From: a virus
Virus genome (UHGV): UHGV-0132465
Strand: one strand, 5' to 3'
DNA length: 64,000 nucleotides
Below the pieces are notes generated by a model. That model searched no databases and was not told where the DNA came from. It saw only the letters and a program-made list of their open reading frames with translations. Position numbers and translations under genes: made by a program. Of this stretch, positions 1 through 64,000 are shown piece after piece; positions within the stretch are counted from its first letter, which is position 1, and each line of letters opens with the position of its first letter.

Positions 1-192
1 GTATGACCCGTCAAGAGGATTTCCTTCCCCATCGATGCAGCCAGAAGCTCTGGCTGGATAGGTTTCAGACTGGAATGGGCAATGGAAGGCAGGATTATAG
101 GGTTCGGTTCTATAGGTGCTATGCTTCCTGGTGACCAGCAGTATGATCTGGAAGCTTATGCAACCTTTTCTCGTTAATAAAGAGGTAAATAA

Positions 193-222
193 AAAAGGGG
201 GCCGCTTGGCCCCTTTCTTTTT
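193..222. terminator. bidirectional intrinsic terminator (GGGGCC-GCTT-GGCCCC hairpin flanked by A-run and T-run)
   Basis: perfect 6-bp GC stem with T-tract on both strands; lies downstream of minus-strand gene 227-427. Confidence 0.6.
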
Positions 223-226
223 ATAA

Positions 227-427
227 TTAGTAATATTTCCAACACGACCCATCTTCAGACGGCTGGACACGCTTACCTTCATGATCGACATAGGTGTAAC
301 CACAGCCTTCACAGATAACAGGGGCCGCATAACCTTCCTTCCACTGGTCTTCTGTGATCAGTCCTTTCAGATCTCCACAGTCACGACCAAACAACTCTTC
401 AGAACAGTCTTTACAAAAATCAGCCAT
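227..427 (-). CDS. small Cys-rich protein (66 aa), zinc-ribbon-like CxxC pairs
   Basis: ORF-track ORF; CKDC and CEGC motifs. Confidence 0.5.
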   Translation of the reverse strand: MADFCKDCSEELFGRDCGDLKGLITEDQWKEGYAAPVICEGCGYTYVDHEGKRVQPSEDGSCWKYY

Positions 428-430
428 TTC

Positions 431-913
431 TCAGTCCTCGCATTTAACAAATTTTTCTACAGATCCACCAAGCACAGCTTGTTGTTTGATGGCACTTTCT
501 TCATCATAGTGGATAGACTTATGTTCCGTACCTCCAAACTTGCCTGTGTGGAAGGTGTGCACCCAAATCTCTTTAGGAAGGGATTTATTCTCTTCTTCCA
601 CCAACTCCCACATTCCCCATAAGTGATCTGTGATATCTCTGATGAAATATCCCTCGCCGAGGTTTGTATTCACACTGTAGGCCGATTCGTGATCTCCGCA
701 AATATAACGGAAGGCAGTGTACTCTTTCCCTGGCGTGAAGTGGGTATCCATTAGTATGGCTGTTAAAGAATTAGGGTCTCGAAATCCCAAAAACTTTAGT
801 TTAACAATTTCGACGTTCACACTTGCAAGATTATCCATGACAATCTCCTCTGCTTGGTTGATGAGATAATCATATATAAATCTGGTGTTGATGTCAAGCT
901 TAATTTTAAGCAA
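431..913 (-). CDS. hypothetical protein (160 aa)
   Basis: ORF in co-oriented compact block; no recognisable domain. Confidence 0.5.
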   Translation of the reverse strand: MLKIKLDINTRFIYDYLINQAEEIVMDNLASVNVEIVKLKFLGFRDPNSLTAILMDTHFTPGKEYTAFRYICGDHESAYSVNTNLGEGYFIRDITDHLWGMWELVEEENKSLPKEIWVHTFHTGKFGGTEHKSIHYDEESAIKQQAVLGGSVEKFVKCED

Positions 914-1001
914 TTTGAGAGGGTATTTTATTTAGAGAGGTAATCACACAGAGGTAGGTAGTTTATGAAGGCACAGGCCTCGTTTGAGGCCTTAAAACAG
1001 A

Positions 1002-1382
1002 TTATGACGATTTGACGTAGCGCTCTGACAAAGCTGGGAAGCCAAAAGCAGCACCTACACTACCGTACGCTATCCACCATTGAAGTTCATCGTGACACCA
1101 TTTTCCGATCAGAAAGGTGCTGGGGTAGCGAGTTAATATTTTGGCATAAGCTTTAGGGTCTGCATCCTCTGGGATAATGATGCTTGGAACATCTTTGTTA
1201 TGACCACAGCAGCAGTTTAGAGTTTTCAATCCTGCCGCCCATAGGCTCATGATAGGCTTAGCCATGCACTTATCAAGGCACACACGTTTTTTGCCGTCAC
1301 GGAGCTTTTTAGGCACATCAACGATAACATTTTGATGCTTGGCACCTTTCACTTTCCAATTATAGGATTTACACTTGCACAT
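1002..1382 (-). CDS. Cys-rich hypothetical protein (126 aa)
   Basis: ORF in co-oriented block; CxC, CLDKC and CCCGH cysteine clusters. Confidence 0.5.
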   Translation of the reverse strand: MCKCKSYNWKVKGAKHQNVIVDVPKKLRDGKKRVCLDKCMAKPIMSLWAAGLKTLNCCCGHNKDVPSIIIPEDADPKAYAKILTRYPSTFLIGKWCHDELQWWIAYGSVGAAFGFPALSERYVKSS

Positions 1383-1579
1383 TTAATCAGTCTCCATCTA
1401 GAAAGCAATACTTTACTTAAAATCTTTGTCACCTATTACGATTGCACGAATCCACTCATTGTGATGTTCAATGGCGGTAAGGTGTAACATAATGCAGTGA
1501 TTGTCATTACTAAACACGGTACGGTAAGCTTTAGCAGCACCATGATATAACTTCCACATTAAGTAATGATACCTTCGTT

Positions 1580-2059
1580 TCATGGCTCTTTCTCCGGTTC
1601 AGGATCTGGGTAATCTTCAATAATAAAAGGCCATCCATTACGCTTTGCGTCAGACTTATATTTAATCTCCTTCATTGCAAACTCTAACTGATTCTTAGCA
1701 GGAATGCAAGCCGGAGAATCATCCACCCATATGTCAGGGTAGATATCAAACTGTGCTAGGTAGGCTGCCTTCTGCACACCGCCTGTGTAGAACACACCTA
1801 CGTCCAACTCCTTGCGCCAATACTCGATGTCCACGTTGTCTTGAGTGATGAATCGGGAAGTCACAAGGTATACTGTCCACCCTTCCTTTTTCAAGTCCTT
1901 AATCAGGCGGGAGAAGATGAAAGGACTCGCATTAAATGTTCCATCAAAGTCAATGGCAATGATGTGTGTGCCGTGGCGAGTCTCATATGGGTTGCTCGTG
2001 GTGAGATTGCTGTAGTTAAAAGGGACTTCTTCCCCGCAGTAGCTGTAGTCCATATTCAC
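1580..2059 (-). CDS. HAD-superfamily phosphatase-like protein (putative nucleotidase)
   Basis: IAIDFDGTF (DxDGT motif I), LVTSR and WVDD motifs in HAD order. Confidence 0.5.
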   Translation of the reverse strand: MNMDYSYCGEEVPFNYSNLTTSNPYETRHGTHIIAIDFDGTFNASPFIFSRLIKDLKKEGWTVYLVTSRFITQDNVDIEYWRKELDVGVFYTGGVQKAAYLAQFDIYPDIWVDDSPACIPAKNQLEFAMKEIKYKSDAKRNGWPFIIEDYPDPEPEKEP

Positions 2060-2331
2060 ACCTTCTCGTTGATAAATTTACGGGCGGTTTGGTGAGTTGT
2101 TTCTGCTGTCTTCAGAATGATATTAATTTTATCGTCAAGATCATTCATCTCAGCAGTTAATTCAGGGATCTCTCCGGCATGCATGGTGAAATCATACATA
2201 GACATACCCAGGATCTCATTGATTCGGCGGTTGCATTCTGCAGCACGCTGATTCATTTTCCAAGCTAACACCAGAGCCTCTTGCGTAGCCTCCAGCGCAA
2301 AGTCTAATACGTCAGCTTCTTCTTTCGTCAT
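2056..2331 (-). CDS. hypothetical protein (91 aa)
   Basis: ORF in co-oriented block, 4-nt overlap with downstream gene. Confidence 0.45.
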   Translation of the reverse strand: MTKEEADVLDFALEATQEALVLAWKMNQRAAECNRRINEILGMSMYDFTMHAGEIPELTAEMNDLDDKINIILKTAETTHQTARKFINEKV

Positions 2332-2386
2332 CTCAGTCTCTCTTGTTGTATTGTTGGTAGGTGCATGAACACCTTATAGCTCACTT

Positions 2387-2953
2387 TTATTCAAACTGCA
2401 ATAGCAAGTCCACCACCGCACTAGGTCTGTCAACAAATTCCCCAGGCCCACATGCCCATAGAGGATATCCGTCAACATACCGCCATATCCAACCTGCAGT
2501 GTGGAGCTCAAGTAGGGCAGTGCCGTCCTTACTGTCAACCACTCTTTCCCATAGTGTTGGGCAGCGAAGCTTGAGAATCGGGTCCCCACCCTTATACCCG
2601 TCCATGTAGATACTCATTGCAAAGTTAAGCATCATCTTTTTGTGCACCGATCTTTTACTGAGGGTGCTCATCACTTCCTCTTTGTGAATGTTTGTAAGCT
2701 TCTCTTTGGCTATCCGTAGATCGTTGCAACCATTGTTCAGCAGATCTTCCAGGCACTTGATCCGAAGGTCATGAATGTCTTTGTCGTGTACCGTTGGTAC
2801 AGGGTCGTAGCGATAGAGCACCGTTGATACAAGGTTGCTCGGGTGTGGGTCTGACAGCAACCCATAACCCCAATACTCCTCTGTATCTGAAAGGACAAGA
2901 CACCCAATGTCTCTGTCAAGCTTTCCTGTGTTGTAAGCCACATTGACCGCCAT
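2387..2953 (-). CDS. hypothetical protein (188 aa)
   Basis: ORF in co-oriented compact block. Confidence 0.5.
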   Translation of the reverse strand: MAVNVAYNTGKLDRDIGCLVLSDTEEYWGYGLLSDPHPSNLVSTVLYRYDPVPTVHDKDIHDLRIKCLEDLLNNGCNDLRIAKEKLTNIHKEEVMSTLSKRSVHKKMMLNFAMSIYMDGYKGGDPILKLRCPTLWERVVDSKDGTALLELHTAGWIWRYVDGYPLWACGPGEFVDRPSAVVDLLLQFE

Positions 2954-2955
2954 AA

Positions 2956-3201
2956 TTATAGCTCCACTAGCAAAGTGCTCTCAAAATGCCTCTCATGCAG
3001 ACCACTATAAGGAACCACTTCCACAACACCGTCGCGGATGTATGGAGTCATCATGGTGACATAATCACCGAACGGGTTGGCATTATCACTAACCACGACT
3101 ACATGCTGCCCCTCCTTGGCAGAGTGCCAGATAGATCTGCACTTCATCATGTGTTCGAGAGCGCCAGGTAAAATCTTGTTACGTTCTTTACGGGTCTTCA
3201 T
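2956..3201 (-). CDS. hypothetical protein (81 aa)
   Basis: ORF in co-oriented compact block. Confidence 0.45.
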   Translation of the reverse strand: MKTRKERNKILPGALEHMMKCRSIWHSAKEGQHVVVVSDNANPFGDYVTMMTPYIRDGVVEVVPYSGLHERHFESTLLVEL

Positions 3202-3647
3202 AACAGATATAGCTCCTTATGAAAGTGGGCTTTCAATTTCTCACCGAGAAACTTCTTGATACCTTCCTCTAAAGTGTTTTCGATGTAGTCCAGCTTAACT
3301 GCTTCAATAGACATATCATAGATCGCCAGCTCTAAGCTGTCAAGTCCCATCATAGCATGAACCATAAGATTTTCATCTTCAGATACATTCAGGGGACTTC
3401 CTATAACATCGGGAGGTAGAATAGTTTCCCAATTATTCTGGGCGGTAGATCTCCCGCCATCCACCTTACGTCTCAGCTCGAATGTATTCTTAGTGTAGAA
3501 CACTTCATAAGAGACGATACGACTGTCACTTTCATAATAGACGAAGTTCAAGTAGGAGCCTAGCCGCAGTCGGCAAACTTCTACCCCAAACCATTGTTTC
3601 TTATAGGAATTTAGGCTAATGCTGTCGCATTCACGTTTGCTCAACAC
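3198..3647 (-). CDS. hypothetical protein (149 aa)
   Basis: ORF in co-oriented compact block. Confidence 0.5.
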   Translation of the reverse strand: MLSKRECDSISLNSYKKQWFGVEVCRLRLGSYLNFVYYESDSRIVSYEVFYTKNTFELRRKVDGGRSTAQNNWETILPPDVIGSPLNVSEDENLMVHAMMGLDSLELAIYDMSIEAVKLDYIENTLEEGIKKFLGEKLKAHFHKELYLL

Positions 3648-3663
3648 GGCTCTCTCCTTTTTG

Positions 3664-3897
3664 TCAATCTTCGTAAATAATGATTTCTGCTTTAGGTTTT
3701 CGTGCTTTCAGGTCCAGCTCTATCCAGTGTACCATAGCTGTTTCAAGAAAAACAGCCTGGATGCATCCGTCTTCAGCGTGCCCTACCAGCATAACAAGAT
3801 CTTCACCTTCATCATCTGCATCACGAACATACAGAATCTCTCCAGATTCAAAGTCTTTCACAACCTGATTGCTGGATAATTTACGAATTTTTGCCAT
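3664..3897 (-). CDS. hypothetical protein (77 aa)
   Basis: ORF in co-oriented compact block. Confidence 0.45.
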   Translation of the reverse strand: MAKIRKLSSNQVVKDFESGEILYVRDADDEGEDLVMLVGHAEDGCIQAVFLETAMVHWIELDLKARKPKAEIIIYED

Positions 3898-3898
3898 A

Positions 3899-4162
3899 TC
3901 AGAAACCCTCTAAAAAGCTCTTGTAGAAAATAATCTCAGTATCCACACCAGTCACGATCTTGTCGTTCCTGATTTCATCTGTAAGATAGGTGTCAAAACG
4001 CAGCACCTGTGTGGTATTGTCACACATCCACTCGGCTGTTACCATGGCAAAAATCTTAGCATCTTCATTATCTGGTGTAAATGTTACCACCTCACCGCAT
4101 TTAAACTTTTCGATAGGTTGCGTGTTAGCTTTCGGTTCTGCAATAGTGATTTTTGTAGTCAT
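3899..4162 (-). CDS. hypothetical protein (87 aa)
   Basis: ORF in co-oriented compact block. Confidence 0.45.
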   Translation of the reverse strand: MTTKITIAEPKANTQPIEKFKCGEVVTFTPDNEDAKIFAMVTAEWMCDNTTQVLRFDTYLTDEIRNDKIVTGVDTEIIFYKSFLEGF

Positions 4163-4428
4163 TACTCTTCCTTCATAGTTTCACCAAATACTTCGATACG
4201 AGCGTCAAGCTCTGTTGCTTTCAGCTCCCCAACAAAATCTTTCAGTTCTTTCTCGTCAAGATCGTATGCCCACACACAAGATGAGCATGCAGATTTCACG
4301 ATTAGCAGTGTAGATACACGGCCTGACTCTGTAATCATGCTCACAATGGTTCCTACAGGGAACGTGTTGATAGCTTTTTTAACTGGGCGTTCAGCTTTAA
4401 TTACTACCTCTGTTGCCATAAATACCAT
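4162..4428 (-). CDS. hypothetical protein (88 aa)
   Basis: ORF in co-oriented compact block. Confidence 0.45.
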   Translation of the reverse strand: MVFMATEVVIKAERPVKKAINTFPVGTIVSMITESGRVSTLLIVKSACSSCVWAYDLDEKELKDFVGELKATELDARIEVFGETMKEE

Positions 4429-4434
4429 CCTCTC

Positions 4435-5895
4435 TTACTTAGCGTACTCGATTAATTCCACAGTTTTCCCAAAGCTCGGGATATAATTTTTATTATACCC
4501 TTCGGTGAGAACCCATAAAGTATCGTACTTTTTCCACTTGTTGTCAACAGCCTTTTGTTCAAAGTTATGCTCAAAGTATAGGTCGGTCAGGACGATGACA
4601 TCTTTTGCATTCGGTATATTGGCATCCAGATACTTGAACACGCAAGCAGCTGTTGTGCCCCATGTTGAGTGGATCTCATAGTTGATCATCTCATCTATGT
4701 TACCGCGAGTGTATACTTTAACCTCTCCAACCTCAGTTGACCAACAGAACATTGTAACCTTAAACTCTTTATACAGATTGCACAATCCGGTGATTTCATT
4801 GAACATTTTCTTTAAAGTTCTTTGAGAGATCGAGCCAGAAACGTCTAAAGCCACAACAATATCTATAGTGTTTTCCGGATTACGACCAGGAACAATAACG
4901 TGCTGGTTCTTGTTTATGGCCCCAACTTTTCGCATTGTGCTGGTCAAAGACCCAGATCGGCGACCAGGTTTTCTGTAGGTCAGTTCAGCCTTTCGTTTAG
5001 ACAACATGCGTTGCTTAATAATGTCTATATAGTTGATTACAGGCTTACCTCTGTTCTTGACGAACTCACGCACCGCCTCGGGGCAACGACCTCCGGAAGC
5101 TTGCATTGCTGCCTCCAGCATGTCACCAGAGTCCTGCATGGCCTGATCTTTATCAGATTGGCTGATTACAGGTTGTGGCTGATCATACCCCATAGCCTTT
5201 CCAAGATCATCACTGGTGCCACCGTTCCCGCTCATGTGATCATCGGTTTGTCGTTTATCTCCTTGAGAGTTCTCACCTTTACCGTTCTTACTTTTACCGT
5301 TATTCTGATCTCTTTGTTTATCGAGAACTGCATAGACGTTTTCAGCAATCCATCCATGAAACTTCATGTCGCAGTAGCAATTAGCTAAGAAGCCAAAAGG
5401 CTTACCTTTTACGAACGTAGTGCTTTTCCCCTTCGGGAAGAAAACACAAGGAGGCTTGCTAAAGTCAACCACAAGGCCTGTGTTGATAACGTGATCACAG
5501 GCAATATTGAACAGCTCCGGCTCAAAGCTTTTACCACGGACCAAATGATCGCAGATAATATGCCCCACCTCATGTGACAGAAGAAAGGCCACCTCTTTCA
5601 CAGATTTTGGAGAATAGAAAACCTCAGCCATCTCAAACTGCTCGTCAGTTAGAGAGGCTTTAAGAATGGTTTTGCGCTCATCTGCCAACCCCATAATAAA
5701 CTCAGGGCTGTAATAGATGCGTTTATGGTCTGTTGCCATAGTGGAGCACCATGTGTGGTTTTCTACGAACTGCAACCCTGATAACAGTGTGCCATAAAAC
5801 GGCAGCTTTTCAAGGAGATACATACGTGCAGCCTGCAACATTCTCAGGGCATCATCTTTTTGCGAGGCAATGATTTCTGAACTTCTGCTATCCAT
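4435..5895 (-). CDS. predicted metallopeptidase (HExxH) fused to von Willebrand factor A domain (DUF2201/COG3864-like)
   Basis: HEVGHIICDH zinc-peptidase motif followed by VALDVSGSIS MIDAS motif; start moved to second ATG (MDSRSSEI) because the first ATG sits inside a GGGGCC-AAT-GGCCCC hairpin and the second has a GGAG RBS. Confidence 0.7.
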   Translation of the reverse strand: MDSRSSEIIASQKDDALRMLQAARMYLLEKLPFYGTLLSGLQFVENHTWCSTMATDHKRIYYSPEFIMGLADERKTILKASLTDEQFEMAEVFYSPKSVKEVAFLLSHEVGHIICDHLVRGKSFEPELFNIACDHVINTGLVVDFSKPPCVFFPKGKSTTFVKGKPFGFLANCYCDMKFHGWIAENVYAVLDKQRDQNNGKSKNGKGENSQGDKRQTDDHMSGNGGTSDDLGKAMGYDQPQPVISQSDKDQAMQDSGDMLEAAMQASGGRCPEAVREFVKNRGKPVINYIDIIKQRMLSKRKAELTYRKPGRRSGSLTSTMRKVGAINKNQHVIVPGRNPENTIDIVVALDVSGSISQRTLKKMFNEITGLCNLYKEFKVTMFCWSTEVGEVKVYTRGNIDEMINYEIHSTWGTTAACVFKYLDANIPNAKDVIVLTDLYFEHNFEQKAVDNKWKKYDTLWVLTEGYNKNYIPSFGKTVELIEYAK

Positions 5896-5928
5896 TAAAA
5901 CTCCAGAAGGGGCCATTGGCCCCTGTCA

Positions 5929-6915
5929 TTATTTAACGTGTTTGAAAATACTCGCCAACTCGGTCATCGTCATGCGGGTGGTCTTCATAAGGTCTGTCAT
6001 AGCTTTTTCCATAATCGGTGATACTACCATGAAGTTACCTTTAGTGAAACCTTTGTTCCAATCGGTTACCAACAGAGGTTTGATTCCTGCCCCAAGACGC
6101 TCACCAGTTAAAGCACAGCATTTGCGGATGTACGCACTCTTAAATTGGCTGAAGGACAGATCAACTTTCATACCTGCATCGTAGAACGTTTGGCAATAGA
6201 AAGTGTAAGCCTTGGCAATCTCAACATCATCAGGCAGTGCAGGAACCTCTTCTGCAACCTCCTCTTCGACCTCCTGAGGCTCTTTTTCCTCTTCAAAGGG
6301 CTGTTGCACCATTTCTTCAATTTCTTCTGTCACAGGCTCGTTTACGATGTCTGAAATGTGTTTGTTGGCTGCACGCTCTGCCATGAAATTCTTAAAGTCC
6401 TGCATTGGTGACATATCTTCCTCCTCTTCGTCAAATAGTGCTAGTTTATCTTCTTCTGTCCCGTATTGCAAGATGAAATCTTCAAAAGTATATTCATCTT
6501 TTAATTCCTCCATCCTCTCTTCGCTCAGGTGGAGCATCATTTGTTGGACAATTTTTCGATCAGTTTTGTCCTTAATCAAGATTGCGGTCGTTTTATCTAC
6601 CAGACAATCCTTGAGAGAGTTGCACCGAAGTCCCACCACACAACAGTTATCAATTGCGTAAGGACCTTCATCGTTTATCCGCTCCAAAGATGGGTAGAAC
6701 GGATTCCCCAGCCCGTTTTCATCTGTGTGCATGTCAAAAGGAATAAGGGTGTAGTCGCATACCCCCTCTCCTAAAAGTTTTTTACCGAATAGGAGGTATT
6801 CTTCCCACGACAGGTCGAACACTATACCTCGTTTTCGGGCATTATTCTGTTTGCGTCTGTATTTTTTGAGCAGGCGTTCTAGCTCTTCTGGTGTATAATA
6901 TTTTTCAAGATTCAT
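5929..6915 (-). CDS. hypothetical protein with internal duplication and acidic linker
   Basis: two related segments (GIVFDLSWEEY... and KVDLSFSQFKSAY...) separated by a Glu-rich stretch; start chosen at MNLEKYY to avoid overlap with the divergent promoter region. Confidence 0.5.
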   Translation of the reverse strand: MNLEKYYTPEELERLLKKYRRKQNNARKRGIVFDLSWEEYLLFGKKLLGEGVCDYTLIPFDMHTDENGLGNPFYPSLERINDEGPYAIDNCCVVGLRCNSLKDCLVDKTTAILIKDKTDRKIVQQMMLHLSEERMEELKDEYTFEDFILQYGTEEDKLALFDEEEEDMSPMQDFKNFMAERAANKHISDIVNEPVTEEIEEMVQQPFEEEKEPQEVEEEVAEEVPALPDDVEIAKAYTFYCQTFYDAGMKVDLSFSQFKSAYIRKCCALTGERLGAGIKPLLVTDWNKGFTKGNFMVVSPIMEKAMTDLMKTTRMTMTELASIFKHVK

Positions 6916-6946
6916 GAGTTGTCTCTTGTGCTCTGTAGGTGAAGAA

Positions 6947-6975
6947 ATCTTATCAAGTGCCTCGACAGATGTCAA
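6947..6975 (-). promoter_or_regulatory. sigma70-like promoter for the minus-strand block (TTGACA-17-TAAGAT)
   Basis: consensus -35, 17-bp spacer, -10-like hexamer about 25 nt upstream of the 6915 start. Confidence 0.5.
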
Positions 6976-6988
6976 CCTCAAAAACGTA

Positions 6989-7017
6989 TTGACTTTACTA
7001 TAAATCCACGATATAGT
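6989..7017 (+). promoter_or_regulatory. sigma70-like promoter for the plus-strand block (TTGACT-17-TATAGT)
   Basis: divergent from the 6947-6975 promoter; about 40 nt upstream of the 7058 ATG. Confidence 0.55.
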
Positions 7018-7057
7018 GCACCCATTCGAAAGAAAACGAACACAGGAGCACTTAATC

Positions 7058-7957
7058 ATGGCAAATCTTAACAGCTTTAGCACTCGGTGGAAACAAGATA
7101 TCACAACCAATCTCTCAGCAGGTGATATCCTTTCTGCAATTTACGAGGCTTTGGATGATAAAGCTACTTCAAAATCGGTTTGTACCAACCCGCTAATTCC
7201 TATAGTAATGAAGGTTATTGAGCGTAGGCTGGTATCCGGATCTGATAAGTGGACATATCTGGATAATGGAGGCCACACTTACTCCAATGGCTATGTCGAT
7301 ATAAAAGTAGAATATGCGGTATCATATCGCCGGAGCGGCTCTGTAACTTTCAACTTCTCTGGTGGTTTCCGATCTCTGGCAACTTCACCTTTTGTTTCCT
7401 CAGAGGAGAAGTTTGAACTTCCGTTCCTTTGGATGATGGCTAACGCGACAGGCAAAACCCCCGTAAGCATTCGCGTAAAATACAACTACAACGGATCTAG
7501 TAAGATCTATGCCGAGAGTGTCTCAGCAAGTTTTTATTTTGTGATGGGGGATGGAATCCTCAAACATATAAAGATGTGCGATATGCATGATGTTATAAAT
7601 GAAGTGACTGATAAGAATGTTCTGGTGAAGGATCTCAACAATTTTTATACACCTGGAGACTATTACGTCAACCGTCCACTGTGTATCTTTAATGCCGCAC
7701 ACCCTTTAGGTGAGTATCTGATCGCCAATAGCGATATTGCCAATAACCGCTTCGAGGTAGCAAGAGTGCAGAATGAGGTGTTGACATCTTGCAAGAGCGG
7801 TGATAAGTTTACCGAAGAAGAGATGGGTGTTTTAGAAATGATGGGATATAAGTGTAGCCTTTGGGTGGATGAGGTGTTTAATGACGGCATCTACGGACAG
7901 GGTATTTACCCGTTAAAGAAGTATACTGATTCCAGTCTAATTTACGCGGAGATTTGA
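7058..7957 (+). CDS. hypothetical protein (300 aa)
   Basis: ORF with CAGGAG RBS; start moved from 7016 to the RBS-preceded ATG. Confidence 0.55.
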   Translation: MANLNSFSTRWKQDITTNLSAGDILSAIYEALDDKATSKSVCTNPLIPIVMKVIERRLVSGSDKWTYLDNGGHTYSNGYVDIKVEYAVSYRRSGSVTFNFSGGFRSLATSPFVSSEEKFELPFLWMMANATGKTPVSIRVKYNYNGSSKIYAESVSASFYFVMGDGILKHIKMCDMHDVINEVTDKNVLVKDLNNFYTPGDYYVNRPLCIFNAAHPLGEYLIANSDIANNRFEVARVQNEVLTSCKSGDKFTEEEMGVLEMMGYKCSLWVDEVFNDGIYGQGIYPLKKYTDSSLIYAEI

Positions 7958-8232
7958 CTATGATGAAGTCATGTGGTAGTGTATATTATGTTGGTGAGAA
8001 TGTTCAGGCAGACAATGTGTGGAAATCCATTAAGTCCACCACCGACGATGCCTTCTTGAGTGGGTTATGTTTCCCAAATCCAGGAGACATTCTCCCCCAC
8101 TCCGGAGATTTTGTTGTCAACAAGACGGACGGTTATACCGTGTGCCTGATGGTTGAAAAAATCTTTTTAGACACTAGACACAATCACCGCCTTGTGTTAA
8201 AATTTCAAGAATGTAAAATGACAGTTGCCTAA
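7954..8232 (+). CDS. hypothetical protein (92 aa)
   Basis: ORF overlapping upstream stop by 4 nt. Confidence 0.45.
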   Translation: MTMMKSCGSVYYVGENVQADNVWKSIKSTTDDAFLSGLCFPNPGDILPHSGDFVVNKTDGYTVCLMVEKIFLDTRHNHRLVLKFQECKMTVA

Positions 8233-8244
8233 GGAGGCCTACCA

Positions 8245-8601
8245 ATGTCTAAAGTTACTTATCGTGCAGCTATTTACTGCAATGAGCAACCAATCAACAG
8301 TGATGGTCACTGCTTTTTTAAAGAAAATCAGTTGGGCTGTATTGCCCTCCTTGATGAAGGGGAAGGGTATATGATTGCATTGACAGGGTTTGAGCCTGAA
8401 GCCTTGGAAGCCAATCTGGACTACCTGGTAGAGAAGGGTGCTGCAGACTTGGTTGCCAATGGCCTCTCTATAGGCCTTGAAGAAGTGGAGCGCTTCATGG
8501 GCAATTACCGTGTAGTGCGTGAGTTTACTATCGAGGTGGAAACTCCAGAGTGGGGTAGCACTGAAACTAATGCTGAAGAAAAAGAAGAGGGGGTAGAATA
8601 A
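8245..8601 (+). CDS. hypothetical protein (118 aa)
   Basis: ORF with AGGAGG RBS. Confidence 0.5.
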   Translation: MSKVTYRAAIYCNEQPINSDGHCFFKENQLGCIALLDEGEGYMIALTGFEPEALEANLDYLVEKGAADLVANGLSIGLEEVERFMGNYRVVREFTIEVETPEWGSTETNAEEKEEGVE

Positions 8602-8858
8602 TGAAAGTACAGATCTTGACCAATGCCGAGAAGATGTTTATTGAAGATACGCCTTTTGAAACTGGTGAGCTACAGTTTGTATATTTTGTTGACTTAGATA
8701 AGGTTTTTCCTGCGCTGAATTTAGGCTTGGAGAAAGTACCTTATAAAACCCTGTGCCAGGTTGTCCGTGCCTTAGCGGCAGATGGGGAGTTCCACACCCT
8801 TGAAGATATTCAGACCTATGGGTATCTTGAACTGCAACGAGAAGAAGAGGTGGATTGA
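8601..8858 (+). CDS. hypothetical protein (85 aa)
   Basis: ORF in co-oriented compact block. Confidence 0.45.
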   Translation: MKVQILTNAEKMFIEDTPFETGELQFVYFVDLDKVFPALNLGLEKVPYKTLCQVVRALAADGEFHTLEDIQTYGYLELQREEEVD

Positions 8859-9241
8859 TAATGGCCCAGTGGAAGACAACAGTTGACCTTCATGATCAGT
8901 GGTTAGGACGCATAGCTGAAGACGGGAAACTGGTAGAGTGGGACAACAAGCATGTTAGCGAGTTGGCAAGTATTGTGGCTGGCAAGTTACGCTCCAAGTT
9001 CCCTGAACAACTGGATCCTGATAGTTCAAAGTTCGATCCTGAGTTGGAGGATGTTGTATACTACTTCGATACCGTTGATGACTACGACGCGTGGTTTGCA
9101 GCACTGGAGCTTTACCCACAAGGCTCTGCTATGCGCCAGATGGAAGAAGATTATCCTCCGTGTGAGCAATTCAATAGTGCAATGACTTGCCTCTATGATT
9201 GGGCAGATAAGAACCTTGTCTGGATTCGGACTGCATTCTAG
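8855..9241 (+). CDS. hypothetical protein (128 aa)
   Basis: ORF in co-oriented compact block. Confidence 0.5.
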   Translation: MIMAQWKTTVDLHDQWLGRIAEDGKLVEWDNKHVSELASIVAGKLRSKFPEQLDPDSSKFDPELEDVVYYFDTVDDYDAWFAALELYPQGSAMRQMEEDYPPCEQFNSAMTCLYDWADKNLVWIRTAF

Positions 9242-9285
9242 TGGGCAGGAATGGCGGCAAGGATGCTGCTTAAGGAGCAGTAGAT

Positions 9286-9555
9286 ATGTTATACCAGCAG
9301 TACGAACTTCATGCAGAAAAAGAATTAAATTTTGACAGAGATATTCACAGATATTATTATGGGAAAGTTAGAGGTCAAGCAAGAAAGTGTACTCCAACAC
9401 TCTTTTATGCCAGCAGACGACTAGCGCCAGAAGAGGCAACAGCAGAAAGGGTTGCGTACAACTGGAGAGTCACGTATGATATTGACAGATCCGATGTGAT
9501 ATCTGTTTTGGAAAACTTTGAAAACACTTACACACAAGTAGAGGACTTTTACTAA
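9286..9555 (+). CDS. hypothetical protein (89 aa)
   Basis: ORF in co-oriented compact block. Confidence 0.45.
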   Translation: MLYQQYELHAEKELNFDRDIHRYYYGKVRGQARKCTPTLFYASRRLAPEEATAERVAYNWRVTYDIDRSDVISVLENFENTYTQVEDFY

Positions 9556-10739
9556 TGTCAAGAAATGTATTCGAAAGTGGTCAAATCACTGTCCGCGAGT
9601 TGCCAGCTATTATTCAATTTGCCCAGCGTCATAACCGATCTGTCCTGATTTTAGGACCGATGGGTGTGGGAAAGAGCCAGGTGATGAAGCAGATTGCTGA
9701 TAATATGTTCGGTGAGCGAGATGACAACCTGGTTGACGTGCGGCTGTCAGATAAAGATCCTGCTGACTTATCCGGACTGCCTATCCCTGTAGAGTCAGAT
9801 GGAACTACACGTACAGTGTTTGCAATTCCAGAATTTTGGCCTGCAGATCCGAACTGGAGCGGAATTATCTTTCTGGATGAGCTTACTCATGCAGATAACT
9901 ACCTGCAGAAGGTTGCAATGCAAATTATGCTCGACAACAAGTGCGGCACCTATGCATTTCCTAAGGGCTCTGTTTTTGTAGCTGCAGGTAACCGTGCTAC
10001 AGATGGTGCTGTTCTTTCAGCGCTCGAAGCCCCTCTGGCTAACCGCTTTATCATTGTAGAAGTTACAAGCAGTGCAGAGGTATTTATTGAGGACTACGCA
10101 TTCCTTAATGGTGTACACTCCTCTGTAATTGGATATCTGAAAAGAGTTCCATCAGCTATCGATAATTATGAGGCTATGGCTGAGATTAATTGTCCATCTT
10201 TTGCCACACCGCGATCTTGGGTTGCTGCATCTGACATCTTGCACGATTTTGACAGCGGTATTATTTCTGACGCTATGGCTCGTGTTCTTCTGCAAGGTGC
10301 TATTGGTCACACTGCAGCGGTGGAAATCTGGACCTACCACACTAAGAAACGAAACTTGCCAGAAATCGGTCGGATTATGGCAGGGGGTTGCAAAGAATAT
10401 GTAGGTCCTAAGCAGCCAGATATCTTGTGGATTCTTGGGTCTGAAGGTTGTATTGCTATTCGGAATATGATGGAAAATGCAAGTGTCTCGGACGAAGACC
10501 TTGTTAGCTGCGTGGCAAACTTCCTCGATTTCCTTTGGGAAAATTTCAAAGATGAAAACCGAGACTTTGTATTCTCAGTCTTTATGGCGATGATGAAACC
10601 AAACGCTCTAGGAAATGCCTTGCTTATTGGTAAAGGCAGGGACAAGATCGTTGCTCAGCTGATCAAAGCATACCCAAACCTGATGAAGATTGTAAAAGAG
10701 TTTGGTGAAGAGTTTAGCGCCATTTTAGCTAAAGCTTGA
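9555..10739 (+). CDS. MoxR-type AAA+ ATPase (AAA_5-like)
   Basis: Walker A LILGPMGVGKSQ, Walker B IIFLDELTHAD, size and layout typical of MoxR/CoxD ATPases. Confidence 0.65.
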   Translation: MSRNVFESGQITVRELPAIIQFAQRHNRSVLILGPMGVGKSQVMKQIADNMFGERDDNLVDVRLSDKDPADLSGLPIPVESDGTTRTVFAIPEFWPADPNWSGIIFLDELTHADNYLQKVAMQIMLDNKCGTYAFPKGSVFVAAGNRATDGAVLSALEAPLANRFIIVEVTSSAEVFIEDYAFLNGVHSSVIGYLKRVPSAIDNYEAMAEINCPSFATPRSWVAASDILHDFDSGIISDAMARVLLQGAIGHTAAVEIWTYHTKKRNLPEIGRIMAGGCKEYVGPKQPDILWILGSEGCIAIRNMMENASVSDEDLVSCVANFLDFLWENFKDENRDFVFSVFMAMMKPNALGNALLIGKGRDKIVAQLIKAYPNLMKIVKEFGEEFSAILAKA

Positions 10740-10748
10740 GGAGGTTGT

Positions 10749-11129
10749 ATGGCTAAAGCAGGTAAGAGGGGAAACTACCTGGTGATATTGACCGAGGAGC
10801 CGGAGAAGGAGTACGAATGCAGCTCCACTTGCGTGATCGATATCCGAGAAAAAGATGTAGATGAAATCTGGTTTAAAATATTGGACGCTTGCGACAGCAG
10901 TGACTATTTCTTCATCTATGTCAACGATAAAGCGGGGTTCTTCCATGACGATGGTGAGTTACCGTATGAAATCTATGAACTTGTAGAGGCTTGCCATCGT
11001 GGAGATGCGGAGTTGTTTGGTCTACGGCTGAAAAGCGGTAAATTCTTCTATCAAGATGAATGCATGAATCTTCACAACTTCGTAGAGGGGACTTGCAACG
11101 ATGGAGAGATTTTGGCACACTACGATTAA
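10749..11129 (+). CDS. hypothetical protein (126 aa)
   Basis: ORF with GAGGAGG RBS. Confidence 0.5.
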   Translation: MAKAGKRGNYLVILTEEPEKEYECSSTCVIDIREKDVDEIWFKILDACDSSDYFFIYVNDKAGFFHDDGELPYEIYELVEACHRGDAELFGLRLKSGKFFYQDECMNLHNFVEGTCNDGEILAHYD

Positions 11130-11178
11130 TTTCTAAGACACACCCCGCTTCGGCGGGGATTTTCTATTTGGAGTTATT

Positions 11179-11679
11179 GTGAAAATTAAGATCTTTGCTA
11201 TTATTTTGAGCGCATTTTTATCGCTGCCTGTTGTTGCAGCACCAAAACAAAAAGTGTATCACACCTGCAAGCCGTCTGATACTAAGGAAAACATTCTGGC
11301 ATGCAATATCTACAGGGAGGCTAGAGGGGATGGCACGATGGGTATGCTGGCATCTGGGTTTGCCACACTAAACAGGAAATCTCACCCCAAATACCCAGAC
11401 ACTATAAGAAAGATTGTCTACCAACCTAACCAGTTTTCGTGGACAAACCACGGCAAAACTTTTAAGGTGACAGAAAAAGATTCATGGGATCACGCTAAAA
11501 GTCTTGCAAAGATGCTTCTAAAGGTCTATAATAACAACCATGTTGCATACATGGCTATGGATATAACAGGTGGAGCAACACACTACCATACAACAAAAGT
11601 ACGACCGAAATGGGCAAAAAAGATGCAGAGGACAGCTCAATTCGGGAGTCATATCTACTACAAGGAGCGCAATAAATGA
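11179..11679 (+). CDS. secreted SleB/CwlJ-family cell-wall hydrolase-like protein
   Basis: N-terminal signal peptide MKIKIFAIILSAFLSLPVVAA; NIYREARGD ... NR ... QPNQFSW ... HYH pattern characteristic of Hydrolase_2; GTG start with GGAG RBS. Confidence 0.7.
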   Translation: MKIKIFAIILSAFLSLPVVAAPKQKVYHTCKPSDTKENILACNIYREARGDGTMGMLASGFATLNRKSHPKYPDTIRKIVYQPNQFSWTNHGKTFKVTEKDSWDHAKSLAKMLLKVYNNNHVAYMAMDITGGATHYHTTKVRPKWAKKMQRTAQFGSHIYYKERNK

Positions 11680-13658
11680 TTGTAAACAGCAATGAAACTA
11701 AAGCGGTGCTAACTGGGAATATGGAGGTAACCAGGGGATCAATTTCTCTGAACAAAGAGACTTTTGGGCTAATCATCAAAGGGATTTATGAAGATAAGGT
11801 ACTGGCAAGCTGCCGTGAACCGATCTTCAATGCTGTGGACTCCCATGTTGAGTCTGGACGGGGTGATGTTCCGATCATCATTCACTCCCCTACAGACCTT
11901 GAACCATACTTCTTTGTGCAGGACGTTGGATTAGGCATGTCAGAAGAGATGGTCCGCAACACCTTCATGAACCTCGGAGAGTCAACCAAGCGCAACAGCA
12001 ACGCTCTGGTAGGCAATAAAGGTGTTGGTTCAAAGGCCCCGTTCAGTATGGTGGACACTTTCGATGTAATCAGTGTGCACAACGGTGTGGAAAGCACATA
12101 CCTATTGTTCTTGGACCAGGGTATCCCAAATGTCACCAAGATCCGTGAGCGGAAGACTGAAGAGCACAATGGGGTAAAAGTTCAGTTTCATGTTAAGAAA
12201 GAGCATGTTCTGAAATATCGCACCGCTATTGCATCATGCCTGCGCTATGCAAAATTTCCGTTCACTGTCACCGATCCGATGACGAGCAAGATGCTGGAGG
12301 GGGACAAAGTAGAGGCGCAGTATTATTATGAAAAAGATGGTTGGAAGATGACCATCCTGAAGGGCTACACCAGCTCTGACGAGAGTCGTGTGGTAATGGG
12401 TCACCAACCTTATCGTTCTAAGTTCCTGGAGACACTAACAGATTATCCTGCAATTTGTGTAGAGATCCCTATCGGAGATTGCAATATTAACCCAGGGCGT
12501 GAATGGACCATAGAAGGTCACGACGATGGTGGATTCCAAGAGCGTTTGGAAGCTTTTGTCAAAGAAGGCATTCGCCTTCGTGGAGCAGAAGTTGTTGCAG
12601 AATTGGAGACAGCAAAAACATCCTCAGAAGCACGCGAGATGATGAAGAACAGCGGAGTGTTCGGGCACATCTTCGGTAAGAATTTTATGTATGACCGCTG
12701 GGAAGAAACAGGGCTAGGGAATTTGGGAGACTGCGAGATCTTCGCAGGTGGCTTAAACAAAGGCCGCATAGGCTACTCTTGTTACGGAAAGGTAGAATTC
12801 CTACGGGGAATCTATTTAGTATTTAACGACGGAGACGGAAAATACAACCGGAATAAATGTAACTACTTAAGCGAGATTACCGGACGCAACGTTTTCTATT
12901 GCCGTAACACGGATCTGGTGAAAGAGTTTAAAGAGGCGGCACACCATCCGTTTTTTGCAGATACGGTCAAATTGTTATCGGAGCTTCCACGCCGACCTAC
13001 GAAGAAAGGTGAAACCAAAACCCGTTATGAGCCCGGTTATTGGGTTAAAAAACTTGAGAAGGATGGTTACTTCCGCCGTGAGCGTATTACTAAGGCAGAG
13101 TTCAGGAAGATTAAGCACTGCATTCCTTATGAGGGAGATATTCAACGTGGAAGTTGTTGGCTGGGACAAATGAGTAACATCTACCAGCAAGATTATGACC
13201 GTGTTCGTGCGGCACTCCAGATTCCTGAAGGGGAAGACCTATACCTAGTATCGGAATCTCGCCTGCTTTGGACTGATCCTGATTGCCAGTATGTTACAGA
13301 GAAAAATGTGGAACATTTGTTGAAAGAGGATGCTTGGAAATTCTTACTAACTCGCGCAGCAAATGAAACTTCATATGACAGCCTGTACAGACAGTTAGGT
13401 AAAATTATCCCCATGCAGGATTTTGGAAATTATCGGCCACATTTCCACAAGTGGGAAGGTAGCACCACGTGGAAGTACGGTGAGCTAAATCATCGTGCCA
13501 AAATCTTAATCGCCAACCGGGTTAAGTGCGGGAAGGCCTATATTGCAAGATTGGAAAAGAAATATCCACTTTTGAAGCATGTAGGCTTGAAATATTGGGA
13601 CACTCCTGCTATGATTGAATACCGTGAACTGATTGATACAAAGAATAACATCAAATAA
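11676..13658 (+). CDS. rIIA: rIIA-like protein with N-terminal GHKL ATPase domain
   Basis: GHKL boxes NAVDS, DVGLGMS, GNKGVGSKAPF...DTFDVIS resembling T4 rIIA; immediately upstream of an rIIB homologue. Confidence 0.7.
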   Translation: MIVNSNETKAVLTGNMEVTRGSISLNKETFGLIIKGIYEDKVLASCREPIFNAVDSHVESGRGDVPIIIHSPTDLEPYFFVQDVGLGMSEEMVRNTFMNLGESTKRNSNALVGNKGVGSKAPFSMVDTFDVISVHNGVESTYLLFLDQGIPNVTKIRERKTEEHNGVKVQFHVKKEHVLKYRTAIASCLRYAKFPFTVTDPMTSKMLEGDKVEAQYYYEKDGWKMTILKGYTSSDESRVVMGHQPYRSKFLETLTDYPAICVEIPIGDCNINPGREWTIEGHDDGGFQERLEAFVKEGIRLRGAEVVAELETAKTSSEAREMMKNSGVFGHIFGKNFMYDRWEETGLGNLGDCEIFAGGLNKGRIGYSCYGKVEFLRGIYLVFNDGDGKYNRNKCNYLSEITGRNVFYCRNTDLVKEFKEAAHHPFFADTVKLLSELPRRPTKKGETKTRYEPGYWVKKLEKDGYFRRERITKAEFRKIKHCIPYEGDIQRGSCWLGQMSNIYQQDYDRVRAALQIPEGEDLYLVSESRLLWTDPDCQYVTEKNVEHLLKEDAWKFLLTRAANETSYDSLYRQLGKIIPMQDFGNYRPHFHKWEGSTTWKYGELNHRAKILIANRVKCGKAYIARLEKKYPLLKHVGLKYWDTPAMIEYRELIDTKNNIK

Positions 13659-13668
13659 GGAGACCAAG

Positions 13669-14874
13669 ATGATTTTCATCTACGAACATTTCAAAACTCG
13701 TAAAGAAGCACGTGACCGCCGTGCAGAGCTTGAGAAGAAGGGTTTCACATGCGCTATTGAGAAAGGTAACACAACCTGGACACTGGCAGTGGGTGCCCCA
13801 GAGTTGTTCGATCCTGACCGTGACAGCGTCTGCTACACCCGTGAGGATTTTGAAACCCGTGAAGAGGCCCGTTTATTTCGATATGGGCTGGAAGATAACG
13901 GTAAGTACGCCATGATCTTAGACTTAGGAGAAGGTTCCGTTAAACGTTGGAGCGTGGTATATCCACTGTGTGTTGTTCACGGTGTAGGGTTCACCGGGGT
14001 AGCAATCAAATCAGAAGAGCCTTCGGTAGAAGTCAAAGATCCGGTGCTGGAGGTGGTGAGTAGTGTGTCTCAACAACAGACCCGAAGCATCGAGCCTTTG
14101 GTGGTTATTTGCGGGGAACTCCTCCAGATCACCTGCAACGAAGGTATTTTTGAAATTCGCCGCAGTGAAAGTGAGGAAGTTTACCAGAAAGTCTTCGACC
14201 ATATCTCTGTTCAGGAATATGACGAGGCAATTGGTGAAATCCTTGTCTGGTTGGAACGCAAGAATGAGTTCACTACACTTGCAGACAACCTAATCATGAA
14301 AGATGGTAAGCTCTACTACTACGGTGTAGAGATGCGATCCACCATTGCAAAGAAAATTGAGAAAGATTATGCAGACGGAACACTGGATGACCGCTATGTG
14401 AAATTCCTCGTTCGCCTGCTACGCAATCCTTCTGCAAAATCTGTAAACATGCTCTACGATTTTATGCAGGCAAACGACATTCAGATTGCAGAAGATGGTC
14501 GAATCATTTGCTACAAAGGGGTTCAGTTTAACGGCGACAAGTGGGTGGATTGGCACAGTGGTAAAGTCCCACAATACCAGGGAGCTTTTGTATCCATGCC
14601 TCGTAACTTTGTAGAGGATGATCCGGAAGCTGCATGCTCTTATGGTCTGCACTGTGCCAGCAAAGAGTATGCAAAGAGCTACGGCACTGTGATGACGGTT
14701 ATGGTTGACCCTGCCGATGTAGTCAGTGTACCTTACCAACACAACAGCGCTAAGTGCCGTGCATGCCGCTACGAAATCGTAGTAGCTCCAGAATCGCGCA
14801 AAGATGGAGACCCAATCGAGTACGTGGTTGACCGCGACGGTAACACTATCGACATTATCTACGAGGAGGCGTAA
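13669..14874 (+). CDS. rIIB: rIIB-like protein
   Basis: C-terminal half aligns by eye with T4 rIIB (NPSAKSV..LYDF..ANDI.I.EDG, MPR..VEDDPEAACSYGLHCASKEY, VDPADVVSVP...AKCRACRYEIV); start set at RBS-preceded ATG. Confidence 0.8.
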   Translation: MIFIYEHFKTRKEARDRRAELEKKGFTCAIEKGNTTWTLAVGAPELFDPDRDSVCYTREDFETREEARLFRYGLEDNGKYAMILDLGEGSVKRWSVVYPLCVVHGVGFTGVAIKSEEPSVEVKDPVLEVVSSVSQQQTRSIEPLVVICGELLQITCNEGIFEIRRSESEEVYQKVFDHISVQEYDEAIGEILVWLERKNEFTTLADNLIMKDGKLYYYGVEMRSTIAKKIEKDYADGTLDDRYVKFLVRLLRNPSAKSVNMLYDFMQANDIQIAEDGRIICYKGVQFNGDKWVDWHSGKVPQYQGAFVSMPRNFVEDDPEAACSYGLHCASKEYAKSYGTVMTVMVDPADVVSVPYQHNSAKCRACRYEIVVAPESRKDGDPIEYVVDRDGNTIDIIYEEA

Positions 14875-16244
14875 TGGAAAAAGGGCAGTACGATGTAGGC
14901 ACAGATGCTGCCCTTGTTGCAATCATGAGTGGTGAGAATGTCTTCGTAAGCGGACCTGGTGGGACCGGGAAGACATATCTTATCAACATGATCCAGTCCA
15001 TGTATGGAGACTCTTGCATAACGGTTGCCCCGACAGGGGTAGCCGCTTTAAACGTTAATGGAGCAACAGCTCACCGAACTTTCGATCTTGCCGCAGGTGT
15101 GAGCATGGAGTCAGACTGGACAGCGATAAGGGCAAAAACAGCAAAGCCTCTGAAAAGCAAGGCATTTACCATTCTAATTATCGATGAAATCTCTATGATC
15201 CGTGCTGACAAGTTCATAGAGATGGATAGAAAACTCCGCTTTCTTCGGAAAAATGACAAACCTTTCGGAGGCATTCAGGTGCTATTGTTTGGAGATTTCT
15301 ACCAAGCACCTCCAGTTGTCTCTTCCATGGAGAAGGAAGCCTACTTCAACTTCTACCACACAGACCTGTGTTGCTATACAGAATCCTGGGAGGATCTTAA
15401 TCTTCACAACATAGCCTTAGTAGACCAGTTCCGTCAGGAATCTGTTCGCTTCGCCACAATGTTGAACTGTGTTCGTGAAGGCCGTCGCATAAAAGAGGTT
15501 GTGGCAGAGCTTAACACCCGTTGCTATCATGGTGGTGTCCCAACAGATGCCTTGACCATCTGTGCCACCAATAAGCAAGCAGAGGAGGTGAACAGACGTT
15601 TCTATGATGCCATCAAGGCCCCAGAGAGGACCTACATTGGTAAAATGAAAGGTAAGTTCCCTTCCACACTGCCTGTGGAGCAGGAAATGAGGCTGAAGAT
15701 AGGTATGAAGGTTATGATAACCTCAAACGATGTTGACCCTACTCATAAAGTTCCGTATTATGTCAACGGGACACGTGCCACAGTGGTAAAATTCAAGACC
15801 AAATCCGTGGTAGTTGAGCTAGAAGACGGAACACAGGTTGAAATTGAGCCGAGATTGTGGGAGAATAACGAGTACAAACCTTCCCAGAGGTACAATATTG
15901 CCGAAAGGAAGATGGAGAAGTTTATAGAGAGGGTTGTGATCGGATCTTATGAGCAACTTCCTTTGAAATCTGGGTACGCAGTAACATCGCATAAAAGTCA
16001 AGGACTTACGTTAGATTGTTACAACCTAGACCTCGGAAAGAACGGAGCTTTCTCTCCCGGAATGACGTATGTTGCCTTGAGTCGGGTTAAGACGATACAA
16101 GGAATAAACTTGTTGCGTCCATTAAGAGAGGTGGATATTATTGTTGACCCGAGAGTCGTAGAGTTTTATAATACAACTTTCCCTGGCTTAGACGAGAAAG
16201 TCAGGAAAGATTTTGAAACTAGAGCAGAAAAGGGGGACGTATGA
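14874..16244 (+). CDS. dda: Dda/RecD/Pif1-like SF1 DNA helicase
   Basis: Walker A SGPGGTGKTY, APTGVAA, Walker B IIDEISMI, VTSHKSQGLTLD and YVALSRVKT motifs. Confidence 0.85.
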   Translation: MEKGQYDVGTDAALVAIMSGENVFVSGPGGTGKTYLINMIQSMYGDSCITVAPTGVAALNVNGATAHRTFDLAAGVSMESDWTAIRAKTAKPLKSKAFTILIIDEISMIRADKFIEMDRKLRFLRKNDKPFGGIQVLLFGDFYQAPPVVSSMEKEAYFNFYHTDLCCYTESWEDLNLHNIALVDQFRQESVRFATMLNCVREGRRIKEVVAELNTRCYHGGVPTDALTICATNKQAEEVNRRFYDAIKAPERTYIGKMKGKFPSTLPVEQEMRLKIGMKVMITSNDVDPTHKVPYYVNGTRATVVKFKTKSVVVELEDGTQVEIEPRLWENNEYKPSQRYNIAERKMEKFIERVVIGSYEQLPLKSGYAVTSHKSQGLTLDCYNLDLGKNGAFSPGMTYVALSRVKTIQGINLLRPLREVDIIVDPRVVEFYNTTFPGLDEKVRKDFETRAEKGDV

Positions 16245-16579
16245 GTTTGTGGAGAAATATAGTTAACTACGTGTGCGGTAATCCAAATCCTGAAGAGAAG
16301 GATGTTGTGATTCACGATTTTACTAAAAGATCTCGTGAAAAAGACCTCCTGCTAACAAAGGTGATCGATAAAGACCCTATAGGGGACTGGGCAGGGTTTG
16401 CGTTTACATCTGACAAATACACCTTTAACAAAGGTGACTACCTTGTTGTGGATTTTAACGAAGACATCGAGGGTGCTGAACCTTACTATCAGACCCTTAT
16501 CGTTGCAGAGTGTGTTGAGCTCTCTGCAAACATGCATAGTTTGATTCTTTTTGAGCTTGACTCTGAAGACCTTGAGTAG
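16241..16579 (+). CDS. hypothetical protein (112 aa)
   Basis: ORF overlapping upstream stop. Confidence 0.5.
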   Translation: MSLWRNIVNYVCGNPNPEEKDVVIHDFTKRSREKDLLLTKVIDKDPIGDWAGFAFTSDKYTFNKGDYLVVDFNEDIEGAEPYYQTLIVAECVELSANMHSLILFELDSEDLE

Positions 16580-16639
16580 TAAGATGTGAGTCTAAAGGGG
16601 AGGAGTTCCTCCCCACAAAAACTAAGGAAGCACTAAACG

Positions 16640-16942
16640 ATGAAACGTTATAAACCATACACTTTTGAAATCGATTTCGAACTTGACGATATGCTTACTG
16701 TGGAGGCTCAGGCAGTTGTCCAGTTGCCAGACCCGGAGTGCCGTGATTCTGATGTTGATTATTACGGATTTAGACAAATTACCGATGTGCATGTTTACCA
16801 CAACGGTGAAGAGGTGGACTTCCACCAACTGCCAAACGATATGCGCCACTCGATTTACAAACGGGCAGCACGTGAACTAGAGTCCTATCTGGATGCAGCA
16901 ACAACAGCGGCTGCATTTGCTGAAGAGACAGGAGGTTTCTAA
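16640..16942 (+). CDS. hypothetical protein (100 aa)
   Basis: ORF with AAGGAAG RBS. Confidence 0.5.
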   Translation: MKRYKPYTFEIDFELDDMLTVEAQAVVQLPDPECRDSDVDYYGFRQITDVHVYHNGEEVDFHQLPNDMRHSIYKRAARELESYLDAATTAAAFAEETGGF

Positions 16943-17337
16943 TGATTACAGATGTGAAGATTATCCAATACCACCTAACCAAATTAGAAGATGCTGAAAA
17001 AGAGCTTTCAGAAGTTCTGAACAGTGGGTATACTTTACTGACATGCTCCTGTTCAGACACATACATTGTGTGGACACTTGCTAAGAAGGAAGAACCAGCC
17101 GGAATCTTGGTGCCAAACCCTAAGATTATTAGTGAGGTGGACTACTACTCTCAAGATGGCCTGCCAGAAGGCTGGGAAGCATGGGAAGGTGGTGAAAACC
17201 CTGCACCAGGTAAGTGGGTAAAATACAAACTACGTAGCGGTGCACAGTATGCTGACTACTCTGATGACCTAGACTGGAGTCACTCTTCACCAGGATCATC
17301 TGCAAGTGCATATGATATTGTTGCTTTTCAGGAATAA
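16942..17337 (+). CDS. hypothetical protein (131 aa)
   Basis: ORF in co-oriented compact block. Confidence 0.5.
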   Translation: MITDVKIIQYHLTKLEDAEKELSEVLNSGYTLLTCSCSDTYIVWTLAKKEEPAGILVPNPKIISEVDYYSQDGLPEGWEAWEGGENPAPGKWVKYKLRSGAQYADYSDDLDWSHSSPGSSASAYDIVAFQE

Positions 17338-17349
17338 GGAGAGAGTGTT

Positions 17350-17832
17350 ATGTCAGATTTTATGTGGAAGGTAGGTTATGCCTCTCCTGAAATGTGTGAG
17401 GCTTGCTTTGTGAAAATAGGCCGCGAGGATATTGACAAAGTGATCCTTAAGTTTCGTGATGTGTCTGTAATCGGCAACCGAGTTCTTAAGCACTTAAAGA
17501 ATCTGAAGCTCACCAAGAAGAAGTTCTTCGGACTTTTCGAAGAGAAAGTTGATGCTTGGACCCATTGCATTCAGGAAGCTAAATCTCACTACAGTGCTAT
17601 CGTTACTCCGGAACGGGTAGCCAAGATGGAAGGATTCATCAACAGCACGGAGTTTGAGTGCCTAAAGGCTGCCCTTGATAGCTATCCAAAGTGCCTCAAA
17701 CACCTTGACAAGTATGTAGAAAAGGATGGTGAAATGTATCTCACCCTAGACGCATACTATGAGATGCAAGAAATTTTAAATTTAGATTTGACATTGGTAT
17801 CTACCGAGTATACAATAGGTATCCGGGTTTAA
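17350..17832 (+). CDS. hypothetical protein (160 aa)
   Basis: ORF with AGGAGAGAG RBS. Confidence 0.5.
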   Translation: MSDFMWKVGYASPEMCEACFVKIGREDIDKVILKFRDVSVIGNRVLKHLKNLKLTKKKFFGLFEEKVDAWTHCIQEAKSHYSAIVTPERVAKMEGFINSTEFECLKAALDSYPKCLKHLDKYVEKDGEMYLTLDAYYEMQEILNLDLTLVSTEYTIGIRV

Positions 17833-17838
17833 CACTAG

Positions 17839-17865
17839 GCCCTGCCCGAAAGGGTGGGGCTTTTT
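17839..17865 (+). terminator. intrinsic terminator (GCCCTGCCC-GAAA-GGGTGGGGC + T5)
   Basis: GC hairpin with GNRA loop followed by TTTTT; identical copy at 27998. Confidence 0.7.
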
Positions 17866-17883
17866 GCATTAGGAGACAGCAAA

Positions 17884-18648
17884 TTGAAATTTATCTACAA
17901 AGAACACTACCACAAAGGTGTTGTGTGGAGTCTATTTGACGGGTCTGGTGGTGCAGTTATTGACTGGGCAAAAGCTGGGTACCTGTGCCTGTGCTTTAAT
18001 GCAGAAGGTGCTGACCACGGTAGTTATGCAGAGGTGATAACCGATCATCCTAACATTCACTATGTGGATTATTGGATTGATCCATGGTTCCCTCAAGAAA
18101 CTTTTTGCATGTATCCAGCTCCAGACTTTATTCTTGCATTTCCTCCGTGCACGCATTTAGCAGTATCCGGAGCTGCACACTTTAAGAAAAAGCTGGCTAA
18201 GGATCCTCTGATCCAAATTAATGCTGTGAAAGATGCTCGGGTTGCAGAAGAGTTGGGAGAGATTTACGATTGCCCGTGGCATGTAGAGAACCCTGTAGGA
18301 GTTATGTCAACACTGTGGCGAAAACCTGATTACCGTTTTCATCCTTCGGATTATGGCGGGTATTTACCAGAGGATGATGTAAACCCATGGTTTCCTGAAT
18401 TTATAGCTCCACGTGATGCCTACCCAAAAATAACTTGCGGTTGGATAGGTAATGGATTTATAATCCCCGCCACAAAACCTGTCCCGCAAATAGTTGATGC
18501 GGTTAGCGGTTATTCCATGCAACACGCTAAGCTAGGTGGAAAGAGTGCAAGGACGAAGATGATTCGAAGCCTTACACCACGTGGCTGGGCAAGAGCTGTA
18601 TTCTTAGCAAACGAGCCTGCAGTAAGGAGAAGAATTAATGGGCAGTAA
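17884..18648 (+). CDS. C5-cytosine DNA methyltransferase-like protein (compact, no obvious target-recognition domain)
   Basis: LFDGSGG (motif I-like), FPPC (motif IV-like Pro-Cys), HVENPVG (motif VI-like ENV) in canonical order; start proposed at TTG 17884 after AGGAG RBS because the ORF-track GTG lies in the terminator stem. Confidence 0.5.
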   Translation: MKFIYKEHYHKGVVWSLFDGSGGAVIDWAKAGYLCLCFNAEGADHGSYAEVITDHPNIHYVDYWIDPWFPQETFCMYPAPDFILAFPPCTHLAVSGAAHFKKKLAKDPLIQINAVKDARVAEELGEIYDCPWHVENPVGVMSTLWRKPDYRFHPSDYGGYLPEDDVNPWFPEFIAPRDAYPKITCGWIGNGFIIPATKPVPQIVDAVSGYSMQHAKLGGKSARTKMIRSLTPRGWARAVFLANEPAVRRRINGQ

Positions 18649-20716
18649 ATTCATGGCATCTGCATACAACCGTTTCGGTGAGCCAAACCCGAAAGCAACT
18701 AAGTATAAAAGTGGGGGAAGTGTGAAACGAGACTATCGTGATGAAAAAGAAGTTGAAACTGTAGAGACTGTTTTAGAAAATACTAAAATTGTCCCTGTTC
18801 CACAACAAAATATTGGACTGATGGCTGCACAATATTTTGGTGTACGATCATCGCTATCTCAAGAGGATGGTGTAACTGTTACTGCCACCTACTTCCCGTA
18901 TTATGACCGCTACGGTAATCTATCCGGCTTTAAAAAGCGGGACTGGACAATCCCTAAAGAGCAAAGGGGCCATTTCTCGGTTGTTGGCATAGTAAAGGCC
19001 AACTCCCAAATGTTTGGTCAAAAGCTGTGTGCATCCTCCAACAACCGTAAGCAGATTAACGTTTGTGAGGGAGAAGGTGATGTTATTGCAGCATGGCAGG
19101 CTGCATATCAGGTGCAAGTAAAAGGAATTCTCACCAATGCTAAAGCCCCAGCGAAGGTGAAGCAGTGGGCTAAAGAGGTCCAGGATGGGATCGATGCAGT
19201 TATCAACGGCGGCGATCTTGCAGGAAAACCCTGCCTACCTTTTGTTGGAATTAACTGCGGGTGTGCAAACGCAGTAGACACTTTTGCGAACAATGAGAAA
19301 TTTATCCGTAGCTACGGAACAGTGGTCCTTGCAATGGACAACGATGCAGCTAACGAGGTAGAGAAGCAAAAACACGTTATCAAAGGTGTTGAAGCCACAC
19401 ATAATATCGCAGCATTTTTGATGGCTGATAACGTTTACCACGTGGAATACCCAGGTGAGGTAAACGACCCTGATGGTGTAAAAGATATTCGTGACATGCT
19501 GAAGGCTAAAAAGCTGGAAGATATTGTCAACATGTTCCGTCACCCAGTCAAATATGTGCCTGATGCTGTATCTGATTTAGAAGACTTCTCCATTGAATCT
19601 CTTCGTAAGAAGACTTCCAATGGCGTGGATATTAGTGCAGAGTTCCCTAAACTGCAGAAGATGCTGAAAGGACTCCACAAAGGCACCTTGATGATGCTGA
19701 CAGGCCCGTCTGGCGGTGGTAAAACAACTGTAGCCAAGAAGCTGGAACATTGCATTGCAAGATACTTGATGGATCCAACATGCCCTAAAGCTGATGATTA
19801 TGAAGAGGATGATCGCCTGTGCCTGATTCACCTTGAAGAGGATCCTGAGGAAGCAATCAACTCTCTGTACGCTAACCAGCTGGGGTTTGATGTTAAAGAG
19901 TTTGTTGAAGACCCCAGTCAGTTCCTGACCGATCAGGAGCACGCTGAGATTCATCAATCTTGGGCCAAGGCCGGAAAAATCAAAGTGTTCAAGCATTTCG
20001 GCTCCATCCCTGTAGATGAGCTGATCACTAAGCTTAAACAAATGGTGTGCCTGTATCACTGCCGTTACATTGTGCTGGATCACTTGTCTATGGTGATTTC
20101 AGGGCTTAATGTTAAGGATGAGCGTAAAGAGCTTGACATGGCTATGACTCAACTAGCCGCGTTCTGTAAGCAGTTTAATGTGTTTATCTTGGTGATTGCT
20201 CACCTGAAGCGCACAGAGATTGTACCTCCGAAGGATAAGGATGGAAATCCGTTACCTTTCTGGTACCCTGTACGAAAAGAGAACCTTCGTGGTAGTGCCG
20301 GATTGGAGCAACTTAGCTGGGTGGTTGTCGGGGTAGAGGCAGAGGAGATGGTGGATCGTTCCCGTGGACGTGTCCGACTGGTAGGTCTTAAAAACCGCCC
20401 AGCAAAAACCTTAGGTATTGCAGACACTCTAGTTATGGATCCCCACACAGGCAAGTTCCATGATGCCAGCAACTGGTACTGGGACAAAGAAATGCAGATG
20501 TTTACAGACGGGGAAGGTGGGGAGGTTGTTTGGAGACCTCAGGCTATGTTTGAGGATCAGGAGCATGCAGTTGTAGAAACACCTGTAGGCAAGGTTGTGG
20601 CTGATAAGGTTATAACCCCTGCTGTTAACCCTGTTGACACACAGGAAGATCTTCAGTATGATGATCCGTCCTCTAACCACGTTCCTGGTTTTGAAGACGA
20701 CGAAACACCTTTTTAA
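18638..20716 (+). CDS. bifunctional primase-helicase (TOPRIM + DnaB-like helicase)
   Basis: TOPRIM-like CEGEGD and MDNDAANE; Walker A GPSGGGKTT; Walker B-like IVLDHLS. Confidence 0.85.
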   Translation: MGSKFMASAYNRFGEPNPKATKYKSGGSVKRDYRDEKEVETVETVLENTKIVPVPQQNIGLMAAQYFGVRSSLSQEDGVTVTATYFPYYDRYGNLSGFKKRDWTIPKEQRGHFSVVGIVKANSQMFGQKLCASSNNRKQINVCEGEGDVIAAWQAAYQVQVKGILTNAKAPAKVKQWAKEVQDGIDAVINGGDLAGKPCLPFVGINCGCANAVDTFANNEKFIRSYGTVVLAMDNDAANEVEKQKHVIKGVEATHNIAAFLMADNVYHVEYPGEVNDPDGVKDIRDMLKAKKLEDIVNMFRHPVKYVPDAVSDLEDFSIESLRKKTSNGVDISAEFPKLQKMLKGLHKGTLMMLTGPSGGGKTTVAKKLEHCIARYLMDPTCPKADDYEEDDRLCLIHLEEDPEEAINSLYANQLGFDVKEFVEDPSQFLTDQEHAEIHQSWAKAGKIKVFKHFGSIPVDELITKLKQMVCLYHCRYIVLDHLSMVISGLNVKDERKELDMAMTQLAAFCKQFNVFILVIAHLKRTEIVPPKDKDGNPLPFWYPVRKENLRGSAGLEQLSWVVVGVEAEEMVDRSRGRVRLVGLKNRPAKTLGIADTLVMDPHTGKFHDASNWYWDKEMQMFTDGEGGEVVWRPQAMFEDQEHAVVETPVGKVVADKVITPAVNPVDTQEDLQYDDPSSNHVPGFEDDETPF

Positions 20717-20774
20717 TGTTTAACCAAGAGTGGGAGGGGTAGTACAACCGCCTCCCCTTTAAGGAGAACTGTAT

Positions 20775-23552
20775 ATGAGTATGTGGTCTTTCGATTTTGA
20801 GGCCTCTGGCCTGCTGGAAGATCCAGATCTTTATTATCACTGCGGTTTGTTTAAAGAGTTGAATAAGAACCGTTTTATGCTGTTCCTTCCTCTAAATGAC
20901 CGCACACACTACTCTGAAGAGGATGTGGAGAAAGCTAAGAACTTCATTCTGGCAAAGAAGACCCTTTATACAGATTTTGATGTTCGCATAGCAGATTTTT
21001 CAGAGTTGGAGGGTTGGCTTACAGGTAACTCAGACTGGTCACCTACAGCTTTGAACTGTCATAACTGCTACAGCTACGACTTTATGCTGATGGAGAGATT
21101 ATCCGGTATTCATTTTGATATGTTCCGTGATCCTAAATGCATGGGAACTATCAACGACCACCAGGTTAATCTGTTTGATACGTTAGCGATGAGTCGAATC
21201 TTGTGGCCTGACCGCCCTTTGCCAAAAGGTTGTCCGGACGCAGTATTCAATCCAGTTACCAAGAAAATGCAGCCTGTTGGACCTCATGGTCTTATGGCAT
21301 GGGGCTATGCCCTTGGTAACCAGAAAGTTCAAATCGATGACTGGCGTGAGCTTCCGCTGTGGAAGTATGTGGATCGTGTGTTCGAGGACGTTATCATTCA
21401 GGAGTTGCTCTGGAAGGAGTTGGTAGCGGAATCAAAAGGTGTATTCTACGGCAAATCTGACATGCAGAACTTTATGTACGATCCTGCCAAAGAGAAGCCG
21501 AAAGGCTTCAAGAAGATCACCTGGAAGAACGCATTACGCCGAGGCATGTTACAGCACTTCCTGATGGAGCTGCAGGCTCGACAGGGGGTGTATTTCGACA
21601 TAGATGGGGCTATTGCTTTACGTGACCGTTGCGATGCGTGGATGAAAGAGATCGCTGATCGTGTTGAACCACAACTTCCTTTAAAAGAGCTATCAATGTC
21701 TCAGCGGCCTAAGTTTCCTGAAAAGCCGTTTAACCAGGATGGGACAATCTCCAATAATGGTTGGAAATGGTTAAAAGACAAGCTTGGCTACCCTGTAGAC
21801 ATGAGTGCTTTAGAGTTCAAAGCTCCTCCTAAGCGAGCATTTACCTCCACAGGGGATGTAAGTAAGATGGGGATAAAATGGTGTGAAGAGATGGGCTGTA
21901 AAGACCCCGATAAGATGGCTGATTTCTTAAGGGGGTATATCAAAGGAACTTCTACACCACACCCTTTACCTAAAGAGCTGATGGATCAGGCGATAAGTGA
22001 CCTACAGCAGAAGCGAATGCCTGACTGCAAGATACCTATGAAAATCAGCAATCAGGACGACATCAAGCGATACCTGATCAGTGCTGGTTGGCTCCCAACA
22101 ATGTGGAGAACTAAGGATGTAACTAAGGACAGCAAGAAGAAAGCTTTACCTGATGCAGATGTTGATGCACGAGTATATGCATATATGGACGAGCTTTTGG
22201 AGTCAGAGTATTGTGACCTAATTATCAACTTCTGGAACAAAACTGATGCTAAGTTTCAGACAACTGTACATAAGTTCAGAAGCTTCCCTAACTCTGAAAG
22301 AATTAAAAAGGAAGTGTTCGGGAAAATACGTAGAAAAGCCAGAGCGCTTATTACTTCTCCGCAACTGAAAGATACGTTTGGACACCTATGTCCGAATCTT
22401 GAAAAATTGAACGGAGAGATGGCTAAAGATATCGTTTTGTGGTTATCATTGCGAAACCGCAGATCGGTCCTTGATCCAATCAAGGAAGATAAGGTCGATA
22501 CTGGTCTTCTTAATCATCCACGTTTGAAGATTGACCACAAGCTTCCTGCTAAAAGTTCTGGATTAACAAACACTTCCAGACAGAAACATAGTATTTGTGC
22601 AAACATGCCTAAACCATCTCCTAAAGTGGTTATGGGTAAAGAGATGCGTAGTCTGTGGGGTGTTCCTCCGGGATACTTTGAGATCGGTATTGACGGATCC
22701 AACTTAGAGCAACTCATCGGGGCCTGGGGTGCCTTTGAGTTTGACAACGGTCTGTATTATGATGTTGTAAGTAACGGGGACGCGCACCAAAACAATGCTG
22801 AGGCATATACAAAAGTAGCAGGTAGAGAGGTGTCTCGTAACGATGGTAAACCTATCACGTATGGGGTTATGTATGGGGCACAAAAAGATAAAGTTGCAGA
22901 TATGCTGGATATCTCTCCAGAACTGGGGCAGAGAGTAATTGATGCTCTCTGGGATGCCAACCCAGGTCTTAAGGGGCGCAAAGAGGATCTGGAGAAATTC
23001 TGGGAAGCAACAGGTAAGAAATTTATCTACTCTTTTGACGGGCATGCCATTTGGACCCGCTCTAAACACTCTTTGCTTAATGCATATCAGCAAAATGGCG
23101 GTGCATCGTTGTGCGACTTGGTCGGAATCCTCATGCACCACCAAATGGTGAAGCGTGGATGGTATGATGAAGGTGTTCGTCGTATTATTTATTACCATGA
23201 CGAATATCAGCTTCAAGTGCCTGACACCCCTAAGTATAAAACTGTATACACCTTCGACACAATTGAAGAGCTGGAAACATTTAAGGCCAAGCAGGAGGCT
23301 AAACTTCATGTGTTCGACGGTCATAAGTACAAAAAGGCACGCAAGGATGAGGATGGAAACGAAGTGGTTGACAAGGACGGAAATACGGTATATGATCCTA
23401 TCTTGAATGATGACGGAAAGCTTGAACTTATCTGGAGCCCTGTGGGCGAAATGGTGGTGCATTGCTTCTGGCAGGCTTCTAAAATGATGGGCGTTCCGTT
23501 CCAGATCACAGGTGAATACTTGTGCGGTCGTAACTGGGGCGATTGTCACTAA
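20775..23552 (+). CDS. family A DNA polymerase with 3'-5' exonuclease domain
   Basis: FDFEASGL exo motif; motif B R..K....YG (REVSRNDGKPITYGVMYG); motif C YYHDEYQ; AAGGAG RBS. Confidence 0.9.
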   Translation: MSMWSFDFEASGLLEDPDLYYHCGLFKELNKNRFMLFLPLNDRTHYSEEDVEKAKNFILAKKTLYTDFDVRIADFSELEGWLTGNSDWSPTALNCHNCYSYDFMLMERLSGIHFDMFRDPKCMGTINDHQVNLFDTLAMSRILWPDRPLPKGCPDAVFNPVTKKMQPVGPHGLMAWGYALGNQKVQIDDWRELPLWKYVDRVFEDVIIQELLWKELVAESKGVFYGKSDMQNFMYDPAKEKPKGFKKITWKNALRRGMLQHFLMELQARQGVYFDIDGAIALRDRCDAWMKEIADRVEPQLPLKELSMSQRPKFPEKPFNQDGTISNNGWKWLKDKLGYPVDMSALEFKAPPKRAFTSTGDVSKMGIKWCEEMGCKDPDKMADFLRGYIKGTSTPHPLPKELMDQAISDLQQKRMPDCKIPMKISNQDDIKRYLISAGWLPTMWRTKDVTKDSKKKALPDADVDARVYAYMDELLESEYCDLIINFWNKTDAKFQTTVHKFRSFPNSERIKKEVFGKIRRKARALITSPQLKDTFGHLCPNLEKLNGEMAKDIVLWLSLRNRRSVLDPIKEDKVDTGLLNHPRLKIDHKLPAKSSGLTNTSRQKHSICANMPKPSPKVVMGKEMRSLWGVPPGYFEIGIDGSNLEQLIGAWGAFEFDNGLYYDVVSNGDAHQNNAEAYTKVAGREVSRNDGKPITYGVMYGAQKDKVADMLDISPELGQRVIDALWDANPGLKGRKEDLEKFWEATGKKFIYSFDGHAIWTRSKHSLLNAYQQNGGASLCDLVGILMHHQMVKRGWYDEGVRRIIYYHDEYQLQVPDTPKYKTVYTFDTIEELETFKAKQEAKLHVFDGHKYKKARKDEDGNEVVDKDGNTVYDPILNDDGKLELIWSPVGEMVVHCFWQASKMMGVPFQITGEYLCGRNWGDCH

Positions 23553-23603
23553 TGTAAACTATCAACACACGGAAGTGTTGTTAGACAAAGAGAGGAGACT
23601 TTT

Positions 23604-23888
23604 ATGGTAGTAGAACCAACAAAAACATTTACCTCCATGACTATCCCTGTCATTATGCAGGTAGAGTGCGTTCAGGTGTCCCAAGTGTGGCCCGGTACTA
23701 AAATTCCAACAGGGCCTGATTTCTTTCAGGTCGGCAAAGTGTATAATGTCTGGAAGGCACCGGATTGTTACCCTTTCATTAAAGATGACCGTGGAATGTT
23801 ATGGTATCTGGGGAATGATTTGACACTGCATCTTGGAAATGCTATTATTGCAGTGTTCCGGCTCAACAAGAAGGAGACAGATCAATGA
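23604..23888 (+). CDS. hypothetical protein, tandem paralogue 1 of 3
   Basis: shares GKVY...DD.G..WY motif with the next two ORFs. Confidence 0.5.
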   Translation: MVVEPTKTFTSMTIPVIMQVECVQVSQVWPGTKIPTGPDFFQVGKVYNVWKAPDCYPFIKDDRGMLWYLGNDLTLHLGNAIIAVFRLNKKETDQ

Positions 23889-24112
23889 CAACTTTGGTTA
23901 AAGCTACGTTTGTAGAAGAAAAGATGACAGACCTGTCATTCTTTGAAGAAGGTAAGGTCTACAAGGTTTATTACGATAAGGATCGCAGGAACAATATGAT
24001 CGAAGACGAGGACGGTATCTCCTGGTATATCTCCCATCTGGCAAATGGTGAGTATCATATCTATGGGACCACCCTACTTGCCAAGTTTGTAGTTGTTGAA
24101 GAGGATCTATGA
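23885..24112 (+). CDS. hypothetical protein, tandem paralogue 2 of 3
   Basis: overlapping stop/start; shared motif. Confidence 0.5.
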   Translation: MTTLVKATFVEEKMTDLSFFEEGKVYKVYYDKDRRNNMIEDEDGISWYISHLANGEYHIYGTTLLAKFVVVEEDL

Positions 24113-24303
24113 AAGTAAAGTATCTGGCTGAAGGTATGAGTAGGTATTTTACCCTTGGGGAAGAGTATTGGCCCTTCACGGAAAATGGAGATGTATACGT
24201 GAAGGATGACCAAGGTGTGCCGTGGTTTCTGCACCATAATGGGTTGGGATATTCCATCTACTGCGGTGCGGTGAACAACACAACCCTTGCAGAGTTTGTA
24301 TAG
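24109..24303 (+). CDS. hypothetical protein, tandem paralogue 3 of 3
   Basis: overlapping stop/start; shared motif. Confidence 0.5.
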   Translation: MKVKYLAEGMSRYFTLGEEYWPFTENGDVYVKDDQGVPWFLHHNGLGYSIYCGAVNNTTLAEFV

Positions 24304-24313
24304 AGGAGGTAGA

Positions 24314-24685
24314 ATGTTAGTAAAAGGTACCCACACAGTCAAGCAACGTATTGAAGTTGAGATTGATGACTGCGAGCTGAAGCATATTTTACAGTCATGC
24401 TCCAACGTTTTGCTCCTCAGTATTCTCCAGGAGCGAGCGGAGAACGAGTTCTTAAATGCACTGGCAGGCCGCCCCGGTGACTTCTGTGTGCGTAAGCGTG
24501 GTGACAACAAGTCATGGTTGTGGGAAATCGATGCCGACTGGGATTACCACAAAAATGAGGGTATAGATGAGCCTATTCGTGAATTGACAGACAAAGAGAT
24601 TCAGATGTACAATGAAGTTTGTCATTGGGCAAAACGCCAACAAATTTACCTCGACCCTGTGTGGCTGATTGAAAATAGCCATTGA
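24314..24685 (+). CDS. hypothetical protein (123 aa)
   Basis: start set at ATG after GAGGAGG RBS. Confidence 0.5.
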   Translation: MLVKGTHTVKQRIEVEIDDCELKHILQSCSNVLLLSILQERAENEFLNALAGRPGDFCVRKRGDNKSWLWEIDADWDYHKNEGIDEPIRELTDKEIQMYNEVCHWAKRQQIYLDPVWLIENSH

Positions 24686-24760
24686 CAAGAAGTAAGATTA
24701 GATATAAGATGCTTCACACAAACAGAGCGTTGATTTCAAATAATTAAGGAGACCTCCAAG

Positions 24761-25015
24761 ATGAAAATCACTTTGAAGCCAGAATGCGTTGCAAATGACC
24801 GAGCTTTTAAAGATTGCACAGTCGGTGCAATTTATGAAGCAGAGTTTTGTGAGAATCCCCTGGTAAAAGCCCTTCTGGAAGAAGGGGCCCCTTTATCACA
24901 AGAAGAGATTGATGAGCTGGAAAACTCAGCACAGTGCCTTACCTTTAAAGATGATGAAGGAGACTCTGTCTGGTGCACTGTTAATGAAGTAGTTTTTGTA
25001 AAACCTGAACATTAA
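24761..25015 (+). CDS. hypothetical protein, paralogue pair A
   Basis: shares DRAFKDCT...KDDEGD motif with 25079-25351. Confidence 0.5.
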   Translation: MKITLKPECVANDRAFKDCTVGAIYEAEFCENPLVKALLEEGAPLSQEEIDELENSAQCLTFKDDEGDSVWCTVNEVVFVKPEH

Positions 25016-25018
25016 TAC

Positions 25019-25047
25019 TTGACAACAGTGATGGGGCCTAATATAAT
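25019..25047 (+). promoter_or_regulatory. sigma70-like promoter (TTGACA-17-TATAAT)
   Basis: perfect consensus hexamers with 17-bp spacer upstream of 25079. Confidence 0.6.
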
Positions 25048-25078
25048 GGCCCTATCAAAACGAAAGGAGACCACAGCA

Positions 25079-25351
25079 ATGACCAAACAATATCAACGAA
25101 TTAAAGCCAAGGTTAAGCCAGACTATCTGGAGAAGGACTCTGCTTTTCGGGACTGCACAGCAGACAAAATTTACACAGGGGCCGTCCTGCTAAACGATGA
25201 ATTTGAAGTGGATGTGCTAGGTAAGGAGGCTACTATCAAGGATGACCAGGGAGATTATGTTTGCTGCACCACACGTGAGCTAGAAATCTTAGAATACTTC
25301 GGTGAAATCTTCACCTCTCTTGATGATTACTTAGATGACGAGGCAGAGTGA
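25079..25351 (+). CDS. hypothetical protein, paralogue pair B
   Basis: start at ATG after AAGGAG RBS; DSAFRDCT...KDDQGD motif. Confidence 0.5.
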   Translation: MTKQYQRIKAKVKPDYLEKDSAFRDCTADKIYTGAVLLNDEFEVDVLGKEATIKDDQGDYVCCTTRELEILEYFGEIFTSLDDYLDDEAE

Positions 25352-25752
25352 TGAAAAACATTTGGGATATTAATATCTTTGAAGCCTCTGAGCTTGACGG
25401 TGCCGATGGGGTTATTATAGTTTCTGATGGAAAGGCAACACTGACCTCTGGACTGACCTATGAGGACACTACCTACGCACTGGGAGATCTTGCCTTGTTG
25501 AAATCAACAGGTGACTCTCTGGAAGAACGTCTGCAAGGATTTGCCTTTAAAGAAGGCACAAGCACCACACTGATGTGCACTACACGCACTGTTCAGTTGG
25601 GCAACGGGGTCTATATGGTCATTGCAGTGTGCCCCAAATTTAGCAACATCAATAAAGATGATGCTGACGCTGTCAACGACGTGGTTGTCCTCTTCGTTGG
25701 TGACGCTATGGCAGATCTGATGAATGCAGGAGAAGCAGCAAATGAAGACTGA
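25348..25752 (+). CDS. hypothetical protein (134 aa)
   Basis: ORF in co-oriented compact block. Confidence 0.5.
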   Translation: MMKNIWDINIFEASELDGADGVIIVSDGKATLTSGLTYEDTTYALGDLALLKSTGDSLEERLQGFAFKEGTSTTLMCTTRTVQLGNGVYMVIAVCPKFSNINKDDADAVNDVVVLFVGDAMADLMNAGEAANED

Positions 25753-26044
25753 AAACATCAACCCAACAGGATTCTTGAAAGTATACCGTGAACTGCTGTA
25801 TACTACAGAAGATAGTGTTCTAGAGTATCCAGAATATCTTTTGCTGTATAAGTATCTACAGGAAGCTGGTGAAAATCTACCAGTTAGTGCAGAAGGCGGT
25901 CCGAACTGGATATACAGCGCATGGAGAAAGGTTGACATTCTCCCAGATCCAGGAAAAGATATGGTAGTTTGGCAGCTTATCAACAACATCGGGATTCCAA
26001 TCTTTGATGAGGCTGTTAAAATCTATTTTGAACTTGACGATTAA
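25742..26044 (+). CDS. hypothetical protein (100 aa)
   Basis: start at ATG after GGAGAAG RBS, overlapping upstream stop. Confidence 0.5.
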   Translation: MKTENINPTGFLKVYRELLYTTEDSVLEYPEYLLLYKYLQEAGENLPVSAEGGPNWIYSAWRKVDILPDPGKDMVVWQLINNIGIPIFDEAVKIYFELDD

Positions 26045-26061
26045 TATCAGGAGACCTTAAG

Positions 26062-26307
26062 ATGGCTGAAGTAGTTGCTCGCGCAGGACAGAAAGTACGT
26101 TGTGTTGAAGTTGGTTTCGGCGGCAAAGGTTGCCAGAACCTAACACAAGGTAAGGAATACGCTGTTATTTCTGGTGGTGGCGATAAGAGCATTGTGTTCG
26201 ATGACCATATTCTGGATGTTGAAAACTTTGAAATAATTGACGATGATGGTGATCCGATCACCTGCCTGCTGAACGGGAGTTGGGGTACTTTCGAAGTAAT
26301 TGGCTAA
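26062..26307 (+). CDS. hypothetical protein (81 aa)
   Basis: ORF with GGAGAC RBS. Confidence 0.5.
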   Translation: MAEVVARAGQKVRCVEVGFGGKGCQNLTQGKEYAVISGGGDKSIVFDDHILDVENFEIIDDDGDPITCLLNGSWGTFEVIG

Positions 26308-26390
26308 CAAATACCTGTTGTAATTTGCAGAAGGAGATGCTAAAATGGTGTCTCCTTCTATGTTGTTCAAATAAAATCGGAGATTCCATA

Positions 26391-26756
26391 ATGGAACAAA
26401 TGAACGATCAAGCGTCGGTTGCGATGAACGAGCAAGAACAACCTCAAGAATTTTTCTTAGGGTTAAGTAAAGATCAAGTGTCTCTTCTGCTAGTGCTTTC
26501 TTCTTTCATGGGAAGACTTCAGGAGCTTACACAACAGCCAGAGGCTGAACAATTATTCCAGGCTCTGCGTGAAGAAGAAAAATATCGTCGTTTGGACTAT
26601 GCCTTAGGTTGGGTAGCTCAACAACGAGATATGCTGATGGCCCTCTCTGGGACCACAAGTTTTGCAATGGGCCTGTTGGCTCAAGTTCAGGACAAATTAA
26701 TTCAAGCAGGGTTTGCACACACGGCAAACACTAACGAAGAACAAGGAGATAAATAA
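26391..26756 (+). CDS. hypothetical protein (121 aa)
   Basis: start at ATG after GGAGA RBS. Confidence 0.5.
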   Translation: MEQMNDQASVAMNEQEQPQEFFLGLSKDQVSLLLVLSSFMGRLQELTQQPEAEQLFQALREEEKYRRLDYALGWVAQQRDMLMALSGTTSFAMGLLAQVQDKLIQAGFAHTANTNEEQGDK

Positions 26757-27982
26757 TGAGCGTTATTCAACAATTCGCTAACCCGATGAATCCGCGTGAA
26801 ACTGTTTTACTGGCTCACGGCATGATTAAACGTGTCAGCATCAAGCCTATCAAAGGTGCTGATCCTACAACAGGTATTAAAACCACTGTGTGGCAAGGTA
26901 AGAAAATTGAATCCAGCCACACCATCTCTTTACTGATTTCTGAACTGGATTCCTCTGATAACCTGCTTCAAGGTGGTGAAGAAGTTTGGATCAGTATGGG
27001 TGATAAGCTGCTTAAACCGGGTCATCAAGACTCTGTCTCTGTTAAAATTGATGACAAGTGGGAAACTGTAACGCCAGGATGGATCGTAAATATCCCTTTG
27101 AAGGCAAACGAGCATAACGGTAAGACCTATTACAAAGGCTCCCTGGCTAAGATGGTCAAGCTGGGTGCAGGAGAGGCTCCAGCAGCGACTCAGCAGCAAA
27201 AACAGCAACAAGGTGCACAATCACAAGGCCAGAAGCAGAAACCTCAGCAGAATGCCAATCAGGACGTTTTACGCATCTATGGCGATGTGACTCAGATTGT
27301 TGGCAACGTGGTTACTGTCAATGATCACAAGATTGGTGAAGGTGCTATGGTTGTCTCTGATGAGCAGCTTAAAGACCTGGTGGTAGGTGGTCGTGTTGCA
27401 GCTATTGTTGACAAAGACACCGGGAATATTATCAGCGGTTTTAAAGCCTACCCCCCAAAGGCAGAGAACAGCACTCAAGGCTCTGGTGGTAAGCGTAAAT
27501 CTTCTTATGATCCTATCGGTGTAGAAACAGGGCATAGCATCAATGCGTTGCAAATCATCCTGGATCGCGGGTTTAAGGTAGACAATCCTTTAGACGTGGC
27601 TAAAACACTACACGTTGTCACCATTGAGCTTAAGAAAGAGTACGCTCAAGCCACCAACCGAACTGAAGATGAAGTAGGTGCCAGTGTTGGTAATGCGGTA
27701 TTGAACGCTTGTCGCCGTATTGACAAGAAAACGAAAGTTGACGATTTTGCAGTAGCAATTACTGCAGAAGCAAAAGATGTCTTGACTAATCTTGCTGAAC
27801 CGTTGTATGATTGGATCAAGAACGGTGCTGGGGCCACTGACCATCAAGAACCTCAAGCTGCCAAACAGGAGGCCGCTCCACAGCAAAACACTGTAGACGC
27901 TCCTCCTGTAGATGATGGGGAAGACGACCCTATGGATCAGAATCCAGCACAGTACGCCTTTGATGATGACATTCCTTTTTAA
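26756..27982 (+). CDS. ssDNA-binding-protein-like protein with Gln-rich linker and E. coli SSB-type C-terminal tail
   Basis: ends in AFDDDIPF, matching the E. coli SSB C-terminal DDDIPF tip; Gln-rich low-complexity linker; N-terminal fold not recognisable by eye. Confidence 0.55.
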   Translation: MSVIQQFANPMNPRETVLLAHGMIKRVSIKPIKGADPTTGIKTTVWQGKKIESSHTISLLISELDSSDNLLQGGEEVWISMGDKLLKPGHQDSVSVKIDDKWETVTPGWIVNIPLKANEHNGKTYYKGSLAKMVKLGAGEAPAATQQQKQQQGAQSQGQKQKPQQNANQDVLRIYGDVTQIVGNVVTVNDHKIGEGAMVVSDEQLKDLVVGGRVAAIVDKDTGNIISGFKAYPPKAENSTQGSGGKRKSSYDPIGVETGHSINALQIILDRGFKVDNPLDVAKTLHVVTIELKKEYAQATNRTEDEVGASVGNAVLNACRRIDKKTKVDDFAVAITAEAKDVLTNLAEPLYDWIKNGAGATDHQEPQAAKQEAAPQQNTVDAPPVDDGEDDPMDQNPAQYAFDDDIPF

Positions 27983-27997
27983 CATCTAGTTAACATA

Positions 27998-28025
27998 GCC
28001 CTGCCCGAAAGGGTGGGGCATTTTT
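27998..28025 (+). terminator. intrinsic terminator, second copy of the 17839 hairpin
   Basis: identical GCCCTGCCC-GAAA-GGGTGGGGC stem-loop followed by T-run. Confidence 0.7.
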
Positions 28026-28044
28026 GTATAAGGAGGCCTGAAAA

Positions 28045-28461
28045 ATGACATTAGAAGATATCATTGTTAAACCTGAGAACTATGACCAATACAATCTATC
28101 AACTCAATCTGTGGACCTTGGATGCGCCACTGTCAGTGCGTGGCTGGTTAACGGAAAAGAGCTGGATAAATGCTTAGAAGCTCACATAACTGTTAACAAG
28201 TTCCTTGATGAAAATACTCACTGGCTTGAGGGTGCAGGTGTATACGCTTCGTGGCTAGAGAGTATGGGATTTGACTACCAATCTGAAGAGGGGTGGTGGA
28301 GCTATCTGGCTATCTGTCCGGAGACGTTGCAATGCTTCATGAAATATTCTGAGGATTTGGAGTACCGGGCGGTGGTTGACAGTGCTATTGCCCGTTATAG
28401 CCGCAAACCTTTTTCCCACGACATTAAAACTGTGGGAGAATTTGTTGAAGTTTTCTGTTGA
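28045..28461 (+). CDS. hypothetical protein (138 aa)
   Basis: ORF with AGGAGG RBS. Confidence 0.5.
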   Translation: MTLEDIIVKPENYDQYNLSTQSVDLGCATVSAWLVNGKELDKCLEAHITVNKFLDENTHWLEGAGVYASWLESMGFDYQSEEGWWSYLAICPETLQCFMKYSEDLEYRAVVDSAIARYSRKPFSHDIKTVGEFVEVFC

Positions 28462-28557
28462 CACAGGTTGTAAGGTGTGCAATTATAACCTTGTTGAGCT
28501 GGAGGATGTGATGAACGAAGAAAACTGGGATGTGTAACTAACAGGAGGCCACTGCCC

Positions 28558-28755
28558 ATGATTTATCGAATCCGTGTGAGAGAAGATGCACCAGGTTGTT
28601 ACTTTGACTGGCGTGGGTGGTGGTTTCTCCACCCAATGGATGGACTCACAGATAGAATGCTAGATGCTGCCCTTTACACAGATACTGACATAGAGTATAA
28701 TCTTTACTTGAAGGATGGTATCGATAACGGCCTGTTTGAAGCAATTCCTGCGTAA
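28558..28755 (+). CDS. hypothetical protein (65 aa)
   Basis: ORF with AGGAGG RBS. Confidence 0.45.
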   Translation: MIYRIRVREDAPGCYFDWRGWWFLHPMDGLTDRMLDAALYTDTDIEYNLYLKDGIDNGLFEAIPA

Positions 28756-28820
28756 GAGAATGTGATCGCCATGTTTTATGATCTTCCTGTAGCACCACCT
28801 ATTGATCCTGGAGAACTACG

Positions 28821-29246
28821 ATGATTTATGAAATGCCAAAACTGATTCGTGACGATGCACGAAACGCCCACACCTTTATTATGGGCAAGCGCATGGATAT
28901 TATTTGTCACAAAGACTTCTGGGAAGGGAGCTACTTCACAGAATATTTTGGAAAAATGGATGATGGCCTACTGATCCAGTTTTACACCGATGCGGAAAAC
29001 AACATTAGTTGGGAGTTCGAGACCGAAGATATCCATAAACTTTTCACCTTCCTAGACATTAAGGTTAAGGCCAAGTTTGAAGAAGGTGAGTGCGACGATT
29101 GTGGATTTTATGAGGTAACAGATTTCTATCTTCCGAGCGGTAAAAACCTTTACTATGAAAGCCACTTCGGTAACTCCAATATGCCACAGTGCTGGACTGA
29201 GTTTTTTGAAATTGTGGAAGAGGAGCTGGAATATCGTGATTATTGA
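28821..29246 (+). CDS. hypothetical protein (141 aa)
   Basis: ORF in co-oriented compact block. Confidence 0.5.
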   Translation: MIYEMPKLIRDDARNAHTFIMGKRMDIICHKDFWEGSYFTEYFGKMDDGLLIQFYTDAENNISWEFETEDIHKLFTFLDIKVKAKFEEGECDDCGFYEVTDFYLPSGKNLYYESHFGNSNMPQCWTEFFEIVEEELEYRDY

Positions 29247-29694
29247 TACTGTGGAGGGAGATTTAATCTCCCTTTTTAAGAGCGGTGCTGGTCACCTGAT
29301 CCACGGTTGTAACTGCTTCCACACAATGGGTAAGGGTGTAGCGAAACAGATTGCCCGTGAGTTCCCTCAAGCATTGGAAGCTGATAAAATGACTATGCAC
29401 GGTTGCCTAAGTAAACTGGGCGCGTTCTCCCGCTGGGAGCACTTATCTCCGAGAGGTATTGTCTACGGAATAAATCTGTATACTCAGTTCTACCCAGGGC
29501 CTAATGCTGAATATTTCTCAATACTGAAAGGCTTTGAGCGAGTCAATGAAGTATTTGAGGGGTCGATTTTACCATTCTACATCCCTAAGATCGGGTGCGG
29601 CATAGGTGGTTTGAAGTGGGAACATGTAGAGGACATTATTAACCTTGCCACTTTTGATATAGATATTATCGTGGTGGAGTACAAAGAGTGTTGA
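29236..29694 (+). CDS. TARG1/OARD1/DarG-like macrodomain protein (putative ADP-ribose hydrolase)
   Basis: GDLISLF...HGCNCFHTMGKGVAKQIAREFP and IPKIGCGIGGLKWEHVEDII align by eye with human TARG1 (GDLFA...[38 protein letters not shown]); GTG start after GGAG. Confidence 0.7.
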   Translation: MIIDTVEGDLISLFKSGAGHLIHGCNCFHTMGKGVAKQIAREFPQALEADKMTMHGCLSKLGAFSRWEHLSPRGIVYGINLYTQFYPGPNAEYFSILKGFERVNEVFEGSILPFYIPKIGCGIGGLKWEHVEDIINLATFDIDIIVVEYKEC

Positions 29695-29748
29695 CAGCTA
29701 TATTTTAAGGTGGTATAGTCACCACAACGATTAAGACAGAGGAGCACT

Positions 29749-29949
29749 ATGGAGACTAAAATCTTAATTCTAGCTGTGATAGATACAACAGAAGGAGCCA
29801 TGTTTGAATCTGCAGGAGGGTATTTCTACCTGCCCTACGGAAAAAGAACTTCCGAGCCGAGTAAAGATTCAATCCTCAAAGTGTTCCCGTGTGCTTTCTG
29901 GCTGGAGATCCTGGTAGAAGATTGCAGAGGATTGGGGAGAGAATTATGA
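29749..29949 (+). CDS. hypothetical protein (66 aa)
   Basis: ORF with GAGGAG RBS. Confidence 0.45.
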   Translation: METKILILAVIDTTEGAMFESAGGYFYLPYGKRTSEPSKDSILKVFPCAFWLEILVEDCRGLGREL

Positions 29950-30140
29950 GAAACAAGAAAGAGCTTTACTCTGGTGAGTGGATAAACGATCAACAGGTAG
30001 GAGAGGTAACCTGCTTCCGGTGCTTTACTCGGTACAATCTTAAAACTGCACCAAAAAGTGTTCCAAAGACTGATGGTTATTACATAAAAGAACCTCATTG
30101 CCCAAAATGCAAATGCCGAGTATACTGGAGTAACCTGTAA
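29946..30140 (+). CDS. zinc-ribbon protein (64 aa)
   Basis: CFRC ... CPKCKC cysteine pairs; ATGA stop/start overlap. Confidence 0.5.
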   Translation: MRNKKELYSGEWINDQQVGEVTCFRCFTRYNLKTAPKSVPKTDGYYIKEPHCPKCKCRVYWSNL

Positions 30141-30203
30141 AAGGTTGACATCTGAAAACTGCGGTGTATAATATAAACATAAACTAGCAGAGAGGGATAA
30201 ATT

Positions 30204-30395
30204 ATGGTAATTTTTAATCGAGACGGTATCATAGTTAGACAGCACCCATTCCTTGAATACTATCAAGTTGAGCAATGGTGTTACGGGGATTGCAGTCATT
30301 CCTATGGGCAAAGTTGGGGATATCGAACAGTTTTTGAATCAACAAATCTTGATAAAGTAAAACAGAAAGTCTTAGAACTTCTTAACAACAAGTGA
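30204..30395 (+). CDS. hypothetical protein (63 aa)
   Basis: ORF with GAGAGGG RBS. Confidence 0.45.
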   Translation: MVIFNRDGIIVRQHPFLEYYQVEQWCYGDCSHSYGQSWGYRTVFESTNLDKVKQKVLELLNNK

Positions 30396-30405
30396 GTATT
30401 ATACT

Positions 30406-30738
30406 ATGGTAACATTAGAAAGACGTAAAGCTATCGCCGCCACACTGGCAGATATCTTTTGGGATTGCAATTTAAAAGATACTCGAAATTGTGGCGCATC
30501 TGTAGATGTATTATTTCCACGACCTACCATTATTGCGATGGGTAACCTGCTGGATACAGTTACAGGTGCATGGGATAAGGAGGGCGGTTTCTATATCTGG
30601 CAACCTGTCTACGGAGCCTGGAAAGAGGTAAGAGGCGCTGATGACTTTGGGCCTACAGCCGCTAAGATGGATGGTTGGAAAATTTATGTTGGGAACGATA
30701 TGAAGCTGAAAGGTGAGATTGTTTACTGGTTACCTTAA
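30406..30738 (+). CDS. hypothetical protein (110 aa)
   Basis: ORF in co-oriented compact block. Confidence 0.5.
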   Translation: MVTLERRKAIAATLADIFWDCNLKDTRNCGASVDVLFPRPTIIAMGNLLDTVTGAWDKEGGFYIWQPVYGAWKEVRGADDFGPTAAKMDGWKIYVGNDMKLKGEIVYWLP

Positions 30739-30758
30739 TAAAACGCAGGAGATAAAGT

Positions 30759-31004
30759 ATGAACAAAGGGTGGACATTTGTAGACGGCGTTAAAAACATG
30801 CCTCTCGGAAAGTATATCGTAGCCATGGCTGACGAGAATGGTAATGTGGATTTCGGAGTTTGCGAGATTGTTCTTGCAGGATCTGGTGACTATGCCCACA
30901 AAACTGGGATAATTAACGGTCATTTCTACTTTGATTACAACCCTGTTGTGGCGTATATGGCTATGCCAGAGTTAGAGCTCCCAAAGGAGGGTGCAGATGT
31001 TTAA
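30759..31004 (+). CDS. hypothetical protein (81 aa)
   Basis: ORF with AGGAG RBS. Confidence 0.5.
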   Translation: MNKGWTFVDGVKNMPLGKYIVAMADENGNVDFGVCEIVLAGSGDYAHKTGIINGHFYFDYNPVVAYMAMPELELPKEGADV

Positions 31005-31194
31005 GCTTAAATCTGCATGGAACATTGCTGTGGGTGATGAGATCCGCATTCCGGGTGGGAAGACCGTTATGAAGATATCCCGTATTGAATACGAAGGCGA
31101 CCGTGTATTCCACATCTTTGCAGAAGATGGTCGGGAAATTTATGTACAAGCAGGCTCTCACATCTATATCCGTAAGAAAGGGGGTGACAAATGA
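30991..31194 (+). CDS. hypothetical protein (67 aa)
   Basis: ORF with AGGAGGG RBS. Confidence 0.45.
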   Translation: MQMFKLKSAWNIAVGDEIRIPGGKTVMKISRIEYEGDRVFHIFAEDGREIYVQAGSHIYIRKKGGDK

Positions 31195-31520
31195 CAGAGA
31201 TCATTATTTCAACTGCAGGGTATGTATTCCTGACAATCATTGCTCTGACCATTTTGGTGGCGGTATATGGATTTGTTATTCTACCTATTCTTGAGACAAT
31301 TAGTTTGTGTCGGTGTTGGAGAAAGGCTTACGGTCCACAGCCGTGGAGGGACTGGCCCCACCTGGTTCGCATAGCGTTCTCTTATGCTTATGATCACGCC
31401 AGCAGTGCATGCATAACCGGGTATCACGCTCACAATTGGAACTGGGAAGGGTTGGGTAGATGGAATGTTATAAAGACCATACCTCTACGTATGCACAAGC
31501 CTAAAAACAAAGACAGTTGA
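31191..31520 (+). CDS. hypothetical membrane protein (109 aa)
   Basis: hydrophobic N-terminal segment; ATGA overlap with upstream stop. Confidence 0.5.
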   Translation: MTEIIISTAGYVFLTIIALTILVAVYGFVILPILETISLCRCWRKAYGPQPWRDWPHLVRIAFSYAYDHASSACITGYHAHNWNWEGLGRWNVIKTIPLRMHKPKNKDS

Positions 31521-31550
31521 TACTTGAAAATCCCTGGCACATCAAGTATA

Positions 31551-31583
31551 AGGAGGATTTCTAAAATGGATTTCCTCCTTTTG
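31551..31583 (+). terminator. candidate intrinsic terminator (AAGGAGGA ... TCCTCCTT stem + TTTT)
   Basis: 8-bp inverted repeat followed by T-run after last gene of the block; could alternatively be RBS plus start of a 35-aa hydrophobic ORF (31566-31673). Confidence 0.4.
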
Positions 31584-31832
31584 ATATTTTACCTGGCCGG
31601 ATATTTTAAAATCCTTAGAAAATCAGAAAATGGATCGAAAACTAAAATGGATTTTTCAAGACAGGCGCGATAAGATGTGCTGCTCATTCTATCGTTCGCA
31701 CCGTACTTTAAGTCACTATTCCAGATTTTCCGCACATACTCTCACCCTTCTACCAGAACTTTCCCAGCTTACCTCTGACCTTTTATAACAATAAGTCCAT
31801 TATTATCAGAAAGTTTCGGCACATCTCTCTCG

Positions 31833-32010
31833 GTACTCGATCTGTTTTTCATTTCAAAGACCTGATTTTCTGAAAATTTTTCTCGATAAATTTCTTAGTA
31901 CTCGATCTGTTTTTCGTTTTCTGAATCAGATTTTCTGGAAATCGTTCCGGCGCTCGACCTAAAATTTTTGGGGACGAAATCGATTTTTCGTTTTCAGAAA
32001 TGGATTTTTA
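31833..32010. repeat. three spaced direct repeats (GTACTCGATCTGTTTTTC and derivative) with adjacent AT-rich tract
   Basis: exact 18-bp repeat at 31833 and 31898, degenerate third copy near 31980, about 65-bp periodicity, in an ORF-free 600-bp region. Confidence 0.6.
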
Positions 32011-32161
32011 AAATTTATATATGGGAATATTTTATTGGATATTGTTTTATAGGAAATTGTTACGGAGGGTAATTAGCATGCTAATTAAATTTATTAAATG
32101 CGAGGAGTTCTCATTTAGAATTTTGAATGATAATCATTCTCGTTTGCAGAATAACGGGCAC

Positions 32162-32313
32162 CCCCGGTGATTGTCTCCCGGCCCCTGTTGCCCCGGCTTG
32201 TTATTATAGTATCACACAGGACAAAGAAAGCAAGGATTTTTTGCATGAATTTTTAAACGATAATGATAACAGTTCTCATCTCATGCAACGCCCATCCCCG
32301 GTGGTTGTCTCCC
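32162..32313. repeat. GC-rich island with two direct repeats CCCCGGTG(A/G)TTGTCTCCC
   Basis: 18-bp repeats at 32162 and 32296 with one mismatch; all six frames open because of composition, no RBS. Confidence 0.5.
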
Positions 32314-32541
32314 CCGTCACCGGTGCCTGCCGTCCTTCCGATAAGTATATTGTGCCACCTAGCGGGGCCGCTGTCAACACCTTTTCAAAAAATTTTCTAA
32401 CCTGGTTCGTCCACCGCCGCAACCTGGCGGGGCCAACCATGCCGGGGGGCAAAATTATAAAAGTGGTTGCGCCTGGTCCTGAAAGGCAGTATAAAAGAAT
32501 CAGGAAAGAGAGATACCCAACAAGGCGAGGAGGAAAATAAA

Positions 32542-32712
32542 ATGAAAGGTAAAAATAAAAAAGATATCTCAATGAACTGCAAGGATATTAATGCAAAACG
32601 TGAAAAAGCGGCCCGTGATGCCCTGGTCAACTGGTTGGACTATGAAAAAAGGATGGTTGAAGCTGCAGGAGCTGCCGCCGGAGCTTTTTACCCTAAAAAT
32701 AATTTAAGATAG
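32542..32712 (+). CDS. small basic protein (56 aa)
   Basis: ATG after GAGGAGG RBS; first gene of the small-gene array. Confidence 0.45.
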   Translation: MKGKNKKDISMNCKDINAKREKAARDALVNWLDYEKRMVEAAGAAAGAFYPKNNLR

Positions 32713-32801
32713 CTATTGACAACGTGGCGAGTAACCTGGTATTCTTATCCACAAGATGAACAACACCGCTACACCATGCAGCTAACAGAGAGGAAAACAG
32801 C

Positions 32802-32999
32802 ATGAACGCATACGGCATTAAAGTACGTCGCAATATTCGCCAGGTGGTCACCGATCAAATGGTTTGCCGGGTGGATGTAACCATCAACAATGGGCAAGGT
32901 CTTTATAAATTCCGTCGCGGTCAGAGCTATACCCGGCAACAGCTTAATCGTTGCGCCCTGACAAAAGGACAGATCAACCACTGGTTTAATAAAAAATAA
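32802..32999 (+). CDS. hypothetical protein (65 aa)
   Basis: own promoter-like element and RBS. Confidence 0.5.
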   Translation: MNAYGIKVRRNIRQVVTDQMVCRVDVTINNGQGLYKFRRGQSYTRQQLNRCALTKGQINHWFNKK

Positions 33000-33003
33000 G
33001 TAT

Positions 33004-33032
33004 TGACATATAGTCCGACACCAAATACACTA
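33004..33032 (+). promoter_or_regulatory. sigma70-like promoter (TTGACA-17-TACACT)
   Basis: consensus -35 and spacing upstream of 33064. Confidence 0.55.
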
Positions 33033-33063
33033 AAAGCACAAAAGACACTGAGAGGATAAAATC

Positions 33064-33462
33064 ATGAAAACCACTACCTTTAATTTTGATAATGCGGACT
33101 TTTCTTTTTCTGATGTCAAGAACTGCCGTCGTGATCGTGGATTTTACAAGGCTTATAATCTGGTGGGCCTGGACGATGACAATAATTTGCACGAAGTAGC
33201 TGAGATCCGGTATTATGCCGCCGCCAGCGGGAACACTCAATACTGCGTTTTTTGGATTCACGACAACAAGAACAATAAGTACGGTTATACTGGCGGGAAG
33301 GCGAGCGGTCACGGTTACGATAAAGCTAATGCAGCACTTGAGAGCGCATTAAATGCTATGGGGATCACTGCCAACGGCTGGATCTATGAAGAAGAGTTTT
33401 TGTCGGCACTTGCTAACCACCTGGGCTATAAAAAGCACATTGTAACATGCGCCCACGAATAA
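33064..33462 (+). CDS. hypothetical protein (132 aa)
   Basis: ORF with GAGAGG RBS. Confidence 0.5.
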   Translation: MKTTTFNFDNADFSFSDVKNCRRDRGFYKAYNLVGLDDDNNLHEVAEIRYYAAASGNTQYCVFWIHDNKNNKYGYTGGKASGHGYDKANAALESALNAMGITANGWIYEEEFLSALANHLGYKKHIVTCAHE

Positions 33463-33468
33463 AAATTG

Positions 33469-33497
33469 TTGACACGCTGCAAAATTCAAGTAAACTA
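33469..33497 (+). promoter_or_regulatory. sigma70-like promoter (TTGACA, -10 TAAACT)
   Basis: consensus -35; -10 resembles the one inside the 45-bp repeated element. Confidence 0.5.
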
Positions 33498-33506
33498 ATC
33501 ACAAAA

Positions 33507-33525
33507 GGCGGGAAACATTCCCGCC
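33507..33525 (+). promoter_or_regulatory. 5'-UTR stem-loop GGCGGGAAACATTCCCGCC
   Basis: perfect 7-bp GC stem between promoter and RBS; near-identical copy at 36060. Confidence 0.6.
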
Positions 33526-33544
33526 AACACAAAGGAAAAAGATC

Positions 33545-33949
33545 ATGAATAAGAACGTACGCCGCATCATGAACGAGCTGGCAAACGATGAAAAAATTAT
33601 TGACATGCATTTGATCAACATTTGCCGCCGTTGTGTAACATATAACAACCGCGCCGCAAAAGCGCGTGAGATGAACGCAAAAGGCACCTTAAAGCCCTTC
33701 CAGGTGGTGGTAAAGGCCATTAAAGATGTAACTAATACGGCAAACCAGGTACAGGGGAACACCAACGAGAGTACCAGTATTGATCCGGCTTACATCATGA
33801 AACGGATCCGGACCTGCAAGAACAAAGAGCAAGTGTATAACGTCATAGACTGGTTGGATTCCATGGGCGACGTGGTGTACAATAGGTTTTCTGCAGCTAT
33901 CGAGATCCAGCTTGACAGGTTGGACGGGAAAGTACTGAAAACTTACTAA
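33545..33949 (+). CDS. hypothetical protein (134 aa)
   Basis: ORF with AAAGGAAAAAG RBS. Confidence 0.5.
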   Translation: MNKNVRRIMNELANDEKIIDMHLINICRRCVTYNNRAAKAREMNAKGTLKPFQVVVKAIKDVTNTANQVQGNTNESTSIDPAYIMKRIRTCKNKEQVYNVIDWLDSMGDVVYNRFSAAIEIQLDRLDGKVLKTY

Positions 33950-33951
33950 GT

Positions 33952-33996
33952 TTATTTTTAGATGGCCTTGACTCCAGGGCCATCAATAAAGTAAAC
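33952..33996 (+). repeat. 45-bp conserved intergenic element, copy 1 (TTATTTTTAGATGGCCTTGAYTCCAGGGCCATCAATAAAGTAAA)
   Basis: contains inverted repeat GATGGCC/GGCCATC and promoter-like TTGAYT ... TAAACT; copies at 34582 and 38318. Confidence 0.7.
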
Positions 33997-34029
33997 TAAT
34001 CTCAGTTAAGCGAAAAAGGGGGCTTTAAG

Positions 34030-34149
34030 ATGAGCACTACACGCCAATACACAAAGGTAACTATTATCGTTTGCGTTGTCGGTTACATCCTGGCGCAAAT
34101 GTTAATGAGTAGCGCTAACAGTTTTGCAAAATTTTTCTTAAATTTTTAA
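34030..34149 (+). CDS. small hydrophobic peptide (39 aa)
   Basis: RBS-preceded ATG; predicted single transmembrane segment; below ORF-track cutoff. Confidence 0.35.
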   Translation: MSTTRQYTKVTIIVCVVGYILAQMLMSSANSFAKFFLNF

Positions 34150-34176
34150 TTGACAAGCTAACTTAGATTGATATAC
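34149..34176 (+). promoter_or_regulatory. sigma70-like promoter (TTGACA-16-TATACT)
   Basis: consensus hexamers upstream of 34229. Confidence 0.55.
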
Positions 34177-34228
34177 TTAAACACGTAAACGGGAAAACTT
34201 CCCAGAACACACAAAAGGAGAAAACATT

Positions 34229-34579
34229 ATGAATACTTCCATCACTATGACCGCCGAAGAAAAAGCCCTGCAGATCGCCGCTCTGAAAAAACAGATTGCA
34301 GAACTTGAAGACAAGATCGACAATTTTGAAATCGACGAAGACAAATACGACGATAAATATGATGAATGGCTAGACGAAATCTATGGCGAAATTATGATCG
34401 GTTGTATCTCTTTTCTTCCGTCGCATATCCTCAAAGAGCTAGATCCTATCGCTTACCGCTGTGGCTTTAGTGATTATATTGATAGCCTAGATATTGAAGA
34501 TGACGAAGACTATCAGGAATTGCAAGCGGAGCTTGAAGAAGTGAAAGAAGAGCTTGCAGAACTGGAAGAAAACGAGTAA
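34229..34579 (+). CDS. acidic hypothetical protein (116 aa)
   Basis: ORF with AAGGAGAAAA RBS; Asp/Glu-rich. Confidence 0.5.
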   Translation: MNTSITMTAEEKALQIAALKKQIAELEDKIDNFEIDEDKYDDKYDEWLDEIYGEIMIGCISFLPSHILKELDPIAYRCGFSDYIDSLDIEDDEDYQELQAELEEVKEELAELEENE

Positions 34580-34581
34580 GC

Positions 34582-34626
34582 TTATTTTTAGATGGCCTTG
34601 ATTCCAGGGCCATCAATAAAGTAAAC
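34582..34626 (+). repeat. 45-bp conserved intergenic element, copy 2
   Basis: near-identical to 33952-33996. Confidence 0.7.
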
Positions 34627-34668
34627 TTTACACTGTTAACACTGAACTAATACAGAGGAGTTAAAACC

Positions 34669-34914
34669 ATGGCCGCACTAATTACCAAATATTATGCCCC
34701 TACCAACACCAAAAGCGCCCGTATCATGGTAAAAGGCTTCGGACGTAAAAAGGTTTACACCTGGGATTATTCCCTAGACATGGAAGACAACTACACCAAC
34801 GCAATGACCGATTTTATTAATGATCTGAATAAACAGATCTTGACCGACTACAAAGTGACCGATATTGCCTACGTCGGGGAAGGCGGGATCTGTTTTGTAG
34901 GCATTGTGAAATAG
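34669..34914 (+). CDS. hypothetical protein (81 aa)
   Basis: ORF with GAGGAG RBS. Confidence 0.5.
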   Translation: MAALITKYYAPTNTKSARIMVKGFGRKKVYTWDYSLDMEDNYTNAMTDFINDLNKQILTDYKVTDIAYVGEGGICFVGIVK

Positions 34915-34989
34915 TTATTTTTTCGGTGGTCCTGGCTGCAGGGCCATCTATAAAGATAATTTATTAACACCATGAAAGGAGAAAGTAAC

Positions 34990-35343
34990 ATGATCAGCGG
35001 TGCAAGTTTTATCATTGGCGCTATTGCTACGGCTTTAATTGTAAACAAGATCCAATCCAAAAACGAAAAAGAGAGCAACGCCTTTACAGAATACCCATTT
35101 TGGGTATTCAACGACAACGAAGACTATATAATCAAGTACAAGGATGAGAAGGGCGACCAGGTAACACCACGACCGATCCCGGCTTACAAGATGCAAGAAA
35201 CACTATACCGCCTAAAGGCTGGAGGCGCAAAAATCGTAGACTTTTGGGGATATGATTGCAAGGATCAGGAGGTTATAAAACGGCGTATCCGTGCGATTCA
35301 GGCAAATATTGAAATCAGTAAAGGGGGAAGTTATGAAAATTAA
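34990..35343 (+). CDS. hypothetical membrane protein (about 117 aa)
   Basis: start at ATG after AAAGGAG; N-terminal hydrophobic segment. Confidence 0.5.
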   Translation: MISGASFIIGAIATALIVNKIQSKNEKESNAFTEYPFWVFNDNEDYIIKYKDEKGDQVTPRPIPAYKMQETLYRLKAGGAKIVDFWGYDCKDQEVIKRRIRAIQANIEISKGGSYEN

Positions 35344-35530
35344 TTTCGAAAAAATTGTAAAGCGCCCTCATGATTCCGAAGAGTTGCCGAAACGCCGCCA
35401 GCGTAACAATAAACTGAATAAGCCAAAAAGGTTTGGGAAGATCTGGCGGAATCACTATGATCGCAAATTACCGGGCCTGCTTTTGGAACGTGAACGACAG
35501 GCAGAACGATACCGCCATAAAGACAAATAA
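35333..35530 (+). CDS. small basic protein (65 aa)
   Basis: ATG after AAGGGGGAAG RBS; Arg/Lys-rich. Confidence 0.45.
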   Translation: MKINFEKIVKRPHDSEELPKRRQRNNKLNKPKRFGKIWRNHYDRKLPGLLLERERQAERYRHKDK

Positions 35531-35538
35531 CAACCAAC

Positions 35539-35566
35539 GCCCCGCCATTGTGCGGGGCTTTTTATT
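35539..35566 (+). terminator. intrinsic terminator (GCCCCGC-CATTGT-GCGGGGC + T-run)
   Basis: 7-bp GC stem followed by TTTTTA. Confidence 0.65.
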
Positions 35567-35711
35567 TCTATCCCGCCGATAGCGCCCCTGGTTGGCCCCA
35601 CAAGCCCCCTAAAAGCCCCTACCTATGCAATCCCCTTTCTTAACCTGAAAACAGCGCCCAGGGCCGTTTTATGGCGTTAAAAATATTATTGACAGTGATT
35701 TTATTTAAAGC

Positions 35712-35739
35712 TTGACATCTTAAACAGGTTAGATATACT
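35712..35739 (+). promoter_or_regulatory. sigma70-like promoter (TTGACA-16-TATACT)
   Basis: consensus hexamers upstream of 35772. Confidence 0.55.
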
Positions 35740-35771
35740 AACCACATCAAAGAGAGAAAGGAGTAAACGCC

Positions 35772-36032
35772 ATGCGTAAATTAAAAAATTTTGATAAGGT
35801 TGATGTTGTCCTGAATAATTTTTACTACTGCAACAACAAGGCCATTTGGTGGCGTGATAGTTCCACCGATAAAGTCAAGGCGCGCTTTCTCCAGGGGCAC
35901 TGGCAAGGCCGCCCAGTGATTAAAATCATGGGGCAATTGGCAGCGTTTAAAAATTGCCGCCGTGTTGATGACGTTGAAGAGATTTTAAACATTTTGCGCC
36001 ACAATAATTTAAAAAATAGCGTTGACAAGTAA
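35772..36032 (+). CDS. hypothetical protein (86 aa)
   Basis: ORF with AAAGGAG RBS. Confidence 0.5.
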   Translation: MRKLKNFDKVDVVLNNFYYCNNKAIWWRDSSTDKVKARFLQGHWQGRPVIKIMGQLAAFKNCRRVDDVEEILNILRHNNLKNSVDK

Positions 36033-36049
36033 ATCTAGATAAGTATACT
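36022..36049 (+). promoter_or_regulatory. sigma70-like promoter (TTGACA-16-TATACT)
   Basis: consensus hexamers upstream of 36107. Confidence 0.55.
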
Positions 36050-36059
36050 TAAACACACA

Positions 36060-36078
36060 GGCGGGAAAACTTCCCGCC
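36060..36078 (+). promoter_or_regulatory. 5'-UTR stem-loop GGCGGGAAAACTTCCCGCC
   Basis: perfect 7-bp GC stem about 10 nt after the -10 element; paralogous to 33507. Confidence 0.6.
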
Positions 36079-36106
36079 ACTAACAAAGAAAATAGGAGAA
36101 AATATC

Positions 36107-36730
36107 ATGACCACCGTTAACATTACCACAGGTTACAATTTATCTTTCGACGTGCTGACCGATGAACAAAAAGAAAAAGCTATTGAAATGGTCCGCGAAA
36201 GAGAAGAACACAGCGGGGATAACTTTTTTGCAGAAAGTGTAATTGAAGACTATAAAGAATATATCTTTCCAGAGTATGGCCTTGAAGATACCAAGGTACA
36301 TTGGTCCGGCTTTTGGTGCCAGGGTGACGGCGCGTCAATCAGTGCGGAAAACGTGGATTTAGAAAAATTCTTGCGTAAAGTCAAGTCTCTGACTAAATTC
36401 CGCTCAATTCGTCACTTGTTCGGCACAATGCACGATGGCGAGCTATCCGCAAGTGTTGAGCGTGATCCATATAGCCGCTATAGTCACGAAAACACTGTAA
36501 GCGGGTACATCGATACTACATGGCTAGACCTGACAGCCAAGCAAGAAAGTAAGGTTGAAGAGCTGGAAGAGTTGATCACCGAGACGGTGCGGGAGCTATC
36601 CCGCAAGGTTTACGTAGACCTGGAGCAAGCTTATCTTGAACAATTTACTACCGAAAACCTGATCGGCCTTATCGAGGCCAATGATTGGCGGTTTGATGTG
36701 GATGAATATGGCGAGATGACTTTTTCATAA
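36107..36730 (+). CDS. hypothetical protein (207 aa)
   Basis: ORF with AGGAGAAAA RBS. Confidence 0.55.
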   Translation: MTTVNITTGYNLSFDVLTDEQKEKAIEMVREREEHSGDNFFAESVIEDYKEYIFPEYGLEDTKVHWSGFWCQGDGASISAENVDLEKFLRKVKSLTKFRSIRHLFGTMHDGELSASVERDPYSRYSHENTVSGYIDTTWLDLTAKQESKVEELEELITETVRELSRKVYVDLEQAYLEQFTTENLIGLIEANDWRFDVDEYGEMTFS

Positions 36731-36818
36731 ATAAAGTGTTGCAATAACCTAAAAACCTGCTATATTAAAACTCAAGGGGCAAGACGTTTGCCCCACACAA
36801 AACAAAGAGGAAAACATT

Positions 36819-37199
36819 ATGAAAAGCACCACTAAAGCCATTGACACCGTTATGTTTAACCTGGTTACCTTTCGTGAGGATATGAAAGATCTTCCACGTG
36901 AAACAGTGTGCGATCACATCGAAAACTATCGCAAACTGATCAAACAACTGCCTTTAAAACGTGACCAATATGCGGCTAACGCTATGCTTAACGCCATGAT
37001 CAAAAAGATGATCCAGTGTGATTTAACTCTGGCCTATGATTATGCAGGCGGTCGTTTTGCAGTATACAATCAGCCCGTGCCCGGTATGAGCACCACTGAA
37101 GAATTGCACGCGTTAAATCTAAAACAAGATGTATGGGATAGCATGCCCCGCGTGGTGGTGTGGGCAGAAAGCGGAAAGATTTACGGCGATAATTTTTAA
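36819..37199 (+). CDS. hypothetical protein (126 aa)
   Basis: ORF with AAGAGGAAAA RBS; upstream UTR hairpin GGGGCAAGACGTTTGCCCC. Confidence 0.5.
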   Translation: MKSTTKAIDTVMFNLVTFREDMKDLPRETVCDHIENYRKLIKQLPLKRDQYAANAMLNAMIKKMIQCDLTLAYDYAGGRFAVYNQPVPGMSTTEELHALNLKQDVWDSMPRVVVWAESGKIYGDNF

Positions 37200-37266
37200 T
37201 CAGGTAACAGGCGGCGGCATATTTGCCGCCTTATTGTTAAGCAGAATTGTAAGAGAGGTACACAGA

Positions 37267-37638
37267 ATGGAATTTATTATTTTGGCTGTATTAGTTGCCT
37301 TGTTCAACGCCTGGATAGCTGGCAAAACAGGTAGATCCGCTTTTCTATGGTTTGTTATATCTATTTTCCTGGGAGTGGTTGCAACCATTGTATTAGTTAT
37401 CCTTGCAATTGTTGACAAGGATAATAATAAGAAAGGTAAAGTATTTTCCGACCTGTATGACGCTCAAACTTTTGTTAACGCCTATTATAGTGATCTTCCG
37501 GTCTCCTTGCGCTGCAGCCTAGCGCAACAAGTTTTCGATGAAGCTAAAACCAGAGAACAGGCCCATGAAATATGTCTAACCGAGGCAGATCGCCTATTCG
37601 AGAGGAATAGAAAATATGTGGACCAGCCGTTTAAATAA
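37267..37638 (+). CDS. hypothetical membrane protein (123 aa)
   Basis: start at ATG after GAGAGG; two predicted transmembrane segments. Confidence 0.5.
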   Translation: MEFIILAVLVALFNAWIAGKTGRSAFLWFVISIFLGVVATIVLVILAIVDKDNNKKGKVFSDLYDAQTFVNAYYSDLPVSLRCSLAQQVFDEAKTREQAHEICLTEADRLFERNRKYVDQPFK

Positions 37639-38113
37639 TGCCACGTTAATTAATCCCTTTAGTGAAGATTTGAAGCCAGCGGCCTGGCGTGAGGGATTCA
37701 ACACAGAAAGATTTATTTTCAGGCCTGACCTTGAGGAATTTTATAACAATGGATCGAACAACGACAGAGATAATTTTTCTTGTAATGTGCGTGGTGATAA
37801 TACTCCTGGGGGCCATTACAAACCACGTCACTGCTAACAGGAGGAAAGGGGGAGACGATGACAACCAAGGATAAGCCCCGCACCGATAAGGTGCGCCGTG
37901 TTATGGTATGGCTTGAGATCATCGCCCTTGAAATATTGTTAGGCGTAGGGATGTACTTTATCGCTGTAAGTAACTGATAACGGCCCCCAATCCCTGGGGG
38001 CTTAACTTTTTCAAAAATTTTTCTTCTAGGGTGTTGCAATCCGGTCCGGAATATGGATAATAACAATCAACGGGGAGCAATCCCCACCACAAAGACTAGA
38101 AAGGAGAAACAAA

Positions 38114-38314
38114 ATGAGTAACAATATCCGCGTTATTAACTTCAAAAAAGAAGAAAAAATTGCCGTGCTGATTGACGGTCAAGAAATCTTTAAAGGTGAT
38201 TATGAAGATCATCAAACGGCGATTAGTATCACTCGCGTGATTGGTTACCATAATTTTTACCCTCAAGGCGCTGAGGCAGCAGTAAAACGAATTAAAGAGA
38301 TTGTAGGCCTGTAA
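38114..38314 (+). CDS. hypothetical protein (66 aa)
   Basis: ORF with AAAGGAGAAA RBS; upstream UTR hairpin GGGGAGCAATCCCC. Confidence 0.5.
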   Translation: MSNNIRVINFKKEEKIAVLIDGQEIFKGDYEDHQTAISITRVIGYHNFYPQGAEAAVKRIKEIVGL

Positions 38315-38317
38315 AAT

Positions 38318-38361
38318 TTATTTTTAGATGGCCTTGATTCCAGGGCCATCAATAAAGTAAA
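38318..38361 (+). repeat. 45-bp conserved intergenic element, copy 3
   Basis: near-identical to 33952-33996. Confidence 0.7.
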
Positions 38362-38399
38362 TTTAAACCCTGTTAAAATAATCAGTGCAAAAAGGAGTA

Positions 38400-38717
38400 A
38401 TGATCATGTTTATCCAGGCTAATAATCTTTATTTCTTTGATGGTCAGATCGTAGACGGCGTGGAGGTGGAAATCACTGGGTGCCCTGGCGGTCAGGTTAT
38501 GACTTTTCGGAATAATGCCTTTGATGATTCTCATATCGTTATGAGAATGGAAGTTAGTAAGCTGGATGATAAGAAAACATTGATTGACTATTCCGTCAAA
38601 GATCATCCAGACTACCACATGATCTATGGTGATTTGTGCATTGTTGACCGTGACAAGGTGAACGGCATTGTTATAGCCATTGTGAACGATGTTTTCTCTG
38701 AGTATTCCGGCAAATGA
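38400..38717 (+). CDS. hypothetical protein (about 105 aa)
   Basis: ATG after AAAGGAG; exact start (38400 or 38406) uncertain. Confidence 0.5.
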   Translation: MIMFIQANNLYFFDGQIVDGVEVEITGCPGGQVMTFRNNAFDDSHIVMRMEVSKLDDKKTLIDYSVKDHPDYHMIYGDLCIVDRDKVNGIVIAIVNDVFSEYSGK

Positions 38718-38928
38718 TGCAAAATAAGGCCCCTGGCAGGGCCTGCAGCGATATAATCACATAAAGGCTATGCGGTTGCATGGCCTTTATTATTTTAGCG
38801 TTACAGCTGCCCCCAAGGCGCTTAAAAAATTTTTAAAGAAGTACTTGCATCAAGCCCCACAATATGGATAATAAGAGTTGTCGAGGGGGCTATGCCTCCA
38901 ATCATTAACAGAAACAGGAGTTAAAACT

Positions 38929-39213
38929 ATGGCTATTGTTACCGCTGGCGATGTAGTAGAAATGGAAGCAAAATACTTAAAAGCGGGTATGCATATCCTA
39001 CGGAATGATCAAGAGTTATTATTAACGATGGTCGACTATAATCCCGGCCAGGATTATCCAAGCATCGACTACTTTTTTGAGTATGTTGATGAAGAGTTGA
39101 AAGAGGATGAGGCCTATTGCGGTGAGTTCTGCAACTTCTTTTGTCCTGATGAGGTTGTAAAGGTTATTTATCAACCTGGCGTAGCTTTCCCGCTGCACGC
39201 TATCAATAAATAA
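38929..39213 (+). CDS. hypothetical protein (94 aa)
   Basis: start at ATG after ACAGGAG RBS. Confidence 0.5.
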   Translation: MAIVTAGDVVEMEAKYLKAGMHILRNDQELLLTMVDYNPGQDYPSIDYFFEYVDEELKEDEAYCGEFCNFFCPDEVVKVIYQPGVAFPLHAINK

Positions 39214-39268
39214 ACCTGGCGGGGCCGAAAAGGCCCCCAATTATGAAAATAAAGATAGGTTAATCATC

Positions 39269-39502
39269 ATGATGGAACAAATTAAACGCGCCGAGGCTAT
39301 TAATGGCAATGTGATCTATTCTGTCAGCAAAAACGAAAAAGGCGTACCATATGCGGCGGTAATAGTACAGCCTGACGGCGATTATTGGCTTACTGTGTAC
39401 GGCGCGTATTCTTTCGGTCGTCCAGTGCATGATAAAATTTTGAAAGTAGCTAACCCTACGGGGAAGAATATCACGGCAGAAAAATTTTTTGAAAATAATT
39501 GA
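39269..39502 (+). CDS. hypothetical protein (77 aa)
   Basis: ORF in co-oriented block. Confidence 0.45.
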   Translation: MMEQIKRAEAINGNVIYSVSKNEKGVPYAAVIVQPDGDYWLTVYGAYSFGRPVHDKILKVANPTGKNITAEKFFENN

Positions 39503-39574
39503 CATGACCGCCTGAAAGTGTAGTATATAAATCAAAGGGCAAGCCCCGCCAACCACAAAGAGGATAAAAAAATC

Positions 39575-39754
39575 ATGGCTATTATTGCAAAGACCGAGAT
39601 TGCAGGTTTAGATTCTATTCTCCTGGCATATGAGGAAGCTATAGAAATGTATGTGGTTTCCTATGGTGAGTATATCCGTGAATATACATCTATTGATCTG
39701 GCTTTTGAATGTTATATCCGCCAGGTAAATAAAGCATATGATGATTATCGTTAA
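39575..39754 (+). CDS. small protein (59 aa)
   Basis: own TTGACA promoter, UTR hairpin and AGAGGA RBS; below ORF-track cutoff. Confidence 0.4.
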   Translation: MAIIAKTEIAGLDSILLAYEEAIEMYVVSYGEYIREYTSIDLAFECYIRQVNKAYDDYR

Positions 39755-39845
39755 AATAGTTTGACAACAAACAACTATCTAACAAAGCATAATACATAAG
39801 GTGGTAGAATGATCCGCCACCTGGAACAAAGAAGAGGTAAACACC

Positions 39846-40091
39846 ATGAAAAGCAATAAAGGTTATAACGGTCACAAAAACAAAACTCATTGGAATGTAA
39901 GCCTTTGGATTAATAACGATGAATCATTATACTTATACGCTGTAGGCTTAATAAATGAGTGCGGCAATAAAGATAAAGCGGCGGATCTAATGTGCTACAG
40001 ATTAAAACAGGACGGAATCACTCATACACCTGATGGTTTCAAGTATAGTAAAACTGCAATCCGTGCCGCTATGGTAGGAATGAAACACTAA
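39846..40091 (+). CDS. hypothetical protein (81 aa)
   Basis: ORF with AGAGG RBS; upstream UTR hairpin. Confidence 0.5.
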   Translation: MKSNKGYNGHKNKTHWNVSLWINNDESLYLYAVGLINECGNKDKAADLMCYRLKQDGITHTPDGFKYSKTAIRAAMVGMKH

Positions 40092-40165
40092 AAGCACATA
40101 GCCGCCTTACCCTGGGGCTGTGGTAGCGGCCCCATGAATAAGGTTACTAACAAAGAATAGAAAAC

Positions 40166-40270
40166 ATGAAACAGAAATTAATTGATGCGGTAATCCTGGT
40201 TATTGCCCTGGGTATTGGCCTGATTGCAACCATGGCTAATATGATCTTGTCTTCCAACGGTATCGGATAA
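40166..40270 (+). CDS. small hydrophobic peptide (34 aa)
   Basis: RBS-like purine tract; predicted single transmembrane helix. Confidence 0.3.
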   Translation: MKQKLIDAVILVIALGIGLIATMANMILSSNGIG

Positions 40271-40279
40271 GGTGGGCAA

Positions 40280-40495
40280 ATGATCACCAACAAAACAGGC
40301 AAAACAGAATTTTTACGCAACTTGCAGATCGGCAAGCCCGAGATCTGGTATTGCACTAAAACACCACGTGACGAAATGAAAGACTTCACCGCCACGCTGC
40401 AACGGGTAAAGATATCTATCACGCAGAAAAAAGCCTTGATAGTGGTTGAAGGTGAGATCCCTCAAGCCGTTGTTATAATTGAGCGTACAGCATAG
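40280..40495 (+). CDS. hypothetical protein (71 aa)
   Basis: ATG after AAGGTGGG RBS. Confidence 0.45.
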   Translation: MITNKTGKTEFLRNLQIGKPEIWYCTKTPRDEMKDFTATLQRVKISITQKKALIVVEGEIPQAVVIIERTA

Positions 40496-40586
40496 TTTAA
40501 TTTATACAGATACCCGAAAATTAACCAACAAAGCATAAACAGGCGGTTACCGCCGCCTTAAACGTAGCAGAAAGAGGATAGACAAC

Positions 40587-40871
40587 ATGAAAAAGATGAT
40601 CGCAGTGGTTGCCCTGGTTGTTGGACTTAATGCGCCTGTAATGGCTAAAGAGCTGGCAAAAGAGGTTGATCTAACGGATATCCATGCCGTCAATCAAATC
40701 GGGGTTACTTATCGCTTATGCCTTGCCGCTAAAACTTTTAATGACGGTACAACAGAGTACTACGGATTCGAGGGTATCCGGTGCGGTGAGCTTGCTCGCG
40801 ACCTTAAGGAAGATCCAGACCTGGAGGATCTGCCCATCACCGTAAACGGTAAAGCTTACGTAAACCGTTAA
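40587..40871 (+). CDS. secreted hypothetical protein (94 aa)
   Basis: signal-peptide-like N terminus MKKMIAVVALVVGLNAPVMA; AGAGGA RBS. Confidence 0.5.
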   Translation: MKKMIAVVALVVGLNAPVMAKELAKEVDLTDIHAVNQIGVTYRLCLAAKTFNDGTTEYYGFEGIRCGELARDLKEDPDLEDLPITVNGKAYVNR

Positions 40872-40873
40872 CC

Positions 40874-41008
40874 ATGAGAAAGATGATCATCACCTTGGGG
40901 ATTGTGGCGGGATTGCTGGCGCTCTTTCCCCTTATGGTTAGGTATGTGCTGATCAGTGTTGTCCTGGTAGTCAGCGATCTAATGTTATATATTAACTCAT
41001 TGTTTTAG
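40874..41008 (+). CDS. small hydrophobic peptide (44 aa)
   Basis: immediately follows upstream stop; two hydrophobic stretches. Confidence 0.3.
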   Translation: MRKMIITLGIVAGLLALFPLMVRYVLISVVLVVSDLMLYINSLF

Positions 41009-41016
41009 GTGGAATA

Positions 41017-41208
41017 ATGACAGCAGAAGAAGTTAAAAAAGTACTGGCAGTACTACGTTACCATAATCATTGTAAGGTGAAGAATGATCCTGATTATCTC
41101 GATTCATCCCTTGAAGAGGATACACTACAAGCCATAAGTAACATGCAAGAATTGCTAAAGCGCATGACAGAGAAAAACCGACCGGACTACATAGGCGAAA
41201 AAATATAA
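41017..41208 (+). CDS. hypothetical protein (63 aa)
   Basis: ATG after AGGTGGAA RBS. Confidence 0.45.
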   Translation: MTAEEVKKVLAVLRYHNHCKVKNDPDYLDSSLEEDTLQAISNMQELLKRMTEKNRPDYIGEKI

Positions 41209-41419
41209 TCCTTATTGACTAGAAAACAGGGCTTGCAATGGTCCTGTTTTTTGTTATACTTATTCCACGGCAGGCACCTGGCGACGGGGGGAGACAATCA
41301 CCGGGCCTGCCTGTCATATAAGAACTATAAAAACCGTTGACATCTGCCAGGGGGTGGGGTAACATTTATCTTGAAGGGGCAAAAGTGCCCACACAACAAC
41401 CAGAAGAGAGGAAAACATT

Positions 41420-41692
41420 ATGTCAAGCTGGATTAATCAAGAAGTCGAATCACGTTTTAATGCTATCTGGGATCTCGTAGAAAAAGAGGACGGAACATCA
41501 AGCCCCTACCTCAACAATTTGGAATTCCATTTTGTGGAAGCGATGAACGCAGAACATGATCACGAAGGTGGCGCGGATGAGTTCGCTAAAGGTTATGGCT
41601 TTAACAATGCCAACGAAATGATCGAGTCGGTTGTACTCCAAGCCGAGGAAGATTATCAATTAAAAACGCTTGAATTCTGCCGCCGCAAGTAA
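41420..41692 (+). CDS. hypothetical protein (90 aa)
   Basis: own TTGACA promoter, UTR hairpin GGGGCAAAAGTGCCC, AGAGAGG RBS. Confidence 0.5.
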   Translation: MSSWINQEVESRFNAIWDLVEKEDGTSSPYLNNLEFHFVEAMNAEHDHEGGADEFAKGYGFNNANEMIESVVLQAEEDYQLKTLEFCRRK

Positions 41693-41752
41693 TAAGATAA
41701 TGACAAGGGCCGAAAGGCCCACTAATCAGAACCGCACAAAGAGGAAAACATC

Positions 41753-42016
41753 ATGAAACGTCTTGATCAGCTCAAATTAGTTCAATATATGGCTTATCGT
41801 GTTCTTGAAGTACAGAAAGGCAGCAAAAAAGAAGTTTGCGAGAAAGCGTACAAGATCTTTACTCGCAAAAAAGACGATTGGATGTTACGCCAGACTAAAA
41901 AGGCTGACATCTTGGGGTACCTGGAAGAAGAGATCCGGCTTGAAGAACAAGAAGAGATCCGCCGTAGTGAGGCAGATTATCAGGCAGCTTGGGAAAACTG
42001 GATGAGCAACAAATAA
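41753..42016 (+). CDS. hypothetical protein (87 aa)
   Basis: UTR hairpin GGGCCGAAAGGCCC then AGAGGAAAA RBS. Confidence 0.5.
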   Translation: MKRLDQLKLVQYMAYRVLEVQKGSKKEVCEKAYKIFTRKKDDWMLRQTKKADILGYLEEEIRLEEQEEIRRSEADYQAAWENWMSNK

Positions 42017-42158
42017 TACAACAAGTTACATGGTCAGGGGCAATAAAGCCCCTTGATCACACAAAAATTATGCTATCCTTGTTGACAGAGATCGGCAGTT
42101 TTGCTATATTCTTTTTGAAGGGCAGTTGTAAGAAAATTAACTAAGAGGTAAAAACACC

Positions 42159-42578
42159 ATGAACATTAAATCTGATAATCCGGCATATAGCTTTGATAAC
42201 GCTTTTTGTCACGGTCCGGCGGCGAAAGGATTCGAAATCGATGGTAAACTAATTATTGTCAATGTTGACGGGGAAGAGGTTGCAGTATATCCGGTGGCAG
42301 ACGTTAAAAGCCGTCTACAATGCCGCATCGATGTTACCGCCTACCAGCTTGATCCGGTCCGGGTAGTTGCCCTGGTCCTGGAAGAAGAAATTAAAGCAAT
42401 GCACCACAGCAACAAGTTTATTGGTGACGCTCAAGATAATATGCAGGTATGCCGCTATAAAGTTAATGAAGTGCTTAAAGAGTACGGCTATAAGGATTTA
42501 ATGATCAAGCGTGATGAAAAATTCCGCTACCGTAACGACCTGGCAAATCGGATTTTTGAAATATACGAATCATTATAA
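42159..42578 (+). CDS. hypothetical protein (139 aa)
   Basis: ORF with AGAGG RBS; last gene of plus-strand array. Confidence 0.5.
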   Translation: MNIKSDNPAYSFDNAFCHGPAAKGFEIDGKLIIVNVDGEEVAVYPVADVKSRLQCRIDVTAYQLDPVRVVALVLEEEIKAMHHSNKFIGDAQDNMQVCRYKVNEVLKEYGYKDLMIKRDEKFRYRNDLANRIFEIYESL

Positions 42579-42596
42579 TTTCTTAACTGAATTATC

Positions 42597-42623
42597 AAGG
42601 GGCTTAAAGGCCCCTTTCTTTTT
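42597..42623 (+). terminator. intrinsic terminator (AAGGGGC-TTAAA-GGCCCCTT + TCTTTTT)
   Basis: GC hairpin and T-run after last plus-strand gene. Confidence 0.7.
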
Positions 42624-43208
42624 GTCTGCTCTTCTCCTACCATAAACGGCCCTACCTGGCAAGTGGAATAATTGACTAGCCATCAATCCCACACACTGTA
42701 TAAATATACATGGAAAATAACTATTGCATAATTTTTCATTGTGTGGTAGCAAGGCCATTTTTACCCGTTTTCTCTCCCAAAATTGCACGTAATGCCGCTA
42801 TTGCACAAAATTTAACCTGATGCACATCTTCAACATCTTGTCAATAACTAAAAATCTTTATAAGTCATACACTTACACAACCATAAAGCCGTGTTCTACG
42901 TGAAAAATCGAGTATAACTATAGCCGCCAGATCTCAGAATTTACGTACGTTCACCATTCTATAGCCTGCAAAGTATTTATTCCAACCACAGAATAACGGA
43001 ATAGTCAATACCTGCATAAAATAATTATTCGTGTAAACTGCATAACATAAATCAGCTCAGGTGTCAACATTTTTCGTAAGCAGTTCGAAATTGTCACGAT
43101 AAGTTATTATACACAAAGAAATCTTTAGTCGTCTAATGGTTACTATACATTACTAATCTGACTGGAATCATTAGATGACTAAGAGAAAGATAAGAAATAA
43201 TTAATAAT

Positions 43209-43518
43209 GTAATTGTTTTACCTGTAACAATAAGGCAACTATGCAAACGAATGGCATGGCGCGACGGAGTCGCGACATAATATAAAAGCAGTAACCATCA
43301 CCCCCGTGATAGTTTTTCTGCAATCTATTACTCAGATCATAGTTGCCTTGTATTTAGTTAATCATGACATAACAAGCAAGGCAACTATAGATCTTCTAAT
43401 AGTTGCCCTGCTTTTATATTATGTCATAGAAACGCCCGAAGGGGTGACCTAGTCACCTGGCATAGCCAGCGAAAGATTATTATCTTGTTAATTGTTTTCA
43501 TGCAAACGAATGTCATGG
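43209..43518. repeat. cluster of palindromes and iteron-like repeats (AAGGCAACTAT / ATAGTTGCC x4; GCAAACGAATGNCATGGC x2; GGTGAC-cta-GTCACC)
   Basis: multiple direct and inverted copies within 300 bp of an ORF-poor region between convergent gene blocks. Confidence 0.6.
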
Positions 43519-44268
43519 CTTATCATCTATGCGTGAACTATCCAGGCGTAAACAGTCTATGCGGGAACAATCTATACGGGAACAGTGAGGCATGCAATAG
43601 TAACAACTGTTATTGTATCCGGTGTGTTGAGTATGCCCGGTGTGTCACTATTATGTCACATTATGTCAGACAAGTTTTTCTCCTCTTTGTCAAGTGCTGC
43701 ATGAAAAATTTACAAACTGGTATGGTAGCATTTTTGCGGCCCTGTTTACATTCAGAAATGTATGTATAATCCTTGGTGTGTGGGCGTTTAGACGTCTGGA
43801 CGGTCAGAAGTCCGCAGGTCAATATCTAATCTATTGGTTGCTAACTATATCCCACACAAATAGTAAGAAATATAATTGTTATGTGCGTAAACAGTAACCC
43901 ATGTTATCAATCCCTGTATGTATCGCCAGTGGTGCGCATAATGGGTATTATGTTAAATTGCCCGTAATGATAACTATTCTCACAATGATAGGTATTCTCA
44001 TTCATCCCCACAAGATAGATTGCAAATGTTGTGCCACTGTGTGAACGGCCTGGTCTATTAATTTGCCTCACTGCCTCGATATTTGAGAATTATTATAAAA
44101 ATGAGAAGTATTCCCATTCCGTCCGCCTGGCAGCACTCCTGTAGGACAAGCACAAAATCGGGGCATAACTGACCTGTTCAGATATTTCTGGCTGACTCTT
44201 CAGGTCTGTGTGGGAAAAGCCAACCTCTCCGGCGGCGGGGTAGGGGTCAATTAAAAAATTTATGCGGT

Positions 44269-44325
44269 GTATGAAACCCTCTTCAGGCAAGGTGTGTATT
44301 ATGGTATGAAACCCTCTTCAGGCAA
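44269..44325. repeat. exact 22-bp direct repeat GTATGAAACCCTCTTCAGGCAA x2, 35 bp apart
   Basis: perfect duplication; flanked by related G-rich motifs at 44226-44250 and 44371-44396. Confidence 0.7.
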
Positions 44326-45084
44326 TGATATTTGTGGGTGTGATATTTGCTGGAAAGCCAGATATGACGGGACTCCCGGCGGGGCAGGGGTAGTACAGAC
44401 AGGGAAAATGTGGGGATGTAGTTGGGGAAATTGATCAGACAGGTAGAGTATGGAATATGTTATGAATATGTTAAATATGGAGGGTGAATATCTGTAGGAT
44501 TTGTGTGTAAAATCAAAGACTTAAGTGGTGTTGTGGTATTTTCTATAAATAATTCAAGTTTAATAGGTAATATTTGTCTCTATCCACTTTGTGTGGTAAA
44601 CAGATTTAGATGAAATTGGTTTACAAGTGTATACATAATATACAAATTAAAGATACAAGAAACCCCCCTCCCCCTTCGGCTACCATTCACCTTTTCCTCT
44701 GACTGGTACTTAAACACTTATTCAGACTCTTCAGGTTATCACCCATATACTATATGGCAGTGACTGGTGTCCTCCGGCCCCTCTTTCGTCACCCGTCCGC
44801 TTCGCCAAGCTAATGCCATAGCCAAATGTTCGGTTGTTCACCCTGTTCACTCAGGTGTATCTCCATACCCCTTCAAACCGAAGAGAACAGAAAACCCGAA
44901 TTACTCGGTAAAAGAAAAGAGAAGAACTTAATTTTATCAAGATAGGCAAGAATGTCAAGGGATGACTGCTCACTAAACAAGCAAACAGTCATGTGTGGTA
45001 GGTAAGTGATTGTAGTGGTGGAAAATTTAGTTGAAAGATGTGTTATAGTGCTCCCAGCACTTTAGCCGGGCAGCTAATTGTGTG

Positions 45085-45300
45085 TCAGTCCAGAGGTTCA
45101 TCCTCCACTTCACTGAAATCAATGTTCATGGTCTCTTCCCAACCATCGATCTCAGCACAAGAGTGAAGTTCTTTAGGGTTTACTCCCAAAGCCTCAGCAA
45201 CAGAGTCTATATTTAACACCTCTGGCAGGTATGATTCATCAAATTCAAGGTAAATCAGGCCACGAGTGTTGTCAGCCCCACCAAATATTTCTATTTTCAT
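45085..45300 (-). CDS. small acidic protein (71 aa), MK(I/V)-family member
   Basis: ORF with GGAG RBS; starts MKIEIF like several downstream paralogues. Confidence 0.5.
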   Translation of the reverse strand: MKIEIFGGADNTRGLIYLEFDESYLPEVLNIDSVAEALGVNPKELHSCAEIDGWEETMNIDFSEVEDEPLD

Positions 45301-45419
45301 GAAATCTCCTCTGGAAATGAGAGTGTGAACAGGGTTATACGTTCCAATATGATGGAATTATGCACGTTTGCCTCTTCAGGCCATGCTTTAGCATGATAAA
45401 CTTATGTGGGCTCGGTGCT

Positions 45420-45632
45420 TCATAGTCTCCCACCTCTGAACTCTTCGTGCTCAGGCATAATAGAGAACCAGATATCTACGATGTCTTCCCACGTTAGGTC
45501 ATCAGCCTCAGGATCTACCTGGAGCGAAGATGGAGAATCTTCAGAATCGAAGTTTTCCTCTTTCACTGGCTCAGCCAAGGGACATATGGTCACTCCTTTG
45601 GATGTCTCTTCAGATGCATGTGTGTTGATCAT
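45420..45632 (-). CDS. acidic hypothetical protein (70 aa)
   Basis: ORF in co-oriented block. Confidence 0.4.
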   Translation of the reverse strand: MINTHASEETSKGVTICPLAEPVKEENFDSEDSPSSLQVDPEADDLTWEDIVDIWFSIMPEHEEFRGGRL

Positions 45633-45939
45633 GTTCCACCCGTGAGTATTCCGGCAACAGCTGCTATGGACGTGATGATCATCAGGATCACCACTAAAAC
45701 CTCTGACAATGTTTTCATTGTGTATTCCATATTATCCAAACAATGTGTGGATATTATCACAGGAGCGGTAATGTGTCAACAGAAGCGCCGCGAGGGTTTG
45801 GTTAAAATCCGAGCGTATGGTGATTTGGGTCAAAACGGACGTGCGTTCTCGCTACGCTCGAAATAGAGAGTTGTTTACAGGCCGTCCTTAAACGCTCTGT
45901 AATAAGATTATCCATCTAAGGTATGCAATCGTGCACCAG

Positions 45940-45968
45940 ATAAAGAAAAGGACGCCACAGAGCGTCCT
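45940..45968 (-). terminator. intrinsic terminator on minus strand (AGGACGC stem + U-run)
   Basis: 7-bp inverted repeat followed on the minus strand by TTTTCTTTAT, just downstream of gene 45993-46304. Confidence 0.55.
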
Positions 45969-45992
45969 AGGTGCCTTAAATTTGATATTTTG

Positions 45993-46304
45993 CTATACCC
46001 ATGAGGGCTTGTCCAGGTTGGAGTAACTGAAAGGGGTCAAAAGGTGACTGTCAAAATCTTTCAAACTGTCCAGATCTTTTTCCTCGTCCTGACACCATCT
46101 GTGTCTACATTTATTGTTGTAGTGCATGGAATGCATAGCGTTCTGCAACTTAATAGGCACAAGTGATTCAGGAGTAGATAGAATTGTTGGGTATGCCAGG
46201 ACTATCTCAAACAATGGAAACACATCGAAACTGAAGTCTATTTCTGCTGAGGTTGCTGGCATATAGGAGTATTTAGCTGTCGTTGTAGACATAATCCACC
46301 TCAC
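45993..46304 (-). CDS. hypothetical protein (103 aa)
   Basis: ORF in co-oriented compact block. Confidence 0.5.
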   Translation of the reverse strand: MRWIMSTTTAKYSYMPATSAEIDFSFDVFPLFEIVLAYPTILSTPESLVPIKLQNAMHSMHYNNKCRHRWCQDEEKDLDSLKDFDSHLLTPFSYSNLDKPSWV

Positions 46305-46633
46305 ACAGGCTTGATAATACCTTCACCGAATAACTCTTTATATTTAATCTTATCAGGATCCCACTCCTGGATAATTTCGAAGACAATATCCAGCCCGGGG
46401 ATAATCACTTCTCCAGTATCAAGTCTGGCAAGAACAAAACCGGAAGGTTGAATGGTTTCCCAGTTACGGCGATCAGAATAGAATACTTCGAAAATATCAC
46501 CAACCTCAATCCGTTTCTGTTGCTCAAGATGATCCAGGTTCTCTTTCATGCGGATGCAGCGTATTTTACGTGCAGGCCACAGGCCACCTGCATCACGTTC
46601 ATTTAGCTCTTTTACAGTAATCGGCATTAACAT
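46301..46633 (-). CDS. hypothetical protein (110 aa)
   Basis: ORF, 4-nt overlap with downstream gene. Confidence 0.5.
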   Translation of the reverse strand: MLMPITVKELNERDAGGLWPARKIRCIRMKENLDHLEQQKRIEVGDIFEVFYSDRRNWETIQPSGFVLARLDTGEVIIPGLDIVFEIIQEWDPDKIKYKELFGEGIIKPV

Positions 46634-46652
46634 CTCTGATCTCCTTCATAGG

Positions 46653-46682
46653 TAGTAAAAAGAGGGGCTTTGAGCCCCTCTT
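46653..46682 (-). terminator. intrinsic terminator on minus strand (AGAGGGGC-TTTGA-GCCCCTCT)
   Basis: 8-bp GC stem followed on the minus strand by T-run. Confidence 0.65.
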
Positions 46683-46687
46683 TGTCA

Positions 46688-46993
46688 TTATTCTACAGAG
46701 CGTTTGAACAGAATGTCTGCTTCAGACATGTGCTCAACCTCCTCTTCGATTTTAGCTCGACGTTTTTCAGCTTCGTAGCGGATATCGAACTCGGTAGCCA
46801 CCAATGACTTGATAAACTTAGGAGAATACAAGTGATCCTGTTTCTCGACAAGAATAATATCCTTGATAGCGTCTTTCAGATCTTTAATCTGAAGCTGAAG
46901 TTCCACCAGCTCTTCAATTGTTTTACGGAGGCGATCACGCTCTGCAATGTCAGAAGGAAGAGAGGTGAACAGTTCAACTTTAGATTTAGCCAT
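46688..46993 (-). CDS. hypothetical coiled-coil-like protein (101 aa)
   Basis: ORF; heptad-like charged sequence. Confidence 0.5.
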   Translation of the reverse strand: MAKSKVELFTSLPSDIAERDRLRKTIEELVELQLQIKDLKDAIKDIILVEKQDHLYSPKFIKSLVATEFDIRYEAEKRRAKIEEEVEHMSEADILFKRSVE

Positions 46994-47021
46994 AGTAAGA
47001 GTCTCCTTATATTGTTTTAAA

Positions 47022-47273
47022 TTAGCGTTCTACAAAAATACCGTTCAGTTCGATAACCAGGAATTTCTGGTCTTCACTATCGTCACGTGCCAGCACCTCA
47101 CAGACGTAACGGTCATCTCCGTCATCATCGCAGTCAAATACAAGGCTGAGGACTTTATCATGATAAACCTTCGCCACTACCGCCTCGTAAGTGTTGCCGA
47201 TTGTGAATCCAAGATAGTCCCCGATGCATTTGACAACAACATGGTCGCCAGCATTTAAGTCAATCTTCGCCAT
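47022..47273 (-). CDS. hypothetical protein (83 aa)
   Basis: start moved to ATG after AAGGAG RBS. Confidence 0.5.
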   Translation of the reverse strand: MAKIDLNAGDHVVVKCIGDYLGFTIGNTYEAVVAKVYHDKVLSLVFDCDDDGDDRYVCEVLARDDSEDQKFLVIELNGIFVER

Positions 47274-47400
47274 TACTGTGCTCCTTGGGTGATAATATGG
47301 TATGTAAAACTTTAACCAGAGATGTGAATAACGCCCCAAAACACACAGATAGCGCTAAAACGGATAAGGCCATCATTAAAGCTTCAGTAAAATCAGTCAT
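47260..47400 (-). CDS. small hydrophobic protein (46 aa)
   Basis: ATG after AAGAGGTGAGGA RBS; hydrophobic core; below ORF-track cutoff. Confidence 0.35.
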   Translation of the reverse strand: MTDFTEALMMALSVLALSVCFGALFTSLVKVLHTILSPKEHSNGED

Positions 47401-47428
47401 TCCTCACCTCTTGTTAGTAACTATACTA

Positions 47429-47692
47429 TCATTTATCTTTGCCGTCAAGAACTTTTTTAAATCTCTCAGGAATATCTCCTGTTCTTAGATAGTTCATGAC
47501 CTCACAAGGTTCCCACTTAAACTTCTTACACAGCAGGGCGGCTGAGATTGTCTCATTGCGAAAAGAAAGGATATCAATATCCCACTCTGAGAACCCTAAT
47601 TTCCGAAGAGTGGCTATAGAAATCCTCACAGCAACCCAACAAGAGAGGCACGCAACAAACGCTACTGCTACAACCCACACCAAGATGTTCAT
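47429..47692 (-). CDS. hypothetical membrane protein (87 aa)
   Basis: N-terminal hydrophobic segment. Confidence 0.5.
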   Translation of the reverse strand: MNILVWVVAVAFVACLSCWVAVRISIATLRKLGFSEWDIDILSFRNETISAALLCKKFKWEPCEVMNYLRTGDIPERFKKVLDGKDK

Positions 47693-47781
47693 ACAGCCCC
47701 CTTAATGAAATACAAGACATAGTGCCAAGGTCACTATCCCGCAAATAATTAACAGTGTCGTTGCAACCTTGGCAAGATTTA

Positions 47782-48069
47782 TCATAGCGTCTCTAAAATT
47801 TCATACCCTTCGGGTCGGAAAACAAGCCACTCAGGTGCTCCATTTGGTCGATACGCTTTATACAGAACAACCTGATCTCGGCACATACACATTGCTACAT
47901 AGTTTTCATCCACACCTGCAGCCTGCATTGCATCTTCTTCTCCGGCAACCGCTTTGCTTACAACTTCCTTGGTAGGCAGGTGGGCGATCAGCTCGTCACC
48001 ATCGTTAATTCCAAAATGGCTGAGTTCTCCATTGGTGTCTTTAATCTTGATCTTAACCAAATCTTTCAT
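47782..48069 (-). CDS. small acidic protein (95 aa), MK-family-like
   Basis: ORF in compact block; ends YEILETL. Confidence 0.5.
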   Translation of the reverse strand: MKDLVKIKIKDTNGELSHFGINDGDELIAHLPTKEVVSKAVAGEEDAMQAAGVDENYVAMCMCRDQVVLYKAYRPNGAPEWLVFRPEGYEILETL

Positions 48070-48398
48070 TAGTCTTCCCCCAAGTTCAAAGGTCCTAAGA
48101 TCTCATATGCCAGATTAGAAGTTACCAGAGGATCTTCTGCATCTTTAGTATTATACCACCCGTGAATAACCAGAGTCCCACTTTGCTTCATGTCTAACTG
48201 GAACTGTTCTGCCGTTTCCTCATCCATCTCCAAGATCTCCATGAGGTATTTGATGTTAGGAAGGTATGCAGCTGTTACAGTCCCCTCTACTAGGCCTTCA
48301 GGCCAACCTACATCCGGATGACAAGTAGGGACCAGAGAGGTCAGCTTGATAGTGTATGCTTTTTCTGCACGAGCCTTCAGTAACGGATCAATTTTCAT
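48069..48398 (-). CDS. small acidic protein (109 aa)
   Basis: ORF abutting neighbours. Confidence 0.5.
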   Translation of the reverse strand: MKIDPLLKARAEKAYTIKLTSLVPTCHPDVGWPEGLVEGTVTAAYLPNIKYLMEILEMDEETAEQFQLDMKQSGTLVIHGWYNTKDAEDPLVTSNLAYEILGPLNLGED

Positions 48399-48748
48399 TA
48401 TTCTTCCTCCTCTTCGGTGCCTGCTTCCAGTAGTAAGTTAAGAACATCTTCAGCAGAAGGTTCGTAGAACTCTTGGCCTTCGTTGTCGATGATACGATAG
48501 TCATCACCACGAATAATCAGAGGATCGTTATCAAAACCTTCAAGACCTTTAACAACGACAACACGGTCGATTGCCATCATTGTAAGAACTTTATCAACAT
48601 CTTCCTCTGCCACACCATACTGCAGCAGGATGTCTTTGGTAGGAGGAACAGCATCAACCACAACACCGTTACCAAAACCTTCCGGAAGTTTAGCTAAAAT
48701 ATCTTCCGGAACCGCATTCATATCAAAACCTGTGATCTCTACTTTCAT
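48398..48748 (-). CDS. small acidic protein (116 aa)
   Basis: ORF abutting neighbours; poly-Glu C terminus. Confidence 0.5.
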   Translation of the reverse strand: MKVEITGFDMNAVPEDILAKLPEGFGNGVVVDAVPPTKDILLQYGVAEEDVDKVLTMMAIDRVVVVKGLEGFDNDPLIIRGDDYRIIDNEGQEFYEPSAEDVLNLLLEAGTEEEEE

Positions 48749-49009
48749 TTACAGCACCTCTTCGTCAACTACTTCATAAAAATGGCTTGGGATTGCAATG
48801 GCGTTCTCGCCTTCACCTAAGAACACTGTCCCACTAACGATTAACATTAGAAGAACGTCTGCGATACCTTCCTCGGGTACGTTGCCAAAACCTTTAATCA
48901 GCTCGTAGGTTGGAAGATTTACCTCTAAGATGTCACCATCCTTAGAACGGAAATCAACACCGTCCTGAATCTCTGCCGTTTCAAGGTTTTTCAATTTAAT
49001 CTTCATCAA
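48749..49009 (-). CDS. small acidic protein (86 aa), MKIK family
   Basis: MMKIKLKNLE start, EVVDEEVL end as in paralogues. Confidence 0.5.
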   Translation of the reverse strand: MMKIKLKNLETAEIQDGVDFRSKDGDILEVNLPTYELIKGFGNVPEEGIADVLLMLIVSGTVFLGEGENAIAIPSHFYEVVDEEVL

Positions 49010-49085
49010 TCAGTCTCCTGTCTTGTTAAGATGGAGGTATTATTGCACACAGGGTTGGTGTTGTCAACACCTGTGTGGCATAAAA

Positions 49086-49481
49086 TTACTGAAATAGTGC
49101 AGATAAATTACCTTCTGGTGGGAACTTATCTGCCAGGAATGGGGTTAGAACAGTGGCCTTCTGAATATCAGGGGTCCACTCATTGTTCAGAACATCCCAG
49201 TAGTACGCAATGTTACTGTGTGGGTGCCGCATTACGAACTTTTTCCCTTCGTAGTCAGTTGAAACCTCTACAGAAGAAATAACAACAGAGTCTTCAAGGG
49301 TTTCTTCATAGAAAGATCCACCCTCAAATTTCCAACGAGATGCAAGAGCTCCTGCCTTGAACGCTGCAGATAACGGACTGTCTGCAAGAACATACATTTC
49401 TTGCACTCTGTCACTGCGATCTTTGCTTCTTACATTGTATACAGTATCCGAGCTATACTCAACACGGTATAGACTTACCAT
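49086..49481 (-). CDS. hypothetical protein (131 aa), paralogue of 51288-51686
   Basis: shared FV(M/I)(R/V)HP.S...(Y/H)YW(D/N)....(E/K)WTP motif. Confidence 0.55.
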   Translation of the reverse strand: MVSLYRVEYSSDTVYNVRSKDRSDRVQEMYVLADSPLSAAFKAGALASRWKFEGGSFYEETLEDSVVISSVEVSTDYEGKKFVMRHPHSNIAYYWDVLNNEWTPDIQKATVLTPFLADKFPPEGNLSALFQ

Positions 49482-49813
49482 TACCTAACCTCCTCAATAA
49501 CTTCCACATCTGAACCCACCACAAATGCAAAAGGGCAGGTTTCATGAAAGATATCCGGATCTCCACCAAGCTTGCTAACTATCTCTCCACCACTAATAAA
49601 CACAAGCTCACCAATATTCATCAGATTGCTAAAATAGTAGCCATAATGATTGAAGAATGCAGCTGGGTCAGGTAGACTGGTGGCCTCAAGCTCTACATTG
49701 CTTGAGATCACTTTCTTATCATACCCTCTCGCCTTTTGAGATGCAAGATCTGCAGAGTCTTCAGGAGACCGGAGATGCACAGGAATTGTTTCACCAATAA
49801 AGCGTACTTTCAT
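49481..49813 (-). CDS. small acidic protein (about 110 aa), MKV family
   Basis: start moved to MKVRFIGE after GGGGTGAG RBS; ends EVIEEVR. Confidence 0.5.
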   Translation of the reverse strand: MKVRFIGETIPVHLRSPEDSADLASQKARGYDKKVISSNVELEATSLPDPAAFFNHYGYYFSNLMNIGELVFISGGEIVSKLGGDPDIFHETCPFAFVVGSDVEVIEEVR

Positions 49814-49817
49814 ATTC

Positions 49818-50081
49818 TCACCCCACAATCATAGCTTCAAAAGGTGTCATAAACGAATAAACAGCATCATCATCTGCTTCAGGGAATGCCCCCAAAGACT
49901 TTATGTCTGATCCCTTGACAAATACAAGGTTTTGATCAAAAGCTTCTTGGGGATCAATCCGATACATATCTCGTAGGATATTGCTTACCTCCTCATCAAG
50001 AGGTGAGTATGCTGTGCACGTTTTTCCAATCAAGCTTTGAGAATCAGGGTATCCACCTGAAGTTTTAAAATAAACAATCAT
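49818..50081 (-). CDS. hypothetical protein (87 aa)
   Basis: ORF in compact block. Confidence 0.45.
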   Translation of the reverse strand: MIVYFKTSGGYPDSQSLIGKTCTAYSPLDEEVSNILRDMYRIDPQEAFDQNLVFVKGSDIKSLGAFPEADDDAVYSFMTPFEAMIVG

Positions 50082-50172
50082 ATAGTATCACCTCTGGCAA
50101 GAGATGGGGATTCCTTTCCCACAAATAATTACAAACCTTCCTTATCGAGGAAGCATGCTAATCCAAGCAGGA

Positions 50173-50442
50173 TTATTCCTCTACAATCTCATACACATCA
50201 GGAGTTACAATCAACTCTTCTCCGTTACCCGGTGCAACAAACACCACCAAGCCTTCAGGTGTGTGCTTTTTAGCCATCTCGATAACATCTTCTCGCAGAG
50301 CTGGCTCCATCAGATCAAAGCCTTCACCCAGGGCATCACGAACCACCTTCATATAGTCCACTGGTTGTGCTTCAACAATCATGCCTTCAACCAGTCCACA
50401 GTTTTTGTCTGCCAGCTCAGTTTTGAATAATTTAATTTTCAT
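50173..50442 (-). CDS. small acidic protein (89 aa), MKIK family
   Basis: MKIKLFKTEL start, YEIVEE end. Confidence 0.5.
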   Translation of the reverse strand: MKIKLFKTELADKNCGLVEGMIVEAQPVDYMKVVRDALGEGFDLMEPALREDVIEMAKKHTPEGLVVFVAPGNGEELIVTPDVYEIVEE

Positions 50443-50468
50443 TTAGAGGTCTCCTCAATTATTTGATA

Positions 50469-50570
50469 TTAATAGCCGTAACCTAACACATTAACTACAA
50501 CTACGATTGCAAACATAATTTCAAAGCATGCAATCTCTACATTTGGGACTAATTTCTTAATCATACCCAT
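50469..50570 (-). CDS. small hydrophobic peptide (33 aa)
   Basis: ATG after GGAGAATGAGGTG RBS; single hydrophobic helix. Confidence 0.3.
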   Translation of the reverse strand: MGMIKKLVPNVEIACFEIMFAIVVVVNVLGYGY

Positions 50571-50579
50571 TGTAGCACC

Positions 50580-50897
50580 TCATTCTCCAAAGTCAATCTT
50601 TACTTTGCCTTTCCCCTTACCTTTCTTTCCACCACATTTAGCCAACTGACGTGCTGCAACATCTACCATACGGTCAGTTGCCTCGTAAGCATCACTGCCT
50701 TTAGCTTTGGCAATAACTTCTTTTCCGGAAGTGTCAAAAATGAACGCCATAACTTCCTGGTGATCATTTTCAACTTTTACACTCACACGTGCATAGTTGG
50801 CAGAGGGGTGCAAACGCTCCAGCTTAGACATTTTGTGGGAAATGAAAGACACCATACCTTCAGTGATTTCTACGTTGCCAGTGATTTCAATTTGCAT
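50580..50897 (-). CDS. hpf: ribosome hibernation promoting factor / RaiA (YfiA)-family protein with Lys/Gly-rich tail
   Basis: MQIEITGNVEIT...KLERL...A.VSVKVE N terminus and ...ATD...DVAARQL.K matching E. coli HPF by eye; extra C-terminal GGKKGKGKGKVK tail. Confidence 0.8.
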   Translation of the reverse strand: MQIEITGNVEITEGMVSFISHKMSKLERLHPSANYARVSVKVENDHQEVMAFIFDTSGKEVIAKAKGSDAYEATDRMVDVAARQLAKCGGKKGKGKGKVKIDFGE

Positions 50898-50979
50898 AAC
50901 GTGTTCCTTTTAAAGAAGAGGGAACCAAACCCTCTTTGAAAACAATGATACTAAATCTGAAGCGTTGTGTCAACAGTTT

Positions 50980-51270
50980 TTACAGCTTGTCGTCGATAGT
51001 TTTTAAAATATCCACAGCAAGATCTGCCATTTTTCGAACATACTCTGCAAACTCAACAGGATCCTTGATCAAAGAATTCACAGGGTCGTACCCTAGAGCG
51101 TTCAAAATGGCTGCAGCATCTACAACCTTCTCATCATTTGCGAAGATCTCTCCATCAAACTTGTAGGTCCATTTTGAGTCAATCTTGGCAGAGAAGGATT
51201 GGTCAACGCTTGTTACACCATCCTTTTTAAACTCTCCAGTGTTATCAGTGTCCAGAACTAAATCCATCAT
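50980..51270 (-). CDS. hypothetical protein (96 aa)
   Basis: ORF in co-oriented compact block. Confidence 0.5.
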   Translation of the reverse strand: MMDLVLDTDNTGEFKKDGVTSVDQSFSAKIDSKWTYKFDGEIFANDEKVVDAAAILNALGYDPVNSLIKDPVEFAEYVRKMADLAVDILKTIDDKL

Positions 51271-51287
51271 GTTAGTACCTCACTGTT

Positions 51288-51686
51288 TCAGTCTAGCTTT
51301 TCTTCAACAACCCCATAACTTGGGGCAGAGTCAAGAGCTTTCTGGTTTAAAAGTGGCGTAGCAGAATCTGCAAACGGTGTCCAAGTTTTTGTTCTGGCAT
51401 TCCAGTAATGCTTCACTCTGGAATCTGGATGCACTATAACAAAAACTTTTTCACTTGTCAACACATTAATTTCTTCTACACCCTTGCTGATAATTTCTCC
51501 GTCATAGCCACCAGTCTGGTATCCTTCGTACCAGGTTCTTGCATATGCATAGCCAGCCTGCCAGCATGCAGCCTCCTCCGAGGTGGAGACTACGTAGAAG
51601 TCTTTCTCAAATTCTGGGATACGCCCTTGCTTTACGCTCCAAGACCCGCGAATTTTCATTGTAACTTTGAACAGTTTATTTTTCAC
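51288..51686 (-). CDS. hypothetical protein (132 aa), paralogue of 49086-49481
   Basis: shared motif with 49086-49481. Confidence 0.55.
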   Translation of the reverse strand: MKNKLFKVTMKIRGSWSVKQGRIPEFEKDFYVVSTSEEAACWQAGYAYARTWYEGYQTGGYDGEIISKGVEEINVLTSEKVFVIVHPDSRVKHYWNARTKTWTPFADSATPLLNQKALDSAPSYGVVEEKLD

Positions 51687-51698
51687 AACGGTTACCCC

Positions 51699-51953
51699 TC
51701 ACAGCTCTACAATCTCTGCATCTGACCCTGCCCCAAAGGCATAATAGGATTCTTCCCCGAAATAATATTCCGGTGCACCAGCAGCGATCAGGTCTGATCC
51801 CAAGATAAACACCACGTTGTGGCCTACATAACTGTGATGTTGCCGCACAGGATCATCCCACGGCAACCCTTCAAAGTATACCGCAGGAACGACCTTTCCA
51901 TTCAGGAAGGATTGTCCCAAGTAGACGTTAGAATCAAGAATTTTAACCTTCAT
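51699..51953 (-). CDS. small protein (84 aa), MKVK family
   Basis: MKVKILDSNVYLGQ ... SDLIAAGA ... EIVEL. Confidence 0.55.
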   Translation of the reverse strand: MKVKILDSNVYLGQSFLNGKVVPAVYFEGLPWDDPVRQHHSYVGHNVVFILGSDLIAAGAPEYYFGEESYYAFGAGSDAEIVEL

Positions 51954-52170
51954 TCTCGTCCTCCACTATCTCTACATCCTCACCAAGGGCAAAGTTGTAG
52001 GTCCACTGACTGTCAAAGCAGTCCTGAGATGCACCAGCGGCAATAAGATCTGCACCTTTTATTTTTAAAAGGTCAGGATAATCTTCGTTAGGGATAGCGG
52101 TAAACACTTTCCCCACTAAGGGCTCCTGACCAATATAGAAGCTTGAATCTAAAACTTTAACTTTCATCAA
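51943..52170 (-). CDS. small protein (75 aa), MKVK family
   Basis: MMKVKVLDSSFYIGQ ... ADLIAAGA ... EIVED; tandem to 51699-51953. Confidence 0.55.
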   Translation of the reverse strand: MMKVKVLDSSFYIGQEPLVGKVFTAIPNEDYPDLLKIKGADLIAAGASQDCFDSQWTYNFALGEDVEIVEDENEG

Positions 52171-52451
52171 CGGTCTCCCTCAGGCGGTTGTGGAACGTAA
52201 ACACTGTTACGAATCTCGTCAGCAGTGTAGTAACAAGTTTTCCCCTCTCTGCCCCTGGCAGCAATGTATTCAGCTATACCAATAAGTGCCATAGCCTTGG
52301 TGGCGTATCTCTTAAGCTCGTTAGCTCCCCAGCAAAATCTCTGCCAAAACGGTATGAAACCGAATAGGTACACCTTCTGTTTCACTATCCAATAAGTTCC
52401 TTTACAGATCACTTTAAACTCTGCAGCACTATTGCTAACACCATTGCTCAT
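52167..52451 (-). CDS. hypothetical protein (94 aa)
   Basis: ORF, 4-nt overlap. Confidence 0.5.
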   Translation of the reverse strand: MSNGVSNSAAEFKVICKGTYWIVKQKVYLFGFIPFWQRFCWGANELKRYATKAMALIGIAEYIAARGREGKTCYYTADEIRNSVYVPQPPEGDR

Positions 52452-52463
52452 TATCTTCTCCTT

Positions 52464-52748
52464 TTATTTTTCTGGGTTTGGCAGATATTGCACATTGGCA
52501 GGAGGAACACCGGATAGCTCCCAAACAACCATAGTGCTGTACCCTGGCACACTTCTAACATTTAAAAGAGTAGGAGCACCAACACATTTAAACTTCCTTT
52601 TCCCAAATCCGTTCTCCATCATAACCCAGTATCCGGTATCCTGATCACCGGGAATTTGTGTTCCATCATCGTCCACCCAGCGGACGGTCCATTTCGATAC
52701 AGCAACGGCTCGGTATTTAAACTTTTTAAACCACTCAAACAGTTTCAT
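52464..52748 (-). CDS. hypothetical protein (about 94 aa)
   Basis: start moved to MKLFEWF after GAGG RBS. Confidence 0.45.
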   Translation of the reverse strand: MKLFEWFKKFKYRAVAVSKWTVRWVDDDGTQIPGDQDTGYWVMMENGFGKRKFKCVGAPTLLNVRSVPGYSTMVVWELSGVPPANVQYLPNPEK

Positions 52749-52932
52749 CTTCAGCCTCGCTTGGCAGCCCTTCCATTTTGACATACCGGAAAGTGTTGCC
52801 GTAATAGTTGATCCATGACATCAGCTCACTTTCTTGCTCTTCCTCTGGGATGGACTCTCTAACGCTGACAAGTTTTAAGAAAACCCAATCACAATCCACC
52901 CCCATCCTACCAGACAGACAATAGTGCTTCAT
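52735..52932 (-). CDS. hypothetical protein (65 aa)
   Basis: ATG after GGGAGGG RBS; 14-nt overlap with downstream gene. Confidence 0.4.
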   Translation of the reverse strand: MKHYCLSGRMGVDCDWVFLKLVSVRESIPEEEQESELMSWINYYGNTFRYVKMEGLPSEAEDETV

Positions 52933-52950
52933 AAAACCCTCCCGCCTGGT

Positions 52951-53145
52951 TTAGAATATTGCTTCTTCCATTGCACCTGAGAGCAACAAAGAGGTAATCT
53001 GGCTAACATTCATCTCAGACTCCACTTCCTCTCCTTTGAAAGGTTCGCGGCAGAATAGGACTGTTTCAGGATTTTTACTTCGAACAATATAATACAAATC
53101 ATTCAAAGTGTTGTAGTAATAAGTGTTAAAATGTAAGTTTTTCAT
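52951..53145 (-). CDS. hypothetical protein (64 aa)
   Basis: ORF in compact block. Confidence 0.4.
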   Translation of the reverse strand: MKNLHFNTYYYNTLNDLYYIVRSKNPETVLFCREPFKGEEVESEMNVSQITSLLLSGAMEEAIF

Positions 53146-53429
53146 TTTCTAGTCCCCTTTTTAGATTTTTGTGCAGAAACGCTTTCTGCAATACGAGACA
53201 GGCGTTCTTCTGAAGCTTTACCTACCCCAGGTTTCTTGAGCGGGTTATCTTTATGACCGCAATCCAATTGGATGCTAGATACATCCCCAACCTTGTAAGT
53301 CAATTCTAGCAAAAGGTTGTCGTCCTTGTCAAATGTTTTTACGATAAATTTTTTATCGTCCTCCTTAACTTCATATCTAGTACCTGCAGTATACAGCATG
53401 GTGCCATCAGCGTAGGATATCCAGATCAT
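53142..53429 (-). CDS. hypothetical protein (95 aa)
   Basis: ORF, ATGA overlap. Confidence 0.5.
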   Translation of the reverse strand: MIWISYADGTMLYTAGTRYEVKEDDKKFIVKTFDKDDNLLLELTYKVGDVSSIQLDCGHKDNPLKKPGVGKASEERLSRIAESVSAQKSKKGTRK

Positions 53430-53773
53430 TGCACCTCCTTCTGCTGCAACAGCATCAACTCTTTGTTGGAAATCTTTACTGCTGTCTTTATTGTCCCATC
53501 TTCACGGAACCACGACCAGAATTCTACAGTATCACCACTATCAAGCAAGGCATGACCATGGTAAAAATCTTTGTCCTTAGACAGTTTCTCATCTATATCT
53601 GCATCGACACATTCGTGATCCATAGCATTCTGCCTGAATGCATCGGTTATGCCAATGCACGCCTTACTCTCAAGGCTGGTATACCCAATATCTTTTAATT
53701 CAGTTTCCCAAGTCCAGTATCCTACAAAAGCTACAACAGCCACCCACATTAATATAGATTTAATCTTTGACAT
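53426..53773 (-). CDS. membrane-anchored hypothetical protein (115 aa)
   Basis: N-terminal hydrophobic helix ILMWVAVVAFVGYW. Confidence 0.5.
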   Translation of the reverse strand: MSKIKSILMWVAVVAFVGYWTWETELKDIGYTSLESKACIGITDAFRQNAMDHECVDADIDEKLSKDKDFYHGHALLDSGDTVEFWSWFREDGTIKTAVKISNKELMLLQQKEVQ

Positions 53774-53833
53774 TCTCTCTACCTCTTTCTTAGTTTATTT
53801 AGTTATGGCACATCCTTTGTGCCATAATGCACA

Positions 53834-54295
53834 TTACTTAAACAACAGTTCAAAATAGTGCAAAATTAACAGAAGTTGAATTACGCCTAGCACAACTGCA
53901 AGTATGTTGATCTTAGAATCAAAAAACTTCTTAACTTTTACCCTAAAAGGCTCCTTAATGTCCTTTACGATCCTATTTATAGATGATTTCATATCCCTGA
54001 TTACCATCCTAAACATTAGAGACGGATCTTCCTTCTCTGTAACGGAATCGAAAACATACTCTCTTCGGTCATAAGGACCTCCAGATCTGCGTATTAACCT
54101 CTCCACAGATACCTCGTACGACACACCTGTAACGTAATCATCTATGACAAGTAGTGACGGGTCTTTATCGTCCAAAGGTATCAAAGTTATCTTTCCAGAT
54201 TTTGTTAAAATTTCTCCTTTTTCAAGCAGTGTGTACCAATGCTCTCTACCAAGGTTGTTGAGGCACGTTTTTACATATTTAACAAACATCGTCAC
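53834..54295 (-). CDS. hypothetical protein with C-terminal transmembrane segment (153 aa)
   Basis: ORF; hydrophobic C terminus. Confidence 0.5.
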   Translation of the reverse strand: MTMFVKYVKTCLNNLGREHWYTLLEKGEILTKSGKITLIPLDDKDPSLLVIDDYVTGVSYEVSVERLIRRSGGPYDRREYVFDSVTEKEDPSLMFRMVIRDMKSSINRIVKDIKEPFRVKVKKFFDSKINILAVVLGVIQLLLILHYFELLFK

Positions 54296-54477
54296 CCCTC
54301 ATCGCACGTCTGATATAGCCATTCTATGAAATCTTGATACCACTCTCCCTCTGAGCGCTCCGTAGGCCAATAATCTTCCCCCTCTCTTGCATTAAAATCT
54401 GAGTATTCAACTTTCCACTCCTTTACCAGCTCGTGGAGAAGGTTTTCAGCCTGTTCTAAGGATTTATTTTTTGTCAT
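54292..54477 (-). CDS. hypothetical protein (about 61 aa)
   Basis: start moved to ATG after AGGGGA RBS. Confidence 0.4.
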   Translation of the reverse strand: MTKNKSLEQAENLLHELVKEWKVEYSDFNAREGEDYWPTERSEGEWYQDFIEWLYQTCDEG

Positions 54478-54712
54478 TACTGTCCCCTTTTTCAAGATAA
54501 TTATACATCAGCGCCGCGCCACCTAAAATGGCTACCAGCAGTAATACCCCAGAGAGCATTTCAATAAACATGGCTTGAAACATTAGAAGGCCCCCTAATT
54601 TCACGCACCATTTTAAATACATATTCTTTTCCCATAAAGGTGCCCGGCTAAGATCTGCGTAGAATGCAATCTCTTTAAGAACAGTATAAACAGTTTTAGG
54701 TGCGGTATCCAT
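54464..54712 (-). CDS. hypothetical membrane protein (about 82 aa)
   Basis: start moved to MDTAPK after AAAAGGAGAG RBS; two hydrophobic segments. Confidence 0.45.
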   Translation of the reverse strand: MDTAPKTVYTVLKEIAFYADLSRAPLWEKNMYLKWCVKLGGLLMFQAMFIEMLSGVLLLVAILGGAALMYNYLEKGDSNDKK

Positions 54713-54932
54713 CCCTACTCTCCTTTTTCCCCTTACGGATATTCTTGTGGTAATCAACTAGGCACATTATTACGATGAAGATAACAACAGGCCAAAAGGG
54801 CGCAGCAGTGATGATGGTGATAAAATCATCAAACTTCACCCTTCGTGTAGACACGATGCATATACCTGCCAAGATTACTGCTGTTAGAACAGCTACTACC
54901 AGGTAACCTATCAGCACAGCATCTATACTCAT
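54696..54932 (-). CDS. hypothetical membrane protein (78 aa)
   Basis: two hydrophobic segments. Confidence 0.45.
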   Translation of the reverse strand: MSIDAVLIGYLVVAVLTAVILAGICIVSTRRVKFDDFITIITAAPFWPVVIFIVIMCLVDYHKNIRKGKKESRDGYRT

Positions 54933-54950
54933 TGGCTCCTCCTTTGTAGG

Positions 54951-55496
54951 TTAAATTGTACACTGCAGGTGGTTGCCGAGGGTGTCAAGAAAATTATCCC
55001 GTTCTTTCTCAGAGTTTTCATGGGTGTAGCTGAAAAACATATCTAGAATAACCTTATTGATATATTCCAGCTCCTCTGTGTTCAGGTACTTAGCAGGATC
55101 TACAATGACATCCCAAATATCATACAAACCGCACTCATGATACCCCCAACGCCGCTCAATTGTCAAACTGAGCGGCAAATCTTTACCATCACAAACAACC
55201 TTCCATCTGCAGATGTTGGTATCTGGACGTACCTGTGTACGGTATACCTGTACAAAATCCAATTTGAATTGGAGGTACTCGTCATACAATTTAAGTACAA
55301 AACTCTCGATTTGTGGAGATACTTTTGCAGCAAACTGTGCGTATTTGTACTTGCACTGGATGATCTTTCTGCGTTTTGCAGTTAAATTTTTTGCAGCCAG
55401 TTGTTCTTCAGTGTACCTCCACCTACGATCAACAAACGCAACAGGGTCTTTGTCCCCATAGAGGTCTTCCCAGTTAATCAGAAGCATACCTGCCAC
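54951..55496 (-). CDS. hypothetical protein (181 aa)
   Basis: ORF in co-oriented compact block. Confidence 0.5.
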   Translation of the reverse strand: MAGMLLINWEDLYGDKDPVAFVDRRWRYTEEQLAAKNLTAKRRKIIQCKYKYAQFAAKVSPQIESFVLKLYDEYLQFKLDFVQVYRTQVRPDTNICRWKVVCDGKDLPLSLTIERRWGYHECGLYDIWDVIVDPAKYLNTEELEYINKVILDMFFSYTHENSEKERDNFLDTLGNHLQCTI

Positions 55497-55726
55497 TCCT
55501 CCACAACTTCAAGGCCTTTGCCGCCTCGTTCTGGTAGATTACTTAAAGACAGGTAATACGTATAGTCAGGAGAGATCCTGCCAGACTCTGCACCTGCAGC
55601 TAGTAAATCTTTTCCCTTAACCATGACAACATTATCGTTTGCAGATAGCCGTTTTGCTTCCACAATTTTACCAACGCAGTCAACCAAGGAAGGGTACCCT
55701 AAATCTGTAAGAAATTTAACTTTCAT
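55478..55726 (-). CDS. small protein (82 aa), MKVK family
   Basis: MKVKFLTDLGYP ... KDLLAAGA motif. Confidence 0.55.
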   Translation of the reverse strand: MKVKFLTDLGYPSLVDCVGKIVEAKRLSANDNVVMVKGKDLLAAGAESGRISPDYTYYLSLSNLPERGGKGLEVVEEWQVCF

Positions 55727-55765
55727 GCTACCTCCTGCTTTTACCGTCCCTGGTAAGATAAATTA

Positions 55766-56164
55766 TTACTGAACAGATCGCGGAGCTGGGAAGGATAACT
55801 CTTCTAAAGAGAAGATTTCATTTCCCACAATCCATGTTGCCGGATCATCCGGGTTGACTGGATAGATAATCATCACCTCGTCCGTGTTACATACTCGCTT
55901 TTTACCTGTGGAGTTATCAGCAACTAGCATGCGAGGCTCTTCAGAGATACACAAGTATCCACCACGTCCAACTGTCCCTTCTACAGGATCCTGGCCTTTT
56001 ATCACGATGAATATCTTCTCTCCTGAGGTGATATTACCTTGCACACTCACCGTTTGACCAACCTTGGATGTGCCAATCTTAGTGACTTCGAACATTACAT
56101 CACGGATAACTGTTGCATAGTTACCAGAGACTTTCTTACCTTCTTCAGTAATCTCAATCTTCAT
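55766..56164 (-). CDS. hypothetical protein (132 aa)
   Basis: ORF in co-oriented compact block. Confidence 0.5.
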   Translation of the reverse strand: MKIEITEEGKKVSGNYATVIRDVMFEVTKIGTSKVGQTVSVQGNITSGEKIFIVIKGQDPVEGTVGRGGYLCISEEPRMLVADNSTGKKRVCNTDEVMIIYPVNPDDPATWIVGNEIFSLEELSFPAPRSVQ

Positions 56165-56433
56165 AATCTAGGCTCCTTAAATGAATCTATATAGTCAATT
56201 AAATCCCAAGCATCCCTATGACCTGTCAGAGGGTATACTTCTCCAAGAGGGATCATAGCAATAAGCCTATCAAAAACCCAGTCTGGACGCAACATTTTAT
56301 GATGATATTCCCACTCACCTTCCACAGATTTTTTCTGAGTGATCAGAATCTCTGTGTAGTGTTTTGCCTGTCTTGAGTAAATTGAAAATGACTTATACAT
56401 AGATGACCCCCTCTTGTTGAAAACAAAATACAC
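56161..56433 (-). CDS. hypothetical protein (90 aa)
   Basis: ORF, 4-nt overlap. Confidence 0.5.
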   Translation of the reverse strand: MYFVFNKRGSSMYKSFSIYSRQAKHYTEILITQKKSVEGEWEYHHKMLRPDWVFDRLIAMIPLGEVYPLTGHRDAWDLIDYIDSFKEPRL

Positions 56434-56435
56434 TA

Positions 56436-56720
56436 CTACCAGGTCACTGTCAAGTAGGCAACTGTGTTATTTTTCTCCGGGGAGATGCCAACAACATCCA
56501 CCTGCAGACCTCCTGCCCTCAAATCCCCAACGATGTGTGGGAAGTAGTCTGAGAGGTGTGATGGAAGATTTATCGAAAATCCGCATCCCAGAAAGCCTGC
56601 TAACGCCTTATTTTGTATCTCCCCTACAATCGCATCATAAATGGAGTTAAGCTCGTCAGGGAGAGTTACAGGACGTTTTAGCGCTAACTGGTGCAACTTG
56701 TCCTTAGCACTCATTTTCAT
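56436..56720 (-). CDS. hypothetical protein (about 94 aa)
   Basis: start moved to MKMSAKD after GGAGG RBS to abut the upstream gene. Confidence 0.5.
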   Translation of the reverse strand: MKMSAKDKLHQLALKRPVTLPDELNSIYDAIVGEIQNKALAGFLGCGFSINLPSHLSDYFPHIVGDLRAGGLQVDVVGISPEKNNTVAYLTVTW

Positions 56721-57250
56721 TTCAAGTCTGCCTCCGGAGGTGCCAACCACATAAATGGTGGTAGGTCTAAACGGTTCTTCTTGTCCCACACAAAATATGC
56801 ATATGCTTGCCCGTCAGTTCTGCCATTCGATTGGAATGATGGACGCTTAGATATTGTGATCACAGTGGTAGGGGCATTATCAAGCCACCATTCAAATCTG
56901 GCCTTGCTTTCCAGAAAATTAAGACGCAAAAGCATAATAACTACGTCGGCATCTTTCAACGCCTTGTCCACAAACTCACGAGCCAGGCTGTACGGCGGGT
57001 TGGTGATAATACAGTCAACATGGTTGTATTCTGTATTCAGATAGTCAACACCTTCTTGGATTTCTCCCCATGCAGATCCTAACGGCATACGGGAGTAGAA
57101 CACACCTGAGGCGCTATTCCTGCAAGGCTCCAAATAGGTCCAATCTTCTGGGAACGGAATGAGGTCATACAACCCTTCTGCACACCACTCTGGTGTCACA
57201 TATTCATCATAGGCGTTACGTTGTTCGTCAGGTTTTCTAGCACAAGTCAT
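56717..57250 (-). CDS. phage Dam-family DNA N6-adenine methyltransferase
   Basis: YVTPEW...LEPC... then CIITNPPYS (NPPY catalytic motif), size about 177 aa as in small phage Dam proteins. Confidence 0.65.
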   Translation of the reverse strand: MTCARKPDEQRNAYDEYVTPEWCAEGLYDLIPFPEDWTYLEPCRNSASGVFYSRMPLGSAWGEIQEGVDYLNTEYNHVDCIITNPPYSLAREFVDKALKDADVVIMLLRLNFLESKARFEWWLDNAPTTVITISKRPSFQSNGRTDGQAYAYFVWDKKNRLDLPPFMWLAPPEADLK

Positions 57251-57261
57251 GCAAATCTCCA

Positions 57262-57290
57262 GATCATAAAAGCCCTCCGAAGAGGGCTTT
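57262..57290 (-). terminator. candidate intrinsic terminator on minus strand (AAAGCCCTC-UUCG-GAGGGCTTT)
   Basis: 9-bp stem with UUCG loop downstream of the ClpP-like gene. Confidence 0.5.
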
Positions 57291-57301
57291 AAGATTAATG
57301 T

Positions 57302-58351
57302 TTAAGCTTCTTCGATAATTCCTGCGCCCAGGATTTTTTCATTGAGCTCTTTTGCTGTTTTAATAATATTGTCCACCAGACGCTTGCGGGTCTTATCTTT
57401 AACCTGAACTTCTTCACCTCCGTTCAGGGTGGTTTTCAATTGGGACAAAATGTCCTGAAGCTCTACCACAGAGAATCGCTGCAGATCTTCCGAGGTAATC
57501 TCACTCAGTGCAATCTTAACGGTCTCACCACTCTCCATCTGCAGATTCAGGAACACAGTGTGAACATCACCTTTCATACCATTTGCTTTTGCAGACTCAA
57601 CAGCGTGAACCAGCTCGTCCAGAGATGTGCATTGGTGAATCTCTGGCAGGCCTGCTTCGCCTAGCACACCTTCTTCATCACTTTTTGCCAAAAGCTTTTT
57701 CGGTTTCTGCCCATTCTGAATGCGCTGAATGTTTTCATCGTCCAGAATGATAGCACCAGTTCGAGCTGCCAGCTCTTCTCCATCCAACCACACTTCTCCA
57801 CCAGCCGTGATGGATGCGATCTCATCTTCTGTCAGAACCCCACCGTAGTATTTTTCGATCAGGCGTTCAAAACGTTTCTTCCAGTAGTTGACCTGAGTAT
57901 TCATGTTCACACCGTTGCCATAGGTGCCACCTTGATAGTAGTGGAACATAAACTCTGTGTCCGGAGCCACAGTTCGTTCTTTGCAACCCAGCCATAAGAT
58001 TGTTCCTGCTGAGCAGCACATCCCTTCAGCGTGTACAACAACGCTTGCCTGAGACTCGCGGAATGCCTGCAAATACGCCATGGCAATGTGGACGCAACCA
58101 CCAGGGCTGTTAACAATTACACGGATACTTTCTTCCGGCTGTGCCATACGAATTGTTTGCAAACGGGACATATGATCCTGCAAATCATCAAGATCGTCAA
58201 TATAAAGCACGTGGTCAACAACTGGCGTTGGGTAGCTGTATGTTTCCATAATACCACCAGGCATACCAAACATTTTATTACTCATCGGTTCGAAGCCGTT
58301 CTGTTTTTCTTTCATGCCGTGTACCATGGTGCTGCGAGGTGTTAAATTCAT
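57302..58351 (-). CDS. ClpP-family serine peptidase with C-terminal extension
   Basis: VNSPGGCVHIAMAYL and GMCCSAGTIL matching ClpP nucleophile region; 349 aa. Confidence 0.8.
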   Translation of the reverse strand: MNLTPRSTMVHGMKEKQNGFEPMSNKMFGMPGGIMETYSYPTPVVDHVLYIDDLDDLQDHMSRLQTIRMAQPEESIRVIVNSPGGCVHIAMAYLQAFRESQASVVVHAEGMCCSAGTILWLGCKERTVAPDTEFMFHYYQGGTYGNGVNMNTQVNYWKKRFERLIEKYYGGVLTEDEIASITAGGEVWLDGEELAARTGAIILDDENIQRIQNGQKPKKLLAKSDEEGVLGEAGLPEIHQCTSLDELVHAVESAKANGMKGDVHTVFLNLQMESGETVKIALSEITSEDLQRFSVVELQDILSQLKTTLNGGEEVQVKDKTRKRLVDNIIKTAKELNEKILGAGIIEEA

Positions 58352-58411
58352 GTGAGGTCCTTAATGTTGGAAAGTTAAAAGCGATCTATTTAAACCTGAT
58401 TCTCATTTACT

Positions 58412-58723
58412 TTATTTAGCAATTACCATGGAATACTTACAATTGTCAGAAGCATCACAGGTCAACGATTGCCAGTCTACCACATACCACGTGTCATTGT
58501 CAACAATTACTTTATCCCCTGTTCTGTAAAATGTGTTGCTTTCAATAACACGGGACTCAGTGAAGAATCGGTGTCTTCGCTCACGTAGTAGCGCCAAGTT
58601 GATTATGTTACCACCGCTGTCCTTAATCCACACATTCTTGTATCCTTTGTTTGCCAAAATTGTCTCACCGTTATAGACAAATAGGCAGTATATCTTATTC
58701 AGTCTCTCTTGTATTGTAGCCAT
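58412..58723 (-). CDS. hypothetical protein (103 aa)
   Basis: ORF with AAGGAG RBS and own promoter. Confidence 0.5.
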   Translation of the reverse strand: MATIQERLNKIYCLFVYNGETILANKGYKNVWIKDSGGNIINLALLRERRHRFFTESRVIESNTFYRTGDKVIVDNDTWYVVDWQSLTCDASDNCKYSMVIAK

Positions 58724-58748
58724 ACTGTCATTCTCCTTGTTTTGTTCG

Positions 58749-58777
58749 ATAATACCTAAAACTTATCTGTTTGTCAA
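58749..58777 (-). promoter_or_regulatory. sigma70-like promoter on minus strand (TTGACA-17-TATTAT)
   Basis: consensus hexamers about 25 nt upstream of the 58723 start. Confidence 0.55.
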
Positions 58778-58822
58778 TAATTGTTTTAGATATTTAAGGG
58801 TGGAATAACCACCCTTTTTGTA

Positions 58823-59611
58823 TTACTCGGAAACAGGCGTCCAAATATGATTTGCACGATCCTTAATAAGATTGAGTGCAATCTGACGACCCAACCCGGA
58901 ACGAACGACATCATCTGGGCTATCAAAGCTAATCATCCCAACCTCAGGATCTGGATGACGAGTAAAGAAATCCGTTACCCATGCAAGCCCAGACTTACCA
59001 GGGATGTCACGTTGGCTATTATCACCCATGATTACAAGTGTGGCCTGATCAGAGATCCTTGTGATAATTGACAACATCTCTTCAGGGTTAGTTTGCTGTG
59101 CCTCGTCAATTAGGACAAAGCATCGCTCATCGAAACTACGACCACGAATGCTTTCAACTTCACAGATCTCGATACGACTGTTCTGACCATCTCCCAGCAT
59201 TGCGGCAAAAGCACCTTTGCCAACACGACGACAAATCGTGTCCATCATGCTTCGGAGATAGGGCCACAGTTTCTGCATTGCGTTTCCAGGTTTAAACCCT
59301 GAAGTCTTTCCTGTCTGAACGTAAGGGCGTGCAACAATGATCTTATCAATCTCGTTCTTACGCAAAAGATCACCTGCATATGCGGATGCCATGAATGTCT
59401 TACCGGATCCAAACACACCGTTTACAATAATAATCTTACGCGATCCTAGATAATCAAGATACTTTTGCTGCTTTTTGTTCATTGGTCTGAGAGCTGGAGC
59501 TGTGTGCTCTCGTTCGTCAGCAAATTTCTCAGCAGCCTTACGCAGACGATCAGATTTGCGAGCCTCTTTGGCTTCATCACGCATGCGTTTTGTTTCTTTA
59601 GCTCGACCCAT
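58823..59611 (-). CDS. phoH: PhoH-like ATPase
   Basis: Walker A GVFGSGKTF, Walker B CFVLIDEAQ, LVIMGDNSQ; 262 aa. Confidence 0.9.
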   Translation of the reverse strand: MGRAKETKRMRDEAKEARKSDRLRKAAEKFADEREHTAPALRPMNKKQQKYLDYLGSRKIIIVNGVFGSGKTFMASAYAGDLLRKNEIDKIIVARPYVQTGKTSGFKPGNAMQKLWPYLRSMMDTICRRVGKGAFAAMLGDGQNSRIEICEVESIRGRSFDERCFVLIDEAQQTNPEEMLSIITRISDQATLVIMGDNSQRDIPGKSGLAWVTDFFTRHPDPEVGMISFDSPDDVVRSGLGRQIALNLIKDRANHIWTPVSE

Positions 59612-59649
59612 GTTGGGACTCCTTTCAGATTGAGATGTGTCAAGAACTT

Positions 59650-60000
59650 CTACTGCAACAGTTTTTCAATAGCCGCTTCCATGCTGCTTGCAACAGCCTG
59701 AACTCGGATATTCATCTCTTCTTGGCGGATCAGCTCCTTAAGCTCTTTAACGGTGAATTCTTTGGAGAAACCTTCCACCATAATCTTGTGCAAGGCTTCT
59801 TGCGTGTCTACTTGCAAGAACTTTTCCAGTTTGTTGGCAGAGGCCTCTAAATCGGCCCGAATACGTGGGTCATCTGTTCGGTTCAGCATTAGGCGTAAGC
59901 CATCAAGATTGGTAGAAATAGCGTCTGCATGTTGAGTAACCAACCGTGGCAAAATGAGATCTACAAACTTACTGGCTAAATCAATACGCTCTTGTGTCAC
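59650..60000 (-). CDS. hypothetical protein (116 aa)
   Basis: ORF (GTG start) in co-oriented block. Confidence 0.45.
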   Translation of the reverse strand: MTQERIDLASKFVDLILPRLVTQHADAISTNLDGLRLMLNRTDDPRIRADLEASANKLEKFLQVDTQEALHKIMVEGFSKEFTVKELKELIRQEEMNIRVQAVASSMEAAIEKLLQ

Positions 60001-60172
60001 TGTTGCACCCCCTCTTCATCTCCATGATATTTCTTTTCACGCTTGTGTTTTTTCTTAAGCTCAAGCGCAATCTCTTTCTTGTACGCCTTCTTCAAGGCTT
60101 TTTTAGCCATTTGGCACCTCCTCTGCTTTCATTACGATAATTATAACCAACTTACCAAAGCTTTGTCAACGA

Positions 60173-60646
60173 TTAGTCAACCTGAACCCAACCGCCTGCT
60201 ACCTTTTTAAACATTCTTTGGTTATCGCTGCCTCGGAATGGTTTCTTTGTTGGTAAATCTTTTACATACTTGCCATCAATGATGATATCAGCCAGCTCAA
60301 GAACATCACTAGAGATATGCTCAAATGTGAACCCAGTATACACAAGAATAGTTTTCTTGTCACCAAACTTTTCCTTAATTCTCCTCATAAGTTTAATAAT
60401 ACCGGGCTCATTATACGTAGCCAAAGGCTCTCCACCAAGCAAAGAAATACCGCATATAGATTCATTGTCTAAATCTGACAAAATTCTCTGCAAATCTTCT
60501 TCGGTGAATTCTCTTCCCTTATCTTTTGACCAAAATGCTTGATTAAAGCAACCAGGACAAGCGTGTGGGCACCCAGATACCCACAAGGCCGTCCTGAGAC
60601 CTGGCCCTTCGGTGTAGGATATTTCTGTGTATCCGACAATATTCAT
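60173..60646 (-). CDS. nrdG: anaerobic ribonucleotide reductase activating protein (radical SAM)
   Basis: GPGLRTALWVSGCPHACPGCFN cluster, GGEPL, YTG, RGS.NQ matching E. coli NrdG. Confidence 0.9.
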   Translation of the reverse strand: MNIVGYTEISYTEGPGLRTALWVSGCPHACPGCFNQAFWSKDKGREFTEEDLQRILSDLDNESICGISLLGGEPLATYNEPGIIKLMRRIKEKFGDKKTILVYTGFTFEHISSDVLELADIIIDGKYVKDLPTKKPFRGSDNQRMFKKVAGGWVQVD

Positions 60647-60759
60647 AAGTACTCCGCATCACATTTAGGACAATGCCAAATAAAATCGTCCAGTGCCTTG
60701 CACCAACGAAGATTGCAATGACAACCACACTTGCAAATTTTATAAATACCTGACGACAT
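60643..60759 (-). CDS. small zinc-ribbon protein (38 aa) between nrdD and nrdG
   Basis: ATG after AGGAGGTG RBS; CKCGCHC ... CPKC cysteines; stop overlaps nrdG start (ATGA); below ORF-track cutoff. Confidence 0.45.
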   Translation of the reverse strand: MSSGIYKICKCGCHCNLRWCKALDDFIWHCPKCDAEYL

Positions 60760-60822
60760 ACTGCACCTCCTAGTTTACTGTGTAACAACAATATGCCACA
60801 TCCTTGTGGCTTTTGTCAAGTA

Positions 60823-62946
60823 TCAGCAACCACAGCTTCCGTAGTGCTTAACCCGTTCTATAACTTCCGCTTGCTTACCTTTGTTGTAAGGTCGGGAGTT
60901 TGGACTGGACAGATACCCAGATACACGTCTAATCACACTGATCGTTCCATCTTCATGGTTTCCGCACTCTGGGCATACAAAGCCTTTAGCTGTTGCACTG
61001 AACTCACCAGAGAATCCACACTTAAGACATTTATCCACAGGTTGGTTAATACCAAAATACATAATGTGTTTATACCCGAAATCGACAAGGGATTCCAAAG
61101 CATCCAGGTTGTTTTTCAGGTTAGGTGTTTCTATGTATCCAATGTTGCCGCCAGAAGAGATCATAGCAAAACCTTCCTCATACTTCCACTTGTCAAAAGG
61201 TGAGCTATTGATCCACACGGGTTGGTGGAAACTGTTGGTAAGGTATTCGTGCTCGTGCTTCAACACTTCAGGATATTCACGATCTAGACATGTTGCAGCC
61301 TTATAGCACAAGCTCTCTGAAGGAGTGCCGTACAAGCTGAATGCCAGACCACTTTCTTTTTTGTACCGATCACAAGCGTCTTTCATGTGTTGAAGGATCC
61401 CAAGAGCTAAGGACTTGTCTCCCTCTCTGCCTAAAATCTGGCAGGTTTCATACACACCAATATACCCAATACTTATGGAAGCATACCCGTCATAGAAGAG
61501 TTTATCAATACTCTCTTCAGGATCCAGGCGAGCAAGGGCCCCTTCACACCACATGATGGGGTTCTGCCCTGCCTTTGTTCCTTTTAGACGGTTAACCCTT
61601 ACAAGGTGAGCCTCGTATGCCAGATCCAAGTACTCGTCAAGAACTGCAAAGAAATCAACACCTTCCGTTTTAGCTTTTGCCGCAATCATTGGTAGGTTAA
61701 GGCTAACAACACCTAAGTTGAATCTGCCAAGGTATTTCTCCTCTCCTGTTTCCAAGTCATTGTATTTGCTAAGAAAACTCCGGCAACCCATGCTTGTGAC
61801 ATTACCTTCTGTTGAACCTGTCACTTTTCTATTTAGTGGTACAGATACGAAGTCAGGATAAATCCGCTCTGCAGAGCATTCCAGAGCTAATCGTTTCAAA
61901 TCATAGTTAGGATCCCCGGGGTTCATGTTGATACCCTCCTCCAGGAAGAACAGCACCTTAGGGAACACAGGTGTGATACGTTCTTCACCAAGACCCATTT
62001 TGTGGACTTTCAGGTAGTTTTTGGTAATCATTCTACCAAAGATTGAGGTATCCAGTCCTAAACTTAATGTGATGAATGGGGTTTGCCCGTTGACAGAAGT
62101 TAACGTATTGATTTGGTATAGCAAAGTTTGCATACTATCAAACACGTCTTTATCCGTCATTTGCATTGCAACAGTCTCAGCATCAGGCAACCATTGTTCC
62201 TGACAAAATTTAAGATTCTTCTCATAGGTTGCTTCAGCATACTGCGCCAGATAATGATCAATATGGCTCATGGTCTGACCACCATATTGAGCACTAGCTA
62301 CTGCACTAGAGATTTGGCTGAGGATTGTTGTTGCAACCCCTATTGACTTCGGCTTACTGACATGGGCGTTGCCAATGTTGAATCCGTTTTCCAGCATATC
62401 CGGATAATTCACCAAACAACAGTTTGTTAACGGACTGATCAGATAGTCAAGATCATGCACATGGATGAATCCCTTGTTGTGCTCTTCGGAGACACGATCT
62501 GGCAGTATCTGTGTTGATGCAAGGTGTTTGCTAAGGATACCTGCAAGCAGGTCACGATGAGTATGTACATGATTAGTGGGCTTATTTGCGTTTTCTTTTG
62601 TAAATTCATCACAAGTTCGATCCAAGAAGCCACTAATATCTGCAAGCAGTTTTCCACCTGCCTCTCTGTTATTATCTCTTGTCTGTCTATACTGGATATA
62701 TTCTCTGGCTGCACATTTTAAACCCATATCCATAAGAGCATCTTCAACAAGGATATGGATATTTTTTACAGAGATCGTGCACTGGTCGGTTGGTAGATTG
62801 TTGGCAACAACTTCATTAACCGCACAAGCGATCCGGTAAGCTTCTTCTTCAGTATGCCCAGATTCAAGTAAGGCGGACTCTGCCGCCTTGATTACCTTAA
62901 CTCCGTTATAGACCTCTTCTCTACCGTCCCGTTTTACAACTTTCAC
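60823..62946 (-). CDS. nrdD: anaerobic ribonucleoside-triphosphate reductase (class III)
   Basis: N-terminal ATP-cone MKVVKRDGREE; C-terminal CxxC zinc site and glycyl-radical motif RRVSGYL. Confidence 0.9.
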   Translation of the reverse strand: MKVVKRDGREEVYNGVKVIKAAESALLESGHTEEEAYRIACAVNEVVANNLPTDQCTISVKNIHILVEDALMDMGLKCAAREYIQYRQTRDNNREAGGKLLADISGFLDRTCDEFTKENANKPTNHVHTHRDLLAGILSKHLASTQILPDRVSEEHNKGFIHVHDLDYLISPLTNCCLVNYPDMLENGFNIGNAHVSKPKSIGVATTILSQISSAVASAQYGGQTMSHIDHYLAQYAEATYEKNLKFCQEQWLPDAETVAMQMTDKDVFDSMQTLLYQINTLTSVNGQTPFITLSLGLDTSIFGRMITKNYLKVHKMGLGEERITPVFPKVLFFLEEGINMNPGDPNYDLKRLALECSAERIYPDFVSVPLNRKVTGSTEGNVTSMGCRSFLSKYNDLETGEEKYLGRFNLGVVSLNLPMIAAKAKTEGVDFFAVLDEYLDLAYEAHLVRVNRLKGTKAGQNPIMWCEGALARLDPEESIDKLFYDGYASISIGYIGVYETCQILGREGDKSLALGILQHMKDACDRYKKESGLAFSLYGTPSESLCYKAATCLDREYPEVLKHEHEYLTNSFHQPVWINSSPFDKWKYEEGFAMISSGGNIGYIETPNLKNNLDALESLVDFGYKHIMYFGINQPVDKCLKCGFSGEFSATAKGFVCPECGNHEDGTISVIRRVSGYLSSPNSRPYNKGKQAEVIERVKHYGSCGC

Positions 62947-63221
62947 TTTTTCTCTCCAAAACCATTCTTAACAAAAGAGATGAAATCGTCAGCACCACCT
63001 ATGTGGACACTATCAAGGTTGCTTTCCAAGAAGATCTGAGGCAACGTTCTGGGAACAAATGGACTACACTTCTCAATAAGCTCTTCTTTTGTGTATCCTT
63101 CACCGAGCGTCTTGTATACGAAAGGTATACCTTTGCTTGCTGCAAATTCTTTTGCTCTTACACAATGTGGGCAGTTATCCTTACCGTAGATGATAATGAA
63201 AAAAGATTTTTCACAGCTCAT
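62943..63221 (-). CDS. glutaredoxin / NrdH-like redoxin
   Basis: CPHC active site in IYGKDNCPHCVRAKE; 92 aa; adjacent to RNR genes. Confidence 0.75.
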   Translation of the reverse strand: MSCEKSFFIIIYGKDNCPHCVRAKEFAASKGIPFVYKTLGEGYTKEELIEKCSPFVPRTLPQIFLESNLDSVHIGGADDFISFVKNGFGEKK

Positions 63222-63224
63222 GTA

Positions 63225-64000
63225 TTAAAACTCCCAAATTTCTTCTTCAGCGTCATTAACAGTTGTGTTGACGCGATAGTCGGTGTTAGACATTTCCTGG
63301 TTAGCCGTCTGTTGCAGTGAAGGTTTCATCCACACCTGCATAAACGGTAACGGGTCTTTTGTTGGCGGCACAAAGTCTTTGTCGATGTTATAGTAATCAT
63401 AAATCGGTGAACAGTTATAGTCAACCCATTCTTTAAGTAATGGTGAGTTAAGCCCTATAATCGCCCTTCCTTCGCTGAAAATATAGTCACTCCAACCGTA
63501 CTCCTTGATCCGTACTTCGTCAAGAATCTCTTTTAACTCTCCCTTAATCTCAAGAAAGCTTTGCTCCCATGTAGGATCATCAAGCAGGATATCGATGATA
63601 GCAAAATCACCTTTCGAATGCAGCATCTCATCAAGCATAATTTTTTGAACGAGTTGTGCAACTTGAACAAAAATACCTTGCTCAGCTACTGCGAACGTAC
63701 ATGCAAAACTTGCAATAAACTCAATACTCTCTAGAGCTAAAAGTGCAAAAAGTGCTCTAAGGATACATTTCCGTACAACATCTTCTTCAACACTGGAAGG
63801 ATCCAGTCGGTATTTTGCACCAATAACCTCAAGCTCTTGCATATATTTGACAATAACTCCAGACCTGCTTAGCACGTTCTGGTTTTCCTGAATCTCTTCT
63901 ATAATCTCACGAGCATTAGGAAGGCATTGTCTAACAATCTCTGAGTAAGTTAGTGCATGAAGAACCTCGATCTCAGACTGCTTCATCAACAAGGTGAAAA
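63225..64000 (-). CDS. nrdB: class I ribonucleotide reductase small subunit, C-terminal part (gene continues beyond window end)
   Basis: LESIEFIASFA...DE..H di-iron/ferritin-like pattern; ORF open to window edge, so the ORF-track M at 63992 is probably internal. Confidence 0.7.
   Translation of the reverse strand, partial: FTLLMKQSEIEVLHALTYSEIVRQCLPNAREIIEEIQENQNVLSRSGVIVKYMQELEVIGAKYRLDPSSVEEDVVRKCILRALFALLALESIEFIASFACTFAVAEQGIFVQVAQLVQKIMLDEMLHSKGDFAIIDILLDDPTWEQSFLEIKGELKEILDEVRIKEYGWSDYIFSEGRAIIGLNSPLLKEWVDYNCSPIYDYYNIDKDFVPPTKDPLPFMQVWMKPSLQQTANQEMSNTDYRVNTTVNDAEEEIWEF

Follow-up and report, generated by a model that had tools for sequence, protein, structure and literature searches.

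A conserved homologue of ribosome hibernation factors with a lysine/glycine-rich tail in Vequintavirus phages

The window, i.e. the whole stretch of 64,000 nucleotides of the UHGV virus genome UHGV-0132465 that was analyzed, contains on its minus strand a small gene whose product had been described in an earlier note as a homologue of the ribosome hibernation factors. The gene and the elements associated with it are as follows:

50580..50897, minus strand: coding sequence of the HPF homologue, with an ATG start and 105 codons plus TGA (open reading frame list and sequence)
50905..50909, minus strand: Shine-Dalgarno sequence AAGGA, 7 nt upstream of the ATG of the HPF homologue (sequence)
50631..50897, minus strand: HPF/YfiA (Ribosomal_S30AE) domain, residues 1-89, as assigned by Pfam, the AlphaFold2 model and Foldseek
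50583..50630, minus strand: lysine/glycine-rich tail, residues 90-105, GKKGKGKGKVKIDFGE, predicted to be disordered and naturally variable in its distal part
50945..50973, minus strand: putative sigma-70-type promoter TTGACA-17-TATCAT, matching 11 of 12 consensus positions in a promoter scan and equivalent to P144 of the rV5 record
50569..50596, minus strand: promoter-like site TTGACT-16-TACAAT with an extended TG, matching 10 of 12 positions in the promoter scan (a consensus match only)

The open reading frame proposed in the earlier note, which gave no strand, is real at exactly these coordinates and lies on the minus strand, with its ATG, 105 amino acids, TGA and Shine-Dalgarno sequence, and it is translated to MQIEITGNVEITEGMVSFISHKMSKLERLHPSANYARVSVKVENDHQEVMAFIFDTSGKEVIAKAKGSDAYEATDRMVDVAARQLAKCGGKKGKGKGKVKIDFGE. 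The start codon is fixed by the N-terminus of the product, in which MQIEITG pairs residue for residue with the MQLNITG of Escherichia coli HPF. The window belongs to a Vequintavirus (rV5-like) phage: a 4-kb segment around the gene found counterparts in 121 phage records, with 90-97% identity at the nucleotide level, every one of them from an rV5-like myovirus of this genus, and the best nucleotide match is phage NHEP1 (96.6%).

The gene, its family and its distribution are already known from GenBank and from Mizuno et al. 2019. In the rV5 GenBank record of 2006 (DQ832317) it appears as ORF144 (ABI79209), named 'sigma 54 modulation factor' and preceded by the annotated sigma-70 promoter P144; in later records the names HPF, RaiA and 'ribosome hibernation factor' are used. 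Mizuno et al. (2019, Nat Commun 10:752, PMC6375957) listed ABI79209 of rV5 and its relatives as phage-encoded HPFs, reported expression in E. coli, and discussed competition with the cellular HPF as a possible role. Literature searches for later experimental work on the Vequintavirus HPF recovered none. The rV5 gene is the same gene as the one described here, its product being 99% identical with a single substitution (T56N), and the 'ribosome hibernation factor' of the BASEL phage EduardKellenberger (Bas59, QXV77844) is 100% identical; the length, tail, position and upstream promoter of these are all as in the window, with no difference of substance.

Membership of the HPF/RaiA family over the whole core, as claimed in the earlier note, is supported by both sequence profiles and predicted structure. 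The search with the Pfam Ribosomal_S30AE profile, which that note had suggested as a check, returned PF02482 with 48.2 bits against a cut-off of 23.7 (E=1.9e-12), aligning residues 3-88 with profile positions 1-83 of 88, and TIGR00741 was matched with 46.7 bits against a cut-off of 40.9. The best sequence matches in the PDB are E. coli HPF entries, recovered over residues 1-89 with E-values of 7e-12 to about 1e-11. An AlphaFold2 model of the protein (mean pLDDT 83.7; 86-95 in the core, 79 in the block of residues 81-90 and below 50 in residues 91-105) displays the predicted succession beta1(2-7)-alpha1(13-29)-beta2(33-42)-beta3(47-55)-beta4(60-67)-alpha2(70-89). Foldseek superimposed this model on Vibrio cholerae HPF (4HEI) and ribosome-bound E. 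coli HPF (6H4N) with an rmsd of 1.1-1.2 Å and on the NMR structure of the E. coli protein (2RQL) with one of 1.5 Å, and all 35 top Foldseek matches in the PDB were HPF/YfiA/pY proteins. Profile and model alike place the phage protein within the HPF/YfiA (Ribosomal_S30AE) family. PF02482 is its sole Pfam domain: it shares the N-terminal S30AE domain with the long HPFs of Firmicutes, Actinobacteria and others, but the C-terminal dimerisation domain of the latter was not found in the 105-aa protein.

Within the family its affinities, as judged from sequence, lie nearer the short HPFs than YfiA, because it is 40% identical to E. coli HPF as against 22% to YfiA, and scores 55 bits with the short-HPF equivalog profile (NF007780/PRK10470) as against 18.7 bits with that of RaiA/YfiA (NF007654/PRK10324); both scores are below the respective equivalog cut-offs of 125 and 158 bits. 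The name 'RaiA' given to the phage protein in RefSeq is a generic family label only. The E. coli short HPF (YhbH, P0AFX0; 2RQL, 4V8H, 6H4N) shares its fold (rmsd 1.2-1.5 Å), is colinear with it over residues 1-89, and has the MQ(I/L)xITG, DxY..A.D and RQL.K motifs as well as a basic C-terminal tail in common with it. Unlike the E. coli protein, the phage version has V80, G89 and L30, and its tail is longer by 10 residues, Gly-rich and predicted to be disordered. With E. coli YfiA/RaiA (protein Y, P0AD49) it shares the family, the fold and the presence of a C-terminal extension beyond alpha2. The YfiA extension is disordered on the ribosome and points to the RMF site, and the phage tail is likewise predicted to be disordered; however, the tail of YfiA is the longer of the two and has an acidic end (NFVEEVEEE), whereas that of the phage protein is Lys/Gly-rich.

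A comparison with residues known to be important in the family shows both retention and loss. The family-invariant K22, G58, D69 and Y71 are all retained. Cryo-EM structures place the ribosome contacts of HPF at positions 80, 83, 87, 89, 91 and 93, at D75 and at residue 30 (bioRxiv 10.1101/2025.10.07.680626), and an alignment against this list indicates that about half of the contacts are kept: D75, R83, K87 and K91 are present in the phage protein, while K80 is changed to V, K89 to G, Y30 to L and K93 to G, the last being flanked by K92 and K94.

The lysine/glycine-rich string quoted in the earlier note as C-terminal, GGKKGKGKGKVK, corresponds to residues 89-100 and is followed by IDFGE; it thus lies in the C-terminal region without forming the extreme C-terminus. 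The accompanying claim that such a tail is missing from E. coli HPF is right as to length and glycine content, but the E. coli protein has a basic tail of its own. Bacterial short HPFs typically end in a basic continuation of alpha2 (e.g. KHKDKLKQH, KHREKIKGH and KYKEKLTDHK), and the tail counted from K87 comprises 19 residues in the phage protein against 9 in E. coli HPF (KHKDKLKQH), with a net charge of +5 against +3. The charges of the two cores are similar (-3 and -4 respectively). The Lys/Gly tail is a longer, predicted-disordered elaboration of the basic tail common in the family.

Natural variants of the tail, found in phages APCEc02, Murica and S127 and in one Logan assembly, are truncated or frameshifted. 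The APCEc02 protein has 101 aa and ends in ...KCGRKKGKGERQSKD, and the independent Logan assembly has the same tail; the Murica protein has 99 aa (...GKGKAK) and that of S127 BCL3 has 103 aa (...KIDF). The KKGKG of the tail is kept within Vequintavirus, and a 64%-identical orthologue carries another basic tail, KYSKSKGIDKRTAKWDY. Because of these distal variants and the differing tail of the orthologue, the conserved property would appear to be a flexible basic extension and not a specific sequence. The distal tail, which overlaps the promoter-like site, seems to be dispensable. The -35 hexamer of that site (50569..50596) coincides with the tail codons I101-D102-F103, and its counterpart in the divergent relative L009, TTTACA-17-TACACT, lies just past the HPF stop codon. 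Given this overlap, and the position of the L009 site after the stop, constraint at the DNA level may contribute to the conservation of the distal tail.

Other phage-encoded members of the family offer a further comparison. Xanthomonas jumbo phage XaC1 (gp256) and Cronobacter phage GAP32 (AFC21633) resemble the present case in that their S30AE proteins are encoded by large virulent myoviruses. Their genes are independent acquisitions, and the GAP32 protein was placed with Firmicutes sequences in the phylogeny of Mizuno et al. 2019 (PMC6375957). In contrast to the Vequintavirus protein, XaC1 gp256 has 129 aa and an acidic, YfiA-like tail devoid of the Lys/Gly repeat. Convergence of independent phage HPFs on Lys/Gly tails was considered and rejected on account of this acidic tail. 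S30AE matches in Listeria and faecal 'phage' sequences are long HPFs on short unverified contigs.

Taken at face value, resemblance to the short HPFs would be compatible with a canonical hibernation or protection factor that acts with the host RMF, building up or stabilizing 100S particles or hibernating 70S ribosomes and shielding rRNA from nucleases in starved or stationary cells until a burst becomes possible. The protein is matched best by short HPFs, namely those of E. coli and V. cholerae, and like these it ends in a basic C-terminal tail. Against such a role stand the shortfall of its 55 bits from the 125-bit HPF equivalog cut-off, the loss of K80 and K89, and a tail that is longer and Gly-rich, where short HPFs have a helical KxKxK one. 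The expression data discussed below bear on it in both directions, as the E. coli cells used contained both RMF and their own HPF but showed no discernible change in 100S particles on expression (PMC6375957). Taken together, these points make a canonical role possible though unlikely.

The gene is carried by all rV5-like phages of E. coli. Its product is 95-100% identical in 118 phage records, the 119th match being to a Salmonella genome at 40%, and the gene is fixed in Vequintavirus phages. With phmmer, run exhaustively against 1.84 billion cluster representatives, just 27 proteins were recovered at E <= 0.001: one relative of 65% identity, the others being bacterial HPFs of 27-44% identity with E-values of 4e-7 or worse, with the exception of a multi-repeat protein of 1160 aa (E=1.3e-8). 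When 5.8 billion proteins were searched by a word index, the only matches were the phage cluster and a single relative of 64% identity, with no bacterial protein among them. Because of the 40% identity to the host gene and the remoteness of the phmmer matches, recent capture from a host seems unlikely, and the protein probably either was acquired long ago or belongs to a lineage that evolves fast. Purifying selection on it is strong, with a core dN/dS of 0.04-0.13 in pairwise Nei-Gojobori comparisons of Vequintavirus orthologues. Synteny is kept in the divergent L009, where identity is 70% for the HPF core and only 44-59% for the genes on either side. Being homologous to a host gene and lying within a block of small accessory genes, the HPF gene might also be seen as a functionless passenger recently captured from the host; however, the low dN/dS, the fixation of the gene across Vequintavirus records, its syntenic and well-conserved presence in the divergent relative and an identity to the host gene too low for recent capture already appear effectively to refute this. 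As a separate observation on the database records, 18 UNVERIFIED 'Campylobacter phage' entries (MG0656xx, e.g. L008) contain genomes of Vequintavirus, with an HPF that shares 96-99% identity with its counterparts in E. coli phages; the naming of Campylobacter as host is probably a mistake, or else the preparations were mixtures.

The gene lies within a long co-directional block, with nucleotide reductases, PhoH, a ClpP-like protease and a methyltransferase encoded upstream and about 20 small hypothetical genes downstream. The sequence block AAACTGTTGACAC, which comprises the -35 region of the upstream promoter, is conserved upstream of the 64%-identical L009 orthologue, and from the form of this promoter we infer that the gene would be transcribed early by the host RNA polymerase. 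The promoter-like site at 50569..50596 may in turn drive the small genes downstream. A search for translation-related partners nearby found no tRNAs in the window, the eight flanking open reading frames gave no Pfam match, and every protein encoded around the HPF gene is labeled hypothetical in the curated annotation of the BASEL phages. A 7-bp hairpin between the promoter and the ribosome-binding site (50916-50936, minus strand; AAGAGGG/CCCTCTT followed by CTTT) was rejected as a candidate element, as its folding energy is no better than that of shuffled sequences (z = -0.47) and it is absent from L009.

Some features of the neighborhood deserve mention in their own right. The adjacent gene at 50173..50442 (minus strand, 89 aa), which is called 'sigma 54 modulation factor' in many records, was rejected as a paralogue, as it has no Pfam or S30AE match; its label appears to be an annotation that was shifted in APCEc02 and then copied. 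The true HPF gene is labeled 'ATP-dependent protease La type I' in several records of bovine and O177 phages. Immediately downstream, starting 9 nt past the HPF stop, an open reading frame at 50469-50570 (minus strand) encodes a strongly hydrophobic product of 33 aa, MGMIKKLVPNVEIACFEIMFAIVVVVNVLGYGY; it corresponds to rV5 ORF145, is not present in L009, and its ATG overlaps the -10 element that belongs to the promoter-like site at 50569..50596. Paralogous families of small genes flank the HPF gene on the minus strand, at 49086-52170 and 55478-55726, all without Pfam matches: the frames 51699-51953 and 51943-52170 share 42% identity and have relatives at 49481-49828 and 55478-55726, and the frames 49086-49481 and 51288-51686 are 32% identical. 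Farther away, a region of about 2.4 kb (42650-45050) devoid of credible open reading frames separates divergently oriented blocks of small genes and matches both the rV5 annotation 'no observable ORFs 104013-106618' and a gap in the annotation of Bas59. Short repeats in inverted and direct orientation cluster there (ATAGTTGCC; a perfect inverted repeat of 18 nt, GACATAATATAAAAGCAG, at 43274/43408), and a sequence of 22 nt recurs exactly in direct orientation at 44269 and 44304. The region may represent an origin, a regulatory element or a stretch of non-coding RNA.

The functional question turns to a large extent on the published expression experiment, which was re-read here together with its supplementary data. 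Mizuno et al. cultured E. coli NM522 (pBAD24-HPF) in the presence of arabinose until the OD600 reached 1, pelleted ribosomes through 500 mM NH4Cl and 1.1 M sucrose, separated them on gradients and analyzed the 70S and 100S fractions by mass spectrometry (PMC6375957). For the viral HPF no peptides were detected in the 70S/100S fractions and four in the crude extract, and its expression had no discernible effect on 100S; growth phase and the salt wash were given by the authors themselves as possible causes of the negative result (PMC6375957). The negative binding result is uninformative because the procedure also missed the authentic host HPF: the supplement (Supplementary Data 2-5, PMC6375957) records host HPF and RMF in the crude extract, and host HPF in none of the three samples of washed ribosomes. 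Hence the published negative, which was obtained with the 99%-identical rV5 protein and corresponds to the outcome that the earlier note had named as refuting (no association with ribosomes on expression), has no power, and ribosome binding is not refuted by it. The observation of 'no effect on 100S' is likewise weak, the cells having been collected as exponential growth ended, a stage at which few 100S particles are present.

The same data have to be set against the view that ribosome binding has been lost and the S30AE fold turned to some other target, such as a different RNA or one of the host's proteins, while the tail would act as a general nucleic-acid anchor. Such a loss would be in line with the viral HPF going undetected on ribosomes though abundant in the extract (PMC6375957), with the change of several contact residues, and with a divergence that leaves just 40% identity to E. 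coli HPF and 27-44% to the bacterial matches among the 1.84 billion representatives. However, an assay that failed to see even the host HPF lends the first of these points no weight, the invariant residues maintained by purifying selection are the ribosome-binding signature of the family, and neither domain content nor gene context suggests any other partner. Loss of binding is accordingly rated as distinctly improbable.

Expression of the viral protein was well tolerated, with continuous production permitting growth to an OD600 of 1 and normal ribosome profiles (PMC6375957). This bears on the proposal in the earlier note that a phage HPF could silence ribosomes during takeover, which in its strongest form would make the protein a host shut-off factor, that is to say a potent early inhibitor of translation blocking the A and P sites. 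HPF and YfiA do occlude these sites, and the promoter is of a strong early type; yet phage mRNAs would be blocked equally, and E. coli with pBAD24-driven expression overnight and to an OD600 of 1 grew with a normal 70S profile (PMC6375957). Because the expressing cells grew in this manner, a strong silencing or shut-off role is argued against, and we regard it as very improbable.

A further detail of the supplement concerns the host YfiA (PMC6375957). YfiA was detected on washed ribosomes in the bS21 sample (1 spectrum) and the bL12 sample (6 spectra), yet it is not among the 71 proteins on the ribosomes of cells expressing the viral HPF, despite its presence in their crude extract. This difference matches competition for a shared site, although with single samples and counts of 1, 6 and 0 spectra it may be noise. 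Under one interpretation it would reflect an anti-hibernation decoy, i.e. a weak, salt-labile occupant of the HPF/YfiA site which evicts the YfiA and HPF of the host, blocks the RMF pocket with its flexible Lys/Gly tail and prevents formation of 100S particles. If this were true, ribosomes would stay available to the phage under infection stress or in the face of dormancy-inducing defenses that raise RMF. The sole hint for it is the missing YfiA on the washed ribosomes of cells with viral HPF (PMC6375957 supplement), and as an account of the protein it is unlikely, if conceivable.

The reading that is tentatively preferred, with a probability of about 0.45, is that the phage protein acts as a YfiA-like competitor at the HPF/YfiA site of vacant ribosomes, keeping idle 70S particles re-usable and disfavoring 100S formation. 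Structural work, including bioRxiv 10.1101/2025.10.07.680626, indicates that the C-terminus of HPF contacts uS7 and the E-site tRNA, and that the tail of YfiA heads to the RMF site. In this reading, the phage HPF would be made early in infection by the host RNA polymerase and would bind the HPF/YfiA site of vacant ribosomes, with its core probably attaching more weakly and in a more salt-labile manner because the changes of K80 to V and K89 to G remove basic contacts. The flexible Lys/Gly tail could compensate for this by non-specific contacts with rRNA phosphates. It would exit alpha2 at the point from which the C-terminus of HPF reaches uS7 and the E site and the longer tail of YfiA runs towards the RMF pocket; given that geometry, YfiA-like behavior would be expected of a tail 10 residues longer than that of E. 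coli HPF. By replacing host HPF or YfiA at the shared site, the phage protein would disfavor the RMF-dependent formation of 100S particles, so that idle ribosomes might stay as intact and quickly re-usable 70S, being neither locked in host hibernation nor degraded. Any role in blocking RMF would have to be independent of a specific tail sequence, because the distal tail is truncated or different in natural relatives.

What is added here to earlier knowledge of this gene is modest: the published negative binding result is without power, the protein is a strongly constrained and diverged version of the short-HPF type, probably old and not recently captured, and its tail is an elaboration of one already present in the family. 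If its activity were established, it would provide a clear case of a virulent phage with its own regulator of host ribosome hibernation, and would be of relevance both to the infection of starved or dormant bacteria by phages and to defenses that act through translational dormancy.
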